The notes beneath the pieces are model-generated. The model did not search any database, was not told the origin of the DNA, and saw only the letters and a program-made list of their open reading frames with translations. A stretch of DNA of 64,000 nt from a virus (lineage: Duplodnaviria; Caudoviricetes): the IMG/VR virus record IMGVR_UViG_3300050509_000415, positions 5,253-69,252 of that record; one strand, given 5' to 3'. Below, piece by piece: positions 1 to 64,000 of this stretch. The translations under genes and the position numbers were made by a program. Within the stretch, counting starts at the first letter, position 1. Every line of letters begins with the position of its first letter.

Positions 1-998
1 CCTGCGTCGGTCGTTACCCAGTGCTTACCGGCCTTCTTCTCGACGACGCCGCAGGACAGCGCCATTTCGAGCACGTCGCGGGCTCGGTCGAAGCCGGCGG
101 GGGATGTTATCCCGAGGGATGTGGAAAAGTGCGCATCGGTATATTTTCCATCCCGGCCACCGACCTTGGATTTACTAATACGTACCAAGTGCCGTTCGCC
201 CGTTATCTCTTCGCCTTCTTTGACGAACTCGCGGGTGATACGGCAGATGAGGCTCGAATCGTAGATTACGGACTCGCCCCCGCCGATCTCGTATTGGGTC
301 TCGAATGGCTGCGCGTTCATCTTCTTGCGCTCGCGGGCTACGACAACCAGGGCGGTTCCGGTATGGAACAGCAGAGGAATGAGTTCATCGAACCAGGCAC
401 TGTTGAGCGCGGCGCGATAGGCACCGCCCATGCCGCGCATGCCGTCGAGTCCGACCTTTTCGGCTTCTTTCTCAAGCGCCTCGGCCATTCGGTTTGGCAC
501 GAGCTTTCGAAGCGAGTCGACCACGATTAGCGCCGTGGTTTCCGAATCAAGATCGCCCTTGTCCTTGGCCTGTCCAATCGTCTCGGCAAACTGCTTCACC
601 GAGTCGCGTGTCTCTTCGTAGGTCTTAGGCCGCTTTGCTACGAATGCTGGGTTGATGGCCTGTTCGGCCATGAGCTGGGATAGCCAGGTCTGTGGGGTGG
701 TATATTCGGCGTCTACGTAGGCGAAGAAGTGTCCTCGTTCCAGGAAGCTCAAACCGAGCCCTAGTGCGAATGACGTCTTACCATACCCCGACGGCCCGTG
801 GACCAGCCCGATGCGCTCGATCGGCCAACCACCCACCCGGGTGGCCACGTTGAGCTGAACGAAATTTGTAGGTACTGCGCGTACCTTTGTAAGCACCTCG
901 CCGGCCGGCTTAAACCCCGAAAACCGGTCGGCGACTTTGGCAATGGCCGCGAGCCTTTCCCTACGCTCGCTCTCTTGGTCCTTCTTCTTGGCAGCCAA
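1..998 (-). CDS. recA: RecA/UvsX-like recombinase (3' end runs off the window; TTG start, absent from the ORF track)
   Basis: Manual translation from TTG at 998 (GAAGGA RBS upstream) gives MAAKKKDQ...LNVATRVGGWPIERIGLVHGPSGYGKTSFALG (GGxP + Walker A), FAYVDAE, LIVVDS (Walker B), GGESVIYDSS and RISKSKVG, the RecA motif order. The frame stays open to position 1. Confidence 0.92.
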   Translation of the reverse strand, partial: MAAKKKDQESERRERLAAIAKVADRFSGFKPAGEVLTKVRAVPTNFVQLNVATRVGGWPIERIGLVHGPSGYGKTSFALGLGLSFLERGHFFAYVDAEYTTPQTWLSQLMAEQAINPAFVAKRPKTYEETRDSVKQFAETIGQAKDKGDLDSETTALIVVDSLRKLVPNRMAEALEKEAEKVGLDGMRGMGGAYRAALNSAWFDELIPLLFHTGTALVVVARERKKMNAQPFETQYEIGGGESVIYDSSLICRITREFVKEGEEITGERHLVRISKSKVGGRDGKYTDAHFSTSLGITSPAGFDRARDVLEMALSCGVVEKKAGKHWVTTDA

Positions 999-1109
999 TT
1001 ATTCCTTCGGATGAACCATTAGCCGGAAGAGAAACGACAGGGCGAACACGCCACAGTAGGTGACTACAGCCGACGCCAGGTAGTACAGATAAAATTCACC
1101 GAATGTCAT
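999..1109 (-). CDS. small single-pass membrane protein (36 aa)
   Basis: MTFGEFYLYYLASAVVTYCGVFALSFLFRLMVHPKE*. It fills the gap between SSB and recA, and its stop abuts the recA TTG. Confidence 0.55.
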   Translation of the reverse strand: MTFGEFYLYYLASAVVTYCGVFALSFLFRLMVHPKE

Positions 1110-1120
1110 GGTAGTAACCC

Positions 1121-2299
1121 TCAGAACGGGATTGTCTCGTCTTCGGCCGCTTCGTACTTTGTGCCGCATTTTAGGCATGCGAGACTATCTGGTCCCATAT
1201 AGGCCTCGCACGTCGTACAAAAGTCTTCGGGGTTGGCATCCGCCGGGGGCGTGGGTGCGGTCTTCGCCGGCATGGTCGGAAGCGGCGTCTCGGCACGCTG
1301 CGTAAAGCCTTCGCCGCGGTAGAACCCGTTTTCATCGCAGGCTTTTATCGCCGGGCCAAAGACGTAATCCCAATCGAGCGATTGCACACAGGCCGATTCC
1401 ATCTGGGTCCAGAGCGCCCGCACGTTCCAAGACTCGAAGAAGCGCGATACATCCGGCGGTGGCTCATCCACGATTTGCCGACGAATCTCGTCGGTGATGC
1501 CGACCAACGGCACGGCCGAGGCGGAATATTGCTTTGCACCGGGTAAATTCTGATCGTACTGCCAGGCAATCGCATAGGGATTTGCCATCGGGTCGCCCTT
1601 TGACCCGGCCTGCTTTCGCTGGGTGGCGATCTGGGCGATCATCGAGTCGCCGAGCGATTTGCTTTCGAGTACCGGCTGTACGCCCGCCGACGGGTCGGCA
1701 TGGTCGAGCACACTAAACAGGTACTTCTTGCGGCAGAGCGTGTTCTCGGCCCAGGGCTTCTTGATACCGGCCTTCTTCACCTCGTCGGCCTGCTCGGGCG
1801 ACATGTACTTGTCATCGAATCCGCCAAAGATGCCGCCGGCATGAAGTACGATCTTCTTACCGTTGCCTTCGTAGACGAAGAGCTCGTCGGTAAGGTTCAG
1901 ATCGCCGGATTCGACCAGGTCTCGGACATGCTCCTGAAGCCTACAGATGGGGCATGTGTTCGGGGGATACTCACGCTTCCCGCTCGGCCCACGGAAGTAC
2001 TGCTTCTCGTTGGTCTTGTCCGCCTCGAGACATCGAATTTTGCCGAAATAGACTTCGGGGATATCCGGGTTGTCGCGGTTTTTCCCGATTCGTGGAAACT
2101 GGTGCTGGTAGATTCGGTAGAACAGCGATTTCGTATGTAGCCACACCAGGATCTCTGACTGGCCTTGTGGCGTCTTTCGCTTGTAGGACCAACCGGAGAT
2201 GGTGTTGGCTTTCCGGTCGTTACGGTTGAAAGATTTGCGCTGTCCGCCACCGGAAGCTTCGCGAATGAGGTCGTCGAGGGATTGTCCTTGCATGGTCAT
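1121..2299 (-). CDS. phage single-stranded DNA-binding protein (gp32-like), with Zn-ribbon and acidic C-terminal tail
   Basis: Sits next to recA and UvsY-like genes. Has CPIC and CxxC...CxxC motifs and ends in AAEDETIPF, resembling the bacterial SSB DDDIPF tail. Confidence 0.7.
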   Translation of the reverse strand: MTMQGQSLDDLIREASGGGQRKSFNRNDRKANTISGWSYKRKTPQGQSEILVWLHTKSLFYRIYQHQFPRIGKNRDNPDIPEVYFGKIRCLEADKTNEKQYFRGPSGKREYPPNTCPICRLQEHVRDLVESGDLNLTDELFVYEGNGKKIVLHAGGIFGGFDDKYMSPEQADEVKKAGIKKPWAENTLCRKKYLFSVLDHADPSAGVQPVLESKSLGDSMIAQIATQRKQAGSKGDPMANPYAIAWQYDQNLPGAKQYSASAVPLVGITDEIRRQIVDEPPPDVSRFFESWNVRALWTQMESACVQSLDWDYVFGPAIKACDENGFYRGEGFTQRAETPLPTMPAKTAPTPPADANPEDFCTTCEAYMGPDSLACLKCGTKYEAAEDETIPF

Positions 2300-2311
2300 T
2301 TCTTTATATTC

Positions 2312-2806
2312 TCAATGGTCGTTTAATGATTTGAGTGCGTAAACTCTTGACTGGAACCTATCGGCGAAACGCTCAAGGTGCTTAAGCGTGGCGTCGGCCC
2401 GCTTTCGCGCGGTAACTAACGATGAGTATTCGTCTGGATACATTGTCGCCATTTTGGCCTTAACGTCGGCTTCTGTAATGGCTTTCGCATGGTTTCCCAT
2501 CGCCTTATCACTAGATAGCTCCGAAATCGCATCCTCTCTCATTTGGGCTTCTATCCGATCTAAAGCCAGGTCGCGCATTTCAAATTCGTATTTGGCGGCT
2601 ACATAAGCACGATGGGCTTGCAGGGCGTTGTTATCGGCAACGTTAAGCGCCGCTCGTATTGCCTGGGGCTCGAGCGCATTTTCAATTTTAAGCTGGGGCT
2701 CTAGTCGTTCGTAAATGTCCGCCACGTCAGCTCTGATGATCGTCTCGACGATCCGGTTGAACTGGTCCGATTCGGACGGAAGTTGGGGGAGGTGTCGGGT
2801 TGCCAT
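2312..2806 (-). CDS. UvsY-like recombination mediator (coiled coil)
   Basis: 164 aa, all-helical, with ITEADVKAKM...Y and a C-terminal RFQSR..LKS. Lies between SSB and polymerase, a typical UvsY context. Confidence 0.55.
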   Translation of the reverse strand: MATRHLPQLPSESDQFNRIVETIIRADVADIYERLEPQLKIENALEPQAIRAALNVADNNALQAHRAYVAAKYEFEMRDLALDRIEAQMREDAISELSSDKAMGNHAKAITEADVKAKMATMYPDEYSSLVTARKRADATLKHLERFADRFQSRVYALKSLNDH

Positions 2807-3372
2807 TATTTGTGACTATCTATATAATCGGCGCCAGAGCGGAGCGTCGATGGCATGTCTTTTGCAAACCCGAGCATCTTATTACAGGGGTTGCATAACA
2901 ACCCCCTCACACGACCGGTTACATGGTCGTGGTCGACCAGCAGGGTTTCCCGCTTGCCACATATTGCACACAGGCCAGCTTGTAATTTATCTAAATCGCG
3001 AACTTCTTGAGAGGTTAGCCCATATTTCCTGAATAGTTTTCGTTCTCGGTACTTCTCGTAGTTGGATTCATAATGGTTGCGACTATACTCCCTAATTCTC
3101 TCTGCATTGGCTTCTCTATATTTACGATGCCTCTCCCGTTCCTTGTCAAGATTAAATTCTCGATATTTGCGACGCCTCTCTCGTTGGCGCTCGTTATTAG
3201 AGCTATAGTATTCCCGCTGCCTATCTAATAACTCATCGCGGTTGTCCTCGTACCACTTATGTTGGTAAGCCCGAATTTTCTCACGGTTCGCTTCTCGATA
3301 CTTTCGATGGTACTCTCGCCGCCTCTCTCGACGCTCTGCGTCAGATAGTTTGACTTTCTGGCCGTTGACCAT
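2806..3372 (-). CDS. recombination endonuclease VII-family (His-Me) nuclease, possibly homing
   Basis: CAICG...LLVDHDHVTGRVRGLLCNPCNKMLG signature and a repetitive Arg/Glu/Tyr N-terminus. More AT-rich than its neighbours. Confidence 0.9.
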   Translation of the reverse strand: MVNGQKVKLSDAERRERRREYHRKYREANREKIRAYQHKWYEDNRDELLDRQREYYSSNNERQRERRRKYREFNLDKERERHRKYREANAERIREYSRNHYESNYEKYRERKLFRKYGLTSQEVRDLDKLQAGLCAICGKRETLLVDHDHVTGRVRGLLCNPCNKMLGFAKDMPSTLRSGADYIDSHK

Positions 3373-3426
3373 CCTTGATTACTTATATGCCGCGGTCTTC
3401 GACGAGTGTAATGACCAAAGCAATTC

Positions 3427-5799
3427 TTAGGCAACTCCCGCCTTCTTCGCCATCGTCTCGTCGATCCAGTCGATTAGGTCGAGCTTGCGCCGGGCGAACT
3501 CGAGTTTCTTCTTTTTGCGAGTGTCACGTACATAGTCAAATTCGAACAAGTCGGCCTCGGGGAAGGCAGCGGCAAGCAACCGACGGGTCGGCGGCCAAAT
3601 GATATTCTCCCACAACTCAAAGCGGTCGAACTCACCGGTCCAGTCCTCGGCTGGGATGACCCGCTTAGGCTTGGCCGCCCCGTCGACCACCACGTAGTCA
3701 ACCTTCACCCCTTCGTCTACCTCTCGACCGCGTTCGGCCAGGATCAGCCCAACTTCGACATGGGGCGGCAGCTGGGATGGTTCGCCGTTCTTCTTGGTCT
3801 TGCGGACGTAACCCTTAAGCGGCTTGCCCAGTGACTTGGATACCTTCACGTCCACGAGCTCGAGCGGGTCGTTCAGGACTCGGGCTTTATACCTCGCACA
3901 GATCTCTGTAAACCGGCTCGCGTCTTCGCATCGCGCTTTGCAGAACAGGTCAATCACTTCCTTCTGCATCGACCGGGTCATACGGGCCGAATCGCCGCGC
4001 TTGAACTCGAAGCCCTTGATTTCAGGCTCGCTATCGTCACCGGCCATCTTGCCGCCCTTGTGCAGCACCCTTCCGACATATCTTTTTGCTATGGCCTTGC
4101 CGTCGTCGTCGACTGGGATGATCAACCGCTCGAATTCTTTGTCGTAGCCGAGCGAGATACGGTTCGTCTTGCAACCGATCTCGGTCACGAGCGGCGGAAT
4201 CAGCTCTTCGTTGCAGTAGGCAATGAAGCGGCGGAAGTCTTCGGTCGTCGCACCGAGCACGAAGCTCGAATCCGTGTCGCTCGCAAGGGTTTCGTAGCCG
4301 CGGATTTCGCCAGCCTTGATAACGTTCTTGATCAGCCATGCACCGGCCTGGGTAATGGCCTCGGCGACGTACCGGTCGAAGAACCGCGACCACGGCGACC
4401 CAATAACCCCGTAGAAGGCGTTTGCGGCAATTTTATACGCCGTCACTCGGCGATATGCGTCAATCCACTCCGGCGTATTGGGCTCGGCTTCCTTCTTCTT
4501 CTTGTCCCAGAACTTCCGCAGCTCGAGGATTTCTTCGAGTGCGACCACGAGGATTCCCTTGACTCGCGTATCAAACCACTCGTCGGTGCCGGGCGCTTCG
4601 CATACATAAGCCGGGCGAGGTCCTTCCCCCTTGAGCACCCTGGTTTCGGGGCTGGCGTTCCAGGTGATGATGATCGACGGGTACAGGGACGAAAAGTCGC
4701 AAACCTGGACCGACTTGAGGATGCCGGATTTCGTCGGGTGTAGGACGAAGGCGCCCTTGTACTTATCGGTCTCAGTGCCGCCGCGTTCCAACCGGGTCTT
4801 AAACCGATGCCCGGTGCGCTTGGCAATGGCAAACAGGTAGCCTTCCACCCGGGTGGCGGGACGCAGGCCGGATGAGTCGGGAAAGACCCCGCATACATCA
4901 CACAGTGTCTGAAAGAGCTCGACGTAGCCCGTCTTGAGCTCGATATCGCGCATGAGCTGGGTGTCGCGGGCACAGTAGTCGGCTAGTTTCTTCCGGTCGC
5001 CGGTCGCCCATTCCTGCCATGTCTTCGACGAATCGAAATCGTCTTTTCCGTACCCCAAAACCGCCTGGGCAATCGACTCGAGGGCCAGCGATTGCTTTTC
5101 GTCGCCAGACTCGGCGGCCATGACGTTCATACGTTCAAAGAGGCTCATATGATCGAGCCAGAGCCAGCGGCGGGGCTGGATGTACGTAAGCTTACACTTC
5201 TTGGTCCGGGCCTTAATCACCTCAAAGTCGAACCGGTCGCCGTTCCACGAAAGCACCTGGTCGAATTGGTCCAACGTATCCCACATCGCCCGTAGCAACG
5301 TTGACTCGGACTCGTCGTTATCCTCCCCGAGCATCCCCCTAAACTCACGGCCGGTCTTGGCGCATACCAGGGTCCAACACAGCACACGGGCTTCTTCCTT
5401 GCGGGAGAAGGGCACCCGAGAGTCGGTTTCGATGTCTAGGTAGACGGCGCGGGGGCGTACGATCTTGCGGCCGGTGTCGGTTAGGTACCGGCGGGCCGGG
5501 GCTACGTCACCATCGTAGGTAAAAACGCCGCGTGTGCGGGGTAGGATCTCACACATCTTGCGGCAGACATCGCGTTCGGCGAACTTAACCCGCCAGAAGT
5601 CACCGTCGGCTTGGACCCCTACGACCGCCTCGGACTGACAGAGTTCGACGTATAGGTCGCGGGGCGTTTCGTCCTTCTTCAGAAATAGCGAGTGCTCGGC
5701 CGGTCGGCGGTTGAGCCAAACGCGGTCTCCCTTCCGCTCAATAAGCACTAACTCGTTTTTGCGGTAGTCAATATAGGCCGAAAGTAGACCGTCTTCCAT
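3427..5799 (-). CDS. family B DNA polymerase with 3'-5' exonuclease
   Basis: Exo I YLDIETDS, Exo II SWNGDRFDF, Exo III YCARD, motif A DFSSLYPSII, motif B KIAANAFYG, motif C ASDTDS, then KRYVG. Confidence 0.97.
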   Translation of the reverse strand: MEDGLLSAYIDYRKNELVLIERKGDRVWLNRRPAEHSLFLKKDETPRDLYVELCQSEAVVGVQADGDFWRVKFAERDVCRKMCEILPRTRGVFTYDGDVAPARRYLTDTGRKIVRPRAVYLDIETDSRVPFSRKEEARVLCWTLVCAKTGREFRGMLGEDNDESESTLLRAMWDTLDQFDQVLSWNGDRFDFEVIKARTKKCKLTYIQPRRWLWLDHMSLFERMNVMAAESGDEKQSLALESIAQAVLGYGKDDFDSSKTWQEWATGDRKKLADYCARDTQLMRDIELKTGYVELFQTLCDVCGVFPDSSGLRPATRVEGYLFAIAKRTGHRFKTRLERGGTETDKYKGAFVLHPTKSGILKSVQVCDFSSLYPSIIITWNASPETRVLKGEGPRPAYVCEAPGTDEWFDTRVKGILVVALEEILELRKFWDKKKKEAEPNTPEWIDAYRRVTAYKIAANAFYGVIGSPWSRFFDRYVAEAITQAGAWLIKNVIKAGEIRGYETLASDTDSSFVLGATTEDFRRFIAYCNEELIPPLVTEIGCKTNRISLGYDKEFERLIIPVDDDGKAIAKRYVGRVLHKGGKMAGDDSEPEIKGFEFKRGDSARMTRSMQKEVIDLFCKARCEDASRFTEICARYKARVLNDPLELVDVKVSKSLGKPLKGYVRKTKKNGEPSQLPPHVEVGLILAERGREVDEGVKVDYVVVDGAAKPKRVIPAEDWTGEFDRFELWENIIWPPTRRLLAAAFPEADLFEFDYVRDTRKKKKLEFARRKLDLIDWIDETMAKKAGVA

Positions 5800-6773
5800 C
5801 AGTCAAGCCGCTTGCGCGTAATACGAAGTATCAGGCTTCCGTCGGTGTCTTCGAGGACGCGATATCTTATTGCCACATCGTTCGATAGAACCTCCTCGCC
5901 AACCGGGTTATCCCCGATGCAGAAGGCGCGGTCGCCGCTATCATCGTCGGCCATCAATTCGATCGTCCGATCCGTCGCCGCCATGGCCAGGGTAATGGAA
6001 TTGGCCGGTGGTAACCGATCGACCGGTTCGGGTCGCCCTTTCACGACGGCCACCGCGCGCTCCAAATCCCTCTTGGACGCGCCTTGGCGGGCTTGGTCTA
6101 CCAGCCTGTCCCGGTACTCCGGAGGCACCTGGAGGGCCACTGCAAGCCGCGTATGGCCTATCTCTTTTACTTCCTTCTCGCTGAAGTGTGTGGCCACTTC
6201 GACACACTTCATAGCCTGGGTTCTACCAAGGCCGGCCTCGGCCCGGGTCCACTGCCCAAACTCGGCATACTTGGGCTTACCATCCTTGGTCTGCCGCATG
6301 CGCCACAATCCGCGGACGTGGACGTCGCGAAGCATGACCCCGAGTCGGTGGTAGTTCTTCGCCATCTCGTTCTTGAGCTTACGGATGGCCTCGACGGTAT
6401 CGTCCAGGGACGCCTCGGTTAGGACTTCGACCTGTGCAAACCCGGTCTCAAAGGTTTTCATCCCATCAAAGTTGGTTGGCAACCGTTCGAGTTCAAACGC
6501 CAACTGCGTACCCTCTATCGTTCGTCCGTCGTCCAATTCAACCTCGGCGTCACCGCAGAATGGGCAACGTAGAAAATGTGTCGTATCGCTGTAGCCACCG
6601 CAGTCGCAGTCGACCAGTTCGTCGGGGTCGCAGTTCTGGTCGATCCAGGTGGCCATCCGTTCGACGCGGGTGTCCTGCGACCCGGTGCTTAGGAGTCCCA
6701 AGCGGGTAAGCTCTTCGTTCAGAACGTCGTGTCGTAAATCACGGGGAGAAATTCCCCAGACCTTTTTACCCAT
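5799..6773 (-). CDS. Zn-finger plus helical (DUF3102-like) putative DNA-binding protein
   Basis: CDC...CPFCG, followed by a segment (YHRLGVML...FGQW...GLGRTQAMK) resembling DUF3102-type phage proteins. Stop and start overlap the polB start. Confidence 0.45.
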   Translation of the reverse strand: MGKKVWGISPRDLRHDVLNEELTRLGLLSTGSQDTRVERMATWIDQNCDPDELVDCDCGGYSDTTHFLRCPFCGDAEVELDDGRTIEGTQLAFELERLPTNFDGMKTFETGFAQVEVLTEASLDDTVEAIRKLKNEMAKNYHRLGVMLRDVHVRGLWRMRQTKDGKPKYAEFGQWTRAEAGLGRTQAMKCVEVATHFSEKEVKEIGHTRLAVALQVPPEYRDRLVDQARQGASKRDLERAVAVVKGRPEPVDRLPPANSITLAMAATDRTIELMADDDSGDRAFCIGDNPVGEEVLSNDVAIRYRVLEDTDGSLILRITRKRLD

Positions 6774-7328
6774 TGCGACCGGAGAACTGCTTGCATTCGG
6801 CTGGAAAGAATGACTTCCAGATAGATATCTTCTTCATGGTTGCGTTTCCCTTTCGGCAATTACACGTTACACACATGCTGGCACGATATTTTCGATGTCG
6901 TGTAAACCGCCGTTTGATAGTGCTAGGACGTGGTCCATCGTCAACCGATTGGACGCACAGCCGCAGTAAGCACACCGGTAATCATGAAGCTTGAGTATAA
7001 TCTGCCACTGCTCTCCGTTTACCCCTCGTCCGCCCTTGCCTAGACGCCGACCGCGTGTACCGCTGCACTTTATCATCTCGTGACATTCTTTAAATGAACG
7101 GTTTGTATTCTGTTCTAACCAACGTCGTACCAACCACTTGGGTTCTTTAGACTTCTTGGTTCGATAGAAAACCCGACCATATTCTCTACGCGGTTCGGGG
7201 TTTTTCCAGTAATAGTCGCTACAGCGACTTCTGTCACAAGTCCTACATAAAGCGCCTACACGCGACTCAGGAGTCAACTCGACTTCACATCGCGAGCAAG
7301 TAGTTCGTCGATGACCCTTCTTTCCCAC
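6766..7328 (-). pseudogene. HNH endonuclease interrupted by a +2 frameshift in a (TG)n run
   Basis: Frame 1 reads RCAYCG...TMDHVLALSNGGLHDIENIVPACV* (stop at 6867-6869). The missing TCNCRKGN continues in another frame to the stop at 6766. Removing one GT from TGTGTGTAACG restores ACVTCNCRKG. Confidence 0.8.
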
Positions 7329-7796
7329 TTATACCCAGACGTACCCTTGGGTGGGTACTTCCGTCTTCCGCTCATCGTCCGAAATCTCGGACGCCGGAAT
7401 GATCTTTACATGGCCACTTTTGATGTACTCGGGGAGTGTTACATATTCACCCCATGCGAGTTCTTTGCGCTTACGCTCGACGTAGCGTTCGCTATAGCCA
7501 GGCGTGGTTCCTTTACCGGGTTTCCAACCCTCGTCTTTTGGACATTCGGTACCGTCTGGTCGAAACCATGCGTATTCGCAGTTGCGCTCGAACGCGGTTG
7601 ACGCTTCAAGCGTGTCGTCTTCTGAAATGCTGTAGTCTTCACCACAGCACGTACAGGTGACCCGGTTGGGATTACGACCGAAGCGGGAAAAGAAAACCGA
7701 CTTGGCTTCGGCTTCCGGCGCTTCGATGAAAATGTGTCCCCAATCGAGCTTCTGATTCCCACCGCTGTGCATGTCGTGAAAATGCGTCCAAACCAT
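7329..7796 (-). CDS. conserved phage hypothetical protein (CTCCGED motif)
   Basis: 155 aa with normal composition, contiguous with its neighbours. The FIEA...RFGRNP.RVTC.CCGEDY pattern is familiar from phage hypotheticals. Confidence 0.7.
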   Translation of the reverse strand: MVWTHFHDMHSGGNQKLDWGHIFIEAPEAEAKSVFFSRFGRNPNRVTCTCCGEDYSISEDDTLEASTAFERNCEYAWFRPDGTECPKDEGWKPGKGTTPGYSERYVERKRKELAWGEYVTLPEYIKSGHVKIIPASEISDDERKTEVPTQGYVWV

Positions 7797-7803
7797 ACCC
7801 CAT

Positions 7804-8424
7804 CTATGCCGCGATCAGGGCGTCCACGACTTTGCGCGCCAACGCAAACGCCTCGGAGTAAGACGCAATGCGTAACCCGAGTTCGGTACGACGGTCCAGA
7901 ATGTCCATTGCGGCGGACGTGAGGTCGCCGTCAACCTTAACCACAATACGCACGGTCTCGCGAACCCGAACGTCGCCGGCAAACAACCGGTCGATCATGG
8001 CGATGTGCCGGGCCTTCTCCGAGTCCTCTTCCTGGTCGCCATCGACGATGAGCCACTCTTCAAACGGCGGACAGTCCGTAAGGGCGTGCGACGAAAGCCG
8101 CGACATGGCGATGGGGTGCCGGCTCTTCGCCCGGTCGTCCCGGCGTAACGCCCCGCGTTGCCGGTGCATCCACTTCTTCGCCCGGTTATTCGCGTTCCAC
8201 TGCACGTATTGTTTCAGGGTCTTGCCGCGCGTCGGATCGTAATCCGGCAACACGGCGAAAACCGCGAGTAACATCTCTTGGACTACGTCTTCGAGCTCGA
8301 CGTCGGCCGGACACTTCCAACGGCGCATCAGACCCATTGCCATCGAACGCCATTGGGACCGGGTGCGGCGTACGAATTCGGCGAACGACCCACCGTTACG
8401 CAGCCTGATGAGTGCTTCTTCCAT
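7804..8424 (-). CDS. sigma-70-family (ECF-like) RNA polymerase sigma factor
   Basis: Region-2-like segment ELEDVVQEMLLAVFAVLPDYDPTRGKTLKQYVQWNANNRAKKWMHRQRG. 206 aa with a helical C-terminus. Confidence 0.75.
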   Translation of the reverse strand: MEEALIRLRNGGSFAEFVRRTRSQWRSMAMGLMRRWKCPADVELEDVVQEMLLAVFAVLPDYDPTRGKTLKQYVQWNANNRAKKWMHRQRGALRRDDRAKSRHPIAMSRLSSHALTDCPPFEEWLIVDGDQEEDSEKARHIAMIDRLFAGDVRVRETVRIVVKVDGDLTSAAMDILDRRTELGLRIASYSEAFALARKVVDALIAA

Positions 8425-8477
8425 CTGCCGCTATCTTTGACACGTTATGGGCAAGATGCAAGCAAAAAAAGCGATAT

Positions 8478-9428
8478 TTATCCTACATCCAGGCCCGCGG
8501 CGATCAGTCGACTATGCAGCGCATCGGTGGACAAATCGGCGGCGTCAAGACCCGGCGGAAGTTCCACCCGGGTGACATCGGTCCAACGCTGTAGGACCTT
8601 GAGCGCACATGCTACGCGCTCGCCGGCTTTGTCCGGATCTGACGCGATTATAACGCGCTTGAATTTCGATAGCTTCGAGTAGACGGTGAGACCTGGGTTG
8701 GAACCACCGAGTGCGGCGACATAATCGGCCCCTGCTCGCTCACAGGCCAGTGCATTGAATGCACCTTCGGTGACTACGACCTGCGAATCCGCCTCGTCCT
8801 CGGGCCACCAACGCTCGCCAAAGATGACAGTGCGGTCGGGGTTGGTTTCGGGCTTGGGGGTGAGGTATCGTGGGCGGGCTCCGACCATCGTACGGGCCAT
8901 GAAGCCGTGTAGGATCCCGGCCTTGTCATGAATAGGAAATATGACGCGGTTGGCTAATTCCCCATATGTTCCGACGTGAAGCATCCATCCGAGAATTTGG
9001 TGTTTAGTAACCCCACGACCTTCTAGGTAGTTTGACGACCAGTTGAATTTCCATTCGTCGTATGCGCGATTGGCAATTTTCACACAACCGTCGGGCAACC
9101 CCGTAAACTTCGGCTTACCCGCGAACCCACCGCCGACGCTAATCGTAAGTCTTTCCGGCACTGCCGAAACGGTATCGCCTTCGACCCCATTTGCGCGCAG
9201 CCACGCTTTGGCCGAATCCGTATCCAGGTTCAGGACTTGGCTAACCAGCGAAACAACGCCTCCGCCGGCTTGGCATGACCAACAGTGGAAAAGACCAGTT
9301 TCCGCCTGCATTTGCCAGGACGGATTACGATCGCTGTGCAGGGGACACTTGGCTTGGTACTCGCGGCCTACGCGCTTGGCATCGATGTCGAGCAGAGCGA
9401 GCAGACGTGGGACGTCGTAGGTTTTCAT
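8478..9428 (-). CDS. dnaG: DnaG-type DNA primase (CHC2 Zn finger + TOPRIM)
   Basis: CPLHSDRNPS...FHCWSCQAGG, VIFPI..GFMAR, VVVTEGAFNALA and IIASDPDKAG. Confidence 0.93.
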   Translation of the reverse strand: MKTYDVPRLLALLDIDAKRVGREYQAKCPLHSDRNPSWQMQAETGLFHCWSCQAGGGVVSLVSQVLNLDTDSAKAWLRANGVEGDTVSAVPERLTISVGGGFAGKPKFTGLPDGCVKIANRAYDEWKFNWSSNYLEGRGVTKHQILGWMLHVGTYGELANRVIFPIHDKAGILHGFMARTMVGARPRYLTPKPETNPDRTVIFGERWWPEDEADSQVVVTEGAFNALACERAGADYVAALGGSNPGLTVYSKLSKFKRVIIASDPDKAGERVACALKVLQRWTDVTRVELPPGLDAADLSTDALHSRLIAAGLDVG

Positions 9429-9580
9429 CGCTCTCTGTCTTCGAGCACTTTGGCGATTCTATTCAGGGCTGAAACGATTTGATTTCCCTGCCGATGCATC
9501 GTATCAAGAACATCCCAGATCAAAATCGAGGCGAGTGAGAACGCGACTATAAATACAATAAATATGAATTCGATGGTCAT
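9425..9580 (-). CDS. small membrane protein (51 aa)
   Basis: MTIEFIFIVFIVAFSLASILIWDVLDTMHRQGNQIVSALNRIAKVLEDRER*. ATGA overlaps at both ends. Confidence 0.6.
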   Translation of the reverse strand: MTIEFIFIVFIVAFSLASILIWDVLDTMHRQGNQIVSALNRIAKVLEDRER

Positions 9581-9828
9581 TTAAACTTTGCCCGCGCAAT
9601 GATCTTTTCCTCTTCGAGCAGATTCAGAAACTTCTGATACTCAGAGGTCATGTACTCGCCGCTACGCTTATGGGGCGACGGGGTTGTCTCCATCGCCTGG
9701 GGCGACTCGACCGCCGTATCGACATCCCATGGGTCCCGCGGTTCGGGCTCTTCATCGCGCGCATAGGCCTCCACGATGTCTCGAATCTCGGAAGCAGGCT
9801 TGCGCTTGTACCGGCCTATCTCTCGCAT
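9577..9828 (-). CDS. hypothetical protein
   Basis: 83 aa ORF on the operon strand, with its stop overlapping the next start. Confidence 0.55.
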   Translation of the reverse strand: MREIGRYKRKPASEIRDIVEAYARDEEPEPRDPWDVDTAVESPQAMETTPSPHKRSGEYMTSEYQKFLNLLEEEKIIARAKFK

Positions 9829-9918
9829 CGGGTTTTCACCTTTTCGGGAAAAAGGGGACTGGGTCCAGACAGTTAGATGGATTTCTGAAAGGACCCGGTC
9901 CGCAGTCTGTACTTTGCT

Positions 9919-11343
9919 TTATGGCGCGGGGGCCACGTAGCGTTTGAGCTCGGCCGGCCGACAGTTGAATGTCAATCCGGAACGGGGATCGTGGTCAGCC
10001 TCAATGAGCAAGGGCCAATCGCCGTAGCGTTGCTTCAAGACGAGTATCTCGATGATATCCTTGGGTATCTCACGCCATAACCCGGGCACGTTACTCCCGA
10101 GGATTGTATCGGCAATTTGCACCCAACCACCGGAACCCATAATCGTTTCGCGGGATGGACGTTTATCAGGGCGATTCTCGACTTGCTTAAGGTTCTGCTG
10201 TGCCGTGAGAATCAGGTGCGTATTCGTTATCTTCGCGATGTCTTGGGTCCTGATAAGATTGGTCTTTTCCTCTTCTGGCCCCTTGAATTCGAAGGCTCGT
10301 TCCCACAAGTCCAACACGGCGACTTCGCAGGCGCTGTCGATGACCATACCGTGAATCGCCGAAAGCGCGTCTTCGTTGGCGTGCTTACCCTTGGTAACCG
10401 GTTGATCGACAAACCGTACGTAACTTGAGATCCGTTCTCGCTCGACCGCGAGAGCGGTCCTATCTTCTCGAGATAGCAGACCAGAAAGCATTTTGGTGCG
10501 ATCCAATCCCAAGGACATACAAGCAAACAAGTTGCAGAGCATGTCCGGAGGCATTTCCCACGCCCCCATAAGAACCTTGCGGCCCAATCCTTTATCGCCA
10601 ATTCGCGGAATCCCAGGTCCTTGGTGCAAGGCGATTTGTCCAGAGATGAGCGATTTACAAGCCCCGCTAACAGCGGTTATTACAGTAATCTTCCCTGGCA
10701 TCGTACCGGTCGTCAGTCGCCTAGTACCGTCATCGTTCAGGTCCAATCCGGGAATGCCAAACGGGTAATGCTCGTCGGCGAGCTCGTCTAACAAAGCCTC
10801 TGCCCGGTCACGCAGCCGACGCGGGTCGCTCATCAAGCCGCGGTATCCCGAGCCCCCCTCGAGCGACGTAGCCACGGATCGTGCCATCGCACGCACCCGG
10901 TCGGCCGGAGCGGCCGTATCCTGCAACGTCCGTAATAGCTCGGGGAGTGGACCGCGTACGCATTCAACCCGTGCTCGGTCCCAAAGCAGCATCTCGACGT
11001 GGTGCTTAAGGTTTGGCGGCACCTCGGTCCGGCTGGCTAGTAGGGTCTCGAGATACGGCGTGTCCGCCTTACCACCGGTAAGCTGGTGCAGGGTTGCGAT
11101 GTCGAACGCTAGGTCACGACGTGCGATTTCCGTCAACCCTTCCCATATTACCTGGTGCTCGTCGGCTAGGAACACATCGGGGCGCAATCGCTGCGTTAAG
11201 CCCTTGCGGACTTCGGTGTCAATACAGGCTGCGATGACAAGAATTTGTTCATTCACGGCGTCTACGTGAATATCAAGCTTATCCAGCTTCGGCGTCGGAC
11301 GTTCGGGGATGGGCGCGGGGCCCTCGATCGGGCGTCGCTTCAC
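9919..11343 (-). CDS. dnaB: DnaB-like replicative helicase
   Basis: DnaB N-domain (EQILV...VFLADEHQVIW), Walker A-like AVSGACKS, Walker B VAVLDL, QQNLKQVENRPDKRPSRETIMGSGGWVQIAD and VLKQRYG. Confidence 0.88.
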   Translation of the reverse strand: MKRRPIEGPAPIPERPTPKLDKLDIHVDAVNEQILVIAACIDTEVRKGLTQRLRPDVFLADEHQVIWEGLTEIARRDLAFDIATLHQLTGGKADTPYLETLLASRTEVPPNLKHHVEMLLWDRARVECVRGPLPELLRTLQDTAAPADRVRAMARSVATSLEGGSGYRGLMSDPRRLRDRAEALLDELADEHYPFGIPGLDLNDDGTRRLTTGTMPGKITVITAVSGACKSLISGQIALHQGPGIPRIGDKGLGRKVLMGAWEMPPDMLCNLFACMSLGLDRTKMLSGLLSREDRTALAVERERISSYVRFVDQPVTKGKHANEDALSAIHGMVIDSACEVAVLDLWERAFEFKGPEEEKTNLIRTQDIAKITNTHLILTAQQNLKQVENRPDKRPSRETIMGSGGWVQIADTILGSNVPGLWREIPKDIIEILVLKQRYGDWPLLIEADHDPRSGLTFNCRPAELKRYVAPAP

Positions 11344-11666
11344 TTTCCCTTCGACGCGAGTACGCGCTTCACGTGCTCTTCGAGCTTATCGTAGAACATG
11401 AGGCTGGCCCAGCCGTCGACCATGAGACGGGCGCGCTGGAATAGCTCGCTCGGTGTTTCACCACCCGTTCCATCGTCATTCATGTGCAACGGGCCGAGTC
11501 GGACGATCACCGACGGCAATTCAAACGAATTGTACTGAACGGGACTGTACTTCTCTGTACCCGAGCTTACTTCGATCTCGTGGATGTTCAGTTCCTGGCA
11601 GGTGCGCTCGGGCGCGCCCGGCTTCGTTTCGGCGGGCGCGGCTTGTGGTTTGACGATACGTTTCAT
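11340..11666 (-). CDS. hypothetical protein
   Basis: 108 aa, overlapping the helicase start (GTGA-type coupling). Confidence 0.65.
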   Translation of the reverse strand: MKRIVKPQAAPAETKPGAPERTCQELNIHEIEVSSGTEKYSPVQYNSFELPSVIVRLGPLHMNDDGTGGETPSELFQRARLMVDGWASLMFYDKLEEHVKRVLASKGK

Positions 11667-11673
11667 CTTGGCC

Positions 11674-11919
11674 TCAGTCGTGGATAAACGCTTTGTGGTC
11701 GCCGTCTACGGTACGTAGCTTGGCCCAGTACGCGCGTTCGGCCGCGGTAAGGCTTAGGGCCCGTCCGGACGAAAGGAACGCATCCGCGGCGGCAAGGCGC
11801 ATCTCATCGCGAACCGTACCGGACACCCGCCCGCAGCTCATGGTCCCGTCCACGTAACACGAGAAAGCATGACCATTTACGGACCCATCGAACCGTCTGT
11901 CTGCAAAGTCAATCTTCAT
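11674..11919 (-). CDS. hypothetical protein
   Basis: Start revised to MKIDFADRR at 11919, which overlaps the upstream stop. Confidence 0.55.
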   Translation of the reverse strand: MKIDFADRRFDGSVNGHAFSCYVDGTMSCGRVSGTVRDEMRLAAADAFLSSGRALSLTAAERAYWAKLRTVDGDHKAFIHD

Positions 11920-12175
11920 AGTCGTTTCCCTGCTCAATTATGGCTTTGACAGCCGAGGTCGTAAGGGTTTGCCCGTCGAGCCATGTTATGATGCAGCAGG
12001 CTCCTTCGACGATACGTTTAACCGCGTTGTACGGTTGCCATTTACCATCGACCAGACGTCTACTTCCCTTCCCGAGCCCTGGTTTTCGGAATAGCTTCCG
12101 GATCCGGTGGTTGGCTTCGTCTATCTGATAGATACTGCCGTTTTCGGTCGTCACGACTAGGTACTTAGGCTGCAT
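11909..12175 (-). CDS. hypothetical protein
   Basis: Start revised to MQPKYLVVTTENGSIY at 12175. The longer annotated N-terminus overlaps the upstream gene. Confidence 0.6.
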   Translation of the reverse strand: MQPKYLVVTTENGSIYQIDEANHRIRKLFRKPGLGKGSRRLVDGKWQPYNAVKRIVEGACCIITWLDGQTLTTSAVKAIIEQGNDYED

Positions 12176-12440
12176 TGCCCGACCCCGGTTTGAATACCCC
12201 CAAGCAGTAGGCCCGGTGGATGTCGGCGGCCTTGCGCAGCGCATCGACGATTTGCCGGGTTTCGTCCGGAAGCGTCGCCAGGCCGTAAGGTCCCGGGTCC
12301 CGCTCGATTTCGTTTGCCATGTCGAGGGCTCGCTGGATGGATGGTGTGAAAACCTCGTCGCCGATCTCAATACGGATGCCGTCTTGGGTCACGCGCACCC
12401 GGACCCGTATCGAAGAGGGCGGTGGAACCGTATCCTTCAT
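12165..12440 (-). CDS. hypothetical protein
   Basis: 91 aa, coupled to both neighbours. Confidence 0.6.
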   Translation of the reverse strand: MKDTVPPPSSIRVRVRVTQDGIRIEIGDEVFTPSIQRALDMANEIERDPGPYGLATLPDETRQIVDALRKAADIHRAYCLGVFKPGSGNAA

Positions 12441-12688
12441 CGCCCGATACCCATGCGGGCCATGGCGTGGCCGGCGGAGATTACAATTGGGTCCGCGTTG
12501 TGGATATCGTTGGAGTCGTCGAAGTCCGCGCGGTCAACAGCGGAAGATGTGTCATAAACACACTCGGACGTATCTTCGACACACCAGCCAAAGCCCTGCA
12601 ACGCACCACCCCAGTACCAGGCGTAGATACACCCACAGGGACCCTTAAGCAGGGTCATCGCTTCTTTCTTCCCGAACAGTCTTGCCAT
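12437..12688 (-). CDS. hypothetical protein
   Basis: 83 aa, ATGA overlap downstream. Confidence 0.55.
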   Translation of the reverse strand: MARLFGKKEAMTLLKGPCGCIYAWYWGGALQGFGWCVEDTSECVYDTSSAVDRADFDDSNDIHNADPIVISAGHAMARMGIGR

Positions 12689-12695
12689 GTGTCCC

Positions 12696-12986
12696 CTATG
12701 CCGCCGGTTTCTTGGACCGCAGCGCGGCGTCGAATGCGTCGTCTACGGCGGCGTGGGCAAGCTCTCGGTCGTTCCTACACGCCTCGACCATAAGCATCGC
12801 CAGCGCCTTGCCGAAGGGCATCTTCGGGTCCTTCCTGGCCGTGGTCTGCGCACAGGCAAGTAACGCGACGGCGATTTCCCTTGGATTTGCGATGCGCCCC
12901 GAGGCAGCCGTGTAATTGACCAATCCGTCAACCAAGGCGACCTTGATCTTGGACAAAAGCACTACAATCGGCGGTTCGCCGGACAT
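12696..12986 (-). CDS. hypothetical protein
   Basis: Start revised to MSGEPPIVV at 12986 (TGATG overlap with the upstream stop). Confidence 0.6.
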   Translation of the reverse strand: MSGEPPIVVLLSKIKVALVDGLVNYTAASGRIANPREIAVALLACAQTTARKDPKMPFGKALAMLMVEACRNDRELAHAAVDDAFDAALRSKKPAA

Positions 12987-13309
12987 CACTTCCCTCTGCG
13001 CCGCTCGGCATGTGTCTTTAGCCACTCCTTTACCTTCTTGGGCGAGCCGTGACAGGCGCTTGGGGCGTAGTTGTAGATCCACGAGCAGAGCCCGTGTAGG
13101 CCCACCCGGGAATTTAGGTCGGCCCGCGACAGGGCACCGAAGAGGTCGTTCTCGAGCACGCACTTGAGAAAATCGCCGGTCGGGATACCGCGCTCGATGT
13201 AAAGCCTAAGCCCTTCCCTAAGATGTTCGGGCACGTGAACGCTAAACTTCAGTAGGTCGTCATCGTCCATTGTGTAGGTGCCTTCTTCGGTCCATGTACG
13301 GTAGGTCAT
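12986..13309 (-). CDS. conserved phage hypothetical protein (YIERGIPTGDFL..VLENDL)
   Basis: Start revised to MTYRTW at 13309 (ATGA overlap). The motif is familiar from small phage proteins. Confidence 0.75.
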   Translation of the reverse strand: MTYRTWTEEGTYTMDDDDLLKFSVHVPEHLREGLRLYIERGIPTGDFLKCVLENDLFGALSRADLNSRVGLHGLCSWIYNYAPSACHGSPKKVKEWLKTHAERRRGK

Positions 13310-13590
13310 GATCTGCGACGCCTTGTAGATTTGGTAACAGTGCCGTAGCCGTCGCCGTAGCCGTTGCCGTAGCCGTCGCCGTTGCCGTAGCCGTAGCCGT
13401 AACCGTAGCCGTAGCCGTCGCCGTCGCCGTAGCCGTAGCCGTAGCCGTTGCCGTAGCCGTTGCCGTAGCCGTTGCCGTTGCCGTAGCCGTTGCCGTAGCC
13501 GTTGCCGTAGCCGTCGCCGTAGCCGTAGCCGTAGCCGTCGCCGTAGCCGTAGCCGTCGCCGTTGCCGTAGCCGTAGCCGATCGGTTTCAT
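13306..13590 (-). CDS. Gly-Tyr/Asn/Asp repeat protein
   Basis: MKPI-(G[YND])x39-GTVTKSTRRRRS. ATGA overlaps at both ends support this frame. Confidence 0.7.
   Translation of the reverse strand: MKPIGYGYGNGDGYGYGDGYGYGYGDGYGNGYGNGYGNGNGYGNGYGNGYGYGYGDGDGYGYGYGYGYGNGDGYGNGYGDGYGTVTKSTRRRRS
13345..13578 (-). repeat. tandem hexamer array GGC-(T/A/G)AC, 39 units
   Basis: Directly visible on the plus strand as gtagcc/gttgcc/gtcgcc units. There is one GGT variant. Confidence 0.97.
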
Positions 13591-13922
13591 GACTTGGTTC
13601 CCCAGTTATCTGGAACCGGAACACGGAAGATTTCGCTATCAGCCGGAATCTCTACATCGGCACATGGGCGCAGATCCGTCTTAACCAATGGATTAGCTAC
13701 CATCGCGGCGAACCCCTGGCCCGTCCACGAGAAGACGTGCAATGCCCTGGTGAGAACGATCTTCCCGGGCTTCGCGGTCTCATCGACATCGCCTGCAAAA
13801 ATCCATCCTCGATCGACCACCACTACAGCGCGTTTACCCGGTTTGGGTTGCACAGCTTCGACCGAATCGGCTTTGATGTACTTAACCCCGTTAATCGTAA
13901 GTTCGGTCACTTCTTGTTTCAT
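13587..13922 (-). CDS. conserved phage protein (DUF6948-like) that commonly precedes GYG-repeat ORFs
   Basis: AVVVVDRGWIFAG...LTRALHVFSW. From recollection, this family is typically paired with Gly-rich repeats. Confidence 0.7.
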   Translation of the reverse strand: MKQEVTELTINGVKYIKADSVEAVQPKPGKRAVVVVDRGWIFAGDVDETAKPGKIVLTRALHVFSWTGQGFAAMVANPLVKTDLRPCADVEIPADSEIFRVPVPDNWGTKS

Positions 13923-14095
13923 GGTTCCTCTTTTTGCAAACAGACCCGTATCTCATGCGGCGTAAGTTGGTCCTTGGCGTCACCCGGGTGGCGGTTGCAT
14001 CGGCGGCACTTGCTCTTCTTGCTTTTACCGTCTACCGAAACGGCCCACACAAGGACGAAGACACCGTCGCGCGAGAGGCAATGCTTAACCGGCAT
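13919..14095 (-). CDS. small hypothetical protein (58 aa, CxxC)
   Basis: MPVKHCLSRDGVFVLVWAVSVDGKSKKSKCRRCNRHPGDAKDQLTPHEIRVCLQKEEP*. It exactly fills the gap, with an ATGA overlap downstream. Confidence 0.55.
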   Translation of the reverse strand: MPVKHCLSRDGVFVLVWAVSVDGKSKKSKCRRCNRHPGDAKDQLTPHEIRVCLQKEEP

Positions 14096-14435
14096 TGTCC
14101 GGCCACTCGTCTGGGTTACAGCCGTGGGTATCCAGCCAAATGCGTGCCGCTTCGCCCTTAGGGGTCAACCAACCGGCGCTGACTACACCACCGTGCTCGG
14201 TAAACTCGAGCTTATCCAAGCAATATAGAGAAACCCACGATAAACCGGCTTGTGGTGTGTCCTCGTCGTTCAGACCCAACCATTCCTGAAACTGTTTACG
14301 GTTGGGCCAACTCTTCTCAAACGGCACATCGTAGTCCATCGTGTAGTACCAGAGCAACCAATGCAGCATCGTTAGAGCCGTTTCGGGACTCCCGCATCCA
14401 CAAATCGGTAGATCGGACCAAGGATCGAAATTCAT
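14085..14435 (-). CDS. conserved phage hypothetical protein (CGCG.P...LD..EFTEHG...WLTPKG)
   Basis: Start revised to MNFDPW at 14435 (ATGA overlap). Winged-helix-like C-terminus. Confidence 0.7.
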   Translation of the reverse strand: MNFDPWSDLPICGCGSPETALTMLHWLLWYYTMDYDVPFEKSWPNRKQFQEWLGLNDEDTPQAGLSWVSLYCLDKLEFTEHGGVVSAGWLTPKGEAARIWLDTHGCNPDEWPDNAG

Positions 14436-14653
14436 ATTTCTAACTCCTCTAGGACATCGTGTCGGAAGAAGCCGGCACATCGCACCGAGCAGAACGCGCG
14501 TTTGGACTTCGCCGGCAGATCATCCCCACAGTACAAACACCATCCGCACGGCGCGGGCGCGAACGTACAGCAAAGCGCCACCTCGCCCGCGGTTCCGCAT
14601 TTACGGCCACACGCCGGACATTGCGAAGGCCGGGCATACCCAGTTACAGCCAT
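14432..14653 (-). CDS. Cys-rich Zn-binding protein
   Basis: CPACGRKC, CGWCLYCG and FCSVRC. Confidence 0.6.
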   Translation of the reverse strand: MAVTGYARPSQCPACGRKCGTAGEVALCCTFAPAPCGWCLYCGDDLPAKSKRAFCSVRCAGFFRHDVLEELEI

Positions 14654-15630
14654 TGCTTAAGCCCCAGGACCAGGTCGCAGTACTGCGCCCGAACTACATC
14701 CGACGGGGTCAACCCTTTGACCTCGGTTAGACGTTTGATGGTCTGAAGCCGGGTGGTAAGGGCTCTGGCAAGTTTGATGGCCGACTGCATTTCCGAGTCG
14801 AGCCGGGCGTCGGGTGGCTTGCCCACCGCGGCGACGATCTCTTTGGTTTCCTCGTAGGTCTTACCCACCACCTGGGCTACGACTTCGGTCTGGACTTCGG
14901 GGTCCTTGATCTTGATGATCTCGTCGACCTGGCAGGTCTTGAGTTCGGCGCTTGCGTGGGCTGCGGCGACGGCGGGTGCCGCCCGTTGGACCCTTGCTTT
15001 CGCCTGGGCGACCTTCCTGGGACTACACTTGAGTTCCTTGGCGACTTCCTCGACCGCGTTCGGCTTGGTCCCCTCAAATGCAAAATTTGCATTTGGCGTT
15101 GTTTCTAAGACGGCGGAATTGCTCAGTTCCGGAAAATCGGACCCCCCGAACTCGTCGGCCGCGCCGTGCATCTTGTCTGGGTCGACGCACGGTGGCTTCT
15201 TCGGCTTCGACGGACGCTGCGCTTCCTTGATCACCCGGTTTTTGGGATCGAGTTGCTTGACGATCTCGATCCTTTCCGTGACGAGCCGGTCCCACTCGTA
15301 CGAGTCGACCTCGACCCGGGCGATATTTTCATCGATGTGGCGCAGTCGGGACCGGAGCGGGTCGTGTCGGTAAACCCGCACCCGTATGGTCTTTTTCTTG
15401 AGCAGGATGTGCGCGTGGATGCGGCCCTCGCCGGCATCGACCCGGTATTTCCTAGGCGTTGTTTCGTCCTGGGCAGAAATCCGATGGACAATCACCGGGT
15501 TAAGCATCCCGTTCAGGGCGATGGAGTCGGCGATACGGGCGATGTGCCCTTCGTCGTGTCGCTTGGGGGCGTCAAATTCAAGGTCCCTAATCGGCACGTC
15601 GAGTTCGGCTTCAAAGTCGTCATCGGTCAT
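14644..15630 (-). CDS. ParB/Srx N-terminal-domain protein with HTH
   Basis: IARIADSIALNGMLNPVIV...YRVDAGEGRIHA, then HIDENIARVE, then an HTH-like EEVAKELKCSPRKVAQAK. Confidence 0.85.
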   Translation of the reverse strand: MTDDDFEAELDVPIRDLEFDAPKRHDEGHIARIADSIALNGMLNPVIVHRISAQDETTPRKYRVDAGEGRIHAHILLKKKTIRVRVYRHDPLRSRLRHIDENIARVEVDSYEWDRLVTERIEIVKQLDPKNRVIKEAQRPSKPKKPPCVDPDKMHGAADEFGGSDFPELSNSAVLETTPNANFAFEGTKPNAVEEVAKELKCSPRKVAQAKARVQRAAPAVAAAHASAELKTCQVDEIIKIKDPEVQTEVVAQVVGKTYEETKEIVAAVGKPPDARLDSEMQSAIKLARALTTRLQTIKRLTEVKGLTPSDVVRAQYCDLVLGLKQWL

Positions 15631-15726
15631 CGTAATGTCCTTTCAGGTCCCGTAACGCGACACTGTCTCATATGTACACGACCGGCCGGGAGGTCAATGT
15701 AGGTAAGTGCGAATTATTACCCACCG

Positions 15727-15918
15727 TCATCGTTTTTCGGACCCAGTTACGTGGTATTTCCGACAAGCCGGACATCGGTATACCCGTAACCGGAAACCGG
15801 CGCTGCGGTGCGCCATCTTCGCGGCACGTTCCGAGACATAACCGCGTTTTCCAGTATCACTGCAATTGTACCAGGCGTGTTCTGGGTCAAGGACGGGGGG
15901 CATGTATGGGTCGGTCAT
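15727..15918 (-). CDS. small Zn-binding phage protein (KRGY...RVYRCPACRKYHVT)
   Basis: Start revised to MTDPY at 15918. Familiar phage motif. Confidence 0.7.
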   Translation of the reverse strand: MTDPYMPPVLDPEHAWYNCSDTGKRGYVSERAAKMAHRSAGFRLRVYRCPACRKYHVTGSEKR

Positions 15919-16446
15919 GGGGTCATCTGAACGTCTACATGCCGCGCGCGGCATTTTAGTGTTTAACAAACAATTAGAAAATCACCGAGACTCAGAAAGC
16001 AGCGGGCAACCGGCCGGTGAGCTAATGCAAAGAAGATCGGCAAATAGCACGGTGCAAGGAATCGCAGATTGTTCCACTTCCTGGAGGAAACCCACGCTCT
16101 CCCTTCGTACGCTATCTGGGAGAGGGTCAGGTCCTCTAGAGGAAGACTCCAGAAGACGCATAACTGGTCCGGGTAACCCTCGGAAGAACCATCAACCCCC
16201 GTCTGCGATCCGCTGCTCTGATTCCTCTCGATGAATCACATATCCGGAAAAAGGAATTTCGACTTGGGCGTTAACAATTCCCACCCGGTAGCTCGGGGCC
16301 ATTACTGAGTCGAGTTCTCTAAAACCGGAGAACAGTCGTAAGATAAACATAAAATCTCTGTAAGTCCTTCACCTAGACGGGTAACCCGGATAGGGAAGGC
16401 AAGGAGATTAAAGGGGGGTGATCTACCATCCGTCCCAATTTGAACA

Positions 16447-16968
16447 ATGAAGAGACGAATCAAGACGTCAAGTCTAGATCGAATGGAATTGACCCTAGCT
16501 AGGGAAATACGCGAGATTCGCGGAAAACCCGTTCCCATGACACAAATTGAGAAGGAATTCTCAAAAATGCTCGACGGCTGGTTTCAACGTCAGTTTCATC
16601 CACAGATCCCGTTCGGCCCATATCGGGCAGACTTTTTGCATTTCGGTGGGCTAGTCGTTGAACTGGACGATACGTCCCACAACGGCCGCGACGATCACGA
16701 CGCGAAGCGGGATCGGTACTTTTCTAAGTATGGGTTTGTTACATTACGAATAAAAACCTCAGAATTCAGACGAGATCGTGCGGCTAGCCTTCAAAGGATC
16801 AAATCCTCCCTTGTCGATCGACTCTGTTCGGGGAAACCTTGTAGAGTTCCGATGGTTGGGGAATTTATTCCGAAGCCGAGCTGTCTAAATCGTGTCCGGG
16901 TTAAACCACTCGAAATTGACACGATGCCCAAACCGAAAAAGCCACCCGTCGCGTCGAGCTTCGAGTAA
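16447..16968 (+). CDS. DUF559 / Vsr-like PD-(D/E)xK endonuclease
   Basis: QIPFGPYRADF...LVVELDDTSH...DAKRDRYFSKYGFVTLRI. Confidence 0.88.
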   Translation: MKRRIKTSSLDRMELTLAREIREIRGKPVPMTQIEKEFSKMLDGWFQRQFHPQIPFGPYRADFLHFGGLVVELDDTSHNGRDDHDAKRDRYFSKYGFVTLRIKTSEFRRDRAASLQRIKSSLVDRLCSGKPCRVPMVGEFIPKPSCLNRVRVKPLEIDTMPKPKKPPVASSFE

Positions 16969-17029
16969 CGCCGCATGTAACCTAGGTTTCGTACACCGAT
17001 TGTACAAATCCAACCCGTCCAACCGCGGC

Positions 17030-17446
17030 ATGTGTCTCGGTATGGACCCAACGGACGAACTCAAAAAATTACTCGACGAAGTACTTGGCAAAGAGGGATT
17101 AGAGTCGATCAAGAAATCGATCGACGTATCCCGTGCCGTCGGCGACGCCCTTGCGGCGTGGATGAGCACCCCAGAGAACAAAGCCCGCGACGGGCGCATC
17201 GTGTTCGGCGAAGTGATGGCCGGCCTCATGTGCGCCGCCGCATCCCTGCAGTCAACCACGAAAGAGACCCCTCTCGAATGTGGGAACAGATTTGCCCTCG
17301 GGGTGCAGTTGGCTTCCCAGGCCAGCCCGGTTCACTACCTGGGTAATGCGTTCAAGCAAGCGGTGTTCGATATCGTCGATGCCGAAAAGGCCGACAAGAC
17401 CCCGACACCAAAACCGCCGACCGACCTCGGACCGGGGTGGAACTGA
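17030..17446 (+). CDS. hypothetical helical protein
   Basis: Start revised to 17030 (or 17042). TGATG coupling to the next gene. Confidence 0.65.
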   Translation: MCLGMDPTDELKKLLDEVLGKEGLESIKKSIDVSRAVGDALAAWMSTPENKARDGRIVFGEVMAGLMCAAASLQSTTKETPLECGNRFALGVQLASQASPVHYLGNAFKQAVFDIVDAEKADKTPTPKPPTDLGPGWN

Positions 17447-17787
17447 TGCGCCCCCTACGCTTCGCACTTGGCGTTGCGCTCGTCCTGGTCCTTACCGGGT
17501 GTGCGTCTAATTCCGCTGACACTGGAACTACCCCGCCCCCGGGCGCATGTGGACCATCTTCGTGCCCGTTGCCCCCGCCGCCACCCGAAACCACGTGTGA
17601 TCGGACCATCGACAACTTGACCCGGATCGGCATGTTCTACATCGCCGAGGTGGACCCGCCGATAACCGCCCACGATCGTGCACTTTTCTGCAAATCCCTA
17701 AGCAAGAACTACGATCTGGAATGCATGGCCCGTGCCCAGAACGTCATGGAGGCGTCCCAATGTCGAAAGGTCCAGGTCTCGGCCTAA
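17446..17787 (+). CDS. Cys-rich lipoprotein
   Basis: Signal peptide MRPLRFALGVALVLVLTG-C (lipobox), Pro-rich linker and six further Cys. Confidence 0.75.
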   Translation: MRPLRFALGVALVLVLTGCASNSADTGTTPPPGACGPSSCPLPPPPPETTCDRTIDNLTRIGMFYIAEVDPPITAHDRALFCKSLSKNYDLECMARAQNVMEASQCRKVQVSA

Positions 17788-17792
17788 CCCAC

Positions 17793-17903
17793 GTGATTAC
17801 GTTCGCACTCGCGGTCTTCCTTGGGGGTCTGCTGGTCGGGTATACGTTCGGGCTATCCCGGGGGCTACGCCTTTTCGCCACTGGTACCGTGGAATGCCCG
17901 TAA
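17793..17903 (+). CDS. small membrane protein
   Basis: GTG start, hydrophobic ITFALAVFLGGLLVGYTFG. Confidence 0.45.
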   Translation: MITFALAVFLGGLLVGYTFGLSRGLRLFATGTVECP

Positions 17904-17987
17904 TGACCTCTGGGCGGCCCGTGGTTGGGTTTTGATCCGTCGGATAGGGTCAGGCCTCGTCCGGACCCAAAGCGCGTTATAACGCGA

Positions 17988-18524
17988 CTACGGCGACCGT
18001 ACGACCGTAACGGGGCCACCGACCCCCACACAGTGCCGACAGCAGGCCTCTACCACCCGGGTGACACGGGTACGCGGGGACACGGATTCAGTAAGGGCCA
18101 GCCCGACCAGGGCCGCCATCGAAGCCGACCCCGCCGCCGCATACCCCGTGGCAACCCGATCCGATAGGTAACCCGAAGAGTCCAACACCCAAAGTTCACC
18201 CGATATGCCCAACAGACACTCCCATTCCACCTTCGACGAAGAGTCGGTCTCCAAGCCGTCTTCCTTGAAGAGCTTGCGTAGTGCCGGCATTAGGTCGCGT
18301 ACGACGTATGCGGCCGTTTCGGCCTTGGCCGGCCGTTTGGGGGCTTTGAAGTCGTACCGTACGAGCTCGCAAGGCCGGCAGTCCCCGGCCCAGCCCCATA
18401 CCAAACCGTCCTTTTCGTATACCTTGGGTAATGAAATCGTATACTTAAGGGTTTTGGTGCTGACCTCGGAATCGCCCGCCATCCAAACCACTCCGTCCTT
18501 CACGACCGAAACGATGCAAGTCAT
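17988..18524 (-). CDS. HslV/proteasome beta-subunit-like Ntn hydrolase
   Basis: M-TCIV (Thr1 nucleophile), AGDS, downstream K, GWAG, and AAGS near the C-terminus. Confidence 0.8.
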   Translation of the reverse strand: MTCIVSVVKDGVVWMAGDSEVSTKTLKYTISLPKVYEKDGLVWGWAGDCRPCELVRYDFKAPKRPAKAETAAYVVRDLMPALRKLFKEDGLETDSSSKVEWECLLGISGELWVLDSSGYLSDRVATGYAAAGSASMAALVGLALTESVSPRTRVTRVVEACCRHCVGVGGPVTVVRSP

Positions 18525-18562
18525 TGGGGGATACGATACCGCGTTCGCGGGTCATAAGAAGG

Positions 18563-18588
18563 TTGACAGGACCAAACGCGGTATTATC
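18563..18588 (+). promoter_or_regulatory. putative promoter TTGACA-N15-TTATC
   Basis: Perfect -35 at 18563-18568 and TTATC at 18584-18588, upstream of GGAGAAGG and the gene at 18612. The same motif occurs at 26115 and 32528. Confidence 0.65.
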
Positions 18589-18611
18589 GATTTGGATATG
18601 GAGAAGGCGAA

Positions 18612-18905
18612 GTGACCGACCCCCGCAAACTCATCCAGGAGGCGAGGGAGCTGGATGCGAAGGCTACGAAGGGGCCGTGGACGCCGTATCGATGTCACCA
18701 CGTTTACGACGCCAACGAATCATGCGAGGTTCGTGGGTTCGGAACGTCGGGCGTAGCGGTCACGATCTTCGGTGACGGTGCACGTGACGAGTGCCACCAC
18801 ATCGTCGGGACAGCGGACGCAGCCTTCATCGCCCACTCCCGCACCCTCCTGGTCGAGTTGGCGGATGCGCTGGAGAAGGCGTTGGAGGGAAGCGATGTCG
18901 ATTGA
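18612..18905 (+). CDS. Ead/Ea22-like protein
   Basis: ELDAKATKGPW...ADAAFIAHSRTLLVELADALE. Confidence 0.7.
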   Translation: MTDPRKLIQEARELDAKATKGPWTPYRCHHVYDANESCEVRGFGTSGVAVTIFGDGARDECHHIVGTADAAFIAHSRTLLVELADALEKALEGSDVD

Positions 18906-19167
18906 GAGCGAACTGGCCTTTGCGGAGGAGTTGCGCGAATTGTTTCAAAACGAGCGATCGCGCCCGATTACCGTGAACGAAGCCGCAAACAGAATCCACG
19001 CGCGAGATGCGGCCGTTCGAGCCGAAGCCAAGAGAGGTCTGGTTGCGCGAATTCGCGAGCTGGCCCGGTGCGATGTCGGGTCCGAATACCAGGACAACAT
19101 GATTTTCTGGGTCGCGGACAGGCTCGAACGGGAAATCAAGGCCTTGGAGGGTGGGGGCGATGGGTGA
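18895..19167 (+). CDS. hypothetical protein
   Basis: Start revised to MSIESE at 18895 (GGAGGG RBS). Confidence 0.6.
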   Translation: MSIESELAFAEELRELFQNERSRPITVNEAANRIHARDAAVRAEAKRGLVARIRELARCDVGSEYQDNMIFWVADRLEREIKALEGGGDG

Positions 19168-19300
19168 GGTAGCCTTGTGTGTTGCGGCGGCCGTTCTTGG
19201 TCTCGGGATAGGCACGGTGGCTGGCCTGCTCCTGTGGCCGCTACCGAAGCGCACCCGGCGCTGGAAGCAGCGTTCGAGCCAAAACGGTCAAGAAAAATGA
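19160..19300 (+). CDS. small membrane protein (46 aa)
   Basis: MGEVALCVAAAVLGLGIGTVAGLLLWPLPKRTRRWKQ...*. Its stop overlaps ATG 19297. Confidence 0.5.
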   Translation: MGEVALCVAAAVLGLGIGTVAGLLLWPLPKRTRRWKQRSSQNGQEK

Positions 19301-20163
19301 CCCAAAAACCGCAGCGCCAGCTTCGTCTCTGGGGCGCCATCCCAGAGGGCCTCAAGGTCGTTTCCTACGGAGGTGGGGTCAACAGCGTGGCGGTGCTGCT
19401 ACGCCTCCACGAGCTCGGTGTGACACCGACAGCCATCGTCATGGCTGATCCAGGATCCGAGCATGCCGCGACTCACAGCTACCGCGACGCCGTCCTCCCA
19501 ACCTGGTTGGATAGCGTTGGATTCCCTCGGATAGAGGTCATCAATCGTATCGACGAAGGGCAGCACAATGCTCGGGCCTGGCGCCTCGAAACGCTGCACG
19601 ATGAATGCGTTAGGACGCGCTCGCTCCCGAGCATCGCTTACGGGTGGAAAAAGTGCTCCGCAAAATACAAGGGTGACACGCAGCGATGGTGGTCGGCGCG
19701 CCAAGACTTCGCCCAAGCCGAATGGGCCGCCGGCAGAAAGCTCGTGAAGGTTATCGGCTACGATGCGGGCGAGGAGCAGCGGGAGCGCGTCGCATTCGCG
19801 AATCCGTGGGAGCAAACCCGCTTTACCCCATGGTACCCGCTGATCGAAGCCGGTATCGACCGCGATGCCTGCGAGGAGATGATCGTCAAGGCCGGACTGC
19901 CGCTGCCTCCCAAGTCAGCTTGCACGTTCTGCCCCAATAACAAGCTGGAGGAATGGGAAGCTCTCCGACGAAGCGATCCGGCTGCGTTCGCGGAGGCTGT
20001 AGCCATGTCGCGCAACGCTGAGGTCAATAATCCGGAGGTGGTCGGCTTGATGCGCTGCAATCCGCACGGGAAGCGGCAGTTACACGTCTGGGCCGATGGC
20101 GGTTATGACGGAGATAAACTCGGTGGAAGCGAGGACTCGATGCCATGCGAGTGTGCGCTGTGA
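19297..20163 (+). CDS. PAPS-reductase / adenine-nucleotide alpha-hydrolase family protein
   Basis: PP-loop VVSYGGGVNS, IVMADPGSE, KKCSAKYK, IGYDAGE, YPLIE and KSACTFCP. Start revised to 19297. Confidence 0.85.
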   Translation: MTQKPQRQLRLWGAIPEGLKVVSYGGGVNSVAVLLRLHELGVTPTAIVMADPGSEHAATHSYRDAVLPTWLDSVGFPRIEVINRIDEGQHNARAWRLETLHDECVRTRSLPSIAYGWKKCSAKYKGDTQRWWSARQDFAQAEWAAGRKLVKVIGYDAGEEQRERVAFANPWEQTRFTPWYPLIEAGIDRDACEEMIVKAGLPLPPKSACTFCPNNKLEEWEALRRSDPAAFAEAVAMSRNAEVNNPEVVGLMRCNPHGKRQLHVWADGGYDGDKLGGSEDSMPCECAL

Positions 20164-20191
20164 CCTAGGGGAAGCGCCTCGGTGAAGTGAA

Positions 20192-20404
20192 GTGAAGTTG
20201 GGTCAAATGGATGAAGTTGAGCATAGGGACGGCATAGAGGGACCAGAACCCGTGCGGTACTGGGCGGAGCGTGTGGTCGGCTACGCGCCAAACATTGAGC
20301 CGTGCCGCGAGCTGCGTGAGATGCTGATCGCTAACCATCCGCACCTGTTCTACCTGATCGAGTCGTTGCGCCAAGCGCTGGAGCGCGAGCGTCATGCGAA
20401 GTGA
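20192..20404 (+). CDS. hypothetical protein
   Basis: 70 aa, overlapping the next start. The start codon is uncertain. Confidence 0.45.
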   Translation: MKLGQMDEVEHRDGIEGPEPVRYWAERVVGYAPNIEPCRELREMLIANHPHLFYLIESLRQALERERHAK

Positions 20405-20708
20405 AGTCGCTGTGGTCTTCTGCGACCCCTGCGGGCGTCGGCTTGATCGTAACGGGTACGGGTGGCGGTACACGATCGGCGGGCGCATCTGCCGATTCTG
20501 CCTTGGAGTGCGTTGGCTCTCGGATGCAGGCAAGGGCCCATTCGACTGTCCAGAATGCGGCGCCAGGGAGCCTAGCAAGTGCTCCTGCCTGGCGCCGCCC
20601 ATCGACGACCACTGCCCCCATTGCGGCGCTCCCGATGCATCCACCTGCTCGCCGCACTGTCCAACCCGCGGGCACGACCCGCTTAACCCGAATGATGAGC
20701 CGATCTGA
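20394..20708 (+). CDS. Cys-rich Zn-ribbon protein
   Basis: Multiple CxxC pairs (CDPC, CRFC, CPEC, CPHC). Confidence 0.6.
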   Translation: MRSEVAVVFCDPCGRRLDRNGYGWRYTIGGRICRFCLGVRWLSDAGKGPFDCPECGAREPSKCSCLAPPIDDHCPHCGAPDASTCSPHCPTRGHDPLNPNDEPI

Positions 20709-20718
20709 GTGACCCCCG

Positions 20719-21036
20719 GTGAGTGAGATGCAAGGGAACGACATATCCGAACCGAAACCCTACTGGGTGAGCTTCGAGTCATACCTTCGCGGGTTCGAGT
20801 ACCACGGGCCATGGTGGATATCCGGCGAGACCGAAGACGGCGCCAAGCTGGTCTGCGCGGCCGTGATGGCAACGGACGAAGAGGATGCGCGGCACACCAT
20901 CTACGCAAGCTTCGATGAGCCGCACTACGAAGGGCCGAACTGGTTCCGCTTCGTCGAGGTGCGACCCGCATCCTGGAACCCGTTTGGCGACCGGTTCCCA
21001 AAAGCCGACTGGATGAAGTGGCCATGGCCGACGTGA
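20719..21036 (+). CDS. conserved phage hypothetical protein (GPWWISG...CAAV.A)
   Basis: 105 aa, Trp-rich, familiar phage motif. Confidence 0.7.
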   Translation: MSEMQGNDISEPKPYWVSFESYLRGFEYHGPWWISGETEDGAKLVCAAVMATDEEDARHTIYASFDEPHYEGPNWFRFVEVRPASWNPFGDRFPKADWMKWPWPT

Positions 21037-21052
21037 GCAGGGGAGGTGAGGG

Positions 21053-21253
21053 ATGACAGACGCTGAATTGCTGGCCGAAATCAGGCGACAAGCCCACGGG
21101 TGCAAACATGCCGATTCGGCGTGTGGACTCATTTACTTCATCAACAACCACGATGGCGCTGGCCATTGGCGATCCTGGCGGTGTGAAAAGCACAACTACA
21201 GCGGCAGCGGAGCGAAGTTCGAGTGTCCCAAATGCTTGGAGGCGAAGTTATGA
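21053..21253 (+). CDS. small Zn-binding protein
   Basis: GGAGG RBS; C..H..C and CPKC. ATGA overlap with the next gene. Confidence 0.6.
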   Translation: MTDAELLAEIRRQAHGCKHADSACGLIYFINNHDGAGHWRSWRCEKHNYSGSGAKFECPKCLEAKL

Positions 21254-21513
21254 GAATCAACGTTTACAGCCAGGAGCTAACCGACGAGACCGAGCTCGTC
21301 GCCAAAAAGAGCAATACGGGGATCACGTACCACGCGGTCCGGATGCTGCTTCACTCGTCGCCGAAGCTGCACCATCCGCCGGCCGATGACGATCGCAGCG
21401 CCATCACGTTCTGGCTGCCAAAGTCCAAGGCTCGGCGTGAGGATTTGGCGACTACGCTCGAGGTGCTGGCGCAAATGGTCCGAGAAGCGCCGCCCGAAAC
21501 GGGGCTCGATTGA
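21250..21513 (+). CDS. conserved hypothetical protein (MRINVYSQELT...DDDRSAITFW)
   Basis: Start revised to 21250. Confidence 0.7.
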   Translation: MRINVYSQELTDETELVAKKSNTGITYHAVRMLLHSSPKLHHPPADDDRSAITFWLPKSKARREDLATTLEVLAQMVREAPPETGLD

Positions 21514-21541
21514 CCCCCGGCAGCCTGGGCGGAGGGAGCAA

Positions 21542-21961
21542 GTGAAGCACTGCGATTGCTGCCAGCGCGATGTGCCGGACAGCCAGTGGGACGGCATCTA
21601 TTCGGCCTGCGACGACTGCGCATGGTGCCACTCGTTCCAGTGCGAGCCTTGCTGCCATGGGGCGTGTCACCCACAGGGACAGCGCGTCCGCCCACCCGCA
21701 ACCGAAGGAGACGATGATGGCGACGACGTGATCGCCCGATGGCGCGAAGCTTCCGGTTGCTTGGGGTCGCGCAAGATTGACGTGCTGGAAGCGGGGGAGT
21801 CGCTCTGCGCCGAAGTCGAACGCCTACGCCGCAACGTCCGCGAGCTGCGCAGCGGTTGCAAGATTCTTCTCGGCTACGTCGGGGACAATCGAATGCGCGA
21901 CATTCTGGAATCGATGCTGGAGTTGAGTAGCTCCGCCCTCGAAGAAAGCGAGAAGGAATGA
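21542..21961 (+). CDS. Cys-rich plus coiled-coil hypothetical protein
   Basis: GTG start after GGAGGGAG. ATGA overlap with the next gene. Confidence 0.6.
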   Translation: MKHCDCCQRDVPDSQWDGIYSACDDCAWCHSFQCEPCCHGACHPQGQRVRPPATEGDDDGDDVIARWREASGCLGSRKIDVLEAGESLCAEVERLRRNVRELRSGCKILLGYVGDNRMRDILESMLELSSSALEESEKE

Positions 21962-22665
21962 CCGATGATAAGCCCGAGACGTCGAACTCGTTTCTGGCAG
22001 ACCATGAGCGGAGGCTCGCCAAGCTGGAAGAAACGGTGGCCGACCTTCGCCGCGGTCAGCACCCACACGCGGACTTTTTCGCCGGCATGCGAGAAGCGGC
22101 CGAGCCTACCCCGCCCCCGGCCGAGCCCGAGACTTTCGCCCAGCTCGGCGCTCGGGTATTCCACAAGCGACCGGTTGAGGCCGAGGGGGAGATGCAGCCG
22201 GCGGAGCTATTCGCAGTGGACATGGTCGATGCGGCGATGAACCCGTGCCGAGAAGGATCCTGCGAAGTGCTGGCGCGTCGATGGGAAATCGCCATCCGTG
22301 CCGACGAAAGGCGGAAGCTCAAGTCCCCGACTCCCGAAATGGTCATGGCCGACCGAGAGGTGATGCGGCGGTTTGATGAATTGCGCACCAAGCTCGAAGC
22401 CGCCGAGCGCGAACTCGAATCGGTTAAAGACGTGCTCATTGGCGCCGATGAAGACTTCGGACCGACGCCAGACACGACTCCTGCCGACGTGGTCAAACGC
22501 TTGCTGACCGAACGCGACTCCGCGCTCCGCGAACTCGAGAGGGCGCGGGCGCAGCTAGCCGCGGTCGAGGCGCTGCTCAAACGCTGGGAGCCGACACACG
22601 CGATCCGCTCGGACATCCCCGGACTGATGTACGCGCAGCTGCGTGATGTGCTCGAAAAGCCCTAA
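21958..22665 (+). CDS. coiled-coil hypothetical protein
   Basis: 235 aa, last gene of the plus-strand run. Confidence 0.7.
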   Translation: MTDDKPETSNSFLADHERRLAKLEETVADLRRGQHPHADFFAGMREAAEPTPPPAEPETFAQLGARVFHKRPVEAEGEMQPAELFAVDMVDAAMNPCREGSCEVLARRWEIAIRADERRKLKSPTPEMVMADREVMRRFDELRTKLEAAERELESVKDVLIGADEDFGPTPDTTPADVVKRLLTERDSALRELERARAQLAAVEALLKRWEPTHAIRSDIPGLMYAQLRDVLEKP

Positions 22666-22708
22666 CCCTTCCGCTCCGGCTTGGTCGGAGGCTCGCTCGC
22701 GGGGAAGC

Positions 22709-24166
22709 CTACATCCGATCCAACGAAGGCGTCGGAATAACCGCGTCGAGCGCCTCGTCATCGTCCGCCGGCTTAAGATGGACGAACCGGCAGTCCCCGA
22801 ATGGGAAACCCGGGGTGCTTTCGAACATGACCTGCATGGGCGCCCCGTCGTCACCGCGGATGCCGGCGCCGTAGCGGGCAAACGAGTCGACCCCGATTAC
22901 ACTGCCGTTTACGACGATCGTGGCGATTCCGGTGGGCATCGTGAACGGTGTATGGAAGTGGCCATATCCCAACACACGCACCGGTTTGGCAAATTCGCCG
23001 CTTGCGTTGATCCGATGGATGGTTTCTACCATCGGCTTGATATTGAGCGACTTGCCGACGTTTGAAATGCTCGGTCGGACGTCGCCATGGGAAAATAGGG
23101 CCAGCGCGTCCCCGCCGGGTAGTTCGACCACGCCTTCGCCCGTCTTCGGTATTTCGAAGGAAATGCCGGGCGTGTCTCGAAACGCCATTTTGATGGCGAG
23201 GTAGATCGAGCTCGAGTGGTTGTCCCATCGTTGGGATACTTGGCGTTCGCGGGTCGCCCGTTCGTGGTTACCTGGAAGCCCGATCACCCGGATATTGGCA
23301 AAATGTTGTTTCAGGTAGTCTAGAAACGCGACAAGGATCGCCGCCGCACCGTGTATCTGCTCCGTAAGCAGGGTTACACCGCGGTCGTCCAAGTGAATGC
23401 GACCGCAGATCATGTCGCCGTTGAAAACCACCAGCAGGTCGGTCTCGTCACGATGGTATGGTTTCCAATCGGAGATTTGAGTGGCGAAAAGGGCGAAGCG
23501 GCGGGCGGCGATAGTCCAATCGAACGCGCTACCGGGCACCTCCTTTGGGTCGACGATGAGGCCTAGGTGGGCGTCCGATACCATCGCGGTAAGAAGACGT
23601 CGACCGGGCGCCCCGGGTGGGATGTACCGGGTCGTCGAAAGCCGCACTGGCGACGTCGCAAACGCCTCCGTAATCGATTTCTGGACAACGTTGCCGAGAT
23701 AGTCCCTTTGGCCCAAAGCGCGCTCCAGACGCCGCGTGTAGGCGACGCGGGCGGCCAACCCTTCGCGGTCGGCCAGATTGGGCTTTACGGTCGGTTCGAA
23801 GGCGTCTTCGACGATCTTGGCGTAACCGCCGTAGCGGGTGAAATCGTCGGCGTTACAGGGCGTACACTTTGCGACTTGACTGGCCGTGAGGTCGTGTGCA
23901 TCTGTGTCGTTGAGTGCTGATGCCGTCTTCACGAAGCCTACGAGGTCCGACAGACCCGGCCCGGTCTGGACCAACGGCTGCGACATCAGGTAGTCGCTCG
24001 GCGGGCGCTCGCCGCGGGCAAGCAGGGCGTGTTTCAACGCAGACGAGGAAACTTGTCGTCCGAGCGTGCGCGATATCTCGACCGCGGCATCTAGAACCGA
24101 TGTGTGCCGCCGGAGAATATGTTTTGCGAGTTCGACTTGTTCGGAGCTCCAGCGCGATATGGCCAT
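22709..24166 (-). CDS. calcineurin-like metallophosphoesterase with N-terminal HTH
   Basis: SDAHLG, NGDMICG, PGNHE, SHGD and YGHFH in canonical order. Confidence 0.9.
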   Translation of the reverse strand: MAISRWSSEQVELAKHILRRHTSVLDAAVEISRTLGRQVSSSALKHALLARGERPPSDYLMSQPLVQTGPGLSDLVGFVKTASALNDTDAHDLTASQVAKCTPCNADDFTRYGGYAKIVEDAFEPTVKPNLADREGLAARVAYTRRLERALGQRDYLGNVVQKSITEAFATSPVRLSTTRYIPPGAPGRRLLTAMVSDAHLGLIVDPKEVPGSAFDWTIAARRFALFATQISDWKPYHRDETDLLVVFNGDMICGRIHLDDRGVTLLTEQIHGAAAILVAFLDYLKQHFANIRVIGLPGNHERATRERQVSQRWDNHSSSIYLAIKMAFRDTPGISFEIPKTGEGVVELPGGDALALFSHGDVRPSISNVGKSLNIKPMVETIHRINASGEFAKPVRVLGYGHFHTPFTMPTGIATIVVNGSVIGVDSFARYGAGIRGDDGAPMQVMFESTPGFPFGDCRFVHLKPADDDEALDAVIPTPSLDRM

Positions 24167-24223
24167 TAACGGCTATTATGGTGCGACACGCGGCATTTGT
24201 TCAGGGGAAGTACGAGGAGAGAC

Positions 24224-24885
24224 ATGCAGGACCTTAAAGAACTGTTGAAGAAGTGGCGGACGGCCCAGAAAGCCGGTGACTCTGGGCCGCTCGCAATTGC
24301 TCAGGAGATTATCGCAGTTGGCGAAACCTGGGTCCGTTACAAGGACCAGGCCGGCGGAGTGACCTTCTCTACGTGGTTACGCGAAAATGGCCTGCAGCCA
24401 CCGGGGTATTACCGGTCACGTGCGCCGAGCTCCGGAAACGGCTATTCCAAATGTTTTGTGCAATGCGGAAAAATGCCGGCAAGGGCCATCGAAGCTCGAA
24501 ATACTTGAAGATCTGGACTGATTACAAACATCGAATGATCCACTCGGCACGATACATTGCCGATACAAACAAACTCATCGAGTTCGGTTCTGATAAGACC
24601 CGGAGCGGCGCCAAGGGCGTGATCGATTCTACGGGTTGGCATAAGTCGGCTGACGTATTTTTGACCGACCTTTACATGGTCTGGCGCGCGCTCGAGGGCC
24701 TGCCCGTATGGTGTCCATATGTGGCCGAGAAGCTCGGGTACTGGCACGCCAGCGATATTCCGGCTTGGACTGGGGGGCGCACGATGTCCGTCGAAGAGGC
24801 TATGATCCTAGTCGGAGATGTTGGTGCGTACGAATCGGCCGTACCCCAACCCGAAGAGTTCAGTCTTTCCGCCGACTCTCTCTGA
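24224..24885 (+). pseudogene. hypothetical gene apparently split by a -1 frameshift near 24420 (or two overlapping genes)
   Basis: Strong RBS GAGGAG and ATG at 24224. Protein-like sequence switches frame at YYRSRA / AELRKRLF. Confidence 0.45.
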
Positions 24886-25192
24886 TCTCGCGCTCTAGGC
24901 CGGCGAAGCGCTGTTCGAATTCTGCTCGGCTTAGCATTGCAGTACGCATTTCGCGTAGCTCGACATGAATGAGTTGGATAGTTTCAAGCTTGCCGGTAAG
25001 TGCCGTAAGGGCGACATCGTGTGCCACGTCCTTCTTCTCAAGCGAATCCACCTTTTGGACGATGGTGTCAAAATCTTTATCTCGTCGCCGCTGAATATAA
25101 GCCAGCATCGGCAACAAAACTAGCGATATTACACCGCTAAGCAATCCGATTACGGCCGCGACAATCAAGCCGGTTGCTGTTGGTTCCATCAC
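24860..25192 (-). CDS. single-TM plus coiled-coil protein, holin- or spanin-like
   Basis: N-terminal TM (LIVAAVIGLLSGVISLVLLPMLAYI) and a coiled coil, immediately downstream of the endolysin. Confidence 0.55.
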   Translation of the reverse strand: MMEPTATGLIVAAVIGLLSGVISLVLLPMLAYIQRRRDKDFDTIVQKVDSLEKKDVAHDVALTALTGKLETIQLIHVELREMRTAMLSRAEFEQRFAGLEREIRESRRKD

Positions 25193-26091
25193 AGCCCTGC
25201 CGCATATCGGGACTTAGATCCGACCACACCGTCTGCTACGAGCCCGTGTGACGCCTGCCATGCCTGCGTCGCCTTCTTCGTCTTCTGTCCGTAAATCCCG
25301 TCGACCTTGAGTCCGGCGCCGTCTCGGTTAAGTACCGCCTGCCAGACCTTGACGTCATCGCCGTGGACACAGAACTTCAGCGACCGTACTTCGGGTTCCG
25401 TCACCCGGGTGACATCGGAACCGCCGTCGCCCCCCGGGGGAACTATATCGGGAATCATCGGAACGGTGGCAAGGTCCTGCTCTTCGGGGATGCCGAGTTC
25501 GTGTTCGCGGATTTTTAATAGGTCCAGGCGACCAATGATCTTGTTGTTCGCAATGCGCCAGTTTCCCTGGGCGTCCTTTGCAACCGTCTGAGACATATAT
25601 AGACGGCAGCTCGGTCCGGGTGGCTTTCCATTTACGGCATGGAACTGGCCATAATTCGCCGTATCACAGCTTACCGGGTTGCCGTTTGGGTCGTAGGAGA
25701 TCTCGGTTACTATCAGACTATGGGGTCCGAACCGGTTTAGAACCTGGACTCCGTCGCCAATACGGATGTCCCAACTACAACCCGGCCAGTAGCCGCGCCA
25801 GGCGTAGGCGGCGAATCTTTTTACACGGGTTAAGTTTTCACCTGGAAGCCAAGTATTTCCGCCGTCTTTACGGTTGGCCCAAGGACACTTCTGCTTCAGG
25901 TCGACACATTCGAGCGCCAGCCTAGACAAAAGATCTTCGCAGCAGGAGAGGTACTGACCGTGACCGTCTTTCATGGTCCATCGCCCTTCCGTTGTTAGGC
26001 GGCCGAACCCCTCGGGATCCTCGTAAATCGAAAACCCCGTGGTACCACCACATAGTTCAATTGCGCGACTAGAAAGGGTTCTTCGGTTCAC
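25189..26091 (-). CDS. endolysin-like protein with C-terminal peptidoglycan-binding domain
   Basis: PG_binding_1 pattern GDDVKVWQAVL...LKVDGIYGQKTKKATQAWQASHGLVADGVVG. The N-terminal domain is unassigned but has SCCEDL and GPHSLIV (possible Cys/His dyad). Confidence 0.75.
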   Translation of the reverse strand: MNRRTLSSRAIELCGGTTGFSIYEDPEGFGRLTTEGRWTMKDGHGQYLSCCEDLLSRLALECVDLKQKCPWANRKDGGNTWLPGENLTRVKRFAAYAWRGYWPGCSWDIRIGDGVQVLNRFGPHSLIVTEISYDPNGNPVSCDTANYGQFHAVNGKPPGPSCRLYMSQTVAKDAQGNWRIANNKIIGRLDLLKIREHELGIPEEQDLATVPMIPDIVPPGGDGGSDVTRVTEPEVRSLKFCVHGDDVKVWQAVLNRDGAGLKVDGIYGQKTKKATQAWQASHGLVADGVVGSKSRYAAGL

Positions 26092-26114
26092 CTACCAAGG
26101 GTATGCTACGGGGA

Positions 26115-26142
26115 TTGACAGAACAAACATAGGTCTTATCAA
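26115..26142 (+). promoter_or_regulatory. putative promoter TTGACA-N15-TTATC(AA) driving the array and RAMP-like gene
   Basis: Perfect -35 at 26115-26120 and TTATC at 26136-26140. The predicted start site (~26149) coincides with the start of the array. Confidence 0.7.
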
Positions 26143-26145
26143 AGT

Positions 26146-26245
26146 AGTTGTGCTGGGCATGGCCCTGCGGGGCGATGCAAGGTCTGGTTTGGCCGTGTAT
26201 GGCAAGGTCGGGCTTGGCGCGGCAAAGCAAGGAATGGCTCGGCTG
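26146..26245 (+). ncRNA. pentamer-periodic (GGY-NN)x20 array, candidate guide RNA
   Basis: 20 consecutive 5-nt units. Position 2 is G in 20/20, position 3 is pyrimidine in 19/20, position 1 is G in 14/20, and positions 4-5 vary freely. Confidence 0.8.
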
Positions 26246-26254
26246 AGGACCACG

Positions 26255-26827
26255 ATGAAAACAGTAAAAGTAGTGATCGAAGGTACATCCCCGTATTTAA
26301 TGCATAAATTTAGTGACGAAGCGGCGGCAGGGCGGACAACTCGCGCAACATTGGTTGAACAGAGGGTTCCTCGCGAAGAAGCCGAAAAGGTCGCTTATAG
26401 GGACCAAGACGGCGGGCTGTACTTCAACGGGTACTCAATCGCCAAAGCAATCGCTTCGGCCGGAGGGGCCCACAAACAACGCGGGTCTCGGAAAAGCCTG
26501 AAATATGTTGTCCCGGCCGCGGTTCGGATCGTAGATGACGCAGTAAAACTACGGAAACTAGACGGTCGAGTCCAGAAGGATTTTGAGGTCGATTCTAGAC
26601 CGGTTACAATCCCTGCTACCAAAGGTCGGGTGTTACGGCATAGGCCCAGGTTTGACGAATGGCGGGCGGAATTCGAACTCAAGATTTTCGAGAATCTTAT
26701 TGAACCAAAGACGGTTCATCAACTGCTCAACGAAGCTGGCGAGCAGGTTGGAATAGGAGATTTCCGACCTGAGAAATCTGGTCCATTTGGCTGTTTTCGC
26801 GTTGTCGAGTGGAAAGAGCTAGTATAA
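26255..26827 (+). CDS. RAMP/Cas7-like protein (190 aa), candidate effector of an RNA-guided system
   Basis: Start revised to MKTVKV (GAGGAC RBS). Motifs VKVVIEGTSPYLMH, GGLYFNGYSIAKAIASA, RPRFDEWRAEFELKI and the G-rich loop GEQVGIGDFRPEKSGPFGCFRV follow RAMP order. Confidence 0.7.
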   Translation: MKTVKVVIEGTSPYLMHKFSDEAAAGRTTRATLVEQRVPREEAEKVAYRDQDGGLYFNGYSIAKAIASAGGAHKQRGSRKSLKYVVPAAVRIVDDAVKLRKLDGRVQKDFEVDSRPVTIPATKGRVLRHRPRFDEWRAEFELKIFENLIEPKTVHQLLNEAGEQVGIGDFRPEKSGPFGCFRVVEWKELV

Positions 26828-27301
26828 TTAGCAGACGTCTGGAACGGTTATAACAACCGCCGTATCCGCATCGGTTGCCAAGGCCGCCGAAGACTCCCCT
26901 CCCCCCGACGCCAGTGTACGTAAAACTCCGGTCGTAGGTTCAAGTGCGACGGTCGATTCGGTCGGCTTCTGTAGACTAACGTTCAAACCCGCGGTTACGG
27001 AGATCGCCCTAGAAGCCGGGGCCAGTGGCACCAGGATGGCCGTAGATGCGCTTTGGGGGACCAGGGCGATGCTTGCAGCCGTCCCAACGACAAGCCCCGC
27101 GGTGGCGCTTGTAAAGACGCTCGGCGTCCGAACCAGATCGGTAAAGGTGGTCAGGGACCGTTCGGTACCGGCCAGAACGACCAGTTCGGGGTGTATGCAG
27201 TCGGCTACAACCTCCGGAGAAAGCCAACCCAGCCATGCCAGATCGTTTAGAATGCTGGAGCTTACGCCCTCGGTCGCGACGCTTAAGGGTACAATTGCCA
27301 C
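26828..27301 (-). CDS. putative virion accessory protein
   Basis: 157 aa, Ala/Thr/Val-rich, within the structural operon. Confidence 0.55.
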   Translation of the reverse strand: MAIVPLSVATEGVSSSILNDLAWLGWLSPEVVADCIHPELVVLAGTERSLTTFTDLVRTPSVFTSATAGLVVGTAASIALVPQSASTAILVPLAPASRAISVTAGLNVSLQKPTESTVALEPTTGVLRTLASGGGESSAALATDADTAVVITVPDVC

Positions 27302-27308
27302 GTCGCCC

Positions 27309-27842
27309 TTAGGTGCGGGTAACGGTTACAATCCCGCCGCTCTCGGATATCACTTGGTTAATCGTATTGCCCGTCGCCGGAACCCGTCGGTAAGTAGTTC
27401 CGACAACAAGAGGTTTGGCCGGATTTAGGCCGAGCAGTTCGTACATCTCGAGCAACATCAGGTTCTGGGTCGGCGAGAGGGTCCCGGGGAGCGAGTCGAT
27501 TAAGAGCATAAGATCCGCGTCGTCTCCGATCACAGAAGCGCCGTCGTCGACGTGGTATTCAATTGACAGGAATTGACCCGCGGTCAGGGATGAAACCGCC
27601 GAAAGATTGACTGCTCTCTGATAGTGGCCGCGCTCGACCTCCTGCATGGTCTGGTATTTCTCACCCCAACCGCTCGTTTTGAACGTATTGCTGTTGAAGT
27701 CTAGGAAACTGTTCAAGGTAGACGCATCGCGAATCGCCACGGTTGGAGATTTTCCCGTAACTCCGCCCACACCCTCTTGTGATATTGTCAGATCGAGCGG
27801 AACCGCGGTTGCAGTGCGAAGGGCAAGTAAAAGTCCTGACAT
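27309..27842 (-). CDS. putative virion structural protein (beta-rich)
   Basis: 177 aa, beta-strand composition, contiguous with the tail-type genes. Confidence 0.6.
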   Translation of the reverse strand: MSGLLLALRTATAVPLDLTISQEGVGGVTGKSPTVAIRDASTLNSFLDFNSNTFKTSGWGEKYQTMQEVERGHYQRAVNLSAVSSLTAGQFLSIEYHVDDGASVIGDDADLMLLIDSLPGTLSPTQNLMLLEMYELLGLNPAKPLVVGTTYRRVPATGNTINQVISESGGIVTVTRT

Positions 27843-27843
27843 T

Positions 27844-28734
27844 TTAGGCCGTTCGTCTCCACATGTATATCTTAAACCGTTCGTGCTCTAGTCTGATCGG
27901 GACAGTTACTGAAAAATCTGATTCTGTGGCCAATCCGACTGGAATTGACCCTATGAAGCGACTTAGTGCAGTATCGGTTTCCTGTGCGACGCCTACTACG
28001 GCGAGTTTTGTAATCGCGCGCGCGAAGGCTGCGTCGGTCTCGGTAGAAACTCCGGTCGCCAGTAGTTTTATGGCAGAAAGCGCAAAAGCAGAATCGACTT
28101 CGTTCGACCTGCCCACCAACGGCTGAAATCTGCTGTACGCGGAGTCGAGCTCGGTGGAAAACCCAACCCCTATGTTCTTTCTTATGGAAAGCGAGAGAGC
28201 TGAGTCGGTTTCGTTCGATTGCCCGACTGTACCAATTTTCAGTCGTGTCAATGCGGAGGCGAGGTCCGTCTCCGCTGCCAGGTTAGTTACGATTAGTTTG
28301 ACCGCCGCTCGGGCAATCGCAGTATCGCTCTCGGTGGCAATCGCAACTGGAACGAACTTTACGACCGGCCGTGCCAGCGCAGTGTCGGTTTCGACGGCAA
28401 CACCAATCGGATGTCCCCCGTTAACTACTGGCGCTAGGGCGGTGTTTGTCTCGGTGGCAGTCCCGATCGACACAATCTTTATTATCGCTCTCGCCAGGGC
28501 AGCGTCTGTTTCGACCGCAACCCCGACCAAACAAATCTTAACTACCGTTCTGGCTAGGGCGGAGTTGGTTTCGGCTGCAACCCCCGTTGCCGCAATTTTT
28601 CGGATTGAAAGGGCAAGGGCGGTATCGGTTTCGGTTGCTATGCCGTAGGACTGGCTAAAGGCACCCGAGTCGGATGCCCCGATCGCGGCGTCGCCGACGA
28701 AGCTTACCGACGAACCGATCACCAGCCCGCGCAT
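27844..28734 (-). CDS. virion protein with ~13 tandem 20-aa repeats (GxAxETDxALA...)
   Basis: Repeats visible in translation: GIATETDTALALSIRKIAAT / GVAAETNSALARTVVKICLV / GVAVETDAALARAIIKIVSI... Confidence 0.75.
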   Translation of the reverse strand: MRGLVIGSSVSFVGDAAIGASDSGAFSQSYGIATETDTALALSIRKIAATGVAAETNSALARTVVKICLVGVAVETDAALARAIIKIVSIGTATETNTALAPVVNGGHPIGVAVETDTALARPVVKFVPVAIATESDTAIARAAVKLIVTNLAAETDLASALTRLKIGTVGQSNETDSALSLSIRKNIGVGFSTELDSAYSRFQPLVGRSNEVDSAFALSAIKLLATGVSTETDAAFARAITKLAVVGVAQETDTALSRFIGSIPVGLATESDFSVTVPIRLEHERFKIYMWRRTA

Positions 28735-29720
28735 TAGAGTAGCTCGACGGTTGCGCCCTCAACGACGATTTCGTTCGCTGCGTTGGCAACGTTCATGGTG
28801 AATTGAACGCGAAGCGTGCGGTTGGCCGCGTCCGAGTCGACCGCGGCGGAACCGGCGAAGTTCACCGTGCCGAGACGGTTCGATGTGTTCGTGAACGCGA
28901 GGTCGCCAGGGCCGCCGGTGGTCGGCGCGGTCTTCGCGACTTCCACGGGTTGTAACCAGAGCACTCCAGACAAGGCCTGATCGCTGTTTCCCTGCGCGAC
29001 GAGCAAAAAGTCGAGCATCCAAGCGCCGCGATCTGCGTCAGCAACTGCGGCGACGGACGTGTCCGCGAACATCGTCGTTCCTCCGTAGCTCACGGTCAGC
29101 GTGAGGGTGGGAGTGCCGCTGTTGAAGAGGTAGTTTCCACCGATGCGGACGCGGAGTATCCGGCCGGCAAGGAATAGCCCGCTGGGGATAACGACCCCCG
29201 AGGCGGACTTGTTGAGAATGTCGATGGCCGCGGCGGTGTTGTTCGTCGTTTCGGCGGTCGTAGTTGAGTAAATATTGGTTACAGCGCTACCACCGCGCAT
29301 GACGCGGCGATCGAAGATTTGACTCGTCGCGATTGCGGTGTCGTTGGCGGGCACATAGACGCTCGCGATCACGACGTCGTTTGCCGTGCGGGCGGGTGGC
29401 TTGGGTGCAGCAGCCGCGGTCCCGGCGCGAACCGCGAGAGCGCCCGAGCCGTTGACGACGATTAGATCGATACGCGGATTCGTGGCGTCGGCGGTACCGA
29501 TCGTAACGTCCGCGGCAGCAACGGCAAATAGGACCCCGTTGCTCAGTACCGCCCCCTTGGCGACGGCCGGCGTCATGTCGGCACCGCCCGTTACGGCGAG
29601 ACCCGAGAGCACGCAGTCGCTGCCGGAAATGCCGGCGACCAATATCTCCAAGTCCTCTTGGAAGAGGATTGATTGGATATCATTGTCGCCCTCGCCCTTA
29701 TCGGGGAGAGTCCAGGCCAT
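28734..29720 (-). CDS. putative tail/fibre protein
   Basis: Start revised to MAWTLPDK at 29720. ADATNPRIDLIVV...PARTANDVVIASVYVPAN is typical of tail-fibre N-terminal domains. Confidence 0.7.
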   Translation of the reverse strand: MAWTLPDKGEGDNDIQSILFQEDLEILVAGISGSDCVLSGLAVTGGADMTPAVAKGAVLSNGVLFAVAAADVTIGTADATNPRIDLIVVNGSGALAVRAGTAAAAPKPPARTANDVVIASVYVPANDTAIATSQIFDRRVMRGGSAVTNIYSTTTAETTNNTAAAIDILNKSASGVVIPSGLFLAGRILRVRIGGNYLFNSGTPTLTLTVSYGGTTMFADTSVAAVADADRGAWMLDFLLVAQGNSDQALSGVLWLQPVEVAKTAPTTGGPGDLAFTNTSNRLGTVNFAGSAAVDSDAANRTLRVQFTMNVANAANEIVVEGATVELL

Positions 29721-30181
29721 TATGACGCTCGGAAGAAGACGCCGGTCGTAAGCTGGATGTCGTTGCCGTCTGGGGTAACCACGGCGTCGAACATGGTAAG
29801 CGGGATGATGTTTGAATCGGTTCCCGCGCCGGTATCCGCGTCGTAGCAAACCAAGATCTTGCTGATCGCGTTGCCGGTTGCGGCCGTCCAAGTAACGGTC
29901 GGAAGCGATACCTCATATCGGTCGTTGGTATCGTCCGGTGCCGGTAGTGCCGCCAATTCCGTTTCCGTCAGAGTCTTGCGACCCATCGTGGTCTGTTCGT
30001 TGGTGGTCCCGCTCAGAACGGCAGCCAGATCGTCCTTGTCGATCAGGGTGGCGTCCGACTCGAGCCCTGAAGTTTCAATCGGTACGAGAATCAGAGCCGA
30101 TGCGGAGGGGTCGTTGCTTTCTACCCTGTTATAAAGCTCGACGACCCGACCTTTCGCTGCGTTAAAAACGATATTTGACAT
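29720..30181 (-). CDS. conserved virion structural protein (MSNIVFNAAKG...)
   Basis: Start revised to 30181. Has GRKTL, VTWTAA and LTMFD...PDG.DI. Confidence 0.75.
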   Translation of the reverse strand: MSNIVFNAAKGRVVELYNRVESNDPSASALILVPIETSGLESDATLIDKDDLAAVLSGTTNEQTTMGRKTLTETELAALPAPDDTNDRYEVSLPTVTWTAATGNAISKILVCYDADTGAGTDSNIIPLTMFDAVVTPDGNDIQLTTGVFFRAS

Positions 30182-30189
30182 GCTCCTTC

Positions 30190-30441
30190 CTATTTGCTCG
30201 TTAGGTAAAAGTTCCCCGGGATAGCCACCCACGTGCCATAGCCGAGCACTATGTCAGGGGATGTGGGGTTTTCTGAAATATACAAGGACCCGACCGGATA
30301 TACAAATCCCTGGGTCGCCTCGATGACGACGGCGTCGGCAATCGCCTGGGCCATCGGGGCCCTTTCCGCCGGATGGTTAATCGAGTAATTATCCAGCGCA
30401 GACAGAATCGCGGCTCCGAGCCTAGCTGCATCGGCCGGCAT
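30190..30441 (-). CDS. small tail-associated protein (YPVGSLYIS...P...LGYGTW)
   Basis: The YPVGS.Y motif is typical of phage baseplate/fibre domains. Confidence 0.65.
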   Translation of the reverse strand: MPADAARLGAAILSALDNYSINHPAERAPMAQAIADAVVIEATQGFVYPVGSLYISENPTSPDIVLGYGTWVAIPGNFYLTSK

Positions 30442-31433
30442 TACAAGAGCTCCAATCGCCAGTCGATAAAGGATTCTCCCAAATCCGTGGTACGGATTCG
30501 ACTTTTCGGCGTATTAAGGTAGGAATTTGAGGTCTGAACTATGAAAGATGCGACAAACAGAAACTCATGTGCGAAGTTTCGTAATGACCCTAAACCATTG
30601 AGTTTTAAGTTCTGAAGTTCGACGTTGGCCCCTGATCGAGCCGCGGTTATGGTTGGATAATCGGTCTGTCCTACAACCCAAGCATAGAACGGTGCAGAGA
30701 TGGAATTGAGAACCACCAGATGCATCAGACAGAACTGGTTGTTGGTGACTTCGGTTAGCTGCCAGGTAGCCCCTGTGAATTGGTTGTAGGCGGCCCTTCC
30801 GGAGCCCGTGGTAGTAGCAACGAATCCGGTGCTGGCTACTTTTCTCCAGTCACCGGCCGCCCCCGAGCGATACAAGAATGGTGCCGTAAGTGGTGAGGTT
30901 CCGGCTGCAAACGAGTGTTTTATATCCTCGTCCCACATAATCCCGGTGTCGACTCCGATCTGAATATGAGAATTAAGGTCCCCGCTACCATCCGCAGTTA
31001 CGCCATTGGGCGCGAATCCATCTTGCCATTTGGTATGTTGGGTATTGTGCAAATATACATGCAATGCGCCCTGAATTTCGCGCCCGTGTCTCTCTTCTGC
31101 CACCAGTAGCGAAATGTTATTGGTCGCGTCCCAATAGACGGCTCCGGTGTAGGCGTAGGTAGTTAGAATTGCTTCGGAGAAGGTCTGGGTCGTAACCAGA
31201 TCCCCGGATGTATCGAAATAGAAGAAGTGAATTCCTTCGGCGTCCGGAATGACGACCGAGTCTCCGGTGCTAGTAAAGGGCAATCCGCCCGAATAGAATG
31301 TAAAATCCGTCCCAGTCGGGGCAATCGAAAAGGTCCTCGTTCCATCGTCGAATGATATGGTCGAGGTGGTCCGCGTGTCGTATCCGTTTTCGACCCCGGC
31401 GGTACCCAGTGGAATGGGGATGTAAAGCGGCAA
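30441..31433 (-). CDS. putative tail fibre/baseplate domain protein
   Basis: 330 aa, Thr/Gly/aromatic beta-rich. Confidence 0.65.
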   Translation of the reverse strand: MPLYIPIPLGTAGVENGYDTRTTSTISFDDGTRTFSIAPTGTDFTFYSGGLPFTSTGDSVVIPDAEGIHFFYFDTSGDLVTTQTFSEAILTTYAYTGAVYWDATNNISLLVAEERHGREIQGALHVYLHNTQHTKWQDGFAPNGVTADGSGDLNSHIQIGVDTGIMWDEDIKHSFAAGTSPLTAPFLYRSGAAGDWRKVASTGFVATTTGSGRAAYNQFTGATWQLTEVTNNQFCLMHLVVLNSISAPFYAWVVGQTDYPTITAARSGANVELQNLKLNGLGSLRNFAHEFLFVASFIVQTSNSYLNTPKSRIRTTDLGESFIDWRLELL

Positions 31434-32129
31434 TTAGGTCTCCGTAACCCGCGCCGCGCCCGAGGCCGCGGTCCAAATTCCATCGATGCGCCCGGTGTAA
31501 ACCGGCTTTGGAAGCTCAAAGTATGCACCCGGGACCATCTTTACCGTGTAGTCAGACGCGGACGCCGTAGTACCCAGTTTAACGTATAAGGTTGCCGTGG
31601 CGCTATCGTTCGCCACCGAAGCCATCTTACGGCTAGTGTTCGCAGCCAGAAGCTGTACGCTACTCGCGCTGGCCGACACGCTTGTTACTACCGCGGTCGC
31701 AGGGCGAATCTCGTCAACCGAGCCGGATGCCACCCGAACAATCTCGACCGGTTCGTTCGCGTCGATGGGTTGATTCAAGAACCGGGTAAGCCGAATTGCG
31801 CTTTCCCGATGGTACACGACTGTCAACCGTAGTTCTGTAAGAGGGGTGGCGCCGTTTATGTACCGAAGACGGAAATAGGGAAGTACTGTGCGCAGGATGA
31901 CGGGCGGCATTACCGGCCCTGTCAGCGTAATAGGAACCGACACGTCCCAACAAGTGCCATCTGGCGAAAACTCGAAATATAAGGTTGCAGGTGCGACCGA
32001 CGGTGACCCACCAAGGTTGATATCGACTTCCTGGTAGGACGTAAGAATGTCCGCGTCCCCGACGAAGGAAGCCCCCGCGCCAAGCGGCGTAGTCGTCGAA
32101 TTGTTCTGGCTTACGAAGATCTGCGACAT
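31434..32129 (-). CDS. virion accessory protein, two beta-sandwich-like domains
   Basis: The C-terminal ~80 aa is paralogous to 32129-32464 (LLAAN..R...LYV...S.S..T...ELP..[YF]TG.I.GIW). Confidence 0.7.
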   Translation of the reverse strand: MSQIFVSQNNSTTTPLGAGASFVGDADILTSYQEVDINLGGSPSVAPATLYFEFSPDGTCWDVSVPITLTGPVMPPVILRTVLPYFRLRYINGATPLTELRLTVVYHRESAIRLTRFLNQPIDANEPVEIVRVASGSVDEIRPATAVVTSVSASASSVQLLAANTSRKMASVANDSATATLYVKLGTTASASDYTVKMVPGAYFELPKPVYTGRIDGIWTAASGAARVTET

Positions 32130-32464
32130 TAGGAAATCTCCGTAATCCGCGCATTGCCGGTGGCCACGGTCCAGATACCCCGAATCTGACCGGTAAATCC
32201 GCCGGGCAACTCCTTTTCGGCGTTAGCCGAGACGATTAGGGTGAAGCTTGACGTCGAAACGGCCGAGACCCCGTAGCCTACGTAGAGGGGAGAGTCTGAT
32301 TGGTTGTAGATAATAAGCGCCTGTCGCGATGCGTTGGCCGCTACAAGCAGCGTATCGGAAACAGATGCGGCGACCGACGTACGAGCCGCCGTCCCTGCCT
32401 GTGAGACGGTGCGGATCGAATCGGTTAGATACGAAAGTACGCGGCCTACCGTAATCGCTGCCAT
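32129..32464 (-). CDS. small virion accessory protein
   Basis: Paralog of the neighbouring C-terminal domain. Confidence 0.7.
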   Translation of the reverse strand: MAAITVGRVLSYLTDSIRTVSQAGTAARTSVAASVSDTLLVAANASRQALIIYNQSDSPLYVGYGVSAVSTSSFTLIVSANAEKELPGGFTGQIRGIWTVATGNARITEIS

Positions 32465-32527
32465 CGGGGTCTTAGTATACGGGCCTTAAGGAAATTGCCC
32501 TGTCTTGGTTACGATGCCTAATTCGGG

Positions 32528-32554
32528 TTGACACGCTTACCCGCCGTGTTTATC
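32528..32554 (+). promoter_or_regulatory. putative promoter TTGACA-N16-TTATC
   Basis: Lies upstream of the AAAGGA RBS and ATG 32579. Same motif as 18563 and 26115. Confidence 0.65.
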
Positions 32555-32578
32555 CCTAATTTTGCGAAAGGATCGTAA

Positions 32579-33295
32579 ATGACTAAGGAAAGTTCGGTGG
32601 TTTTCTCAATCGAGGAGCTGATGCGTATTGAAAAGGAGCGCATCGCCGAGGAGCAGGCGGCGGCAGTCGCCCTGGAACAGGCCGAAATCGAAAGACAAGA
32701 AGCCCGCGAGCGCCAGGCCGAGGAAGCCGAGATCGAACGGGATAAAGCCCGACGGCTCGAGAAGTTCCGGCAACTGGGCGAGGAAGCCCGGCTCGAAGGC
32801 ATCAAGAACGCCCAGATCGAAAAGGTCCGCCGCGAGTTTCAGCACCGCACCCACATGGAAAAGCTTGCCGCCGAGCTAGCCCACGAAGAGCGCATTGCCG
32901 AGGTAACCAACGACGGAACCAAGCGAAAGCTTAAGCGTATCGCCGCGTTCGCCGTCGGGTGTTTGTTCGTGTTCGCCGTCGGGGGCGGACTATTGTGGTC
33001 CCGGGCGTCGAGCCGTATGACCGCCGAAGCCGCAAATCTTACGTCACAGACGCAGGCGGTTCAGGCCGAGCGCGACCGACTCAAGCGTGAACTCAACGAA
33101 AAGAACCGCAAGGTGCGCGATCTTGAGTATCAACTCGAAACAACGCCAAACGCCGCCGACCGTGCCGACATCTCCAACCGGTTGAATCAGGCGAAAAAGG
33201 ATAGCGACGATACCCGCCGTCAGATTGGGCCGAGGAATTGGGGAGTTAAGCCGTGTACTTGTCCGCCGGGCGACCCGATGTGCCCGTGCCTTTAA
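32579..33295 (+). CDS. myxobacterial (Polyangiaceae)-like coiled-coil membrane protein ending in CxCxPGDPMCxCL
   Basis: KESSVVFSIEELMRIEKERI N-terminus, long coiled coil, one TM and a terminal CTCPPGDPMCPCL. I recall this pattern from Sorangium/Polyangium proteins. Confidence 0.75.
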   Translation: MTKESSVVFSIEELMRIEKERIAEEQAAAVALEQAEIERQEARERQAEEAEIERDKARRLEKFRQLGEEARLEGIKNAQIEKVRREFQHRTHMEKLAAELAHEERIAEVTNDGTKRKLKRIAAFAVGCLFVFAVGGGLLWSRASSRMTAEAANLTSQTQAVQAERDRLKRELNEKNRKVRDLEYQLETTPNAADRADISNRLNQAKKDSDDTRRQIGPRNWGVKPCTCPPGDPMCPCL

Positions 33296-33305
33296 CCCGG
33301 CGAAG

Positions 33306-34229
33306 CTAGATCTTGTAAACGGGCTGCTTGGCTTCCTGCGCAGAACCAAATTCTGGCAGCCAGCGACGTTCCCACTTACGCTGGCGTAGTTCGTCCTCGA
33401 TCAGATTCCGACGTTCGACGTCGTCCAGAACTGGCGGCTCGACGAGTACGTCCGCGTTCGGGTCCCGGTACGTGCCGGTCATGCCGGGGTACTCCCGCGT
33501 AGGGAAGTATTGGATCGGGTGTTCGCGCAGGGGATCGATGTTGGCGTCGGTCGTATCGGTCGAACGAATGACCATCTCGGGCGCCATCTTGTAAGGCGTC
33601 TTACCGACGGGGGCTGCGGCCGGGACTACGCCGCGGCGCTTAAGCTCAAGAAGATACTCCGGTTTTCGCATGCCCTCTGGCATGAACGAGTAATCTTCGT
33701 GGGCTTCTTGCGCCCGCTGTTTTTGCCAGTCTTCCGCCGCCTCACGAGCACGTGATTCTTGCCATTTACGGCCTTGCTCGGCGGCTTCTGCGGCGCTTTT
33801 GGGTGTTACGGGGGCCGACGTACGGCTGCGGATCGCGTTGAGCAGGGGTGCGTATGCGGCACCGGGTGCGGCACTGGCCGCGGACATCTCGGCCATCTTC
33901 TGCGCCTGGAGTGCGTGGAGCTGGGCTAGGAGGGCGGCGTGCTTCTTTTCGGCCGGTTTGCCGGTTTTAGTGTCTGTCATTTCTCCGCCTGGTCCAATTG
34001 GTAGGTACCGGTTGGGATGATCTGGCGATTTGAACTCAGAAGGCCAATGTCCGGTTTCATCTGGCTTTGAACCGGCCAACCATGCCGCTCGATAGTCGTA
34101 ATGGTGTCTTGGATCGTCCGGGTTTGGGTCTAGGTCCCAGCGCTTTGCTTGATCTGCGTAGAAGGCTCTGAACTGTTTCTCTTTCTCGGGGGGTAGAACA
34201 GTAGATTTCTTCTTCCGTTCGTCCGCCAT
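33306..34229 (-). CDS. hypothetical, possible internal virion protein
   Basis: 307 aa. A compact N-domain (YDYRAAW...GHWPSEFK.PDHPNRY) is followed by Ala/Glu/Lys-rich helices. Confidence 0.6.
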   Translation of the reverse strand: MADERKKKSTVLPPEKEKQFRAFYADQAKRWDLDPNPDDPRHHYDYRAAWLAGSKPDETGHWPSEFKSPDHPNRYLPIGPGGEMTDTKTGKPAEKKHAALLAQLHALQAQKMAEMSAASAAPGAAYAPLLNAIRSRTSAPVTPKSAAEAAEQGRKWQESRAREAAEDWQKQRAQEAHEDYSFMPEGMRKPEYLLELKRRGVVPAAAPVGKTPYKMAPEMVIRSTDTTDANIDPLREHPIQYFPTREYPGMTGTYRDPNADVLVEPPVLDDVERRNLIEDELRQRKWERRWLPEFGSAQEAKQPVYKI

Positions 34230-34230
34230 T

Positions 34231-34401
34231 TTAGTTCAGTTTGTGCTTTTCCGCGGCGCGTTTACGGGCGGCTTCGAGCTCTTGGCCCGCGCGGTCTACC
34301 GGTGGAACGGTCGACTTTTGAGCCGGTTTCTGGTTCTTTTGAGCAAGAAATTTTGCCAGCTCAACTAGTGCCGACAATAATGCTCCAACTAGTGCCCACA
34401 T
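34231..34401 (-). CDS. small membrane-anchored protein
   Basis: Start revised to MWALVGALL. Hydrophobic N-terminus and basic tail. Confidence 0.55.
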   Translation of the reverse strand: MWALVGALLSALVELAKFLAQKNQKPAQKSTVPPVDRAGQELEAARKRAAEKHKLN

Positions 34402-34408
34402 ATCGCCT

Positions 34409-34852
34409 CTAGGCTTCGGACGCATAGGACTTGGCGAGCTTCAAACCAGTCAATATCGCCGTAGGAATTTTTACCCCATGCGACTTGAGCTCGTTGGCAA
34501 CCAAGATGAGCGCCTCGGCCGCATCCGCGATGTAAGTCTTGAGCGTCGCTTCGCCTTCCTTTTCTCCGGTTACATACGGCTCGGCGAGCTCGAGTGAGGT
34601 CTTGGCCCGACGCAGGCGCTGTACCTGCTCGGCGGCCTTTTCAAGATCTTCGGGGGTGGGGTCCGGCATTGACCCAATCCAGGTGGCGGTTTCCTCTTCG
34701 AGGTACTCGAGTCCGGCCTTGGCGAATCCAAAGGCAACGTGGGCGGCCTGCTGGGCGCTGGAAGGGTCTTTGGCCCCGCCGAGGACCATACATCCGGGGG
34801 TAAGGGCGAGCGAAACGGCGAGTACGAGGGCGGTAAGGGGCTTAAGTTTCAT
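34409..34852 (-). CDS. lipoprotein (possible lysis accessory)
   Basis: MKLKPLTALVLAVSLALTPG-C lipobox and a helical body. Confidence 0.65.
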   Translation of the reverse strand: MKLKPLTALVLAVSLALTPGCMVLGGAKDPSSAQQAAHVAFGFAKAGLEYLEEETATWIGSMPDPTPEDLEKAAEQVQRLRRAKTSLELAEPYVTGEKEGEATLKTYIADAAEALILVANELKSHGVKIPTAILTGLKLAKSYASEA

Positions 34853-34949
34853 GGGAAGGCGCTACGTGCCCTTATAAGGGCGTTTGGGGTCGGATGGGGT
34901 CTGGGGTCGTCCGACGGGTGAAAAGCGATTGTGGGGCAACCTGGACGGA

Positions 34950-35141
34950 TTATTCGCCATCCGGGGGGTCGGTCTGGGCAACCCCGCGCTTCCAGGCGAC
35001 CAGTACGCCCGAAACGAAGCTTACGGCGGACCCAACGGCGAGCTGGGCGTCCATTTTACCAAGGGCGGCAAGCATGAAGATGCCGGCGATTACGAGGCCA
35101 ACGAGTCCGAGGACCCATTTGGTGTCTTTAAGGAGATCCAT
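34950..35141 (-). CDS. two-TM holin-like protein
   Basis: 63 aa, two hydrophobic helices and a charged C-terminus. Confidence 0.55.
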   Translation of the reverse strand: MDLLKDTKWVLGLVGLVIAGIFMLAALGKMDAQLAVGSAVSFVSGVLVAWKRGVAQTDPPDGE

Positions 35142-35264
35142 GTGGGTAAACCTAGCAGGTAGAGGTACTAAGGACGAGGTCGTCGACCACTACGGCCGTG
35201 ATAACCAGACATTCCTCATCGGTATAACCGAACTGAAAGTTAAAAAGGAAGTAGATTTGGGGGA

Positions 35265-36089
35265 TCATGGGGCCACGAAGAAGTGAACGGTCCAGATGGT
35301 ATTGGCCAGTGCGCCCGAACAGTTTATAACCAGCGCGGTATTAGCCGTAAGCTTCCATGGCGGGTTGTATTGCATTTGAACCGGCGCGCTGTTTGTGACC
35401 CAGGCATTGATACCGGATACACCGCCGGCCCCGTCCTTAAATTGGACTTGATTACCGGTCGCGTTTGAGTTCGTAACGCAGATACCGGTTACGTATATTG
35501 ATAGACTGGCCCCCGGGGTGGCAATTGCGTCCGTATCACCGCTGGTAGCCTTGGTGCCCGAGGTGGGACCATTGGTACCGGCCGCCGCGACATTTGATGG
35601 GAAGTTCAGTACTGCTACGGCACGACCCTGTCGGTCGCCCCATGCGTAAACGACGTCGCCGTCCGCGTCGACCGCGGTTGGTTCGTTCGCGCTGGCACGA
35701 TAGGCGACACTAAACGGATTTTCTACGACCGGTTCGTCGTGTTCGGTCATACCGCGTACGGGTTGGAAGGTCGTTCCCGTAGGATCGATACGAATCGGGA
35801 AGGTTGCCGTGCCACCAGCAACGGGGCCGCCCGCCGAGGGCAACGCAATACCCACGGAGACGCGGTTGACGGTGCCGACGCCCGAATCGAGGTCGAGCGA
35901 GGCGATATTGAGGTTGGCCGAGCCGTCGTTTAGACGGACGGGTACCGGGTTGGTCTCGGAAACGTCCGTTGCAGTCCCGTCGGCACCGATTTCGATTTTA
36001 ACGCGCGGGTGTTGGACCCCCGCCAGGTCGTCGCTAGCGAAAGTGACGCCGGGGGTAGTTACAGCCTGTGCCTGGATATTATCACTCAA
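35265..36089 (-). CDS. virion accessory protein
   Basis: N-terminal FASDDLAGVQHPRVKIEIGADGTATDVSETNPVPV is familiar from phage structural proteins. Beta-rich C-domain. Confidence 0.7.
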   Translation of the reverse strand: MSDNIQAQAVTTPGVTFASDDLAGVQHPRVKIEIGADGTATDVSETNPVPVRLNDGSANLNIASLDLDSGVGTVNRVSVGIALPSAGGPVAGGTATFPIRIDPTGTTFQPVRGMTEHDEPVVENPFSVAYRASANEPTAVDADGDVVYAWGDRQGRAVAVLNFPSNVAAAGTNGPTSGTKATSGDTDAIATPGASLSIYVTGICVTNSNATGNQVQFKDGAGGVSGINAWVTNSAPVQMQYNPPWKLTANTALVINCSGALANTIWTVHFFVAP

Positions 36090-36099
36090 GACTTAGCCC

Positions 36100-36420
36100 T
36101 CAAAGGTAAACATCAAAAAACGCCGGGCCGGCGCGCTTGGTCCCACCCGGTACCGCAAGTAGGACCATAACCCGGTAAGTACCGGGGGTTACGGCTTCGC
36201 CGCTCGTGCCGCTGTTGAAAGTATGACGCGCCTGCAGGGTGGTTGCAGTCTGGGATATGATCCCGGCTGTCCAGGTTACGTCGGCGTTGGTATCGGGGGT
36301 ACGAACCGAGAAGGATACGCCCGTAACCGTCGATAGATTCAACCCGCCTGCACCCGGGGTTACGTTTACCGTAAGCGTTTCGGGCGGTTGGGGGTTGGAG
36401 TAGACGTACTTTATGGACAT
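36100..36420 (-). CDS. BppU-like Ig-fold tail protein
   Basis: LNLSTVTGVSFSV...TW.A...PGTYRVMV pattern. Confidence 0.55.
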   Translation of the reverse strand: MSIKYVYSNPQPPETLTVNVTPGAGGLNLSTVTGVSFSVRTPDTNADVTWTAGIISQTATTLQARHTFNSGTSGEAVTPGTYRVMVLLAVPGGTKRAGPAFFDVYL

Positions 36421-36427
36421 AAGCGGC

Positions 36428-36658
36428 TCAGCCGGCCTCTCTTATGTCCCTTTCCAAGCGGTCGGCGAACGCAAGTACCGCCGCGGCCATCATGTTTGGG
36501 TCTAGGGGGTTATCGTTGGGCCAGGATGCCTGGATTGACTCGCGAAGATGTTTGACGATGGCCAGGCGGTCGTTTAGGACGAGCACCGCCGGGGGCTTGT
36601 TGGGGCTTAGGCGGTCGGGCTTGAGGCGCATTAGGAGATCGCTCGTGGGCTTGATCAC
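36428..36658 (-). CDS. hypothetical protein
   Basis: 76 aa, GTGA overlap with the upstream gene. Confidence 0.5.
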   Translation of the reverse strand: MIKPTSDLLMRLKPDRLSPNKPPAVLVLNDRLAIVKHLRESIQASWPNDNPLDPNMMAAAVLAFADRLERDIREAG

Positions 36659-37845
36659 TGGAGCAACCCATTGGCCTGGAGGTCGTCCAAAAGTTGGTTA
36701 AGGACCTGGGAGGTCGATTCGTATGCGACCCGAAGGTTCTCGTAGGCGACGCGGAGGGCATTCAGGTCGACGAGCTTCGCCTCGCCGTCGGCCGCGCCGG
36801 TATAGGCACTGCTTTCAGGATCCGATGTATACGCAGCGTGTGTACGGCTGGCGGTTGAGTAGGTTTGGGTGTAGGCAGTGGGTCGTACGACGGCCGTAAC
36901 GCCGTAGAATCCAAGTTTCGAACCGTCGGCCGCTTCGATGAGTAATGTACCAGCCCCGTTCTTGAGTTGGGCCGAACCATCGACACCCGCGCCGTCCTTG
37001 GCGCCGCCGCGCAGGATTGCGTGTCCTCCGTCGCGGTTTGTGCCCGTCGAACCGGCGAATGCCGATTGGGCCTGAACCGTAAGGGAGTTGGTGGCCGCGT
37101 CGGAGGTTCGAGAGTTCTGCCGCAGATGCGGCGCAGTAACACCCTGGTCCCATAGAAGCCCGCCGCCGTTGTCGATCTGCATTTGACCGGCTGCGACGCC
37201 CAGTGTTACTGTGGTCGAGTCGGCGCTTATTAACTGAGTAGTATTGACAATCGCCTTGAAGCCAGCATGCCCCTGGGCAGTAAGAACTCCAGACGAGTTA
37301 TGGATGGTCGCCTGGCTGGCGACGCTCGTAAGGGAACCGGCACTGATCGTAGTAATATTGAGGACGGGTCCAGTTAGCCCGGCGGCGGCTTCCGATTCCG
37401 AATCGTTGTTAGTTTGCAGACCAATCGAGATTGCCGCGCCGTTGGTAGAACCGTTCCAGACTTTGATTCGGTCAAGAAGCGAGTCCGTAGTACGGATAGA
37501 ACACACTCCAGTTCCGGTAGCATCCAAAAAACTCCCATTGTCGTCCGAAGTTAGATGCGTCGTCTGTCCGCCAACTGCTTGAAACCTAGCGGGGGCTCCC
37601 GATTGACCGGTAATCTCAAAGGCGTTAATCCCGCTATTGTATGCAATTGAAAAGACCGGGATGGTCCCGTCGGTAACTCTAACCCCATTTTCAGCCTGGA
37701 GAACTAGAGTGCCGTTGACATTGTAAATCAACGTCTGATTTGCGGCAGATGTCAAGGTTTCGACTGAGACCGATGACAAATGCAGCGCCGGTCCAGTCAA
37801 GCCGTTGACCGTATCTGCGGTCGCCCAAACTCCGTTGTTACTCAT
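36655..37845 (-). CDS. tail fibre-like protein
   Basis: Internally duplicated GLTGP.L N-terminal units, GG.AILRGG and KLGFYGVTAVVRP, and a C-terminal helix ending LQANGLL. Confidence 0.7.
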   Translation of the reverse strand: MSNNGVWATADTVNGLTGPALHLSSVSVETLTSAANQTLIYNVNGTLVLQAENGVRVTDGTIPVFSIAYNSGINAFEITGQSGAPARFQAVGGQTTHLTSDDNGSFLDATGTGVCSIRTTDSLLDRIKVWNGSTNGAAISIGLQTNNDSESEAAAGLTGPVLNITTISAGSLTSVASQATIHNSSGVLTAQGHAGFKAIVNTTQLISADSTTVTLGVAAGQMQIDNGGGLLWDQGVTAPHLRQNSRTSDAATNSLTVQAQSAFAGSTGTNRDGGHAILRGGAKDGAGVDGSAQLKNGAGTLLIEAADGSKLGFYGVTAVVRPTAYTQTYSTASRTHAAYTSDPESSAYTGAADGEAKLVDLNALRVAYENLRVAYESTSQVLNQLLDDLQANGLLQ

Positions 37846-40308
37846 TTACGTCACCTTGATCGACATTTTCCAGTCGACTTCCCAGACCGAGCCCGAGTCC
37901 CCGGTTTCGCGAAACCGAATTGTATTGGTCGAATTATCAATGGTTGCCGCGTATGCCGCCGCTCCTACGTCTGCCTGATCGGACCCCAAGGTCTCCGTTG
38001 TTCCCAATTGAGTCGTTGTACCACCCTCGCGTTTGAATACCGCTCTACGTACGCCGTTGAAGTGTGCAGTGCCGTCCGCCTTGCGAGCGTGAAAAGTCGC
38101 TTCGAGCGAGTAGGTACCGTTCCGCGGCAGGGTTACGGTTGCTATGTTCTGCGCGGCTCCGCTGCTTGCGGTATGGATTGCCAGGCCTCGCATCGAACGT
38201 CCGTAGTTGTCTGACGGACCGAGACGGTGTATGTCGTTCGCCGCGCCCCCGTCCGCAATTGTTAGCCCCGGCAGGACGTACGCGGCCGGTTGTGGCCCAA
38301 CATTGATCATGGGCAGTGCCATAATTACAAATCCGGCCGTACCTGCGGTGCCAGGCATGCCGCCGCAAGACAATTGCAAATTTCGGTTACTACCGTCGTG
38401 CCAAAACGGGAAACTCAGGCGCTGCCACTCTTGTGCAGAAGCGGAGCCGTCGAACTCGCGAACTGCGGTCATGGCAGCAGCATAATCACGCGACAGCCGT
38501 AGGCGACCTGAGAAATTGGCCTTTACGAATATACTAAAGGTGTAAATCCCGGCGGCATATCCAGCGAAGGTTACTCCATCGCTCCACCCTACAGAGGCAT
38601 CATATCGCAGCGCGGCACCGAAATTTCCGGTTGCCCCAACCTCAGTCGAGGTATATTTTCGGGTTGTGTAACCCAACGACGTATCATTCGTAAAAACTCC
38701 AGTTGCAAATACGCTGCCAAACCCGACCGACGGGTCAATCTCCAACCCGGTAGTTCCTCCGGTCCCGTTTGGAATGAAAAGATTTGGCAATCCCTCAGAA
38801 CTCTGTCCCGGAGTTGGCATGGACAATGCGCGGACGATGTCTGTTACGTCCGTTCCGGCAGTTGTAGGATTATTACTCGTGTAGAATCGGAATACACCGG
38901 TCTTTCCGTCGAATTCGTACTGAAGTCCTTCGCCCTGGGACATTCGCCACTCAGAGGCCGGACAACTTACCGAGTCTATCCAAACTCTCGCTTCGTCGGC
39001 AAATGTGAAATAAAGACGCCCTCCTCCGAAGTTGAAATTGATTGGCACCGGGCGACGGATTGAAATGATGTCCGGAAAGTCGTCGTAGATTTCGATCAGA
39101 TTTTTGCTCGTATTAACGAATACGTCAGTATCGCTATAGAGCTGTGCCAGGATTCCCGGGTCAATTGGCAAAGGCTCTCCCAGGTAAGACATTCCAGTAG
39201 TTCGAACCCGGTAGATTACTAGAGGATCCTCTCCGCGTCGAAAGTCTTGAGTACGGATAATCCCCGAGCCCTCAAGCCACGCTTGCCCGCTAGCCAAGCC
39301 GACTCCTGTGATATGGGATACGCTTAGAACTCCGCCCCCATTTACAAAAACACCCATCGTAGCGCCGCTGTCAAATAGCACCGGAAGTGTGGTTGCATCG
39401 GCGATAATTCGACCATTGTCGAAGAAGAACCCGTCAAAGCCACCGTAGAATAAGGTACAACCCTCGAATCCGAAGTTCGAACATACGAACGTTTGGGCAC
39501 CGGCCCGATGGTCGGTCGACGAATCCTTCGCAATTGACGGCCCGGACTGGTACCTAAAGAAACAGTTATCGATGGTTCCTCCGTAAAGATCCAAGGACCC
39601 GTCTCCAAGATTTGTACCGTAATGAGCACTAAATCCTCCGATTACAATCGCTCGCCGGCCTCCTGCGAATATGATGTTTTGGATTTTGTTATAGCCGCTG
39701 CCGATGCGAAGAATATCGGTCGATGCGTTATTACCCTTTAACGAACACTGGCTTTCGCCGATCAATCCGATGTATGACGGCTTGTCGATGCACGTGTTGA
39801 TTTTGTAAACGCCCTTAGGAAGAAAAACGTCCTGCATGGTGTATACACCAGTACCGGCCGCTCCCGAGAATTGGTTGGCGTTCTGGGCCGAGTCGACCGC
39901 ACGTTGTATGGCGGCGCTATCGTCGGTTACGCCGTCGCCCTTGGCCCCAAACCACTTAACATTGAGCGGCCCGGAGTAGATGCGTCTCCATCCTGCCGAA
40001 GAAGAGCCAAACCCTGCGTCATTGAGAACTGTACCACCGTCGTCAGCAACGGGAGTGTTGCTCCATCGAAAATCCCCTTCGCCGCCGTCTCCGTCGGTAG
40101 CAAATCCTCGAAGAAACCGAATCTCGTTGTCCTGACCGAGTTCGTCGCGTAACTGGTTTGCAAGCCGCCCGGTCAGACCGACGCCCAGGGTCGCCGAAGT
40201 AGTTCCATCCTCGTTGACTAGAACGATGTTACCATCTCGATCAACTGCGACGTAGGCGCTCGTCAGCGACGAGTGACCGAGAAGGGATTTTAGGATGGGG
40301 CTAGTCAT
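37846..40308 (-). CDS. tailspike / polysaccharide depolymerase (pectate-lyase-like beta-helix)
   Basis: LRGFATDGDGGEGDF.W head-binding motif, then LNVKWFGAKGDGVTDDSAAIQRAVD...VFLPKGVYKI. A carbohydrate-binding-like C-terminal region follows. Confidence 0.88.
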   Translation of the reverse strand: MTSPILKSLLGHSSLTSAYVAVDRDGNIVLVNEDGTTSATLGVGLTGRLANQLRDELGQDNEIRFLRGFATDGDGGEGDFRWSNTPVADDGGTVLNDAGFGSSSAGWRRIYSGPLNVKWFGAKGDGVTDDSAAIQRAVDSAQNANQFSGAAGTGVYTMQDVFLPKGVYKINTCIDKPSYIGLIGESQCSLKGNNASTDILRIGSGYNKIQNIIFAGGRRAIVIGGFSAHYGTNLGDGSLDLYGGTIDNCFFRYQSGPSIAKDSSTDHRAGAQTFVCSNFGFEGCTLFYGGFDGFFFDNGRIIADATTLPVLFDSGATMGVFVNGGGVLSVSHITGVGLASGQAWLEGSGIIRTQDFRRGEDPLVIYRVRTTGMSYLGEPLPIDPGILAQLYSDTDVFVNTSKNLIEIYDDFPDIISIRRPVPINFNFGGGRLYFTFADEARVWIDSVSCPASEWRMSQGEGLQYEFDGKTGVFRFYTSNNPTTAGTDVTDIVRALSMPTPGQSSEGLPNLFIPNGTGGTTGLEIDPSVGFGSVFATGVFTNDTSLGYTTRKYTSTEVGATGNFGAALRYDASVGWSDGVTFAGYAAGIYTFSIFVKANFSGRLRLSRDYAAAMTAVREFDGSASAQEWQRLSFPFWHDGSNRNLQLSCGGMPGTAGTAGFVIMALPMINVGPQPAAYVLPGLTIADGGAANDIHRLGPSDNYGRSMRGLAIHTASSGAAQNIATVTLPRNGTYSLEATFHARKADGTAHFNGVRRAVFKREGGTTTQLGTTETLGSDQADVGAAAYAATIDNSTNTIRFRETGDSGSVWEVDWKMSIKVT

Positions 40309-41066
40309 TACGGAAGTGTTACCGAAATTGTGTATTTGTTGGAAAGGTACTGGAGTACGCCACTGCGTTGTGGGTTTGTCAGCTTGTGGTCGAAGACAAT
40401 TACCTCTCCAATCTTACCAGACATACCAACGTTGTTCCCGGTGGCATCGGCCCCGATTCTGGGGGTTGCACTGAATGCGACGGTATTGGTTCCAGTTGTA
40501 AATAGTTGCCCACCGTTTAAAAAGTTTGTCCATTCGCTCGATGTAGAAATCGTTTCGTAAATACACGGGGACGCCAACGAAGCAGTTGGATTAACGGTTG
40601 CTTTTCGTGCGGTAGACCCGAAATCGTCAAAGATCGTACCGTCCGAAAACGGGACATGCGAGGCCAGTGCATCCGTACCGATTAGCCACAGTCCGCCAAC
40701 CCCATCGCCGGCTGTTGATGGATCTGCGTCCTTTTGCATTACAACGTAGGCATGTCCGGCAGTAAGAGCGGCCAAACTCGGACCGTCCAACCAATCTTTG
40801 GTCGCATCGGCCGCAGGATAAGTGAATGTTACGGCTTGTTGGCCCTGCCAACTGACCGGAGTTGCGGGTTGGTTACCTGCAGTCGACTGCGTCCAGTTAC
40901 CCAGAGTTCCGCGATTCGGCCAAGTGTAGGTACCGCCGCCGGTTGCGTCGCTCGCAACCAACCACACAACAAGACCGCCGAGATCCAACGGATTTGGAAT
41001 TATGACCGGCGCATGTGCCGTAATACCCGCCGGAATCCCCTCGCTACCACCGCGCCGATGGATCAT
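40308..41066 (-). CDS. LamG/concanavalin-A-like lectin-fold virion protein
   Basis: LVVWLVASD...WPNRG...QP...GKIGEVIVFDHKLT..QR..V.QYL..KY. Confidence 0.8.
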   Translation of the reverse strand: MIHRRGGSEGIPAGITAHAPVIIPNPLDLGGLVVWLVASDATGGGTYTWPNRGTLGNWTQSTAGNQPATPVSWQGQQAVTFTYPAADATKDWLDGPSLAALTAGHAYVVMQKDADPSTAGDGVGGLWLIGTDALASHVPFSDGTIFDDFGSTARKATVNPTASLASPCIYETISTSSEWTNFLNGGQLFTTGTNTVAFSATPRIGADATGNNVGMSGKIGEVIVFDHKLTNPQRSGVLQYLSNKYTISVTLP

Positions 41067-41467
41067 GCATCCCCGCTAGACAGCCGCATCCACACCGATG
41101 CATCATCCGCCGAGCCGTCGCGTGCGAAGTAAATGGTGTCGTTTGTACTTGGCGCACGTGGTGCACGGGGTACGAGTACGTCCATAACCTCACCATCGCG
41201 AAGCAGCCATCCCATGGCGGCACTGGGGTTACCATCGTTACCCTTCGCGGTTGAAGCATCCGGCAACGCCGTCGAGACATGTGAGAAAAACCAGTAACAG
41301 TCGGCCCCGATGGCCTTTATGGTTACGTACTGGCCCTGCCATGCGACCGGCACCGCATCGCTGCGTGCGGCAAGATCGAGGGTGTAACGTCGTACGGTCG
41401 ACGGGTTGGTACCGTCGCTCGTGGGCGCACGTACCGCTTGTGCTTTTACTTCTACTGCTGAGCTCAT
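41063..41467 (-). CDS. small virion accessory protein
   Basis: 134 aa, beta-rich, ATGA overlap downstream. Confidence 0.6.
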   Translation of the reverse strand: MSSAVEVKAQAVRAPTSDGTNPSTVRRYTLDLAARSDAVPVAWQGQYVTIKAIGADCYWFFSHVSTALPDASTAKGNDGNPSAAMGWLLRDGEVMDVLVPRAPRAPSTNDTIYFARDGSADDASVWMRLSSGDA

Positions 41468-41619
41468 TACTTCTTTTTCCCCCGCACCTTGCCTTTCTTC
41501 GCTTTTCTGGCGACGCTAAGGGCGATTGCCACTGCCTGACGCTGCGGTTTTCCCGCGGACATTTCCGTACGAATATTGGCCGATACGGCCGACTTTTTGG
41601 CGGACTTGATAAGGGGCAT
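41467..41619 (-). CDS. small highly basic protein (50 aa)
   Basis: MPLIKSAKKSAVSANIRTEMSAGKPQRQAVAIALSVARKAKKGKVRGKKK*, a widespread phage family by recollection. Below the ORF-track cutoff. Confidence 0.8.
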   Translation of the reverse strand: MPLIKSAKKSAVSANIRTEMSAGKPQRQAVAIALSVARKAKKGKVRGKKK

Positions 41620-41666
41620 TACAGGCCCCCTTGCCAGACCAAAGAATGCTGGTTAAATGGCCAAAA

Positions 41667-42188
41667 ATGGCCACGATGATTAAGCATGTGTGTAATCGAT
41701 GCGGAAAAGAATTTTCCCGGCGAAAGGGAGCCGGCGGACCGGGTAAGTTCTGTTCTAGGCGTTGCGTCTGTTTGGCAACCGTCGCCGGAAAGAACAAGAA
41801 TCGCCAGATTCTGATCTGTCCCGAATGTTCTACCGCTTTCGAAGTTCCGGTATGTGGCGTTCTGAGCAGAGTTACCTGTTCTCGCAAATGCCTTGCTGAG
41901 AGACAAATGCGCGAAAGAAAGGGCAAATTCGGAGTCGGAAAAAACAATTCCGGATGGAGGGGAGGAATCCAAACCTACAGAAGACTTAAAAAGTCTAACT
42001 GCGAAAGATGTGGTTCTGTGAAGAAACTTCAGGTTCATCATAAGAACGAAGATCGGTACGATAACCGGCTCGAGAACTTGGAAACTTTGTGCTGTCGTTG
42101 TCATCGGCAACATCACAATGCCAACAGAAGAGACCCGAAGACAGGTCGGTACATTAGCCTTCCTTCCGACCGGCCGCAGCCATCTTAG
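41667..42188 (+). CDS. free-standing HNH endonuclease with Zn-ribbon repeats (opposite strand; start uncertain 41646-41676)
   Basis: CNRCGKEF, FCSRRC, CPECSTAF and TCSRKC, then CERCG...LQVHHKNEDRYDNRLENLETLCCRCHRQHH. Lower GC than its flanks. Confidence 0.9.
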   Translation: MATMIKHVCNRCGKEFSRRKGAGGPGKFCSRRCVCLATVAGKNKNRQILICPECSTAFEVPVCGVLSRVTCSRKCLAERQMRERKGKFGVGKNNSGWRGGIQTYRRLKKSNCERCGSVKKLQVHHKNEDRYDNRLENLETLCCRCHRQHHNANRRDPKTGRYISLPSDRPQPS

Positions 42189-42336
42189 CCATGCGTTTAT
42201 TCCCCCAACGCTTGCGCCCAATATATCCAGCGAGCGCCCCAGGATTCTTCGCGCCCTTCTTCTTCAAGGCGGCGACCAGGTGTTTGTATCTGGCACCGCT
42301 TCCGAGTTTTCCGCTTACCTTGTACTCGGACATCAA
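42154..42336 (-). CDS. small highly basic protein
   Basis: GSGARYKHLVAALKKKGAKNPGALAGYIGRKRWGNKRMAKMAAAGRK, a familiar phage family. Confidence 0.75.
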   Translation of the reverse strand: MMSEYKVSGKLGSGARYKHLVAALKKKGAKNPGALAGYIGRKRWGNKRMAKMAAAGRKEG

Positions 42337-44825
42337 CCAATCTCCCCCGAATCGTCTTCAACTGCATCACCGGCACTCAATTGACTACGAGCCCGGTCGC
42401 GCGTCCGTTTCGATGTCTCACGCCTCGGCGGTGTCTGCGGGGCCTGTGCAACCTTCTCGCGCTCTTTGGCCCAAAAGCCTTGGACACTCTTGATGAAGGC
42501 CGGCTCCATTGTCGAATCGAGCGGTGCACCCGAAATCAGCGACATCTGGATCCGCGACACGCGCGACGGTTTAAGCCCCCGCTCGGCCATATCCGCGATC
42601 TTTGCACCCATCTCGTTCCGTACCTGCTCCTGCAGTGCCGGACGGCGGACCTGGAATACCTCCGCGGTCTCTGGGCCAAGAATACCCTTGCTATTTACGT
42701 TCTTAAGTGCGCCCACCGGGTCCCTCAATGCGCTTTCGGCGCGAGTGAACTTTGACGCAGCGGTTATGCTCACGCGAGCCGGGGTGGCGGTATTGGCCAA
42801 CGTGTCTATACCCTTCTCCTTCCCCTTACCCTTCTTGCCCTTACCGCCGGACGCACCCAACCCCATGGCCTTGGTCGAAAAGACCGAGTTAGTACCAGGG
42901 GGTGGAAGTTTATCGGAAAGCCATTTCAGGTCGTCCGCGACCGTTTTACCCGCCGCCCGGCCTAGGTTGGGGTCGAGCACGGTTAGGGGTCTAACCACCT
43001 GAGCGGCCTTGGATACGGCTAGTTCGGGGTTGGCCCGGATTTGCTGCGCCGTGTCGCTGCTCTGTTGGTATCTGGTTATGATCTTACCCGTGGCCGTCGG
43101 GACCTTCTGGACGAGCTGGGAGGCGCCGGTGGTGAGGGTCTGGCCGACCGAGTTGGCAATCTTGCCGGTGGTGGCGTCTACCCCGCCTTTTACGGACTCG
43201 GCCGCGCGGACCAGCAGGGCGGCCGTATTACGGCTTTTAACGGCCCTCCAGGCCAGGTCGGTGGCCAACCCCACCCCGGCCGACATAAGCCCTCCTAGGC
43301 CGTGTAGGGCGGCCGTACCGGTGCCTATTCCCACCCTTAGGAGATCGCCCGTACCCAGGGCATCCTTGACGGCCGTGGCGGCGGCACTTTCTTTGAGATC
43401 GGTCGCGGCCTTATTCAGACCGAAGTACTTCTGCTTAAGTGCGAGATAGTTGGTCGCAAGGGGAGTATCGCCCGCCAAGGCAGCCCGGTTGACCGCATCG
43501 TCTACAATCCCTTCAATACCACCCTTCCCGTCGGTGCCGGTCTCTAGGATCCCTCGGAACTTCTTGTACGCGGTGTCGATCGCCTTGTCTTTCTTCTTAT
43601 TCCAGACGGCCTGGATTTCGTTATCGAACCGCTGGCGGAAGCCATGTAAGTCCGAAAGAGTGGTTTTTGACTCCAGGTCGGTCTGCCAGTCCTCAAGCTT
43701 ACGGGCGATCTTGGTATCGGCTTTGATGTTTTTGGCGCGCAGGCCGTCGATTAGTTCTTGGACGTCGGCCTTGATCTTGGTTGTATCGGGCTTGTAGCCC
43801 GTTTCGTCGATCTGTTTGATGAGCGAGCCGATCTGCTTGCCCACCCGTTCCCGTGCCGCAACCGCCGCTTCGGCCGATTCCTTTACCGTGTTAAACGGTT
43901 TGATGATCCCGGGCTCTTCCTTAATCGTACGGACGATCGAGTCGACGATCTCGGGCGGGTTGTTCTTGACGATCGTCTTGATCTGGGCCTGGGTCATACC
44001 CGCGGCCTTCAGGGCGAGTATGTTCGGACTCATATGCGCGGCCGCGACGTCCACGCTCATACGACCAGCGCCGCCTAGGATGCCCCCGAATGCGCCGCCA
44101 ATTGCCGCACCTTCGCCACCCGCGGCAAGGATCTTTTCAACCGAAAGACTGTGGTCGGGACCGAGTCCACGTACCTGTCGTGCGGTTTCTTCGGCGGCGC
44201 TATAGAACCCGCTTTCGGCGGCACCCGTTACGCCGTATTTGGTTGCGGATGCGCCCGCGCGCGTAAGCAGGCCGGTCTCACCGGCGGCACCCGTTACTAG
44301 GGTATCAAGACCTGGGATAAATTTGGCTGCCCCGGTAAGTTCGGCGAGCCCTTTAACCGCTCGACCGGTCGCCCCACCCGCACCACCACCGATCAACGCA
44401 CCGCCGACCGTACCAATGGCGGTCGATACCGGCATTTCCTCTTTGAGGACTTCGATGTCCCGTGCCATCTGGGGGGCGACTACGGCGCGCGCTACGCTCG
44501 TTTGTCCGAACGTGCCTACGTCGGCGGCCTGGGTCGCACCGGCTGCAATGCCCGCGAGAATTGGGTGTTCTTCGGCTGCTTCGTGTAGGGCCCGCGCACG
44601 CTGGGTCTCAACCGAAGCCGGCAACCAGCCTTCGCCGCTATCCAACGCCTCTTGTGCGCTTTGGGAAGGTACCTTCCAGATGGTCCCATCGGGGGCCATC
44701 ATCGGAACGATCGAATCTTTTTGAAACCGCGCCGTACCCTGGCTTAGGTGGGTCGAGATTTGGTCTTCGGGTATCTCTACGCCGTTCGGATCGTAGACCT
44801 TTAGCGGGATAATCGGTTCCGCCAT
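42333..44825 (-). CDS. large internal virion / DNA-ejection protein
   Basis: 830 aa, Ala/Gly-rich helical, third of three large ORFs after the nozzle gene. Confidence 0.65.
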   Translation of the reverse strand: MAEPIIPLKVYDPNGVEIPEDQISTHLSQGTARFQKDSIVPMMAPDGTIWKVPSQSAQEALDSGEGWLPASVETQRARALHEAAEEHPILAGIAAGATQAADVGTFGQTSVARAVVAPQMARDIEVLKEEMPVSTAIGTVGGALIGGGAGGATGRAVKGLAELTGAAKFIPGLDTLVTGAAGETGLLTRAGASATKYGVTGAAESGFYSAAEETARQVRGLGPDHSLSVEKILAAGGEGAAIGGAFGGILGGAGRMSVDVAAAHMSPNILALKAAGMTQAQIKTIVKNNPPEIVDSIVRTIKEEPGIIKPFNTVKESAEAAVAARERVGKQIGSLIKQIDETGYKPDTTKIKADVQELIDGLRAKNIKADTKIARKLEDWQTDLESKTTLSDLHGFRQRFDNEIQAVWNKKKDKAIDTAYKKFRGILETGTDGKGGIEGIVDDAVNRAALAGDTPLATNYLALKQKYFGLNKAATDLKESAAATAVKDALGTGDLLRVGIGTGTAALHGLGGLMSAGVGLATDLAWRAVKSRNTAALLVRAAESVKGGVDATTGKIANSVGQTLTTGASQLVQKVPTATGKIITRYQQSSDTAQQIRANPELAVSKAAQVVRPLTVLDPNLGRAAGKTVADDLKWLSDKLPPPGTNSVFSTKAMGLGASGGKGKKGKGKEKGIDTLANTATPARVSITAASKFTRAESALRDPVGALKNVNSKGILGPETAEVFQVRRPALQEQVRNEMGAKIADMAERGLKPSRVSRIQMSLISGAPLDSTMEPAFIKSVQGFWAKEREKVAQAPQTPPRRETSKRTRDRARSQLSAGDAVEDDSGEIG

Positions 44826-44826
44826 A

Positions 44827-46863
44827 TTATTCTGGCTTAGGTGCCGGCTTTACCGGTACGGCGCCCGCGGGGATTTTGAATTGTTTTTCGCCCGGCGGAG
44901 GCCCCACCGGAACCGCATAGGCGTCGTCTTCGGTTCTAAGCTGGGCGCGAATATCGCGGATGCGCTGGTCGATGAGATTGATACCTTCGTTCCACTGCGC
45001 CTCTTCGTTAACAAAGTTAATGAAGTCCGTGGCCGATTTACCGGTCATGGAAGAAAGGCGCTCTGCTTCTTCCTTCTGAATGGCATCGCCAACGATTGCG
45101 TTTTTCGCGTTTGAGAGCGCGTTTGAGACCTTCGCCGAGATCTGTCCTCTCAGCTTAGTGTTGTAACCAGCGGAGATACCAGTTGGGTCCTTCTTATAGA
45201 TCTCTTTGATCTCTATAAGGTTCCGCTTCATCTCAACTAGAGCCGGAAATCCGATCGCCCACTTGTCGGCGCGCTCCTTGTTCGGTGCATAAAGTCTGAG
45301 CCCAGTTTCGGGATCTCTTAGCGAAGTCTGATTTACTTGGAACTGCAGCTTCTGGGCCTGCTGACGCATTGCCGCCTCTTCTTTCGTTGCAGGCATGCTG
45401 GCGTTCGGATCTGCCCAGAGGTTTACGGCCTGTGCCGTACTGATTCCCCACACGTCTCCAACCTTCTTGAAGACCATCAATTGTTCGGCTTTGTTCCGAG
45501 GCCCGATGTGGACCATGCCACCGGCCAGTGCAGTTTGGTGCTTGAAGAGTTCGCGCAGGGCGCCACCTTCGAGCTGTGCTGCCTTTGATCTCCAATCGGC
45601 GGCATCGAGACTGAACTTGGCCGCGATCTCTTCGCCCTTCGCCAGCGCGTCGGCACTGCCCATTTCGGCTGCGAGCCGACGGGTTTCCGCCGCCATACTT
45701 TCCATAAGCAACGCGCGGGTAGCATGCTCAGAGGCCTCGGGCGATAGGTACATCTGGCGCATCTGGGCCAGCGTGTTCGTCGCCGCTTCGGTCGACGATT
45801 TCATGGCGTCGAGTTCGGACTTTTGGGCCGTCATCTCGTCGTCCATTTCACCGCGAATCATCTGTGCAACAGTATCCGGTGTACCGGTCAGCGCCGAACC
45901 AAATGCACCAAGTGCAAGCCCAATCCGGGTCAGCATCGTTCCAAATGCACCTTTCTTTCGCCAGTAAGCGTCGGGGTCGATCTTGAAGGTACGAATTGCC
46001 TCGGATTGCTTATCGATCGCATCGATCTTCGGCTTAAGCGCCGCATCGCGCCGGTCGTCGAGAAGTTTGATATCGTCGAGTTGTTTCTTGGCTGCATCGC
46101 GCTGTTTCTCATACCCAAGCGCAAGTTGTGTCTGTGCGTCCGACAGGGCCGCGGCATTGGTACGCGCCGTATCGATCGCATTCTGATACGCCATCGCCTG
46201 CCCGAGCTTGACGTCTTCTGGTAATGGGCGTTGGCGTTCGACCGAGAAGCTTTGAAGTACGTCGCCTTCCTTTCGTCCCGGCGAGTAGACGTTCCGACCG
46301 GTCAGCGCCTCATTTACGACGTCGCGATGCATCTCCGACGCCAAGTCCGGCCCTCCGGCTCCGACTTGTGCACCCATCTTACCCGAGACAGTCGGCGGTG
46401 CAGCCGGTGCACTCGGTTGAGTAACCTCTACGCCGTATGGGTTAGGATTGTTGAATCTTTGCTCGGCCCACTTCGGCATTTTTTGCGAACCAGCCGAAGA
46501 CGGAGCACCACTAAACAACGGTTGATCTCCGCCTTCAACGCTCGTAATTTGCGGCAGGTCGCTAGCGTTGCGAGGTGGGAGCGGGCGTACGTCTAGCTTG
46601 AACGGCGAAGCGGCTTGCGGCGGATTAGATGCCAGCTCGGGTGATTCTGGTTCTGGTATGACCGGTGGGCTAACCGGATTATACAGACTCGGCGCGGGCT
46701 CCGGCGGTGGTTCGGGTGCAGCTTGGGCGACCGTGCGACCCGCTGAGGCAAGTTGCGATATTACATCCGACGGAACCCATTCCGGCGGTACATCGTTTGC
46801 TATTTCATTGCCATCGGCATCCGTTACTTGAAACGTGCCGTTGGGATTGGGGATAAACGCCAT
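44827..46863 (-). CDS. internal virion / DNA-ejection protein
   Basis: 678 aa, Pro-rich N-terminus and a long coiled-coil core. Confidence 0.65.
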   Translation of the reverse strand: MAFIPNPNGTFQVTDADGNEIANDVPPEWVPSDVISQLASAGRTVAQAAPEPPPEPAPSLYNPVSPPVIPEPESPELASNPPQAASPFKLDVRPLPPRNASDLPQITSVEGGDQPLFSGAPSSAGSQKMPKWAEQRFNNPNPYGVEVTQPSAPAAPPTVSGKMGAQVGAGGPDLASEMHRDVVNEALTGRNVYSPGRKEGDVLQSFSVERQRPLPEDVKLGQAMAYQNAIDTARTNAAALSDAQTQLALGYEKQRDAAKKQLDDIKLLDDRRDAALKPKIDAIDKQSEAIRTFKIDPDAYWRKKGAFGTMLTRIGLALGAFGSALTGTPDTVAQMIRGEMDDEMTAQKSELDAMKSSTEAATNTLAQMRQMYLSPEASEHATRALLMESMAAETRRLAAEMGSADALAKGEEIAAKFSLDAADWRSKAAQLEGGALRELFKHQTALAGGMVHIGPRNKAEQLMVFKKVGDVWGISTAQAVNLWADPNASMPATKEEAAMRQQAQKLQFQVNQTSLRDPETGLRLYAPNKERADKWAIGFPALVEMKRNLIEIKEIYKKDPTGISAGYNTKLRGQISAKVSNALSNAKNAIVGDAIQKEEAERLSSMTGKSATDFINFVNEEAQWNEGINLIDQRIRDIRAQLRTEDDAYAVPVGPPPGEKQFKIPAGAVPVKPAPKPE

Positions 46864-46878
46864 GCTCCCTTCTGGGCT

Positions 46879-48858
46879 TTAGTAAGCCCGCTTCATGCGT
46901 ACGTCGGAACCGACATCGTTCGCCGGTGGTCCGAACTGTGCCGCCTCGGGACGCGGCATCTCGCTCTTCAATGCACGTATCGCATCGATGATGTCTTGGT
47001 CAGTTGCCTTATCCTTCGGCTTGGCTTTGGACGCACCCTTCTCCTTCAGTGCGGCCATCTTTTCGAACTCGCCGAGCCGGCGTGCAAGGTCCGAAATCAT
47101 CGCCGTGTTGGTCATGGTGAGCTGGCCCGCATCGACACGCTTTAGCCCGTCAGGACCCGTTTGTACCGTCGGTGCCGTTGCCGGTACCCGTTCGAGGTCC
47201 TGTGCCATCACGCCCACGCGCGGGCCTTCGCCGTATTGCTGTGCGTAGGGCTCCTTGTAACGGAACTTGTAGGCCGGGATTTCGGCGGCTTGCTCAGTGA
47301 GCGGAAATGATGCAGTCGACGAAGACGCCGGCCCGCCGTAGCTTGCGGTTGAACCGGGCGATACTTCCCCGCGCATCTCACGCCCGCGCGCCTTGATTGA
47401 GTCAAGTAGCGGACGCATATCCGTCTTCATACGCTCGTCGCTTTCGACCTGCTTGGCATTAACGTCGCTCATTACGACTTCTTCGATCGGTGGGGCGCTC
47501 TGGGTACCGATGCGGTCGGCTTCGATTTGGCGCGCGGCCTGGATGGCCTTGAGATCGCGTTGGCTGTCCTGGAAGTTCTTTTGGAACTGTGCGAGACGCA
47601 GGGCATAGTCGGCCGCCGCGGCCTTATGTACCTCGGGGCGATTCTGTGTCTGGTCGAGCGGGGGGATCGTCGTGGTAAAGATCTCGTTTGCAATCGCGGG
47701 CGACTTGCGTTCGTACTGTTGAAACTGGGACTCACCTTCCGCGCGCTGTTCGGGGGATAGCGGGGCCGTGCCGGCCGGTGCCATCTGGGCTACGCCGGGC
47801 ATCGCGCGCTTGAGTAGGGAATTCTCTTTACGCAGGTCCTGGATTTCTGCCTTTGTCGTCTTGTCCGAAAGTTGGCTGCCAAACGCCATCAAACCACCGC
47901 CCAACCCCGGTCCGGAATTACGGTCGGCCTTGGCTCCATCCTGGTCGGCGGTGTACGGATTTTGTGACGATGCTTGTTGCTCTTGGATTTTCGAGAGCGC
48001 GGCATTATATGCCGAACTGTTTCCGCTGAGTCCGGCCCCGAACCCCATTAGGCCAAGTCCTACCTTCTGTCCGGCGGAAGGTCCTCTCGGACCGCTTGGT
48101 GCAGGCGAATTTGGGTAGGGCTGCTCGGGGGCGAAGTCACCCTGTCCGTAATAATCTCCACGCGGATTCGACATTTGGAGCGTTTGCATTCCACCGCCGG
48201 TCGTAATCCCGGGCGTACCGCGACTTTCGAGCATTGACGCACGGGCCGGCCCGGGTCGCAGGCCAGTACCTACCGGCTCGATATCCTCCTTATAAGTAAT
48301 GTCCGAAGGAATGAGTCCACCGGCCATAGTTGCAATTGCGCCGACGCCCCTCTGAGCGTTTGCGGCGTTTTCCGATCCGGCTTTCAATTGTGCCGCCTGG
48401 AGTTGGCCGTAGTATGCCAACTGCGCCTTGGCCTCATCGACGGAGTAGCCGCGGGCAAGTAGGTCCTGCATCCGCTGGGCTTGGATGAGGTCCGAGTACT
48501 GCTTCTGTGCGGCGATCTGCTCGCCGGCTCTAAGTTGCGCCGCCTGGGCGTTGGTCTGGGTTGCGATGTCGGCCGCATTGCGCTGTGCAAGGGCCTGGTT
48601 GGTACCGCGTCCGGACGCAGCCGCCGCCATGGCCGTACGGGCACCCTGGGCCATCTGGGTCTGCGCGACACTTGGCCCCTTCCCTGCAATTTGGTTCTGA
48701 AGGGTCTGCCCCAAGCCAAGCTGCTGATTACGACTATCCAGCCCTAACTGGCGTTCCTGATCGGCCCGTGCCGTATCGAGCTGGTGACTCTTCGCCTCAT
48801 ACTGGTTAGTACCGAGAACGAGATCGTCAACCTTTGTATCATCCCAAGTGAAAGCCAT
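46879..48858 (-). CDS. ejection/pilot-type protein with peptidase S74 (ICA) auto-cleavage domain
   Basis: Gln/Ala-rich N-terminus. SDERMKTDM...YKFRYK...RVGVMAQDLE...GLKRVD is the S74 signature. Confidence 0.75.
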   Translation of the reverse strand: MAFTWDDTKVDDLVLGTNQYEAKSHQLDTARADQERQLGLDSRNQQLGLGQTLQNQIAGKGPSVAQTQMAQGARTAMAAAASGRGTNQALAQRNAADIATQTNAQAAQLRAGEQIAAQKQYSDLIQAQRMQDLLARGYSVDEAKAQLAYYGQLQAAQLKAGSENAANAQRGVGAIATMAGGLIPSDITYKEDIEPVGTGLRPGPARASMLESRGTPGITTGGGMQTLQMSNPRGDYYGQGDFAPEQPYPNSPAPSGPRGPSAGQKVGLGLMGFGAGLSGNSSAYNAALSKIQEQQASSQNPYTADQDGAKADRNSGPGLGGGLMAFGSQLSDKTTKAEIQDLRKENSLLKRAMPGVAQMAPAGTAPLSPEQRAEGESQFQQYERKSPAIANEIFTTTIPPLDQTQNRPEVHKAAAADYALRLAQFQKNFQDSQRDLKAIQAARQIEADRIGTQSAPPIEEVVMSDVNAKQVESDERMKTDMRPLLDSIKARGREMRGEVSPGSTASYGGPASSSTASFPLTEQAAEIPAYKFRYKEPYAQQYGEGPRVGVMAQDLERVPATAPTVQTGPDGLKRVDAGQLTMTNTAMISDLARRLGEFEKMAALKEKGASKAKPKDKATDQDIIDAIRALKSEMPRPEAAQFGPPANDVGSDVRMKRAY

Positions 48859-48862
48859 TGAG

Positions 48863-51800
48863 TTATCCCGATTGTGATGCCGGCAACCGGTTCAAGCCAG
48901 GTATCATGCCGATCTGGAATGCGAACCCATCGATCGCAAATCCGGGCGTATCCATGTCCTGGCCGATTTCTAGTGCCTGCGGAGAGGTTTCGGTCAGTCT
49001 GAGCCTTATTGCCGGGGTTTTCTTACGGGGTACCGTAACCCGAAGCCACTCAACCGCCCCAATGTCTGTAATGCGAACTTCCGGCCAAACCAGGGTAGAA
49101 CCCCCAGTCTCCTGGTAGCTGTACTTCAGGCCGAGCGTCAGACCGTGTGCCCCAAACCGCTCGAGCAAAACCCCGGCCTTGCGTACCATCTTGTATCCCT
49201 GAAGACGACCAAAGCTGATCCAACCGGTTTCGACGTCCAGGCCATAGAACAGCAGGTCGTCGCTATGTACGTTCGCCGCCGCCTGTTGCTCATACAGACA
49301 GCCATTCTGGGCCAGATATACGACCTCGCGGTCCAGCCAAGCCGAAATGTCCGACCAGGGGGTCGGGTCGTTGAGTATACCGTCCGAATCCCGCTTCTTG
49401 TGGTTCCAGAGGCTCCACATGCCCTGGAGGTAGTTGTAGACGGCCACCGTGCCCGCCGTCCCGGCGCTATCATTAAGGGCAAACATGACCTCCCCGCGAC
49501 GGGATTCGTTGGCCACCCCCCGGACGATCGGGTAAAGGAGCATCGTGTCCTTTATGGGTTCGCCGATGTAATTGATGTTTTGCTTACGGTCGATCAGGTA
49601 GAGTCCGTTGCGGGTTTGGAATATTAACCCCTGGGGTATTTCGATAACCGCGCGCGGGCCGATACACGCCGAGTCGGCGTTGATCTTACGTGGCACGTCA
49701 AAGGGCCTACCTTGTCCTGTAACGTCGGGACCGTCGCCGTCTATGGCATAGATACCCCGGCTGCAAAAGACGATTAGGGCGCCTTCCAGGGACCCTAGCG
49801 CTACGACTTCTTCGCCTGGGATGCGGAAGGTAAAGGCCAGGGAGAACTCGGCGGGCAATCCGTCTACCCGGGGCTTGCTGTACCAGACGATTTCGGGGTC
49901 CATACCACCGGCCAGCCACAGCCGGTCCTTGTGAACGCATATCGCGGTCGCCCCACCGTAGGGCATGTCGTTTTGAAACTCGCCGCTTTCGGTGAAAAGG
50001 ACTTCGTTGTCGACGTTGTCCTCCCCGGTGTCCGTGTAGGTCAGGTAGTTCAAAGACGTCGGATCGTTAACCAGGGCAGTCGGAGTCTCGGAATACTGGA
50101 ACAGACGCTGAAACAGGTTACCAGTTGCCTCGCGGGCACGATAAATGGTCATATAGACCTTACCGAGTTCCTCGGCATTCTGGGCGCCGTAGCGCTGGGC
50201 TCGCGTCAGAGTCAATGGTTCAAATCGCAGCTCGACTTTGTCCGTTGCATTCGCAACGTTTACGGTCAAAACGTTGCTCTTCAGAAACCGGTGCCGTTGG
50301 GTCTGGGCATCGATGTATTCATAAACCACTAGGTATGAGTAATTGCCCGTATCGGCGAATGAACCGCCAAGGGCACTTACAAGTCCAAAGAGAATGGATG
50401 CATGGACGGTGCCTACTTCGCGCAGCTTCGCCCCGTCCCATTCGGTTACAACACCGCCCGTGCAATAGGTCGAACCGCCGAACTCGACGTTGCTGTAGCG
50501 GCCCAGATGGTCGTAACGAACCTGACAGTCGACCGGGCCGACTCGCACTTCCAGAGGCACATAAATGACGTGCTGGCAGGTATGATATGTACCGTCGATC
50601 AAGGCATACGAAGCGGGCTGGCACAGTTGCAGCCCCGTGCTTTGGATGAATGGCGGAGCCGCTGCCTGTGGGAACCCGGTTGTTTCGATCGTGGCACCGG
50701 GCAATTCGCTCGCTCGGTACATCCGTTCCGGATAATTCGGAACCGAGATAAGAACCTGGGTGTAAGATTTACCCCCGGTCGTTGCAACGCCGTGTTCGGT
50801 AGCTGTCCAGATGTGCTGCCGGTTCCCCTGCACCCAAGGCTTACCGGTTATGTAGATTCGCCGTTTCTGTCGAGGCGTCCCGGACATACCGGAGCGGGTG
50901 GCCTGACACCACGCCGTAATCGGAGTTGAATCGGGCGGAGAGACAGACCCGCCGCGTGTATAAGAGGCAAAGAGGGTGTAATCGTCGGTCGAACCGTTCT
51001 GAAACTTGCCAATTGCCGTGGCAAGTACCGTTGTAAGCGTCGTAGAATGCCAGATGGTCTTGGCTAGAACCGTAGCCAGGGTGGCTTCGTCGAAAACCGC
51101 ATACCGGAAAATTCTTACACCGGCAGGACCAACTAACAATCGCGCCCAACTGACTACGATATCTTGGCCGTCGGCGGCGACGATTACGGAAAGATGCGTA
51201 ACGTCCGCAGTATCGACCGTGGTACTTGCAAACGAAAACCCTCCGGAATAGGTGACCTGTACAAGTTTCAGGTCGTCCGTACCCGCCTGCCGGTACACAA
51301 GGGCCCAGCGACTCGTCGTAACCGTAAGCCCGACAGAATCGTGCGCGAGCCAGCCGTCGCTAACGTCCGATACCAAGACTTCTGCGGTCTTGGGGATAGT
51401 ACCAGCGCCGATTAGGGTAGGAACTTCGGTCGTACAGTCGACTATGATGCCACGGATTTCGTTATTAACGGCGACTATGCTTCCGCTCCAGGTTACCAGA
51501 ACCATATCACCACTTGCGGCGGCTCGTACATAACCTGCGTTGTTATTTCCAAGAAGGATTTGTTCTTCAAGTACGACCGACCCGCTCGAAACCTCGACTA
51601 CGCGGACAGATGCACCGGCCTTGCCGCCACCCGAGCCGGGGCGCCCAAGTATGCCGTAAACTAGGAAGCCATTGGTTGTAACCGCTACATCGGCGAAGAC
51701 ATCCCGCGTTAGGTCATTGTTAACCGTAGTAGCCCGCACCGTCGCCGTGGGGATAGGCGGCATTCCGCCCGGCGGAAGCTGCGGATAGTCACCGTTGATC

Positions 51801-52069
51801 TCGTTAATCTGGTGGACCGCAACGGAATCTTCCGGATCGAATACGAAGATCTGATTACGCCAACGCGCCAGGCGGTCGCCCTTCGGGAAATCGTTTGCGA
51901 ATGAACTTACACGACGACGGATGCCTGGGCGCTTGCGGATCGTACCCGGTTTGACGTAGTCGCCGTTTATAACGGAAACGAACTTGCCGGGCGGTAGAAT
52001 GCGTTTGTCTACGCCTTCGTCGTGCCCGCCAATTGGCAGTTCAATTTCTGACCACTGCACGTCGTTCAT
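48863..52069 (-). CDS. tail nozzle / DNA-stabilisation protein (P22 gp10 / T7 gp12-like)
   Basis: Start revised to MNDVQW at 52069 (ATGA overlap). Beta-propeller-like repeats, RLWLAG...VWYSK and C-terminal ETGWISFG..QGYKMVR. Confidence 0.75.
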   Translation of the reverse strand: MNDVQWSEIELPIGGHDEGVDKRILPPGKFVSVINGDYVKPGTIRKRPGIRRRVSSFANDFPKGDRLARWRNQIFVFDPEDSVAVHQINEINGDYPQLPPGGMPPIPTATVRATTVNNDLTRDVFADVAVTTNGFLVYGILGRPGSGGGKAGASVRVVEVSSGSVVLEEQILLGNNNAGYVRAAASGDMVLVTWSGSIVAVNNEIRGIIVDCTTEVPTLIGAGTIPKTAEVLVSDVSDGWLAHDSVGLTVTTSRWALVYRQAGTDDLKLVQVTYSGGFSFASTTVDTADVTHLSVIVAADGQDIVVSWARLLVGPAGVRIFRYAVFDEATLATVLAKTIWHSTTLTTVLATAIGKFQNGSTDDYTLFASYTRGGSVSPPDSTPITAWCQATRSGMSGTPRQKRRIYITGKPWVQGNRQHIWTATEHGVATTGGKSYTQVLISVPNYPERMYRASELPGATIETTGFPQAAAPPFIQSTGLQLCQPASYALIDGTYHTCQHVIYVPLEVRVGPVDCQVRYDHLGRYSNVEFGGSTYCTGGVVTEWDGAKLREVGTVHASILFGLVSALGGSFADTGNYSYLVVYEYIDAQTQRHRFLKSNVLTVNVANATDKVELRFEPLTLTRAQRYGAQNAEELGKVYMTIYRAREATGNLFQRLFQYSETPTALVNDPTSLNYLTYTDTGEDNVDNEVLFTESGEFQNDMPYGGATAICVHKDRLWLAGGMDPEIVWYSKPRVDGLPAEFSLAFTFRIPGEEVVALGSLEGALIVFCSRGIYAIDGDGPDVTGQGRPFDVPRKINADSACIGPRAVIEIPQGLIFQTRNGLYLIDRKQNINYIGEPIKDTMLLYPIVRGVANESRRGEVMFALNDSAGTAGTVAVYNYLQGMWSLWNHKKRDSDGILNDPTPWSDISAWLDREVVYLAQNGCLYEQQAAANVHSDDLLFYGLDVETGWISFGRLQGYKMVRKAGVLLERFGAHGLTLGLKYSYQETGGSTLVWPEVRITDIGAVEWLRVTVPRKKTPAIRLRLTETSPQALEIGQDMDTPGFAIDGFAFQIGMIPGLNRLPASQSG

Positions 52070-52476
52070 GGTCGCCAGCACCATATAGTTGCGACGCACT
52101 CGGCGTTGGCCACAAGCCTTATGAACTTGTCGGATGTTTTAGGTGCCACGACCGCGGCCTGGACTACGACCGGAAACGTTCCAGCGGTCGTCAAGAGTCC
52201 GACGATCGCAGCCTTGCACTCACCACCCAACCGGTGAGCGAGGGTTTGATCCAACGTGCTAGCGGTGAAGGTTACGACCTTCTTTCTGATGTCCGCGTCG
52301 GTAGATCCAGACAGCAACTGACCTTCGGTATAATACGTGGTCGGTATATCGCCGATTGCGTCGGAAACCGCGTCGTTGTTCTTGGTCGCGGCTTCGTCGT
52401 CCAGGGCTACGCTGCGCACCGTCCGTAGCGGCGGACGCTTCAAACCATGCTGGTGGCCGGTTGCACCACTAGCCAT
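52066..52476 (-). CDS. small tail-associated protein
   Basis: 136 aa between adaptor and nozzle. Confidence 0.55.
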   Translation of the reverse strand: MASGATGHQHGLKRPPLRTVRSVALDDEAATKNNDAVSDAIGDIPTTYYTEGQLLSGSTDADIRKKVVTFTASTLDQTLAHRLGGECKAAIVGLLTTAGTFPVVVQAAVVAPKTSDKFIRLVANAECVATIWCWRP

Positions 52477-52479
52477 GGG

Positions 52480-53178
52480 TTAGAACAGTCTCCCCGTGCG
52501 ATAGTTGGCCGTACGCCACGGCTGCGGCGCATCGATCGTACGATGCGGGTTGGCACGGTCGAACGTTGCACCCCAGTCCTCGATGCGACGTTGGATCATC
52601 GCGCGCTCGCGTTCCATGCGTCCCGTGTCGCGGTCTTCCTTATCCTTGATACGGATGCACGACTCTACGACGATGTAATCCGCAAACGGGATTGATACCG
52701 GGTCGGCATCGTCGTCATACGTCGGTGGAACCGTATGGTAGACGAGGTTTATGGTGGTGACCGTATCGGGTGGCGGATCGAACCGAATGCGCCATATCGA
52801 ATCGGCACTGAGTGAGAGCTCATAGCGCGGTAGACATCCCGGTCCCCATCCCTGTCCAGCCGATGCCGACTGAATGATTACGTCCGCTTCCTCAAACGGC
52901 GAAAGCGGATACTCGAGATCGTCGATCGCCCAACCCATCCGCACGAGGCGGTAGAAGTTCGACGTCGGAATCGTGTAGGTCGAGGTGCCGGCTACGGTCG
53001 AGAACGTTGCTCGCTCGATCGCGTAGTTCGTGTTGGCGGCCGAGATTAGCAGGTCGTGGAGGACCGCCGCACTGTCATTTATATGGCCCTCGAGCTCTAC
53101 GTCCCCCTCGAAAAAAGTATTTTCAAGGTCGCAGCGCTGTCGGATCTGTTGTTTGAGCTGTGCGCGGGAATAGGCCAC
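52480..53178 (-). CDS. head-tail adaptor
   Basis: MAYSRAQLKQQIRQRCD...EL..HIN...Y.IP..FYRL...P.PD..Y, in the position after the capsid genes. Confidence 0.75.
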   Translation of the reverse strand: MAYSRAQLKQQIRQRCDLENTFFEGDVELEGHINDSAAVLHDLLISAANTNYAIERATFSTVAGTSTYTIPTSNFYRLVRMGWAIDDLEYPLSPFEEADVIIQSASAGQGWGPGCLPRYELSLSADSIWRIRFDPPPDTVTTINLVYHTVPPTYDDDADPVSIPFADYIVVESCIRIKDKEDRDTGRMERERAMIQRRIEDWGATFDRANPHRTIDAPQPWRTANYRTGRLF

Positions 53179-53197
53179 TACGTAACCTCAGGAGGGG

Positions 53198-53458
53198 TTA
53201 CGGCGCCCCCCTCTTCATCAGAATCGCGATACCCGACGGTTTCTTTTCTTCCGCCGGTTCTTCTTCGTCCGAGCCGCCTTCCATCTCTTCGCGGGCAAGG
53301 CTGCAGATCACGTCGCGCAGGCGCATTGCTTTGTCCGAATCGAGCCCGAGGATGTCCCCGAGCTCGTCGGCAAGTGCGTCGTACGAAGTACCTTCGTCGG
53401 CTTGATCGGTATCCGGCTTCTCTTCCGGTTCCGGTTTTTCTCTAGAAAGCAAAGCCAT
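53198..53458 (-). CDS. small acidic hypothetical protein
   Basis: 86 aa, conserved position in this type of head module. Confidence 0.55.
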   Translation of the reverse strand: MALLSREKPEPEEKPDTDQADEGTSYDALADELGDILGLDSDKAMRLRDVICSLAREEMEGGSDEEEPAEEKKPSGIAILMKRGAP

Positions 53459-53463
53459 CTAGA

Positions 53464-53844
53464 TTACGCCTGGAAGGAGTCGTCGAAGACGCAGGAGAAG
53501 TGAATGCGGTTGTTGGCGTCGGCTGCGACGTCTGCAACTGCGGCGCCAGAAGCGTCCCATACACGGACCGTCAGGGTCCGCGATGCGGCGGTGTACGTTC
53601 CAACTTGGAGGTACTTGTCGTCGCCGGAGGCAAGCTGCAACGAAACCGTTACCGACTGAAGCCGACGGTAGGTGTTCGCGAAGGTGATCGTGAACAATCC
53701 GGTCGACGTCCAGGCGACGGTGAAGCCGTAGCCGTAGGTGTCTGCCGCAACGAGCGTGGAGCCACCGTTCGGCGCCCAGCTACCCGAGACCAGGCGCTTC
53801 TTACGCCCGATCGTTTCCATAAAATCAAAGTTACGTTCCGCCAT
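53464..53844 (-). CDS. capsid decoration-like protein
   Basis: 126 aa, beta-rich (GFTVAWTSTGLFTITF), follows the capsid genes. Confidence 0.55.
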   Translation of the reverse strand: MAERNFDFMETIGRKKRLVSGSWAPNGGSTLVAADTYGYGFTVAWTSTGLFTITFANTYRRLQSVTVSLQLASGDDKYLQVGTYTAASRTLTVRVWDASGAAVADVAADANNRIHFSCVFDDSFQA

Positions 53845-53885
53845 GGTGGCCTATTCGGTCCTCTCTTTTCGGGGACCCTTGTTGG

Positions 53886-53923
53886 TCCTTACACAGGTAA
53901 GGAAGCGGGGGTCCGAAGACCCC
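53886..53923 (-). other. two adjacent intergenic hairpins
   Basis: TCCTTAC-N4-GTAAGGA at 53886-53903, and GGGGTC-TTCG-GACCCC (C-UUCG-G tetraloop on the minus strand) at 53908-53923. Confidence 0.65.
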
Positions 53924-53934
53924 CTGGTTATGGA

Positions 53935-54462
53935 TTACAGAGCCTTGAGAATGACCGTGTAGTGACAGTCCGGAAGCTGCGTGCCGGTCGAAGCCTTGGC
54001 GCGGGTAAGCGTCAGGGTTCCGTCAGCCGGAACAACGCGGTTCGCCAGGGTGACCGAAAGCGTCGCTGCGTACTTCTTGTGCGCCACGGTCGTTCCGATT
54101 CCGGCGTTCGCCACGGTATTGGTCGTAAGGGTCGCCGCCGTAAGGTTACTTACGCCGAGCGAGTCGCGGCTGGTGAAGGTGTCGGTCGCGTAAACCGAGG
54201 TGCTTTCCGTAATCGCCGTGTCCGAACGGAACTGGATCTCTACGACCTCTGCCCCGTTGGGGAACTGCGATGCCGGAACGGCAACTACGGTCTTTTCGCC
54301 GATGACGTCGGCCGCTGCGCCTTCCGCCACTGTGTCGACCTGGTACGGGGTACGTACGAGGGCTCGTTCTGCGACATCCTTACCGGTTACGGTAGCGGAC
54401 GGGTCGGTAACGTCGTGGTTTGCCGCGCGTGCGCGTTGTGCAAGTTCGCTATAAGCAGTCAT
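53935..54462 (-). CDS. capsid decoration / cement protein
   Basis: 175 aa, Thr/Ala/Val-rich, directly downstream of the major capsid gene. Confidence 0.6.
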   Translation of the reverse strand: MTAYSELAQRARAANHDVTDPSATVTGKDVAERALVRTPYQVDTVAEGAAADVIGEKTVVAVPASQFPNGAEVVEIQFRSDTAITESTSVYATDTFTSRDSLGVSNLTAATLTTNTVANAGIGTTVAHKKYAATLSVTLANRVVPADGTLTLTRAKASTGTQLPDCHYTVILKAL

Positions 54463-54482
54463 GTTAGTCCTCTAAAGTCCTA

Positions 54483-55712
54483 TTAGGCTGCCGACGGCAG
54501 GGTGATGTTGACGTTTGCGCCTGGGTCGGTGCAAACCATCTGGAGGTATCCACCCACACGGAGTTCGTCCGCGTCTGCGTTCGCCTCGCGGAGGGTCTCT
54601 TGACCGTCGCGGTTAAGCACCTTCGGCACGTCGCCGATCGACCAGATTTCCCAGGTGTCCTGGGTAAGCATCCAGGCCTTGTAACGGGGGCAACACGGGT
54701 CGCTCATGATCGAGAGCGTTCCGGCTGCGCCGTACAGGGACAGACCCTTAAAGCCGATTGCCGGCTTGTCGGTCGGGATTTGAATCTCGGACTTGCTGCC
54801 AACCTGGTTGATCAGGTTGGCCATGTCCAAGGGGTTAAGCACCACGAGGTCGGGGTCTTTTCCGAAGTCGTAGGCAAGCGCCGAAGCGGCCACCAAGATT
54901 TCTTGGATGGTTCCACCCGCCGAGGCGTCGTAACGGATACCCGCTAGACGGTCGGGGTCTGCGCTGCGGTCGACACCGAAGAACGAGTCACCACCGGTCG
55001 GAGCGGTGCTTGGGCACCATGCTTCAAAGCCCTTGATGACGTTTCCGAAGTCGCCGTCGCGGAACAGGTAGTCACTGTCCGCAATCGCCGGGATCAGGGT
55101 GTTCCACGCCGCCGAGGTGGTCAGCGTCTTGGCTACACGGTTGACGGCCGTGATCATCGCCTTGCCCGGGTTTACCGAGCCGCTGGTGCCGTCGGTCGAA
55201 GCCGACTGGATCCACATCCCGCGCTCGAAGCCCTGCATCGAGCTGTCCGAGGTAAGGGTTACGGTTACGGTACCGGTACCCGAGGCGCTTGAAAGCAAGC
55301 GGCCACGTGCGCCACCGCCGTTGCGGAAGAGCTGGAAGCCCACCGAACGGGAGATGTTATAAAGCGCGTCGTCCATCGCGACTTTGAAGCCGCTGGCAAC
55401 CGCATTCGGACGGCCCTGCGAAGCTTCCATGAACTCACCGTCGAGGGACGCCAAGGCGTATTCCTTCGTACGGGTGATGAACGGACGCTTAAACGAAGCC
55501 GCACCCTTGTTGGCCTGTGCGTTTGCGAAGACGCTGGAAGCGCCACCGCCGGTTGAATACTTCCACACGAGGAACTCACCCTCGGCTCGGAAGTCCTTCA
55601 TCTTCCCCAGCACGCCGTACGTGGGGACCTTCTTGTAGAGCATTTCCTCTAGGCCATTCGGATAAAGCCGCTTAAGCAGCTCGACGGCCGTGGACATACT
55701 GAAACTAGACAT
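54483..55712 (-). CDS. major capsid protein (HK97 fold)
   Basis: 409 aa after portal and scaffold. Has LLKRLY, LFRNGGG.RG, GDFG..IKGF..W, FFGVDRS.D..RLAG.R and C-terminal C.DPGAN..I. Confidence 0.88.
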   Translation of the reverse strand: MSSFSMSTAVELLKRLYPNGLEEMLYKKVPTYGVLGKMKDFRAEGEFLVWKYSTGGGASSVFANAQANKGAASFKRPFITRTKEYALASLDGEFMEASQGRPNAVASGFKVAMDDALYNISRSVGFQLFRNGGGARGRLLSSASGTGTVTVTLTSDSSMQGFERGMWIQSASTDGTSGSVNPGKAMITAVNRVAKTLTTSAAWNTLIPAIADSDYLFRDGDFGNVIKGFEAWCPSTAPTGGDSFFGVDRSADPDRLAGIRYDASAGGTIQEILVAASALAYDFGKDPDLVVLNPLDMANLINQVGSKSEIQIPTDKPAIGFKGLSLYGAAGTLSIMSDPCCPRYKAWMLTQDTWEIWSIGDVPKVLNRDGQETLREANADADELRVGGYLQMVCTDPGANVNITLPSAA

Positions 55713-55859
55713 TCCTGGACACGCCCTGTTTTGGGCCCTGGGCTAGGCACTAGGAGACGGTTTTCGCGCGTGGTTAAGGTCCGCTTGCGCGTTTGGCGGC
55801 TCCCGGAGTCCGGGGATTGCCTAAGTATTTAAGGTCCCTTAGGCGGACCGAGTGTCGTT

Positions 55860-57050
55860 TTAGAAGCCTTTCGACTTCAGGAAATCCCCAGCGTCGTTAA
55901 TCAGGTCCCGATCGCGGAGACGTTTGCCCGAGGTTCCTGGCCCCGTTTGGGCGGTAAGCGCATTGGTAATGGCTTTCGGCCCGCTCGAGCTTTTTTGAAG
56001 AGACTCGGGACTCTTACTCACCGGGGGTGCCGGCGGAGGGGCGGCAGTTGTCGCCTCAGGTGCAGATTTGGTCTTAGATAGGTGCGGCTGCAAGCGCTCG
56101 TACCTAGAGTTGAACTCTTGCTCGTGGAGAACGTCTAGATGTTCAAGGATTGCCTCGGGGTCGGGGTCATACCCAAGCCGGGCCTGTTCGTTGGCAACCT
56201 CTAGGTACTTCTCAACGATCTTCTCGGGCTTCTCGGCGGCGATGTATGGGAACTTGTCCGCTTTCTCGTTGACCAGGTTGAGGGCGGTCTGGGCTATCGT
56301 ATGAAGGATCGCGTTGTCCTCGTACTCGAGCTCCCGGCGTTCGCGCTCGGTAAGCTTTTCTTTGGCTTCGGAGGCTTCCTTGCGGGCGGCCTTAACCTCA
56401 TCCTCAAATGCCTTGAGCTTGTCTTCCGAAGCCTTGATAAGTTTCAAGATCTTAGGGTCAAGTTCGGCCGTATCGTCTTGGCCTTCGGTCTTCTGTTCCT
56501 GCTTATAACCGGCTTGCTGCCACAGGGCTGCCCGCAGGATGTCATTGGCCGACTTACCGCGGCGTTCGGCCGCAAGCTTGATCAGGGCCATCTCGTCGAG
56601 CTCGTCGAGCTTCTCCAGGGCGGCGATCTTCTCTTCCCGGGACATAAACTCGGCTTCTTTGAGGCCGATAATCTCGGTTACCTTACGTTCGGCTGCCTCT
56701 ACGGCCTTCATGCGCCGGGTTAGGGCGGCGTGTTGGTTGGCATAACCCTTCGCATCAAACTTGGGCTTGGCCGGCTTCTCGGGCTCGGGCTTGGCCGGTT
56801 CGGGTGCCTTTTCGGGCTCCGCCGTGGCTTCGGTCGTCCCTTCGGCCGGTTCCGTTCCCTCGGCTTCCTCTTCCGTCACCCGGGTGGCATCCGCTTCGGG
56901 TTCGTGTTGAAGGTCGGCGGCCACGGCACCCATAAGGCCCGTTTCGGTGGGCGGCTTACCCGATTCCACTGCATCGGACGGCGCCGGCGTGGGGGTGGGG
57001 TTGGAAAGGACGGTTGCGGCCGCGTTGATGAGGTCTGAACGTGCTGACAT
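55860..57050 (-). CDS. capsid scaffolding protein
   Basis: Acidic Pro/Glu-rich N-terminus, long coiled coil and a short basic C-terminal helix, between portal and MCP. Confidence 0.8.
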   Translation of the reverse strand: MSARSDLINAAATVLSNPTPTPAPSDAVESGKPPTETGLMGAVAADLQHEPEADATRVTEEEAEGTEPAEGTTEATAEPEKAPEPAKPEPEKPAKPKFDAKGYANQHAALTRRMKAVEAAERKVTEIIGLKEAEFMSREEKIAALEKLDELDEMALIKLAAERRGKSANDILRAALWQQAGYKQEQKTEGQDDTAELDPKILKLIKASEDKLKAFEDEVKAARKEASEAKEKLTERERRELEYEDNAILHTIAQTALNLVNEKADKFPYIAAEKPEKIVEKYLEVANEQARLGYDPDPEAILEHLDVLHEQEFNSRYERLQPHLSKTKSAPEATTAAPPPAPPVSKSPESLQKSSSGPKAITNALTAQTGPGTSGKRLRDRDLINDAGDFLKSKGF

Positions 57051-57064
57051 ATGGTTCTACTGGA

Positions 57065-59062
57065 TCAACCCAACCCGGTTGGATTGGGGGGTAGTGTTGG
57101 AGGACCTGCGGGGGCCACGGGGGGCGCCCCGGTGCCGGCTAGGACGTCGGTGGGAAGTGGTTGGGGTGGCATGCCCGGGAGTGCCTCGGGCGGCATTAGG
57201 GCGCCGCCTGGGGCCATTGCTTCGGGTCCAGGAGGGAGGGCCGGTGGTACCGCTTCCGGCGGGGGTAGCTGGCCCGTATTGGCCTCGGTCGTGCCGTATG
57301 GGTCCCGAATCATCTTTTCACACATCGCCGTCCATTCGGCGAGTAGCTCAAGGCGGTCGGACGGGGCATCTTCGTAAAGCTGCGCCTCGAGTAGGTTCTG
57401 CAGACCAAGCTTCATGGCGAGCTCAAGGTCCCAGAAGGGCTCGGGCTGTACCCATATACCCTCGCCGAGGATCTTCTTCTCGATGACCATTTCGAGTAGC
57501 TCGCGATGTGCCATCGACTTACGCTTGTGGCGCTTAAGGTCGGGCAGATCGAGCAGGTCGCGGATTTCTTCGGGATCCGTGATCGCGCCCAGGTCCCGCA
57601 GGTCGAAGATGTCTTCGATGCGACCCGACACCGTCGCCGAAAGCGAGGATGCGGGGACGATCTGGATACGGAACGAGTCGGACGGCATATTGGCGTCCTT
57701 CCACGAAATCCGATCGATTTTGCCGCGTCCGATGACGGTTACGGCCTGGTCGGCATATTCCTTGCCCAGCTCCTCTTGCTCTTCGATGAGCAGATGGGCA
57801 CAGTCGAGAACCAGTCGCTCGTAGCTACGGATGAGATCGACCAGGAGTTCGGACTCAAGGTCGGTGTAGGTACGAAGGGCGCGACCGGAATTAAGGCCGG
57901 CGGGCTTGATTGCCTGTGCGGTTAGCTGGGAGACGCCGCGGGCTTCAAACATGCCCTTCTTGACTGTCTCCGCATGGCGCCACAACTCTGCGGGAACTGC
58001 CTGGGGTGTGACGAGCTCGGGTTTGTTACCCGAATACTCGACGATGCGGCCGATCAGGTTCGAGATATGAGACTTAACTACCTTGGAACCGCGCTCAACC
58101 AACCAGAACGGCACCGACAGAAGTCGGATCATCTCTTGGCGGGATGCAATCGTGCGGTTGTGCTCGAGCTGCGCGCCGGCAAGGTCTTCGCCTATACCGA
58201 TACCCCAGAACCCCATCGGCCGGCGCTCGCCATGGATAAAGGCACATGGGAAATGATCACGCTTCCACTTCTCGCGGAAGATGACGCCACCCTGTACTGC
58301 CATCGTACGGTCGCCGTCATCGGAATTTTTGCTCGATGGGAGGTGGATCGCTTCGACGCAAAGAATGCGATTATTGTCCAGATCGTCATCCCATCGACCA
58401 AGTGCGTCGCCCCATTCCTTCTGGGCACTGGCCGGGTCGGCCTTGAGGATTATCTCTTCGGCATCTGGAAATGTTGCGGCGAGCACATCGCGGTCGACCA
58501 CACGGACGAAGTAAATCGAACGGGGCGTGCCATAACGAGCATCGCCATCGTCCACGAAAACTTCGTAGGCTGGAATTACTTCAAGCCAGGCGCCCTTTTC
58601 GGGGTCGCCATATGACCTTACAATCCCCGTGCCAAGGATAAGGGCCTGTAGGATCGCCATTGGGAAGATGTCCCAATCGGCCCGAATCTCAGCAAGCTTA
58701 CCATTTACCCAAATATCTAGGAGCTCGGCGCGATGCTTCTCCGTCCACGATGCACCATCCGTAAGAATTACTGGGCGCGGACGGTGCCGGCATACCTTGG
58801 AATGCAGGGTGCGGACGATCGCACGAATGACATTTTCGCCCTGGCGCGACTGGAGAATGTCTTCGCTTTCGTAGGTACCGTCGTTGCTGCGGTAGCCAAC
58901 GTACTTACAATCGGCGTATAGACGCAGCGAAAGGTCGTCCGAGCGTAGTCTCCACGATTGACGGTCTCGGATACGCTTGAGGGTGGACCACAGCGAATCC
59001 GCGGGATCTTCCTCAAGCCACCATTTAACCGAACTCTTATCCCAGCTTGCTTGGTCTCTCAT
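57065..59062 (-). CDS. portal protein
   Basis: 665 aa, NVIRAIV...SKV...RPRP, FWGIG.GE.L...Q...N, GRIVEY, QAIKPAGLNSG.AL and a Pro-rich tail. Confidence 0.88.
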   Translation of the reverse strand: MRDQASWDKSSVKWWLEEDPADSLWSTLKRIRDRQSWRLRSDDLSLRLYADCKYVGYRSNDGTYESEDILQSRQGENVIRAIVRTLHSKVCRHRPRPVILTDGASWTEKHRAELLDIWVNGKLAEIRADWDIFPMAILQALILGTGIVRSYGDPEKGAWLEVIPAYEVFVDDGDARYGTPRSIYFVRVVDRDVLAATFPDAEEIILKADPASAQKEWGDALGRWDDDLDNNRILCVEAIHLPSSKNSDDGDRTMAVQGGVIFREKWKRDHFPCAFIHGERRPMGFWGIGIGEDLAGAQLEHNRTIASRQEMIRLLSVPFWLVERGSKVVKSHISNLIGRIVEYSGNKPELVTPQAVPAELWRHAETVKKGMFEARGVSQLTAQAIKPAGLNSGRALRTYTDLESELLVDLIRSYERLVLDCAHLLIEEQEELGKEYADQAVTVIGRGKIDRISWKDANMPSDSFRIQIVPASSLSATVSGRIEDIFDLRDLGAITDPEEIRDLLDLPDLKRHKRKSMAHRELLEMVIEKKILGEGIWVQPEPFWDLELAMKLGLQNLLEAQLYEDAPSDRLELLAEWTAMCEKMIRDPYGTTEANTGQLPPPEAVPPALPPGPEAMAPGGALMPPEALPGMPPQPLPTDVLAGTGAPPVAPAGPPTLPPNPTGLG

Positions 59063-59295
59063 AGGTTAAGCAAGCGGCGATCTTCACCCGCTTTCTCGGC
59101 TTGGCGACGGCGGTCGGCATCGCGTTCGACTAGGTCGGTTTCTTCGACATCGGGCGCCAGCGGCACCAACCCCTCAAGGGTTACGCCAGATGGGCCTACA
59201 TGTACGCTTCCGACGCGGTATCGGTGCTTCTTAGCCACCTTAAGCAGCGCATCGATCTGCGAGACTTCTACGTCACTCACGCCTTCTTTCCCCAT
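59059..59295 (-). CDS. hypothetical protein
   Basis: 78 aa, ATGA overlap with the portal start. Confidence 0.55.
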   Translation of the reverse strand: MGKEGVSDVEVSQIDALLKVAKKHRYRVGSVHVGPSGVTLEGLVPLAPDVEETDLVERDADRRRQAEKAGEDRRLLNL

Positions 59296-59519
59296 TGAAT
59301 GTTCGCGTCTGCTACCCAGTAGGACTGTCCGTCCTCGCCGTGGATGTCGAAACCGCCGTTTGGATCCCTGCGGATTGCGACACAGCCGCCCATTCCGACC
59401 TTCACCGTGTGGGGTGGGTGGTCGTTGAGGTGGGTTTTTTCCTTTACCCGAAAGGCTCGGCAGGGCCGGGATAGCGTAAGTTCGACGAAATCCGTCTCAG
59501 GCACGTATTGCGACTGCAA
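59277..59519 (-). CDS. hypothetical protein
   Basis: 80 aa on the operon strand. Confidence 0.55.
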   Translation of the reverse strand: MQSQYVPETDFVELTLSRPCRAFRVKEKTHLNDHPPHTVKVGMGGCVAIRRDPNGGFDIHGEDGQSYWVADANIQWGKKA

Positions 59520-59619
59520 TCTTGTGGATTACAGCCAGAGCGGACTTTGGACCTATGGGACCATGCCGGCAAGCGTGGGTTCCCTAGACAAGCCCAAGCC
59601 GATGATTAAGCGTAATGGA

Positions 59620-60072
59620 ATGAAACTTGCTGTTTGCCTGATTTCGCTGGTTTTGGTCGCCTGCGGCGGCACATCGCGGATATCCACCCCAGAGGGGGGA
59701 TCCGGATATAGGGTCAAATGCAAAACGGACCGTGGCGCCTGCCTGGCCGAAGCCGGCGAGGTCTGCAACGGCCCCTACTACGTCATAAACGAGGACCAGC
59801 ACAGCGGCGGCATCTTCGGAGACCTATTACCCGGGCCGGTGACCTGGTGGTCCATTACGGTCGGTTGTGGGAGAGCACCCTACGGGTACACCGGCTCAAG
59901 CCGTTCTTACGCACCCCGAACCGAAAATCCATTTGAGACAATGGGCAATTCCCTACAAGAAGGCGCCCGAGCCGGGGCCGGCAAACGCTGTCACGAAGAC
60001 GGCGATTGCGAAACCGGATATATTTGTCATCGCGCATACGGCACTTACAAGGCCATATGCGTCCCCGGATAG
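59620..60072 (+). CDS. Cys-rich lipoprotein (opposite-strand insertion)
   Basis: Start revised to MKLAVCLISLVLVA-C (lipobox). CKTDRGAC...C and C-terminal CHEDGDCETGYIC...C. Upstream TAGACA-N15-TTAAG. Confidence 0.75.
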   Translation: MKLAVCLISLVLVACGGTSRISTPEGGSGYRVKCKTDRGACLAEAGEVCNGPYYVINEDQHSGGIFGDLLPGPVTWWSITVGCGRAPYGYTGSSRSYAPRTENPFETMGNSLQEGARAGAGKRCHEDGDCETGYICHRAYGTYKAICVPG

Positions 60073-60087
60073 AGGACGAGGCGGCGC

Positions 60088-60495
60088 TTACGCGGTTCTG
60101 GGCAACTTGTATGGAAATATCTTGACCGGGATGCCGGATCTAACTGCGCGGGTAAACATGTCCTGGGTGCCCTTCGAGGTGCCATCCCAAAAGGCCAAGC
60201 ATAGGTCGGCACCCGCGTCGGCCATCGCTTGATTACGGATTGGGCCGGCCTTACGACCGTGGGTCGCCCAATCGGCGGGATGGGGTTCCTCTTTGACGAC
60301 GGGAATGAGCCGGTTGTTTCGCCGCTCGGCGGTAATCTTCTTTACCCAATCGCTTGCGTGCTTATCCACGCCCGTTGGGCAGGCGCCGTGGACGATTATG
60401 AGCGCGTATGCGTAATTGAATGCAAGGCGTTCGAGCTCGAATACCACCGACGAAACGTCCGGCCAGTCACGACCTCCACAAACGATCACCCTCAT
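60088..60495 (-). CDS. DUF2493 / YspA-like SLOG-family protein
   Basis: MRVIVCGGRDW, IVHGAC.TGVD, AGPIRNQAM and LAFWDG.SKGT.DM. Confidence 0.9.
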   Translation of the reverse strand: MRVIVCGGRDWPDVSSVVFELERLAFNYAYALIIVHGACPTGVDKHASDWVKKITAERRNNRLIPVVKEEPHPADWATHGRKAGPIRNQAMADAGADLCLAFWDGTSKGTQDMFTRAVRSGIPVKIFPYKLPRTA

Positions 60496-60728
60496 CGGTC
60501 GTATCCGCGCATCTTCGGTAGCCCGTCGACCATCTCCCAGTCAACCGAACTGCGTTCAAAGCAGTCGAAGATCTCAACGTAATCATCGGTCCGTTGGGCC
60601 TGCCGTGCGGCGTCGAAGGCCTCTTCGAGCGTATCGGAATTGTTTACGATGTCGCTCAGACCACCGCCCGGATAGTATTGGCTGTAGGCGAAGACGATGT
60701 AGCGCTTGTAGGGTTCCTGGACGCTCAT
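60492..60728 (-). CDS. conserved small phage protein (FAY..YYP.GGL.D)
   Basis: Familiar phage motif, ATGA overlap. Confidence 0.7.
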   Translation of the reverse strand: MSVQEPYKRYIVFAYSQYYPGGGLSDIVNNSDTLEEAFDAARQAQRTDDYVEIFDCFERSSVDWEMVDGLPKMRGYDR

Positions 60729-61306
60729 TTATCCACCCGGGCGCAAAGTCGCTCGAGTTCGGGGAGAAGTTTACGGATCTCGCGGGCACAATCGCGCAGG
60801 CTTTCCCCGGGCGGGGCGACCGGAGCATTGGCATTATTACCGGTTACGGATCGATCTAGAAATTGAACCGCGCAGACCACATAACTAAGAGCTTTGTTTG
60901 CCCTGTCCAAAGGAATGTAATCGGAGTCGCGCGAGCCGGCGTACGGGTCTTGCTTGGGTAGTTCGACAGACGTAGCTACGATTTGACCGATGTATTTGTC
61001 CATCTTGGTCATCGTCTTGGCACGTTCGTAAGAACATTGCCGCACAATAACGTACCGGGCGTCGATGTTGCGATTGATTGATTCGATCAAACACCCCTTC
61101 GGAACCAGGCACATACTGGCCTCGCCAAGGTATAGAGCCAGCATGCCTCTGGCGGCAGATTCATCGACCAAGGGCCGGTCGTCGGCATCGGCCGGCGTGT
61201 AAACACGCACTGAATGGTAGTCTGGCGATTCAAACACCCATACATGATCGCCAAGTCGCCCATTTCGTGTCGGTACGGCCCTCAAATCGGCATGCCAATT
61301 GCTCAT
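60725..61306 (-). CDS. hypothetical protein
   Basis: 193 aa, coupled to the downstream gene. Confidence 0.55.
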   Translation of the reverse strand: MSNWHADLRAVPTRNGRLGDHVWVFESPDYHSVRVYTPADADDRPLVDESAARGMLALYLGEASMCLVPKGCLIESINRNIDARYVIVRQCSYERAKTMTKMDKYIGQIVATSVELPKQDPYAGSRDSDYIPLDRANKALSYVVCAVQFLDRSVTGNNANAPVAPPGESLRDCAREIRKLLPELERLCARVDK

Positions 61307-61309
61307 CCT

Positions 61310-62095
61310 TCAATCCTCCAACTCGTCGAAAATGTACTTAAACCGGTTTTGCTGTTCCGTCTTGAGCTTGGTAACGGCTTTAACCTGCGTCAGGGCCTCC
61401 GCTTCGCGCGTAAGGCGCCTAATCCGTCGTAGCTCCTTGTGCATCCACAGGATACAGGCCGGGTCGGTCATGGTGACGATGTCCAGCCGCCATCTAGAAT
61501 CGTGCTTTGGAACATTGTGGATTTGCCACCCGGTCCCGTTGTCCGTCCGACGGAACTCGACAAAATCGCCGGGCTTGATCACGTATGTAACCCCGAGCCG
61601 GGCAAAGCCGATGGTAACGGGCTTCTCGACCATGGCCAAGAACCCGAACTCCTTAAGCTTGGCCACCTTCTTGGCTTGCTTGCTGCGCTTTGCGGACTCT
61701 TTGGAGGTAAGCCGGGCGTCCCGCACCTTTGGCCCCGTTACCCCAACCGGCTCATAATTGGCGCAGTTGAAGCAGAGATTGGCGTCGGTGATATTAAGGT
61801 CGACGTAGACGTCGCAGATCCAAGGACCCGACTCGACGCGGTCGCGGCTACCGCAGATCTCGCAGACGCCCCGCTGCGGGGGCTTGGCACCCATTAGGTC
61901 GACGAGTTCGGCGTGGATACGGGGGACTTCGCCGGCTAAGACCCTAGAGGATGCGTATTCAATTCCTACCCCAACGAAGACCCACTCGCCCGGTAAGTAA
62001 CCGCTGTACCCGGGTCGCGAACTGCAGGGGAAGAATTCGTACTCCCTGCCCTGGTCGATGTGTAGATCAATCCAGGGGCCGTGACCCAAATTCAT
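61310..62095 (-). CDS. hypothetical protein with CxxC motifs
   Basis: Start tentatively revised to MNLGHG at 62095 to avoid overlap. Confidence 0.55.
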   Translation of the reverse strand: MNLGHGPWIDLHIDQGREYEFFPCSSRPGYSGYLPGEWVFVGVGIEYASSRVLAGEVPRIHAELVDLMGAKPPQRGVCEICGSRDRVESGPWICDVYVDLNITDANLCFNCANYEPVGVTGPKVRDARLTSKESAKRSKQAKKVAKLKEFGFLAMVEKPVTIGFARLGVTYVIKPGDFVEFRRTDNGTGWQIHNVPKHDSRWRLDIVTMTDPACILWMHKELRRIRRLTREAEALTQVKAVTKLKTEQQNRFKYIFDELED

Positions 62096-62147
62096 CTCGC
62101 GTTTGATCTTGCAGGCCCCCGGGGCCCGAAACCTTAACGGCGGAAGG

Positions 62148-62558
62148 TCACCCTTCGATTTCGACGTCGATTTCAACATCGGTGGACCCGTCGTTCTTTG
62201 CCACGGCCAGATCACGCTGGCGCATTGCTTCATCCCAGTTGGCCACCGCCGAGGCGTAGTGTAGCGCAGCGGTCTCAGCCCCGAAGGCTTCAATCTCGGC
62301 CGCCAGGGCGTCCATAAAGCCCTCCCATTCGTTTGTATCGCCGATGGCGGGCATACGGGCTACGTCGCGAAGGGCCCTATTATCGGCACGTAGGCGGTCT
62401 AGCTCGCGGCCCATCTCGAACACGGCGGCTTCCCACCCACGGATGAAGGCGGTCTTACGGCAGAAGCCTTCCGACGCCTCGGGTTTTAGGTACCACTCTT
62501 CGAAAGCGGCTTCCTGCTCTGGCGTACCCTTCGGGTCGTAGTCTTTGAGGCCGATCAT
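62148..62558 (-). CDS. hypothetical protein
   Basis: 136 aa, ATGA overlap upstream. Confidence 0.6.
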   Translation of the reverse strand: MIGLKDYDPKGTPEQEAAFEEWYLKPEASEGFCRKTAFIRGWEAAVFEMGRELDRLRADNRALRDVARMPAIGDTNEWEGFMDALAAEIEAFGAETAALHYASAVANWDEAMRQRDLAVAKNDGSTDVEIDVEIEG

Positions 62559-62776
62559 TTCTTGTATCTCCGATAGACGACTCCTGATTTGTCGCGGCTT
62601 GCAAAGCCGAGCTTTATCAGAGAATCATCACAGTACATTTGATACTGGTTGAAATCGTACTTCCAGGTCTCATCCCAAAGACTCTGTGCGAGATCGACAA
62701 CCCAGGATTCTTCACAATGCTTGGCGAGCTCGTCGAACATGAGCCCAAACAACGCCGCCGAGGTCCGATCGGCCAT
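62555..62776 (-). CDS. hypothetical protein
   Basis: 73 aa, TAATG coupling. Confidence 0.6.
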   Translation of the reverse strand: MADRTSAALFGLMFDELAKHCEESWVVDLAQSLWDETWKYDFNQYQMYCDDSLIKLGFASRDKSGVVYRRYKK

Positions 62777-63165
62777 TACGACTTCCTCGTCTTGGTCTTA
62801 CTGCGGGGACGCTTGGTTGGGAGCAGTGGATCTTGGGATGCAAGGTACTTACCGGCGTCCTGAATAAGCTCCTGGCGGGTTTTGACCACCGGAACGGGCG
62901 GATCGACGATCGAGATGCCGCCGAAATCAGGCTTGCGTGGCGGCGTTACCTTGTAACCGTTGGCGCGGAGGGCGGCGACGAACCATTCGGTCGGCATGGC
63001 CACCCTTTCGAGGACGAATGTATCCTCGAACTCGCTACTCGGGACCTCGTGGTCGATCCACACGCCCGCATCATCACTATAAAGTGCCACTCCGTTGGGT
63101 CCGACCGCGCGCACGGTGCCGTTTTCGTTCTCGACCAGCCAATCCCTGTATTGATAGCGTTTCAT
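62776..63165 (-). CDS. hypothetical protein
   Basis: 129 aa, AAAGGA RBS. Confidence 0.65.
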   Translation of the reverse strand: MKRYQYRDWLVENENGTVRAVGPNGVALYSDDAGVWIDHEVPSSEFEDTFVLERVAMPTEWFVAALRANGYKVTPPRKPDFGGISIVDPPVPVVKTRQELIQDAGKYLASQDPLLPTKRPRSKTKTRKS

Positions 63166-63275
63166 TTGTCCTTTCCGTTCAAATCTTCGTCACCCCAGCC
63201 AAAAACGAATAGGGCGGCAAGCAACCAGCCAAGCAATACCCAGAATAGGTCCACGCTGGAATCAACCGTGGTCAT
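63162..63275 (-). CDS. small membrane protein (37 aa)
   Basis: MTTVDSSVDLFWVLLGWLLAALFVFGWGDEDLNGKDK*, ATGA overlap. Confidence 0.5.
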   Translation of the reverse strand: MTTVDSSVDLFWVLLGWLLAALFVFGWGDEDLNGKDK

Positions 63276-63362
63276 GATAGTCGCGGTTGCACATGAACCA
63301 GACGGCCCACATGGCAAATACGATCAGGGCAATAGCCAGACCGACGTCGAACACGACCAGCC

Positions 63363-63671
63363 TCAGTGCATCTCGGCCGGATCTAAGTCCGGTTCCGGCT
63401 CGACACCGCGGTTTTGCTCGAGTGCAAACGCGGCAAGCGCGGCGTATGCGTTGATTATGCCGATCGCGGTGTTTAGGTCGCGGCGATGGAAGTAGCCGGC
63501 GAACTCAAGGGTGAGCACCGACCCCCAAACGAAGCCGAGGAAGACGTCGAGCAGGGTGGGGTTGTCTTTGACGACGATACTTGCCGTCGTGAAGACGAAC
63601 CCGAAGGCGAGAAAGCCGTACCAGAGGTAGGGGAGAGCGCGCCTGAGAGACTTTTTTAGCTTGTGCTTCAT
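63363..63671 (-). CDS. two-TM membrane protein
   Basis: Two hydrophobic helices, directly downstream of the PG-binding protein (holin candidate). Confidence 0.55.
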   Translation of the reverse strand: MKHKLKKSLRRALPYLWYGFLAFGFVFTTASIVVKDNPTLLDVFLGFVWGSVLTLEFAGYFHRRDLNTAIGIINAYAALAAFALEQNRGVEPEPDLDPAEMH

Positions 63672-64000
63672 GGTTTCACCCGCTTCAATGCCGCGCTGGC
63701 GGCGGCCCGCGTCTTATTTCCGACCAGGCCGTCGAGCGTCAGCCCGTGCTCGCCCTGGAAGAGAACCGTGGCGGTCTCGGTTGCGGGACCGAAGATGCCG
63801 TCGCACGCAAGGTGTGCGCCGAGCTGGTTAAGCACCATCTGCCAGGCCTTAACCTCGGGTCCACGGTCGCCCCGGTGCAGGGTCGAAGCCTTGAGGGGTA
63901 CGATCGAGCCGAGAACTTTGCCGACGACCGTCTTGAACGTGGCGGCCGAGCCGGGCATGGGCTCGTTTAGGGCGACATACTGAGCGTGGACGGCGGCGGA
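63668..64000 (-). CDS. C-terminal part of a peptidoglycan-binding-domain protein (second endolysin candidate; 5' end outside the window)
   Basis: TLHRGDRGPEVKAWQMVLN...CDGIFGPATETATVLFQGEHGLTLDGLVG. The frame is open to the window edge. Confidence 0.8.
   Translation of the reverse strand, partial: SAAVHAQYVALNEPMPGSAATFKTVVGKVLGSIVPLKASTLHRGDRGPEVKAWQMVLNQLGAHLACDGIFGPATETATVLFQGEHGLTLDGLVGNKTRAAASAALKRVKP

What the first reader, a model, noticed from the sequence alone, without database searches (positions are those of the whole stretch)
26146..26245. The NN positions spell a testable target sequence
The NN code in order is TG TG AT CC GG GA AA CT TT CG AT AA CG TT GC AA AA AT TC TG. If each pair reads two target bases and skips one (inference), the target is TG.TG.AT.CC.GG.GA.AA.CT.TT.CG.AT.AA.CG.TT.GC.AA.AA.AT.TC.TG or its reverse complement. 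If the skipped base were the codon wobble position, targeting would be insensitive to synonymous escape. I found no convincing match in this window by eye, but that search was not exhaustive. A competing phage, mobile element or host gene is the expected target.
Basis: inference. Interest (0 to 1): 0.85.

Follow-up and report, generated by a model that had tools for sequence, protein, structure and literature searches.

The report
Phage VIPR guide aimed at endolysin
The 100-base five-letter repeat is the guide RNA of a phage VIPR system (a CRISPR-related DNA silencer described in 2026), and read two letters in every three it spells a variant of a conserved motif in the lysis gene next door, most likely to silence rival phages while the phage's own copy escapes.

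Summary
It is the only such array in the 69-kb IMG/VR phage record.

A Vipr gene (26255-26827) starts 9 nt downstream. It has a RAMP fold, matches SUSP1 Vipr full length at E 1.4e-12, and keeps the GGY-contact residues. Of 80 related loci, 79 carry such arrays.

The best skip-1 match in the record lies about 300 bp away, in the adjacent endolysin gene (25796-25854, minus strand). It sits in the coding frame with the skipped bases on wobble positions. It matches 25/40 overall and 22/28 over units 2-15. Shuffled guides reach that block score 3 times in 600 across the record, and never in 4000 in that gene's frame.

The guide fits the endolysin family consensus better than the phage's own copy.

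I found no site with at least 80% match in any collection I could search, so the real target allele is still missing.

This scan has reported VIPR arrays in at least 61 other genomes, and guides beside near-targets in several of them. This is a new member of a known kind.

The parts
26115..26142 (+). Putative promoter of the vrRNA-vipr unit: TTGACA (26115-26120), a 16-nt spacer, then TATCAA (26137-26142). The expected transcription start is near 26148-26151, in unit 1 or 2 of the array.
Evidence: Read directly. It is not called by the consensus scan, because the second hexamer lacks the final T. This is inference only.
26146..26245 (+). vrRNA guide array of 20 GGY/NN pentamers. NN code: TG TG AT CC GG GA AA CT TT CG AT AA CG TT GC AA AA AT TC TG.
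   Evidence: Arrays of the same form sit on the vipr strand in 79 of 80 related loci.
26245..26249 (+). Shine-Dalgarno-like GAGGA. It overlaps the last base of unit 20 and lies 5 nt before the vipr ATG.
   Evidence: Read. Relatives with upstream arrays also end 1-50 nt before the ATG, with GGAG-like stretches and no conserved tail.
26255..26827 (+). vipr gene: a 190-aa RAMP (Cas7-like) protein, P0004.
   Evidence: phrog_4652 at E 1e-22. PDB 36pp_D 'SUSP1 Vipr protein' at E 2e-6 for the single sequence and E 1.4e-12 full length for the family profile. AF2 model pLDDT 84, pTM 0.81. 70 Foldseek matches at E<=1e-3; those listed are Csm3/Cas7-type CRISPR effector chains. 1334 homologs.
25796..25854 (-). 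Near-target of the guide: codons 80-99 of the endolysin ORF counted from 26091 (residues 41-60 from Met 25974), peptide TWLPGENLTRVKRFAAYAWR. NN match is 25/40 overall and 22/28 for units 2-15. The skipped bases are the third codon positions.
25189..26091 (-). Endolysin-like gene, probable start at Met codon 25974 (P0249, 261 aa). It has an uncharacterised N-terminal domain and a C-terminal PG_binding_1 domain, and is transcribed divergently from the vrRNA-vipr unit.
   Evidence: Pfam PF01471. PHROG endolysin families match the C-terminal part. The Atlas and the protein collection hold the form that starts at residue 40. Homologs are aligned in A2.

Best explanation
The array is the single guide RNA (vrRNA) of a minimal VIPR system carried by a lytic-type phage. 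The mechanism below is inferred from the SUSP1 and P. fulva systems. One Vipr protomer binds each GGY and flips it out, and the filament presents the NN dinucleotides. These pair with double-stranded DNA, two bases in every three, over a 59-bp footprint. The bound complex blocks transcription. No nuclease is encoded nearby.

What is shown here is the following. Read by that rule, the guide spells [C/W]-W-[I/M]-P-G-[D/E]-[K/N]-L-[F/L]-R-[I/M]-[K/N]-R-[F/L]-A-[K/N]-[K/N]-[I/M]-S-[C/W]. This is a variant of the conserved W-I-P-G-E-N-L-x-R-I-K-R-F-A motif of the endolysin family to which the gene next door belongs.

My inference is that the guide silences the endolysin gene of competing phages that carry the matching allele. 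The phage's own copy escapes because 15 of the 40 read bases differ. Three of these are amino-acid changes away from the family consensus. Two are switches to the rare synonymous codon families TTA and AGA. The rest lie in the last five units.

The vrRNA has the sense of the endolysin coding strand. It can therefore pair with the template DNA strand but not with the endolysin mRNA.
For: VIPR membership:
- The Vipr profile matches SUSP1 Vipr full length at E 1.4e-12. H17, R130, D169, F170 and R171 align with SUSP1 H17, R138, D177, W178 and R179.
- These positions are invariant or nearly so in 31 homologs.
- The fold is Cas7/Csm3-like.
- GGY/NN arrays sit on the vipr strand in 79 of 80 related viral loci. 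Position composition is G93/G97/Y96 with positions 4-5 variable.

Target:
- The best skip-1 site in the whole record is in the adjacent endolysin gene.
- The best 14-unit block is 22/28 at skip 1, against 19, 20 and 20 at skips 0, 2 and 3. Of 600 shuffled guides, 3 reach 22.
- In the reading frame of that gene, 0 of 4000 shuffles exceed 20/28, and 1 of 4000 reaches 25/40.
- In 11 of 12 endolysin homologs, the best guide-compatible site is the homologous motif.
- P0250 allows 25/28 for units 2-15.
- The guide codes I/M, F/L and I/M where the family has I, I/L and I, while the own protein has L, T and V.
- The own Leu87 is TTA (3.4% of Leu codons) and Arg92 is AGA (5.5% of Arg codons), exactly where the guide reads CT and CG.
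- At family level, the best skip-1 hit lies within 400 bp of its own array in 13 of 132 arrays, against 4.3 for shuffled guides.
- The three strongest near hits (the window, L022 and L033) are each 250-300 bp from the array.

The rule, the 80% threshold and the lack of self-targeting come from the preprints.
Against: - No site with at least 80% NN match was found anywhere I could search.
- Units 16-20 (AA AA AT TC TG) match no sampled allele.
- The homolog comparison is at protein level only (codon-compatible maxima), because no DNA of any endolysin homolog could be fetched.
- The overall self score of 25/40 is within the genome-wide shuffled maximum (mean 22.8, maximum 26). Only the block score, the location and the family comparison make it stand out.
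- The frame criterion is weak: shuffled guides also land in the wobble frame about half the time.
- The idea to look at the neighbour gene came from earlier notes of this scan, so the location test is not blind.
- The skip rule has not been shown experimentally for this Vipr clade, which is about 26% identical to SUSP1 Vipr.
- Expression of the vrRNA could not be checked.
Confidence: 0.6

Rival explanations
1. Self-regulation. The guide acts on the phage's own endolysin gene through the partial match. Units 2-15 match at 79%, and the site lies about 120-180 bp inside the gene. This would delay lysis until Vipr or the vrRNA is titrated.
For: The only significant match found is the own gene. The vrRNA-vipr unit is divergent from, and directly abuts, the endolysin start. 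VIPR represses from either strand, according to the preprint.
Against: The match is 62.5% overall, below the 80% used for natural targets. The preprints found no self-targeting hits and report that perturbing NN pairing abolishes silencing. The 3' five units, where R-loop formation starts in SUSP1, match at only 3/10. The family consensus fits the guide better than the own copy does.
Confidence: 0.12
2. The resemblance to the endolysin motif is chance or a historical remnant. The current target, if there is one, lies in an unsampled competitor, satellite or host gene unrelated to endolysins.
For: No site at 80% or more was found. Units 16-20 fit no allele. The total score of 25/40 is within the genome-wide null. 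The host and close relatives of the phage are unsampled.
Against: The block score reaches p of about 0.005 genome-wide and below 3e-4 in the gene's frame. The homologous motif is the best site in 11 of 12 homologs. Adjacency is enriched across the family.
Confidence: 0.13
3. The array is mainly a Vipr-binding leader that autoregulates vipr translation, because its last unit overlaps the ribosome-binding site. On this view the NN letters carry no targeting information.
For: Only 9 nt separate the array from the ATG, and the Shine-Dalgarno-like stretch overlaps unit 20. There is no room for a 3' tail. The same layout is seen in L028 and L049.
Against: NN positions are hypervariable across 191 family arrays, many of which lie downstream of vipr, far from any start codon. 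This rival does not explain the skip-1 match to the neighbouring gene. It is compatible with the main explanation as an added function.
Confidence: 0.05
4. The repeat is coding: an N-terminal Gly/Ala-rich extension of the protein from GTG 26039 or ATG 26159, as one public gene call has it.
For: The frame is open from 26039. P0127 is a 222-aa gene call that starts inside the array.
Against: The periodicity is 5 nt in all three codon phases. M1 is invariant and most homologs are 188-195 aa. In relatives the arrays lie at varying, non-triplet distances from the ATG and also downstream of the gene.
Confidence: 0.01

Closest known systems
VIPR systems: type II exemplars of Escherichia phage SUSP1 and a Pseudomonas fulva prophage (bioRxiv 10.64898/2026.04.26.720920 and 10.64898/2026.04.26.720927)
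   Same: Both have a small stand-alone RAMP protein with conserved GGY-contact residues. Both have a tandem GGY/NN vrRNA on the same strand next to the gene, and both are phage-borne. The published 1-nt skip reading gives the only standout match here. As in the published targets, the skipped base falls on the wobble position.
   Different: The proteins are only about 26-30% identical. This array has 20 units, against 9-16 in SUSP1. It has no 3' tail or pseudoknot, because it ends 9 nt before the vipr ATG. No vap gene is present. A single vrRNA forms the leader of the vipr mRNA. The inferred target is an endolysin motif rather than a satellite recombinase or a lysogeny regulator. Seven of the 20 units deviate from GGY.
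Solo and vrRNA-targeting vrRNAs with lower self-match than non-self match (bioRxiv 10.64898/2026.10.15.759431)
   Same: The guide matches relatives better than it matches self. This avoids autoimmunity while attacking close competitors.
   Different: In that work the near-self sites are vipr genes or vrRNA-tail junctions. Here the near-self site is a protein-coding lysis gene directly beside the guide.
Cas7/Csm3 backbone subunits of class 1 CRISPR effectors
   Same: They share the RRM/RAMP fold with a thumb and a G-rich loop, and they flip out bases periodically.
   Different: The RNA period is 5 nt and the target period 3 nt, rather than 6 and 6. Around the locus I saw no CRISPR repeat-spacer array and no other cas genes. 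I made no dedicated whole-record search for them.
Guide-beside-resistant-target arrangement reported by this scan in other phages (e1-5927332, e1-5700458, e1-5360538, e1-5823487, e1-5867817)
   Same: A VIPR guide lies next to a gene whose rival allele it spells, while the own copy differs at the read letters. One of those cases also involves an endolysin.
   Different: In those reports a sister phage with a matching allele was found. Here no matching DNA could be fetched. Those notes are unchecked AI reports.

Membership tests
VIPR system | Vipr protein: a minimal single-RRM RAMP homologous to characterised Vipr | tested here: met
   PDB 36pp_D SUSP1 Vipr matches at E 2e-6 for the single sequence and at E 1.4e-12 over residues 1-183 against 1-187 for the family profile. 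AF2 model pLDDT 84. Foldseek matches at E<=1e-3 number 70; those listed are Csm3/Cas7-type chains.
VIPR system | Residues that hold the GGY motif (SUSP1 H17, R138, D177, W178, R179) | tested here: met
   They align with H17, R130, D169, F170 (aromatic kept) and R171. H17 is nearly invariant, and R130, D169 and R171 are invariant, in 31 homologs.
VIPR system | vrRNA: at least 4 tandem GGY/NN pentamers next to vipr on its strand | tested here: met
   The array has 20 units and ends 9 nt upstream of vipr. 79 of 80 related loci have such arrays.
VIPR system | GGY conserved and NN hypervariable among related arrays | tested here: met
   In 191 unique arrays (3803 units), position 1 is G in 93%, position 2 is G in 97%, position 3 is Y in 96%, and positions 4-5 are near-uniform. 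No close relative with a different array was available. The only other assembly has an identical array.
VIPR system | Invariable structured 3' tail after the repeat tract (a pseudoknot in the SUSP1 clade) | tested here: not met
   Only 9 nt, including the Shine-Dalgarno-like stretch, separate the array from the ATG. Upstream arrays of relatives likewise lack a conserved tail. Multi-array relatives have varied spacers. The preprint describes varied architectures across its seven types, so this feature defines the SUSP1 clade rather than all VIPRs.
VIPR system | vap accessory gene beside vipr (described as 'typically' present) | tested here: not met
   No neighbour ORF within 2.5 kb is shared between the window and any of 95 related loci. 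The flanks are an endolysin gene and virion genes on the opposite strand.
VIPR system | Encoded by a virus or provirus | tested here: met
   This is an IMG/VR virus record. It carries a family-B DNA polymerase, a DnaB-like helicase, and portal, tail and endolysin genes.
VIPR system | Target read by the 1-nt skip rule, with natural targets at 80% NN match or more | tested here: inconclusive
   Skip 1 alone gives a standout block, 22/28, and it lies in the adjacent gene. No site at 80% or more was found in any searchable collection.
VIPR system | vrRNA is expressed and bound by Vipr, and the complex silences transcription | not testable with these tools
No experiment was possible.
CRISPR-Cas class 1 effector | Repeat-spacer array and further cas genes | tested here: not met
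   No tandem repeats at 24-29 kb. No Rfam family in the window. The neighbouring genes are lysis and virion genes. No dedicated CRISPR or cas search of the whole record was run.

The most novel reading that the evidence does not exclude
The guide and the recoded endolysin allele beside it form one linked module of weapon and shield. The roughly 740-bp vrRNA-vipr cassette silences the common allele of an essential late gene in co-infecting relatives. The adjacent resistant allele protects the carrier. Recombination would then spread cassette and allele together, much like a homing endonuclease with its immune site. The excess of near-targets next to arrays across the family (13 against 4.3) would then also hint at how VIPR guides arise or are retained. 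This question is open, because no adaptation machinery is known for VIPR.
Probability: 0.35. Interest if true: 0.7.

Novelty: new member of a known kind. Interest (0 to 1): 0.5.

Why it matters
VIPR was described only in 2026. Its known natural targets are satellites, lysogeny regulators and rival VIPR loci in Escherichia and Pseudomonas phages.

This locus extends the family to a minimal form without a tail or a vap gene. The form occurs in a large, mostly metagenomic clade: 1334 proteins, and 281 loci in IMG/VR.

It gives a concrete and cheap hypothesis to test. A phage would silence the lysis gene of its competitors through a conserved catalytic-domain motif, and would keep an escape-recoded copy next to the guide.

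If the linkage of guide and resistant allele is general, it explains how VIPR phages avoid self-targeting. It may also bear on where guides come from.

Tried and rejected
1. My first idea, from memory, was a TRAP-like platform of RNA-binding triplets. I dropped it once PDB and the literature identified Vipr.

2. Rfam gave no family.

3. Self-target by total score: 25/40 is within the shuffled maximum. I first dismissed it and later re-read it by block and location.

4. The guide against 80 related viral loci and 15 MAG loci, masked and unmasked, at skips 0-3, gave null-level scores.

5. 192 unique family arrays against 1.06 Mb of loci, with 6-unit seeds, gave no enrichment over shuffled guides.

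6. Exact 1-nt-skip sub-patterns gave the following.
- Viral contigs: units 6-15 gave 0 hits; units 3-10, 9-16, 13-20, 6-13 and 11-18 gave 148 hits.
- Genome contigs: units 11-20 gave 0 hits.
- Metagenome contigs: units 11-20 gave 2 hits.
- All 150 hits extend at chance level, 22.9% outside the seed.
- The best, L161 at 28/40, lies in a terminase gene with the skip on codon position 1.

7. Units 9-20 with up to 3 mismatches gave the following.
- 1103 bacterial genomes from the phyla of three MAGs that carry a vipr homolog gave 1 hit against 1 control hit. That hit (L148) lies upstream of pheS at 26/40.
- 33 whole VIPR-carrying viral records gave 0 hits.

8. Host identification failed.
- There are no related isolate phages.
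- Portal relatives occur only in metagenomes.
- The "myxobacterial" membrane protein has only Atlas look-alikes and one distant sequence homolog.
- I could obtain no Myxococcota handle, so myxobacterial genomes were not searched.

9. Endolysin homologs with DNA could not be found.
- None in isolate phages, in the loci held, or in 5 + 401 + 401 genomes.
- The cluster look-ups gave no names.

10. Self-locus near-target test on 132 arrays by score alone: 3 arrays reach 19/24 at skip 1, against 1.5 expected, which is weak.

11. Frame test: the wobble frame is also favoured by shuffled guides, at about 50%, so I gave it little weight.

Full report
**What is there.**
- Window 26146-26245 (+) is a run of 20 five-base units.
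- Position 2 is G in all 20 units. Position 1 is G14/T4/A2, position 3 is C14/T5/A1, and positions 4-5 are mixed.
- A GGY-NN caller run on both strands of the whole record finds this array and nothing longer than three units elsewhere.
- The record is an IMG/VR virus contig of 69,252 bp, linear, with CheckV completeness 51%.
- It encodes a family-B DNA polymerase, a DnaB-like helicase, and portal, tail and lysis genes.

**What it belongs to.**
- A 190-aa ORF (26255-26827, P0004) starts nine bases after the array.
- It matches phrog_4652 and the PDB chain 36pp_D, 'SUSP1 Vipr protein'.
- A profile of 31 homologs matches that chain full length at E 1.4e-12.
- In that alignment, SUSP1 H17, R138, D177, W178 and R179 line up with H17, R130, D169, F170 and R171 here. 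The structural preprint says these residues hold the GGY bases.
- The AlphaFold model (pLDDT 84, pTM 0.81) matches Csm3/Cas7-type subunits of CRISPR effectors.
- Three 2026 preprints describe VIPR. Vipr protomers polymerise on vrRNAs made of GGY/NN repeats.
- The NN bases pair with double-stranded DNA while every third target base is skipped.
- Targets are often coding, with the skip on the wobble position.
- Binding silences transcription, and natural targets are taken at 80% NN identity or more.
- The protein family is large: 1334 proteins at E<=1e-5 and 281 loci in IMG/VR.
- In 79 of the 80 loci fetched, GGY/NN arrays lie beside vipr on its strand. Their composition is G 93%, G 97%, Y 96%, then two variable positions.

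**How this locus differs from the studied examples.**
- There is one array of 20 units, against 9-16 in SUSP1.
- There is no 3' tail. The array runs into a GAGGA ribosome-binding site and the vipr ATG, as in relatives L028 and L049.
- No accessory gene is shared with any relative.
- No gene outside the cassette is shared with any of 95 vipr-bearing loci.
- A TTGACA-N16-TATCAA motif at 26115-26142 would start transcription at about unit 1 or 2. That is my reading of the sequence; the consensus scan did not call it.

**The target search.**
- By total score, the best site in the record (25/40 at skip 1) is within the shuffled range. I first set it aside.
- Related loci gave null-level scores.
- Exact sub-pattern scans of the viral, genome and metagenome collections gave only chance-level hits.
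- Scans allowing up to 3 mismatches also gave nothing. They covered 1103 bacterial genomes and 33 whole VIPR-carrying phage records.
- All 150 seed hits extend at 22.9% identity outside the seed.

**The neighbouring gene.**
- Earlier reports of this scan on other phages describe guides that spell the neighbouring gene as rivals carry it. I therefore went back to the 25/40 site.
- It is 25796-25854 on the minus strand. It lies inside the endolysin gene that starts divergently from the cassette, on its coding strand, exactly in frame. The offset from 26091 is 237 = 3 x 79, so the skipped bases are third codon positions.
- The own peptide is TWLPGENLTRVKRFAAYAWR. The guide codes [CW][CW][IM]PG[DE][KN]L[FL]R[IM][KN]R[FL]A[KN][KN][IM]S[CW].
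- Units 2-15 match at 22/28.
- In the whole record, this block score is reached by 3 of 600 shuffled guides. Skips 0, 2 and 3 give 19-20.
- Within the frame of this gene, none of 4000 shuffles exceeds 20/28, and one reaches 25/40.

**Own copy against the family.**
- The endolysin's N-terminal domain has homologs only in metagenomes.
- The family motif is N-[KT]-W-I-P-G-[EQ]-N-L-[IL]-R-I-K-x.
- Where the own protein has L82, T88 and V90, the family has I, I/L and I, and the guide codes I/M, F/L and I/M.
- Two further mismatches are synonymous family switches. Leu87 is TTA (3.4% of Leu codons in this phage) where the guide reads CT. Arg92 is AGA (5.5% of Arg codons) where the guide reads CG.
- At the level of codon compatibility, the homologous motif is the best guide site in 11 of 12 homologs. 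P0250 (64% identical) allows 25/28 in units 2-15. In 388 unrelated proteins the maximum total is 25.
- Units 16-20 fit no sampled allele. A loop one codon longer would place unit 20 (TG) on the conserved Trp. That is inference.
- I could obtain no DNA for any homolog.

**Family-level check.**
- For 132 arrays, I located the best skip-1 12-unit hit within each array's own locus.
- That hit lies within 400 bp of the array in 13 cases, against 4.3 for shuffled guides. Skips 0, 2 and 3 give 8, 3 and 5.
- The three strongest near hits are the window, L022 and L033. Each is 250-300 bp from its array, inside an ORF.
- The wobble frame is not discriminating, because shuffled guides also choose it about half the time.

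**Conclusion.**
- The NN positions do spell a target. It is a variant of a conserved motif of the endolysin family.
- The phage's own copy, 300 bp away, is a sub-threshold match at 62.5%.
- The most likely reading is attack on rival phages' endolysin genes with self-avoidance.
- The main rivals are regulation of the phage's own lysis gene, and a chance or relic resemblance.
- The real matching allele has not been found.
- The system is a new member of a known kind.
- The linkage of a guide with a recoded copy of its target is the part worth following up.

Noticed in passing
window 26039-26827 and 26159-26827 (+): The array is in frame with vipr. ORF finders, and one public gene call (P0127, 222 aa, from another assembly of the same phage), therefore give Vipr a false N-terminal extension. 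Several homologs of 210-258 aa in the family list probably have the same artefact.
   Followed up: partly
L035 (IMGVR_UViG_3300012971_000018, 111.9 kb, direct terminal repeats), 5816-16144: This phage carries at least 14 GGY/NN arrays around its vipr gene. One array has 82 units and one has 47.
   Followed up: no
L041 9415-9899; L045 3458-3947: These are single-register arrays of 97-98 units, far longer than the published 9-16. They are probably several vrRNAs in one register.
   Followed up: no
L007, L014, L034, L050, L060 (array regions): Sub-clades use different inter-vrRNA spacers. I saw 2 nt, 14-15 nt AT-rich (AATGAATTTAATT), 22-27 nt (CTCTGGCGAGAAATTTT...), and 46-48 nt GC-rich inverted repeats. 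These are probably different processing signals or tails.
   Followed up: no
L022 9567-9601 (+) and L033 11022-11056 (-): In two relatives the best skip-1 site of a guide (19/24) lies 250-300 bp from its array, inside an ORF of unknown family. This is the same arrangement as in the window.
   Followed up: partly
By sequence it has only three homologs: itself, a 92% variant on a sister-phage contig, and one 40% match. The host remains unknown.
   Followed up: partly
L133-L140 (genome contigs): The closest vipr genes in species-representative genomes are on contigs of Chthoniobacteraceae, Chthoniobacterales, Phycisphaerae, Hyphomicrobium and Opitutaceae MAGs, at 48-63% identity. These may be phage contigs that were binned with those MAGs.
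   Followed up: no
window about 63701-63865 (-) (G000:68953-69117): There is a second PG_binding_1 domain ORF (110 aa open frame) near the end of the record.
   Followed up: no
L060 1838-2059 (+); L043 2663-3502 (+): Some sub-clades have conserved neighbours of vipr. One is a 73-aa NrdR-like zinc-ribbon protein found in 10 loci. Another is a YqaJ-like recombinase found in 12 loci. These are candidate accessory genes, and both are absent from the window.
   Followed up: partly

What the first reader, a model, noticed from the sequence alone, without database searches (positions are those of the whole stretch)
26255..26827. Stand-alone RAMP/Cas7-like protein with no other cas genes or CRISPR array
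The motif order parallels Cas7/Csm3-type RAMPs: first strand plus P (VKVVIEGTSPYLMH), a 'PYIPGSSLKGA'-like segment (GGLYFNGYSIAKAIASA), a basic thumb (VTIPATKGRVLRHRPRF), a core strand (WRAEFELKI), and a helix with Gly-rich loop and last strand (LLNEAGEQVGIGDFRPEKSGPFGCFRV). RAMPs are established to polymerise along guide RNA, one subunit per fixed number of nucleotides. One subunit per 5-nt unit would explain the adjacent array. No nuclease, Cas1/2 or Cas6 is nearby, so a minimal one-protein system acting by binding or repression is inferred.
Basis: inference. Interest (0 to 1): 0.92.

Follow-up and report, generated by a model that had tools for sequence, protein, structure and literature searches.

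The report
Phage VIPR system: Vipr plus vrRNA
This phage gene encodes a small Cas7-like (RAMP) protein that sits right after a 20-unit GGY-NN pentamer repeat RNA; together they are a new example of the VIPR RNA-guided DNA-silencing systems first described in 2026 preprints, so the find is real but the kind is already known.

Summary
The ORF at 26255-26827 (+) encodes 190 aa. Its AlphaFold model (pLDDT 85.5) matches almost only Cas7-group RAMPs: Csm3 by Foldseek at E 1e-6, Cmr4 and Csm3 by VIA-align at Z 11.2 and 10.6. The 69-kb virus record has no Pfam RAMP, no Cas1 and no CRISPR array.

Twenty GGY-NN pentamers (26146-26245) lie directly upstream, 9 nt from the ATG. In 85 of 87 sequences scanned (86 related loci plus the window), the same kind of array abuts the gene on the same strand.

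This is a VIPR system (bioRxiv 10.64898/2026.04.26.720920 and .720927). Vipr protomers polymerise one per repeat, hold the GGY bases and present the NN bases. The NN bases pair with dsDNA under a one-nucleotide-skip rule and silence transcription of rival mobile elements.

The protein aligns over its full length (E 4e-14) with the SUSP1-clade Vipr. It keeps the GGY-contact residues as H17, R130, D169, F170 and R171.

This locus differs from the characterised type II systems in four ways:
- It has no vap gene.
- It has a single vrRNA.
- It has no structured 3' tail.
- The array runs into the gene's own ribosome-binding site.

I found no convincing natural target. The locus is a new member of a known kind.

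The parts
26115..26142 (+). Candidate sigma-70-like promoter for the vrRNA-vipr transcript: TTGACA at 26115-26120, a 16-nt spacer, then TATCAA at 26137-26142. It would start transcription at about the first repeat unit.
   Evidence: Read directly from the sequence. The consensus scanner did not call it, because the second hexamer lacks T at position 6. This is inference only.
26146..26245 (+). vrRNA repeat tract of 20 tandem GGY-NN pentamers. The NN guide positions read TG TG AT CC GG GA AA CT TT CG AT AA CG TT GC AA AA AT TC TG.
   Evidence: position 2 is G in 20/20 units, position 3 is C or T in 19/20, position 1 is G in 14/20, and positions 4-5 are near-uniform. The run length far exceeds surrogates. 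The same architecture sits next to homologs in 85 of 87 sequences scanned. The tract has no significant RNA fold (z -1.0).
26244..26254 (+). Junction between array and gene. The Shine-Dalgarno (GAGGA) overlaps the last repeat units and only 9 nt separate the array from the ATG. There is no room for the structured 3' tail seen in type II vrRNAs.
26255..26827 (+). vipr gene: a 190-aa minimal RAMP (P0001) with an RRM core, a thumb hairpin at about residues 111-133 and a G-loop at 166-179. The GGY-contact residues are H17, R130, D169, F170 and R171.
   Evidence: (phrog_4652). Residue roles come from the preprint read.

Best explanation
The locus 26115-26827 is a VIPR (Viral Interference Programmable Repeat) system carried by an uncultivated phage. 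It has a vipr gene encoding a minimal, phage-type RAMP and a single vrRNA made of 20 GGY-NN pentamers that forms the leader of the same transcript.

By homology with the characterised SUSP1-clade system, the mechanism would run as follows:
- Vipr protomers polymerise along the repeat tract, one protomer per pentamer.
- Two neighbouring protomers clamp each GGY: H17 and D169 on G1, R130 and F170 on G2, R171 on Y3.
- The NN dinucleotides are exposed and pair with double-stranded DNA that carries the same dinucleotides separated by one skipped base.
- The bound filament blocks transcription of the target, most likely a gene of a competing phage, satellite or prophage.

Shown here: the fold, the homology, the conserved contact residues, the array and its co-occurrence with the gene. 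Inferred: RNP formation, DNA targeting and the identity of the target.

This locus is a vap-less, single-guide, tail-less variant. Its array abuts the gene's own ribosome-binding site. The gene lies on the opposite strand inside the lysis/tail module and has lower GC (50.4%) than the genome (57.8%), like a moron.
For: - Fold: the AF2 model matches Cas7-group RAMPs almost exclusively.
- Homology: full-length BLASTP match (27% identity, E 4e-14) to the Felixounavirus ESCO50 protein. That protein is 95.9% identical to the SUSP2 protein. It carries exactly the residue numbers named in the cryo-EM preprint: H17, R138, D177, W178, R179.
- Contact residues: their equivalents in P0001 are invariant or nearly so across 33 homologs, except the W178 equivalent F170, which stays aromatic (Phe, occasionally Tyr).
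- Array: 20 GGY-NN units directly upstream on the same strand.
- Co-occurrence: 85 of 87 sequences scanned carry such arrays next to the gene. The 171 distinct arrays are G 90% / G 98% / Y 98% at positions 1-3 and roughly uniform at positions 4-5.
- Reference loci: ESCO50 and LESphi2 show the same arrays.
- Literature: VIPR definition and mechanism.
- No self-target: best match in the own genome is 25/40, as reported for natural VIPR guides.
Against: - No natural target was found. Exact sub-pattern scans of viral, metagenome and genome collections gave only chance-level extensions. One exception is a 33/40 match in a response-regulator gene, where the skipped base falls on codon position 1, not the wobble position.
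- No vap gene is present, and the clade has no conserved neighbour.
- No 3' tail or pseudoknot is evident.
- Identity to the experimentally studied Vipr is only 27%, so the one-nucleotide-skip rule is extrapolated.
- My attempt to test the skip rule on 369 guide windows from relatives, against 1.56 Mb of local sequence (both strands), could not discriminate between rules.
- No sigma-70 promoter was called by the scanner.
Confidence: 0.88

Rival explanations
1. The protein binds the pentamer tract only as a translational operator of its own mRNA, a TRAP-like autoregulator, and has no DNA-guiding role.
For: The array ends 9 nt from the ATG and overlaps the Shine-Dalgarno. Several close relatives have a single upstream array with an 8-50 nt gap. 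No target was found.
Against: Many relatives carry 2-13 further arrays downstream of the gene, and some tracts of up to 98 units lie upstream of it; the downstream arrays are not leaders of vipr. The NN positions are hypervariable while GGY is fixed. That pattern is expected for guides, not for an operator. Homologs were shown experimentally to guide DNA binding. Autoregulation may still exist in addition.
Confidence: 0.06
2. The protein is a phage anti-CRISPR decoy: a Cas7 mimic that poisons host type I/III effector complexes or soaks up host crRNA.
For: The fold matches Csm3, Cmr4 and Cas7. Phages are known to encode Cas mimics and RNA anti-CRISPRs (general knowledge).
Against: No sequence-level similarity to any cas family. 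The protein keeps residues that recognise GGY specifically. It always travels with its own GGY-NN RNA of 5-nt period, not the 6-nt period of crRNA backbones.
Confidence: 0.03
3. The locus is a decaying or inactive remnant, for example a guide whose target no longer exists or a system disabled by loss of tail and vap.
For: No vap, no tail and no target were found.
Against: The ORF is intact and every conserved family residue is present. The array is regular, with 19/20 units fitting NGY. The vap-less, short-gap layout is shared by many relatives at 50-63% identity, which indicates a maintained architecture.
Confidence: 0.03

Closest known systems
VIPR type II systems of Escherichia phage SUSP1 and a Pseudomonas fulva prophage (bioRxiv 10.64898/2026.04.26.720920; cryo-EM in 10.64898/2026.04.26.720927)
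   Same: A phage-encoded protein of about 190 aa with a single RRM, thumb and G-loop. The GGY-contact residues are conserved. Tandem GGY-NN pentamers lie beside the gene on the same strand. There is no CRISPR array and there are no cas genes.
   Different: Only 27% identity to the SUSP1-clade protein. No vap1-like downstream gene. One vrRNA rather than four. Twenty units against the 9-16 reported. No pseudoknot tail. The repeat tract is the immediate 5' leader of vipr and overlaps its ribosome-binding site. The paper's type number could not be assigned because its supplementary tables are not held. The absence of vap would fit the one type that has no vap listed (inference).
CRISPR type III Cas7 backbone subunits (Csm3, Cmr4) and type VII Cas7
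   Same: The same RAMP fold (Z 10-11, TM about 0.55). A thumb flips bases at a fixed period and a G-rich loop binds RNA. The subunits polymerise along a guide RNA.
   Different: No detectable sequence-family membership. The period is 5 nt with sequence-specific capture of three bases, against 6 nt with one flipped base. The guide is non-contiguous. No Cas5, Cas6, Cas10 or Cas1/2 partners are present. The system is viral, not cellular.
TRAP (trp RNA-binding attenuation protein) and its (G/U)AG-NN repeat leader
   Same: One subunit binds each roughly 5-nt repeat in an mRNA leader next to a ribosome-binding site.
   Different: The fold is unrelated (an 11-mer beta-wheel). TRAP has no guide function. 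I used it only as a functional analogy for possible self-translation control.

Membership tests
VIPR (Vipr + vrRNA) | Vipr protein has a minimal RAMP fold: single RRM core, thumb hairpin and glycine-rich loop | tested here: met
   AF2 model with pLDDT 85.5. RAMP matches only at the top of Foldseek and VIA-align. Thumb at about residues 111-133, G-loop at 166-179.
VIPR (Vipr + vrRNA) | Sequence homology to an experimentally characterised Vipr | tested here: met
   BLASTP E 4e-14 over the full length to the ESCO50 protein. That protein is 95.9% identical to the SUSP2 protein and its residue numbering matches the cryo-EM paper. SUSP1 itself was not among the rows printed.
VIPR (Vipr + vrRNA) | Residues that read GGY (H17, R138, D177, W178, R179 in the solved complex) | tested here: met
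   The equivalents are H17, R130, D169, F170 (aromatic for Trp) and R171. R130, D169 and R171 are invariant and H17 is at least 90% conserved in 33 homologs.
VIPR (Vipr + vrRNA) | Tandem GGY-NN (YNNGG) repeats of at least 4 units beside vipr, with fixed GGY and hypervariable NN | tested here: met
   Twenty units at 26146-26245. 85 of 87 sequences scanned have such arrays. Composition over 3,524 units is given.
VIPR (Vipr + vrRNA) | Invariable structured 3' tail (a pseudoknot in the SUSP1 clade) capping the repeat tract | tested here: not met
   The array ends 9 nt before the ATG. No significant fold is predicted (z -1.0). Relatives have short unstructured gaps or 14-22 nt separators. The preprint describes other array architectures, so this feature defines type II rather than the whole class.
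VIPR (Vipr + vrRNA) | Accessory vap gene in operon with vipr | tested here: not met
   The next genes on both sides are on the minus strand. No conserved neighbour family appears in 89 loci. The preprint says 'typically' and names six vap genes for seven types.
VIPR (Vipr + vrRNA) | Natural DNA target matching the NN code under the one-nucleotide-skip rule (at least 80% NN match), and no self-target | tested here: inconclusive
   No self-target: best 25/40. Exact 8-10-unit sub-pattern scans of the viral, metagenome and genome collections gave a best full-length match of 33/40 in a receiver-domain gene with the wrong codon phase, and 31/40 in a gut MAG gene. A mismatch-tolerant search of whole collections was not possible.
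VIPR (Vipr + vrRNA) | Vipr-vrRNA filament formation and transcriptional repression | not testable with these tools
   Needs expression, pull-down, cryo-EM and a reporter assay.
CRISPR-Cas Cas7 (Csm3/Cmr4/Csf2 families) | Match to curated cas/RAMP sequence profiles | tested here: not met
   No hit in Pfam, PADLOC or NCBIfam. PF03787 is absent from the whole record.
CRISPR-Cas Cas7 (Csm3/Cmr4/Csf2 families) | Genomic association with a CRISPR array and other cas genes | tested here: not met
   No Cas1, no RAMP profile hit and no CRISPR-like repeats in the 69-kb record. The neighbours are an endolysin and tail or virion genes.
CRISPR-Cas Cas7 (Csm3/Cmr4/Csf2 families) | RAMP fold with thumb and G-loop | tested here: met

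The most novel reading that the evidence does not exclude
In this vap-less, tail-less clade the guide RNA is the 5' leader of the vipr mRNA itself and runs into the Shine-Dalgarno. Filament assembly on the leader would then shut off further Vipr translation. This would be a built-in dosage control that couples protein supply to the number of free repeat units, and it is not described in the VIPR preprints I read. Relatives of this clade also carry uninterrupted tracts of 97-98 units, far beyond the 9-16 reported. This suggests either very long filaments or a processing mode that needs no tail.
Probability: 0.25. Interest if true: 0.5.

Novelty: new member of a known kind. Interest (0 to 1): 0.35.

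Why it matters
VIPR is a newly described RNA-guided DNA-recognition system proposed to predate CRISPR. This locus adds a divergent, environmentally abundant clade with about 1,300 homolog clusters in metagenomes. It works with the barest parts list: one 190-aa protein and one leader-embedded guide, with no accessory gene and no structured tail. That helps define what is truly essential for VIPR function. It also offers a compact scaffold for engineering. It is not a new discovery of kind.

The case carries a practical annotation lesson as well. Gene callers read through the repeat tract and produce false N-terminal extensions.

Tried and rejected
- Tandem Repeats Finder finds nothing in the array because only 3 of 5 positions are fixed. 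I used a phase-specific scanner instead.
- Rfam has no family for the arrays in the window or in seven related loci.
- I rejected the 262-aa GTG-started ORF. Its extension is the array read in frame.
- I rejected coding of the array, because a 5-nt period is incompatible with codons and stops occur in relatives.
- I considered a G-quadruplex-only or host-RBP sponge reading and dropped it once the fold and the literature explained the pairing with the protein.
- Target hunt. The self genome gives 25/40. Five viral scans, one metagenome scan and one genome scan used exact 8-10-unit sub-patterns, then extension over all 20 units. The best hits were a receiver-domain motif (DFITKPF...) at 33/40 with the skip on codon position 1, and an unrelated secreted protein at 31/40. 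I judged these as not convincing. Receiver domains are so abundant that chance is plausible, and the host GC does not fit.
- Skip-rule test on 369 guide windows from relatives against 1.56 Mb of local sequence (both strands): all four skip lengths gave the same distribution, because the database is too small.
- The preprint's supplementary tables are not held, so no type number could be assigned.
- The portal-like protein has no match in GenBank phages, so the host remains unknown.

Full report
**Observation.** The ORF lister also gives a 262-aa version from GTG 26039. That extension is the upstream repeat tract read in frame. Homologs begin at the MKT methionine, and a GAGGA ribosome-binding site lies just before ATG 26255.

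P0001 has no Pfam, NCBIfam or PADLOC match. It belongs to phrog_4652, a phage family of unknown function (E 1e-22).

**Fold.** I built an alignment of 33 homologs (A1). It gave an AlphaFold2 model with mean pLDDT 85.5 and pTM 0.80. Two independent structure searches agree.
- Foldseek against the PDB returned 95 hits at E<=1e-3. All listed hits are Csm3, type VII Cas7 or Cas7-11 domains; the best is 6xn3_F at E 1e-6 and TM 0.57.
- VIA-align against 48,161 representative chains put only RAMPs in its top 34 rows. The leaders are Cmr4 6s6b_I (Z 11.2) and Csm3 6ae2_B (Z 10.6, 147 residues, rmsd 3.2).

The Cas7-like RAMP claim is therefore correct at fold level.

**The array.** From 26146 to 26245 there are 20 consecutive pentamers of the form GGY-NN. 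Position 2 is G in 20/20 units, position 3 is C or T in 19/20, and position 1 is G in 14/20. Positions 4 and 5 are close to uniform. The longest uninterrupted run is 17 units, against a maximum of 9 in 200 first-order Markov surrogates and 5 anywhere else in the window.

The tract ends 9 nt before the ATG and overlaps the ribosome-binding site. It has no significant predicted RNA structure (z -1.0). A possible promoter (TTGACA, 16 nt, TATCAA; 26115-26142) would start transcription at about the first unit. The scanner did not call it, so this is inference.

**Relatives.**
- P0001 has 1,335 homolog clusters in the metagenome protein collection, mostly 50-63% identical and all unnamed.
- Distant homologs (25-30% identity) occur in Felixounaviruses, Pseudomonas phage LESphi2, and Gordonia and Mycobacterium phages.
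- I fetched 86 related loci and scanned them together with the window, 87 sequences in all. In 85 of the 87, arrays of the same kind lie immediately beside the gene on the same strand.
- The 171 distinct arrays hold 3,524 units. Composition is G 90%, G 98% and Y 98% at positions 1-3, and about uniform at positions 4-5. The median is 17 units and the range is 8-98.
- Multi-array loci have conserved 14-48-nt separators between tracts.
- Gene callers often translate through the arrays. This explains the odd N- or C-terminal extensions of P0051, P0062, P0107 and P0047.

**Identification.** A full-text search found four 2026 preprints that describe exactly this.
- The discovery paper (10.64898/2026.04.26.720920) defines VIPR systems. 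These consist of a phage-encoded minimal RAMP (Vipr) and vrRNAs made of GGY/NN tandem repeats. The NN bases pair with double-stranded DNA under a one-nucleotide-skip rule, with no PAM. The result is transcriptional repression of competing phages, satellites and prophage regulators.
- The cryo-EM paper (10.64898/2026.04.26.720927) shows one protomer per repeat. It names the contacts: H17 and D177 on G1, R138 and W178 on G2, R179 on Y3.
- The third paper (10.64898/2026.10.15.759431) covers competition with phage satellites and solo vrRNAs.
- The fourth paper (10.64898/2026.10.21.760802) recovers VIPR arrays from intergenic sequence with a genomic language model.

**Membership test.**
- The Felixounavirus ESCO50 homolog is 95.9% identical to the SUSP2 protein. 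It carries exactly the residue numbers above. P0001 aligns to it over its full length (27% identity, E 4e-14).
- The equivalent residues in P0001 are H17, R130, D169, F170 and R171. R130, D169 and R171 are invariant, and H17 is at least 90% conserved in the 33-sequence alignment.
- ESCO50 and LESphi2 show GGY-NN arrays with structured tails and a small downstream gene, as the paper describes for type II.

On this evidence the window locus is a VIPR system.

**How this locus differs from the characterised type II systems.**
- It has no vap gene. Both neighbours are on the opposite strand: an endolysin at 25189-26091 and virion or tail-like genes from 26828 onward. Clustering the neighbours of 89 loci found no conserved partner.
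- It has one vrRNA with 20 units.
- It has no structured tail.
- The repeat tract is the leader of vipr itself.
- The gene has 50.4% GC in a 57.8% GC genome and sits antisense inside the late module, like a moron.
- The whole record is a 69,252-bp IMG/VR virus contig estimated at 51% complete. It has no Pfam RAMP hit, no Cas1 and no CRISPR-like repeats.

**Target.** I converted the 20 NN dinucleotides to the one-skip pattern.
- The own genome gives at best 25/40, so there is no self-target.
- Whole-collection scans accept only exact patterns. I therefore used 8-10-unit sub-patterns and scored all 20 units around each hit.
- The best hit, 33/40, lies in a response-regulator receiver motif in a 44% GC metagenome contig. 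There the skipped base falls on codon position 1 rather than the wobble position.
- The next hit, 31/40, lies in an unrelated gene of a gut MAG.
- Neither hit is convincing, so the natural target remains unknown.
- A local test of the four skip rules with 369 guide windows from relatives could not discriminate between them, because the database was too small.

**Verdict.** The kind is already described, so this is a new, divergent member. The points worth follow-up are:
- the minimal, vap-less, tail-less layout;
- the leader-embedded guide that could throttle Vipr translation;
- the very long tracts (97-98 units) in relatives.

Noticed in passing
L057:4415-4899 and L061:3458-3947: Related viral contigs carry uninterrupted GGY-NN tracts of 97 and 98 units (about 490 nt). 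This is far longer than the 9-16 units reported for characterised vrRNAs. They may be the 'staggered arrays' mentioned in the preprint, or very long filaments.
   Followed up: no
L066:4502-5691: Thirteen tandem vrRNA-like tracts of 12-19 units. Nearly all end in ...GGTAA GGAAT GGTTT, and most are separated by a short conserved 14-15-nt separator, a few gaps being longer (17-54 nt). There is no structured tail, so this array architecture differs from type II.
   Followed up: partly
window 26039-26254; proteins P0051, P0062, P0107, P0047: ORF callers read through the repeat tract. The results are a spurious 262-aa ORF in the window and Ala/Arg/Gly-rich N- or C-terminal extensions on database homologs.
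   Followed up: yes
window 13299-13621: Sixteen overlapping copies of a tandem repeat with 12/18-nt spacing. It is probably a repetitive coding segment and is unrelated to the finding.
   Followed up: no
L194:2273-2332 and L195:2464-2523: The window's NN code matches the receiver-domain DFITKPF...EE..AR motif of REC-AlbA_2-like proteins on the reverse strand, at 33/40 and 29/40. The skipped base falls at codon position 1. This is probably chance helped by family abundance, but I did not exclude it.
   Followed up: partly
window 1-64000 (G000:C1): The host phage is an uncultivated virus, with the record about 51% complete. It encodes a family A DNA polymerase, a DnaB-like helicase, an SbcD-like exonuclease, a portal-like protein and a tail spike. 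The portal-like protein has no tblastn match in 50,697 GenBank phage records.
   Followed up: partly
L004:4445-5014: In one relative a 189-aa ORF overlaps the start of vipr by 14 nt and follows an ERF recombinase gene. It is not conserved across the clade and I did not examine it further.
   Followed up: no
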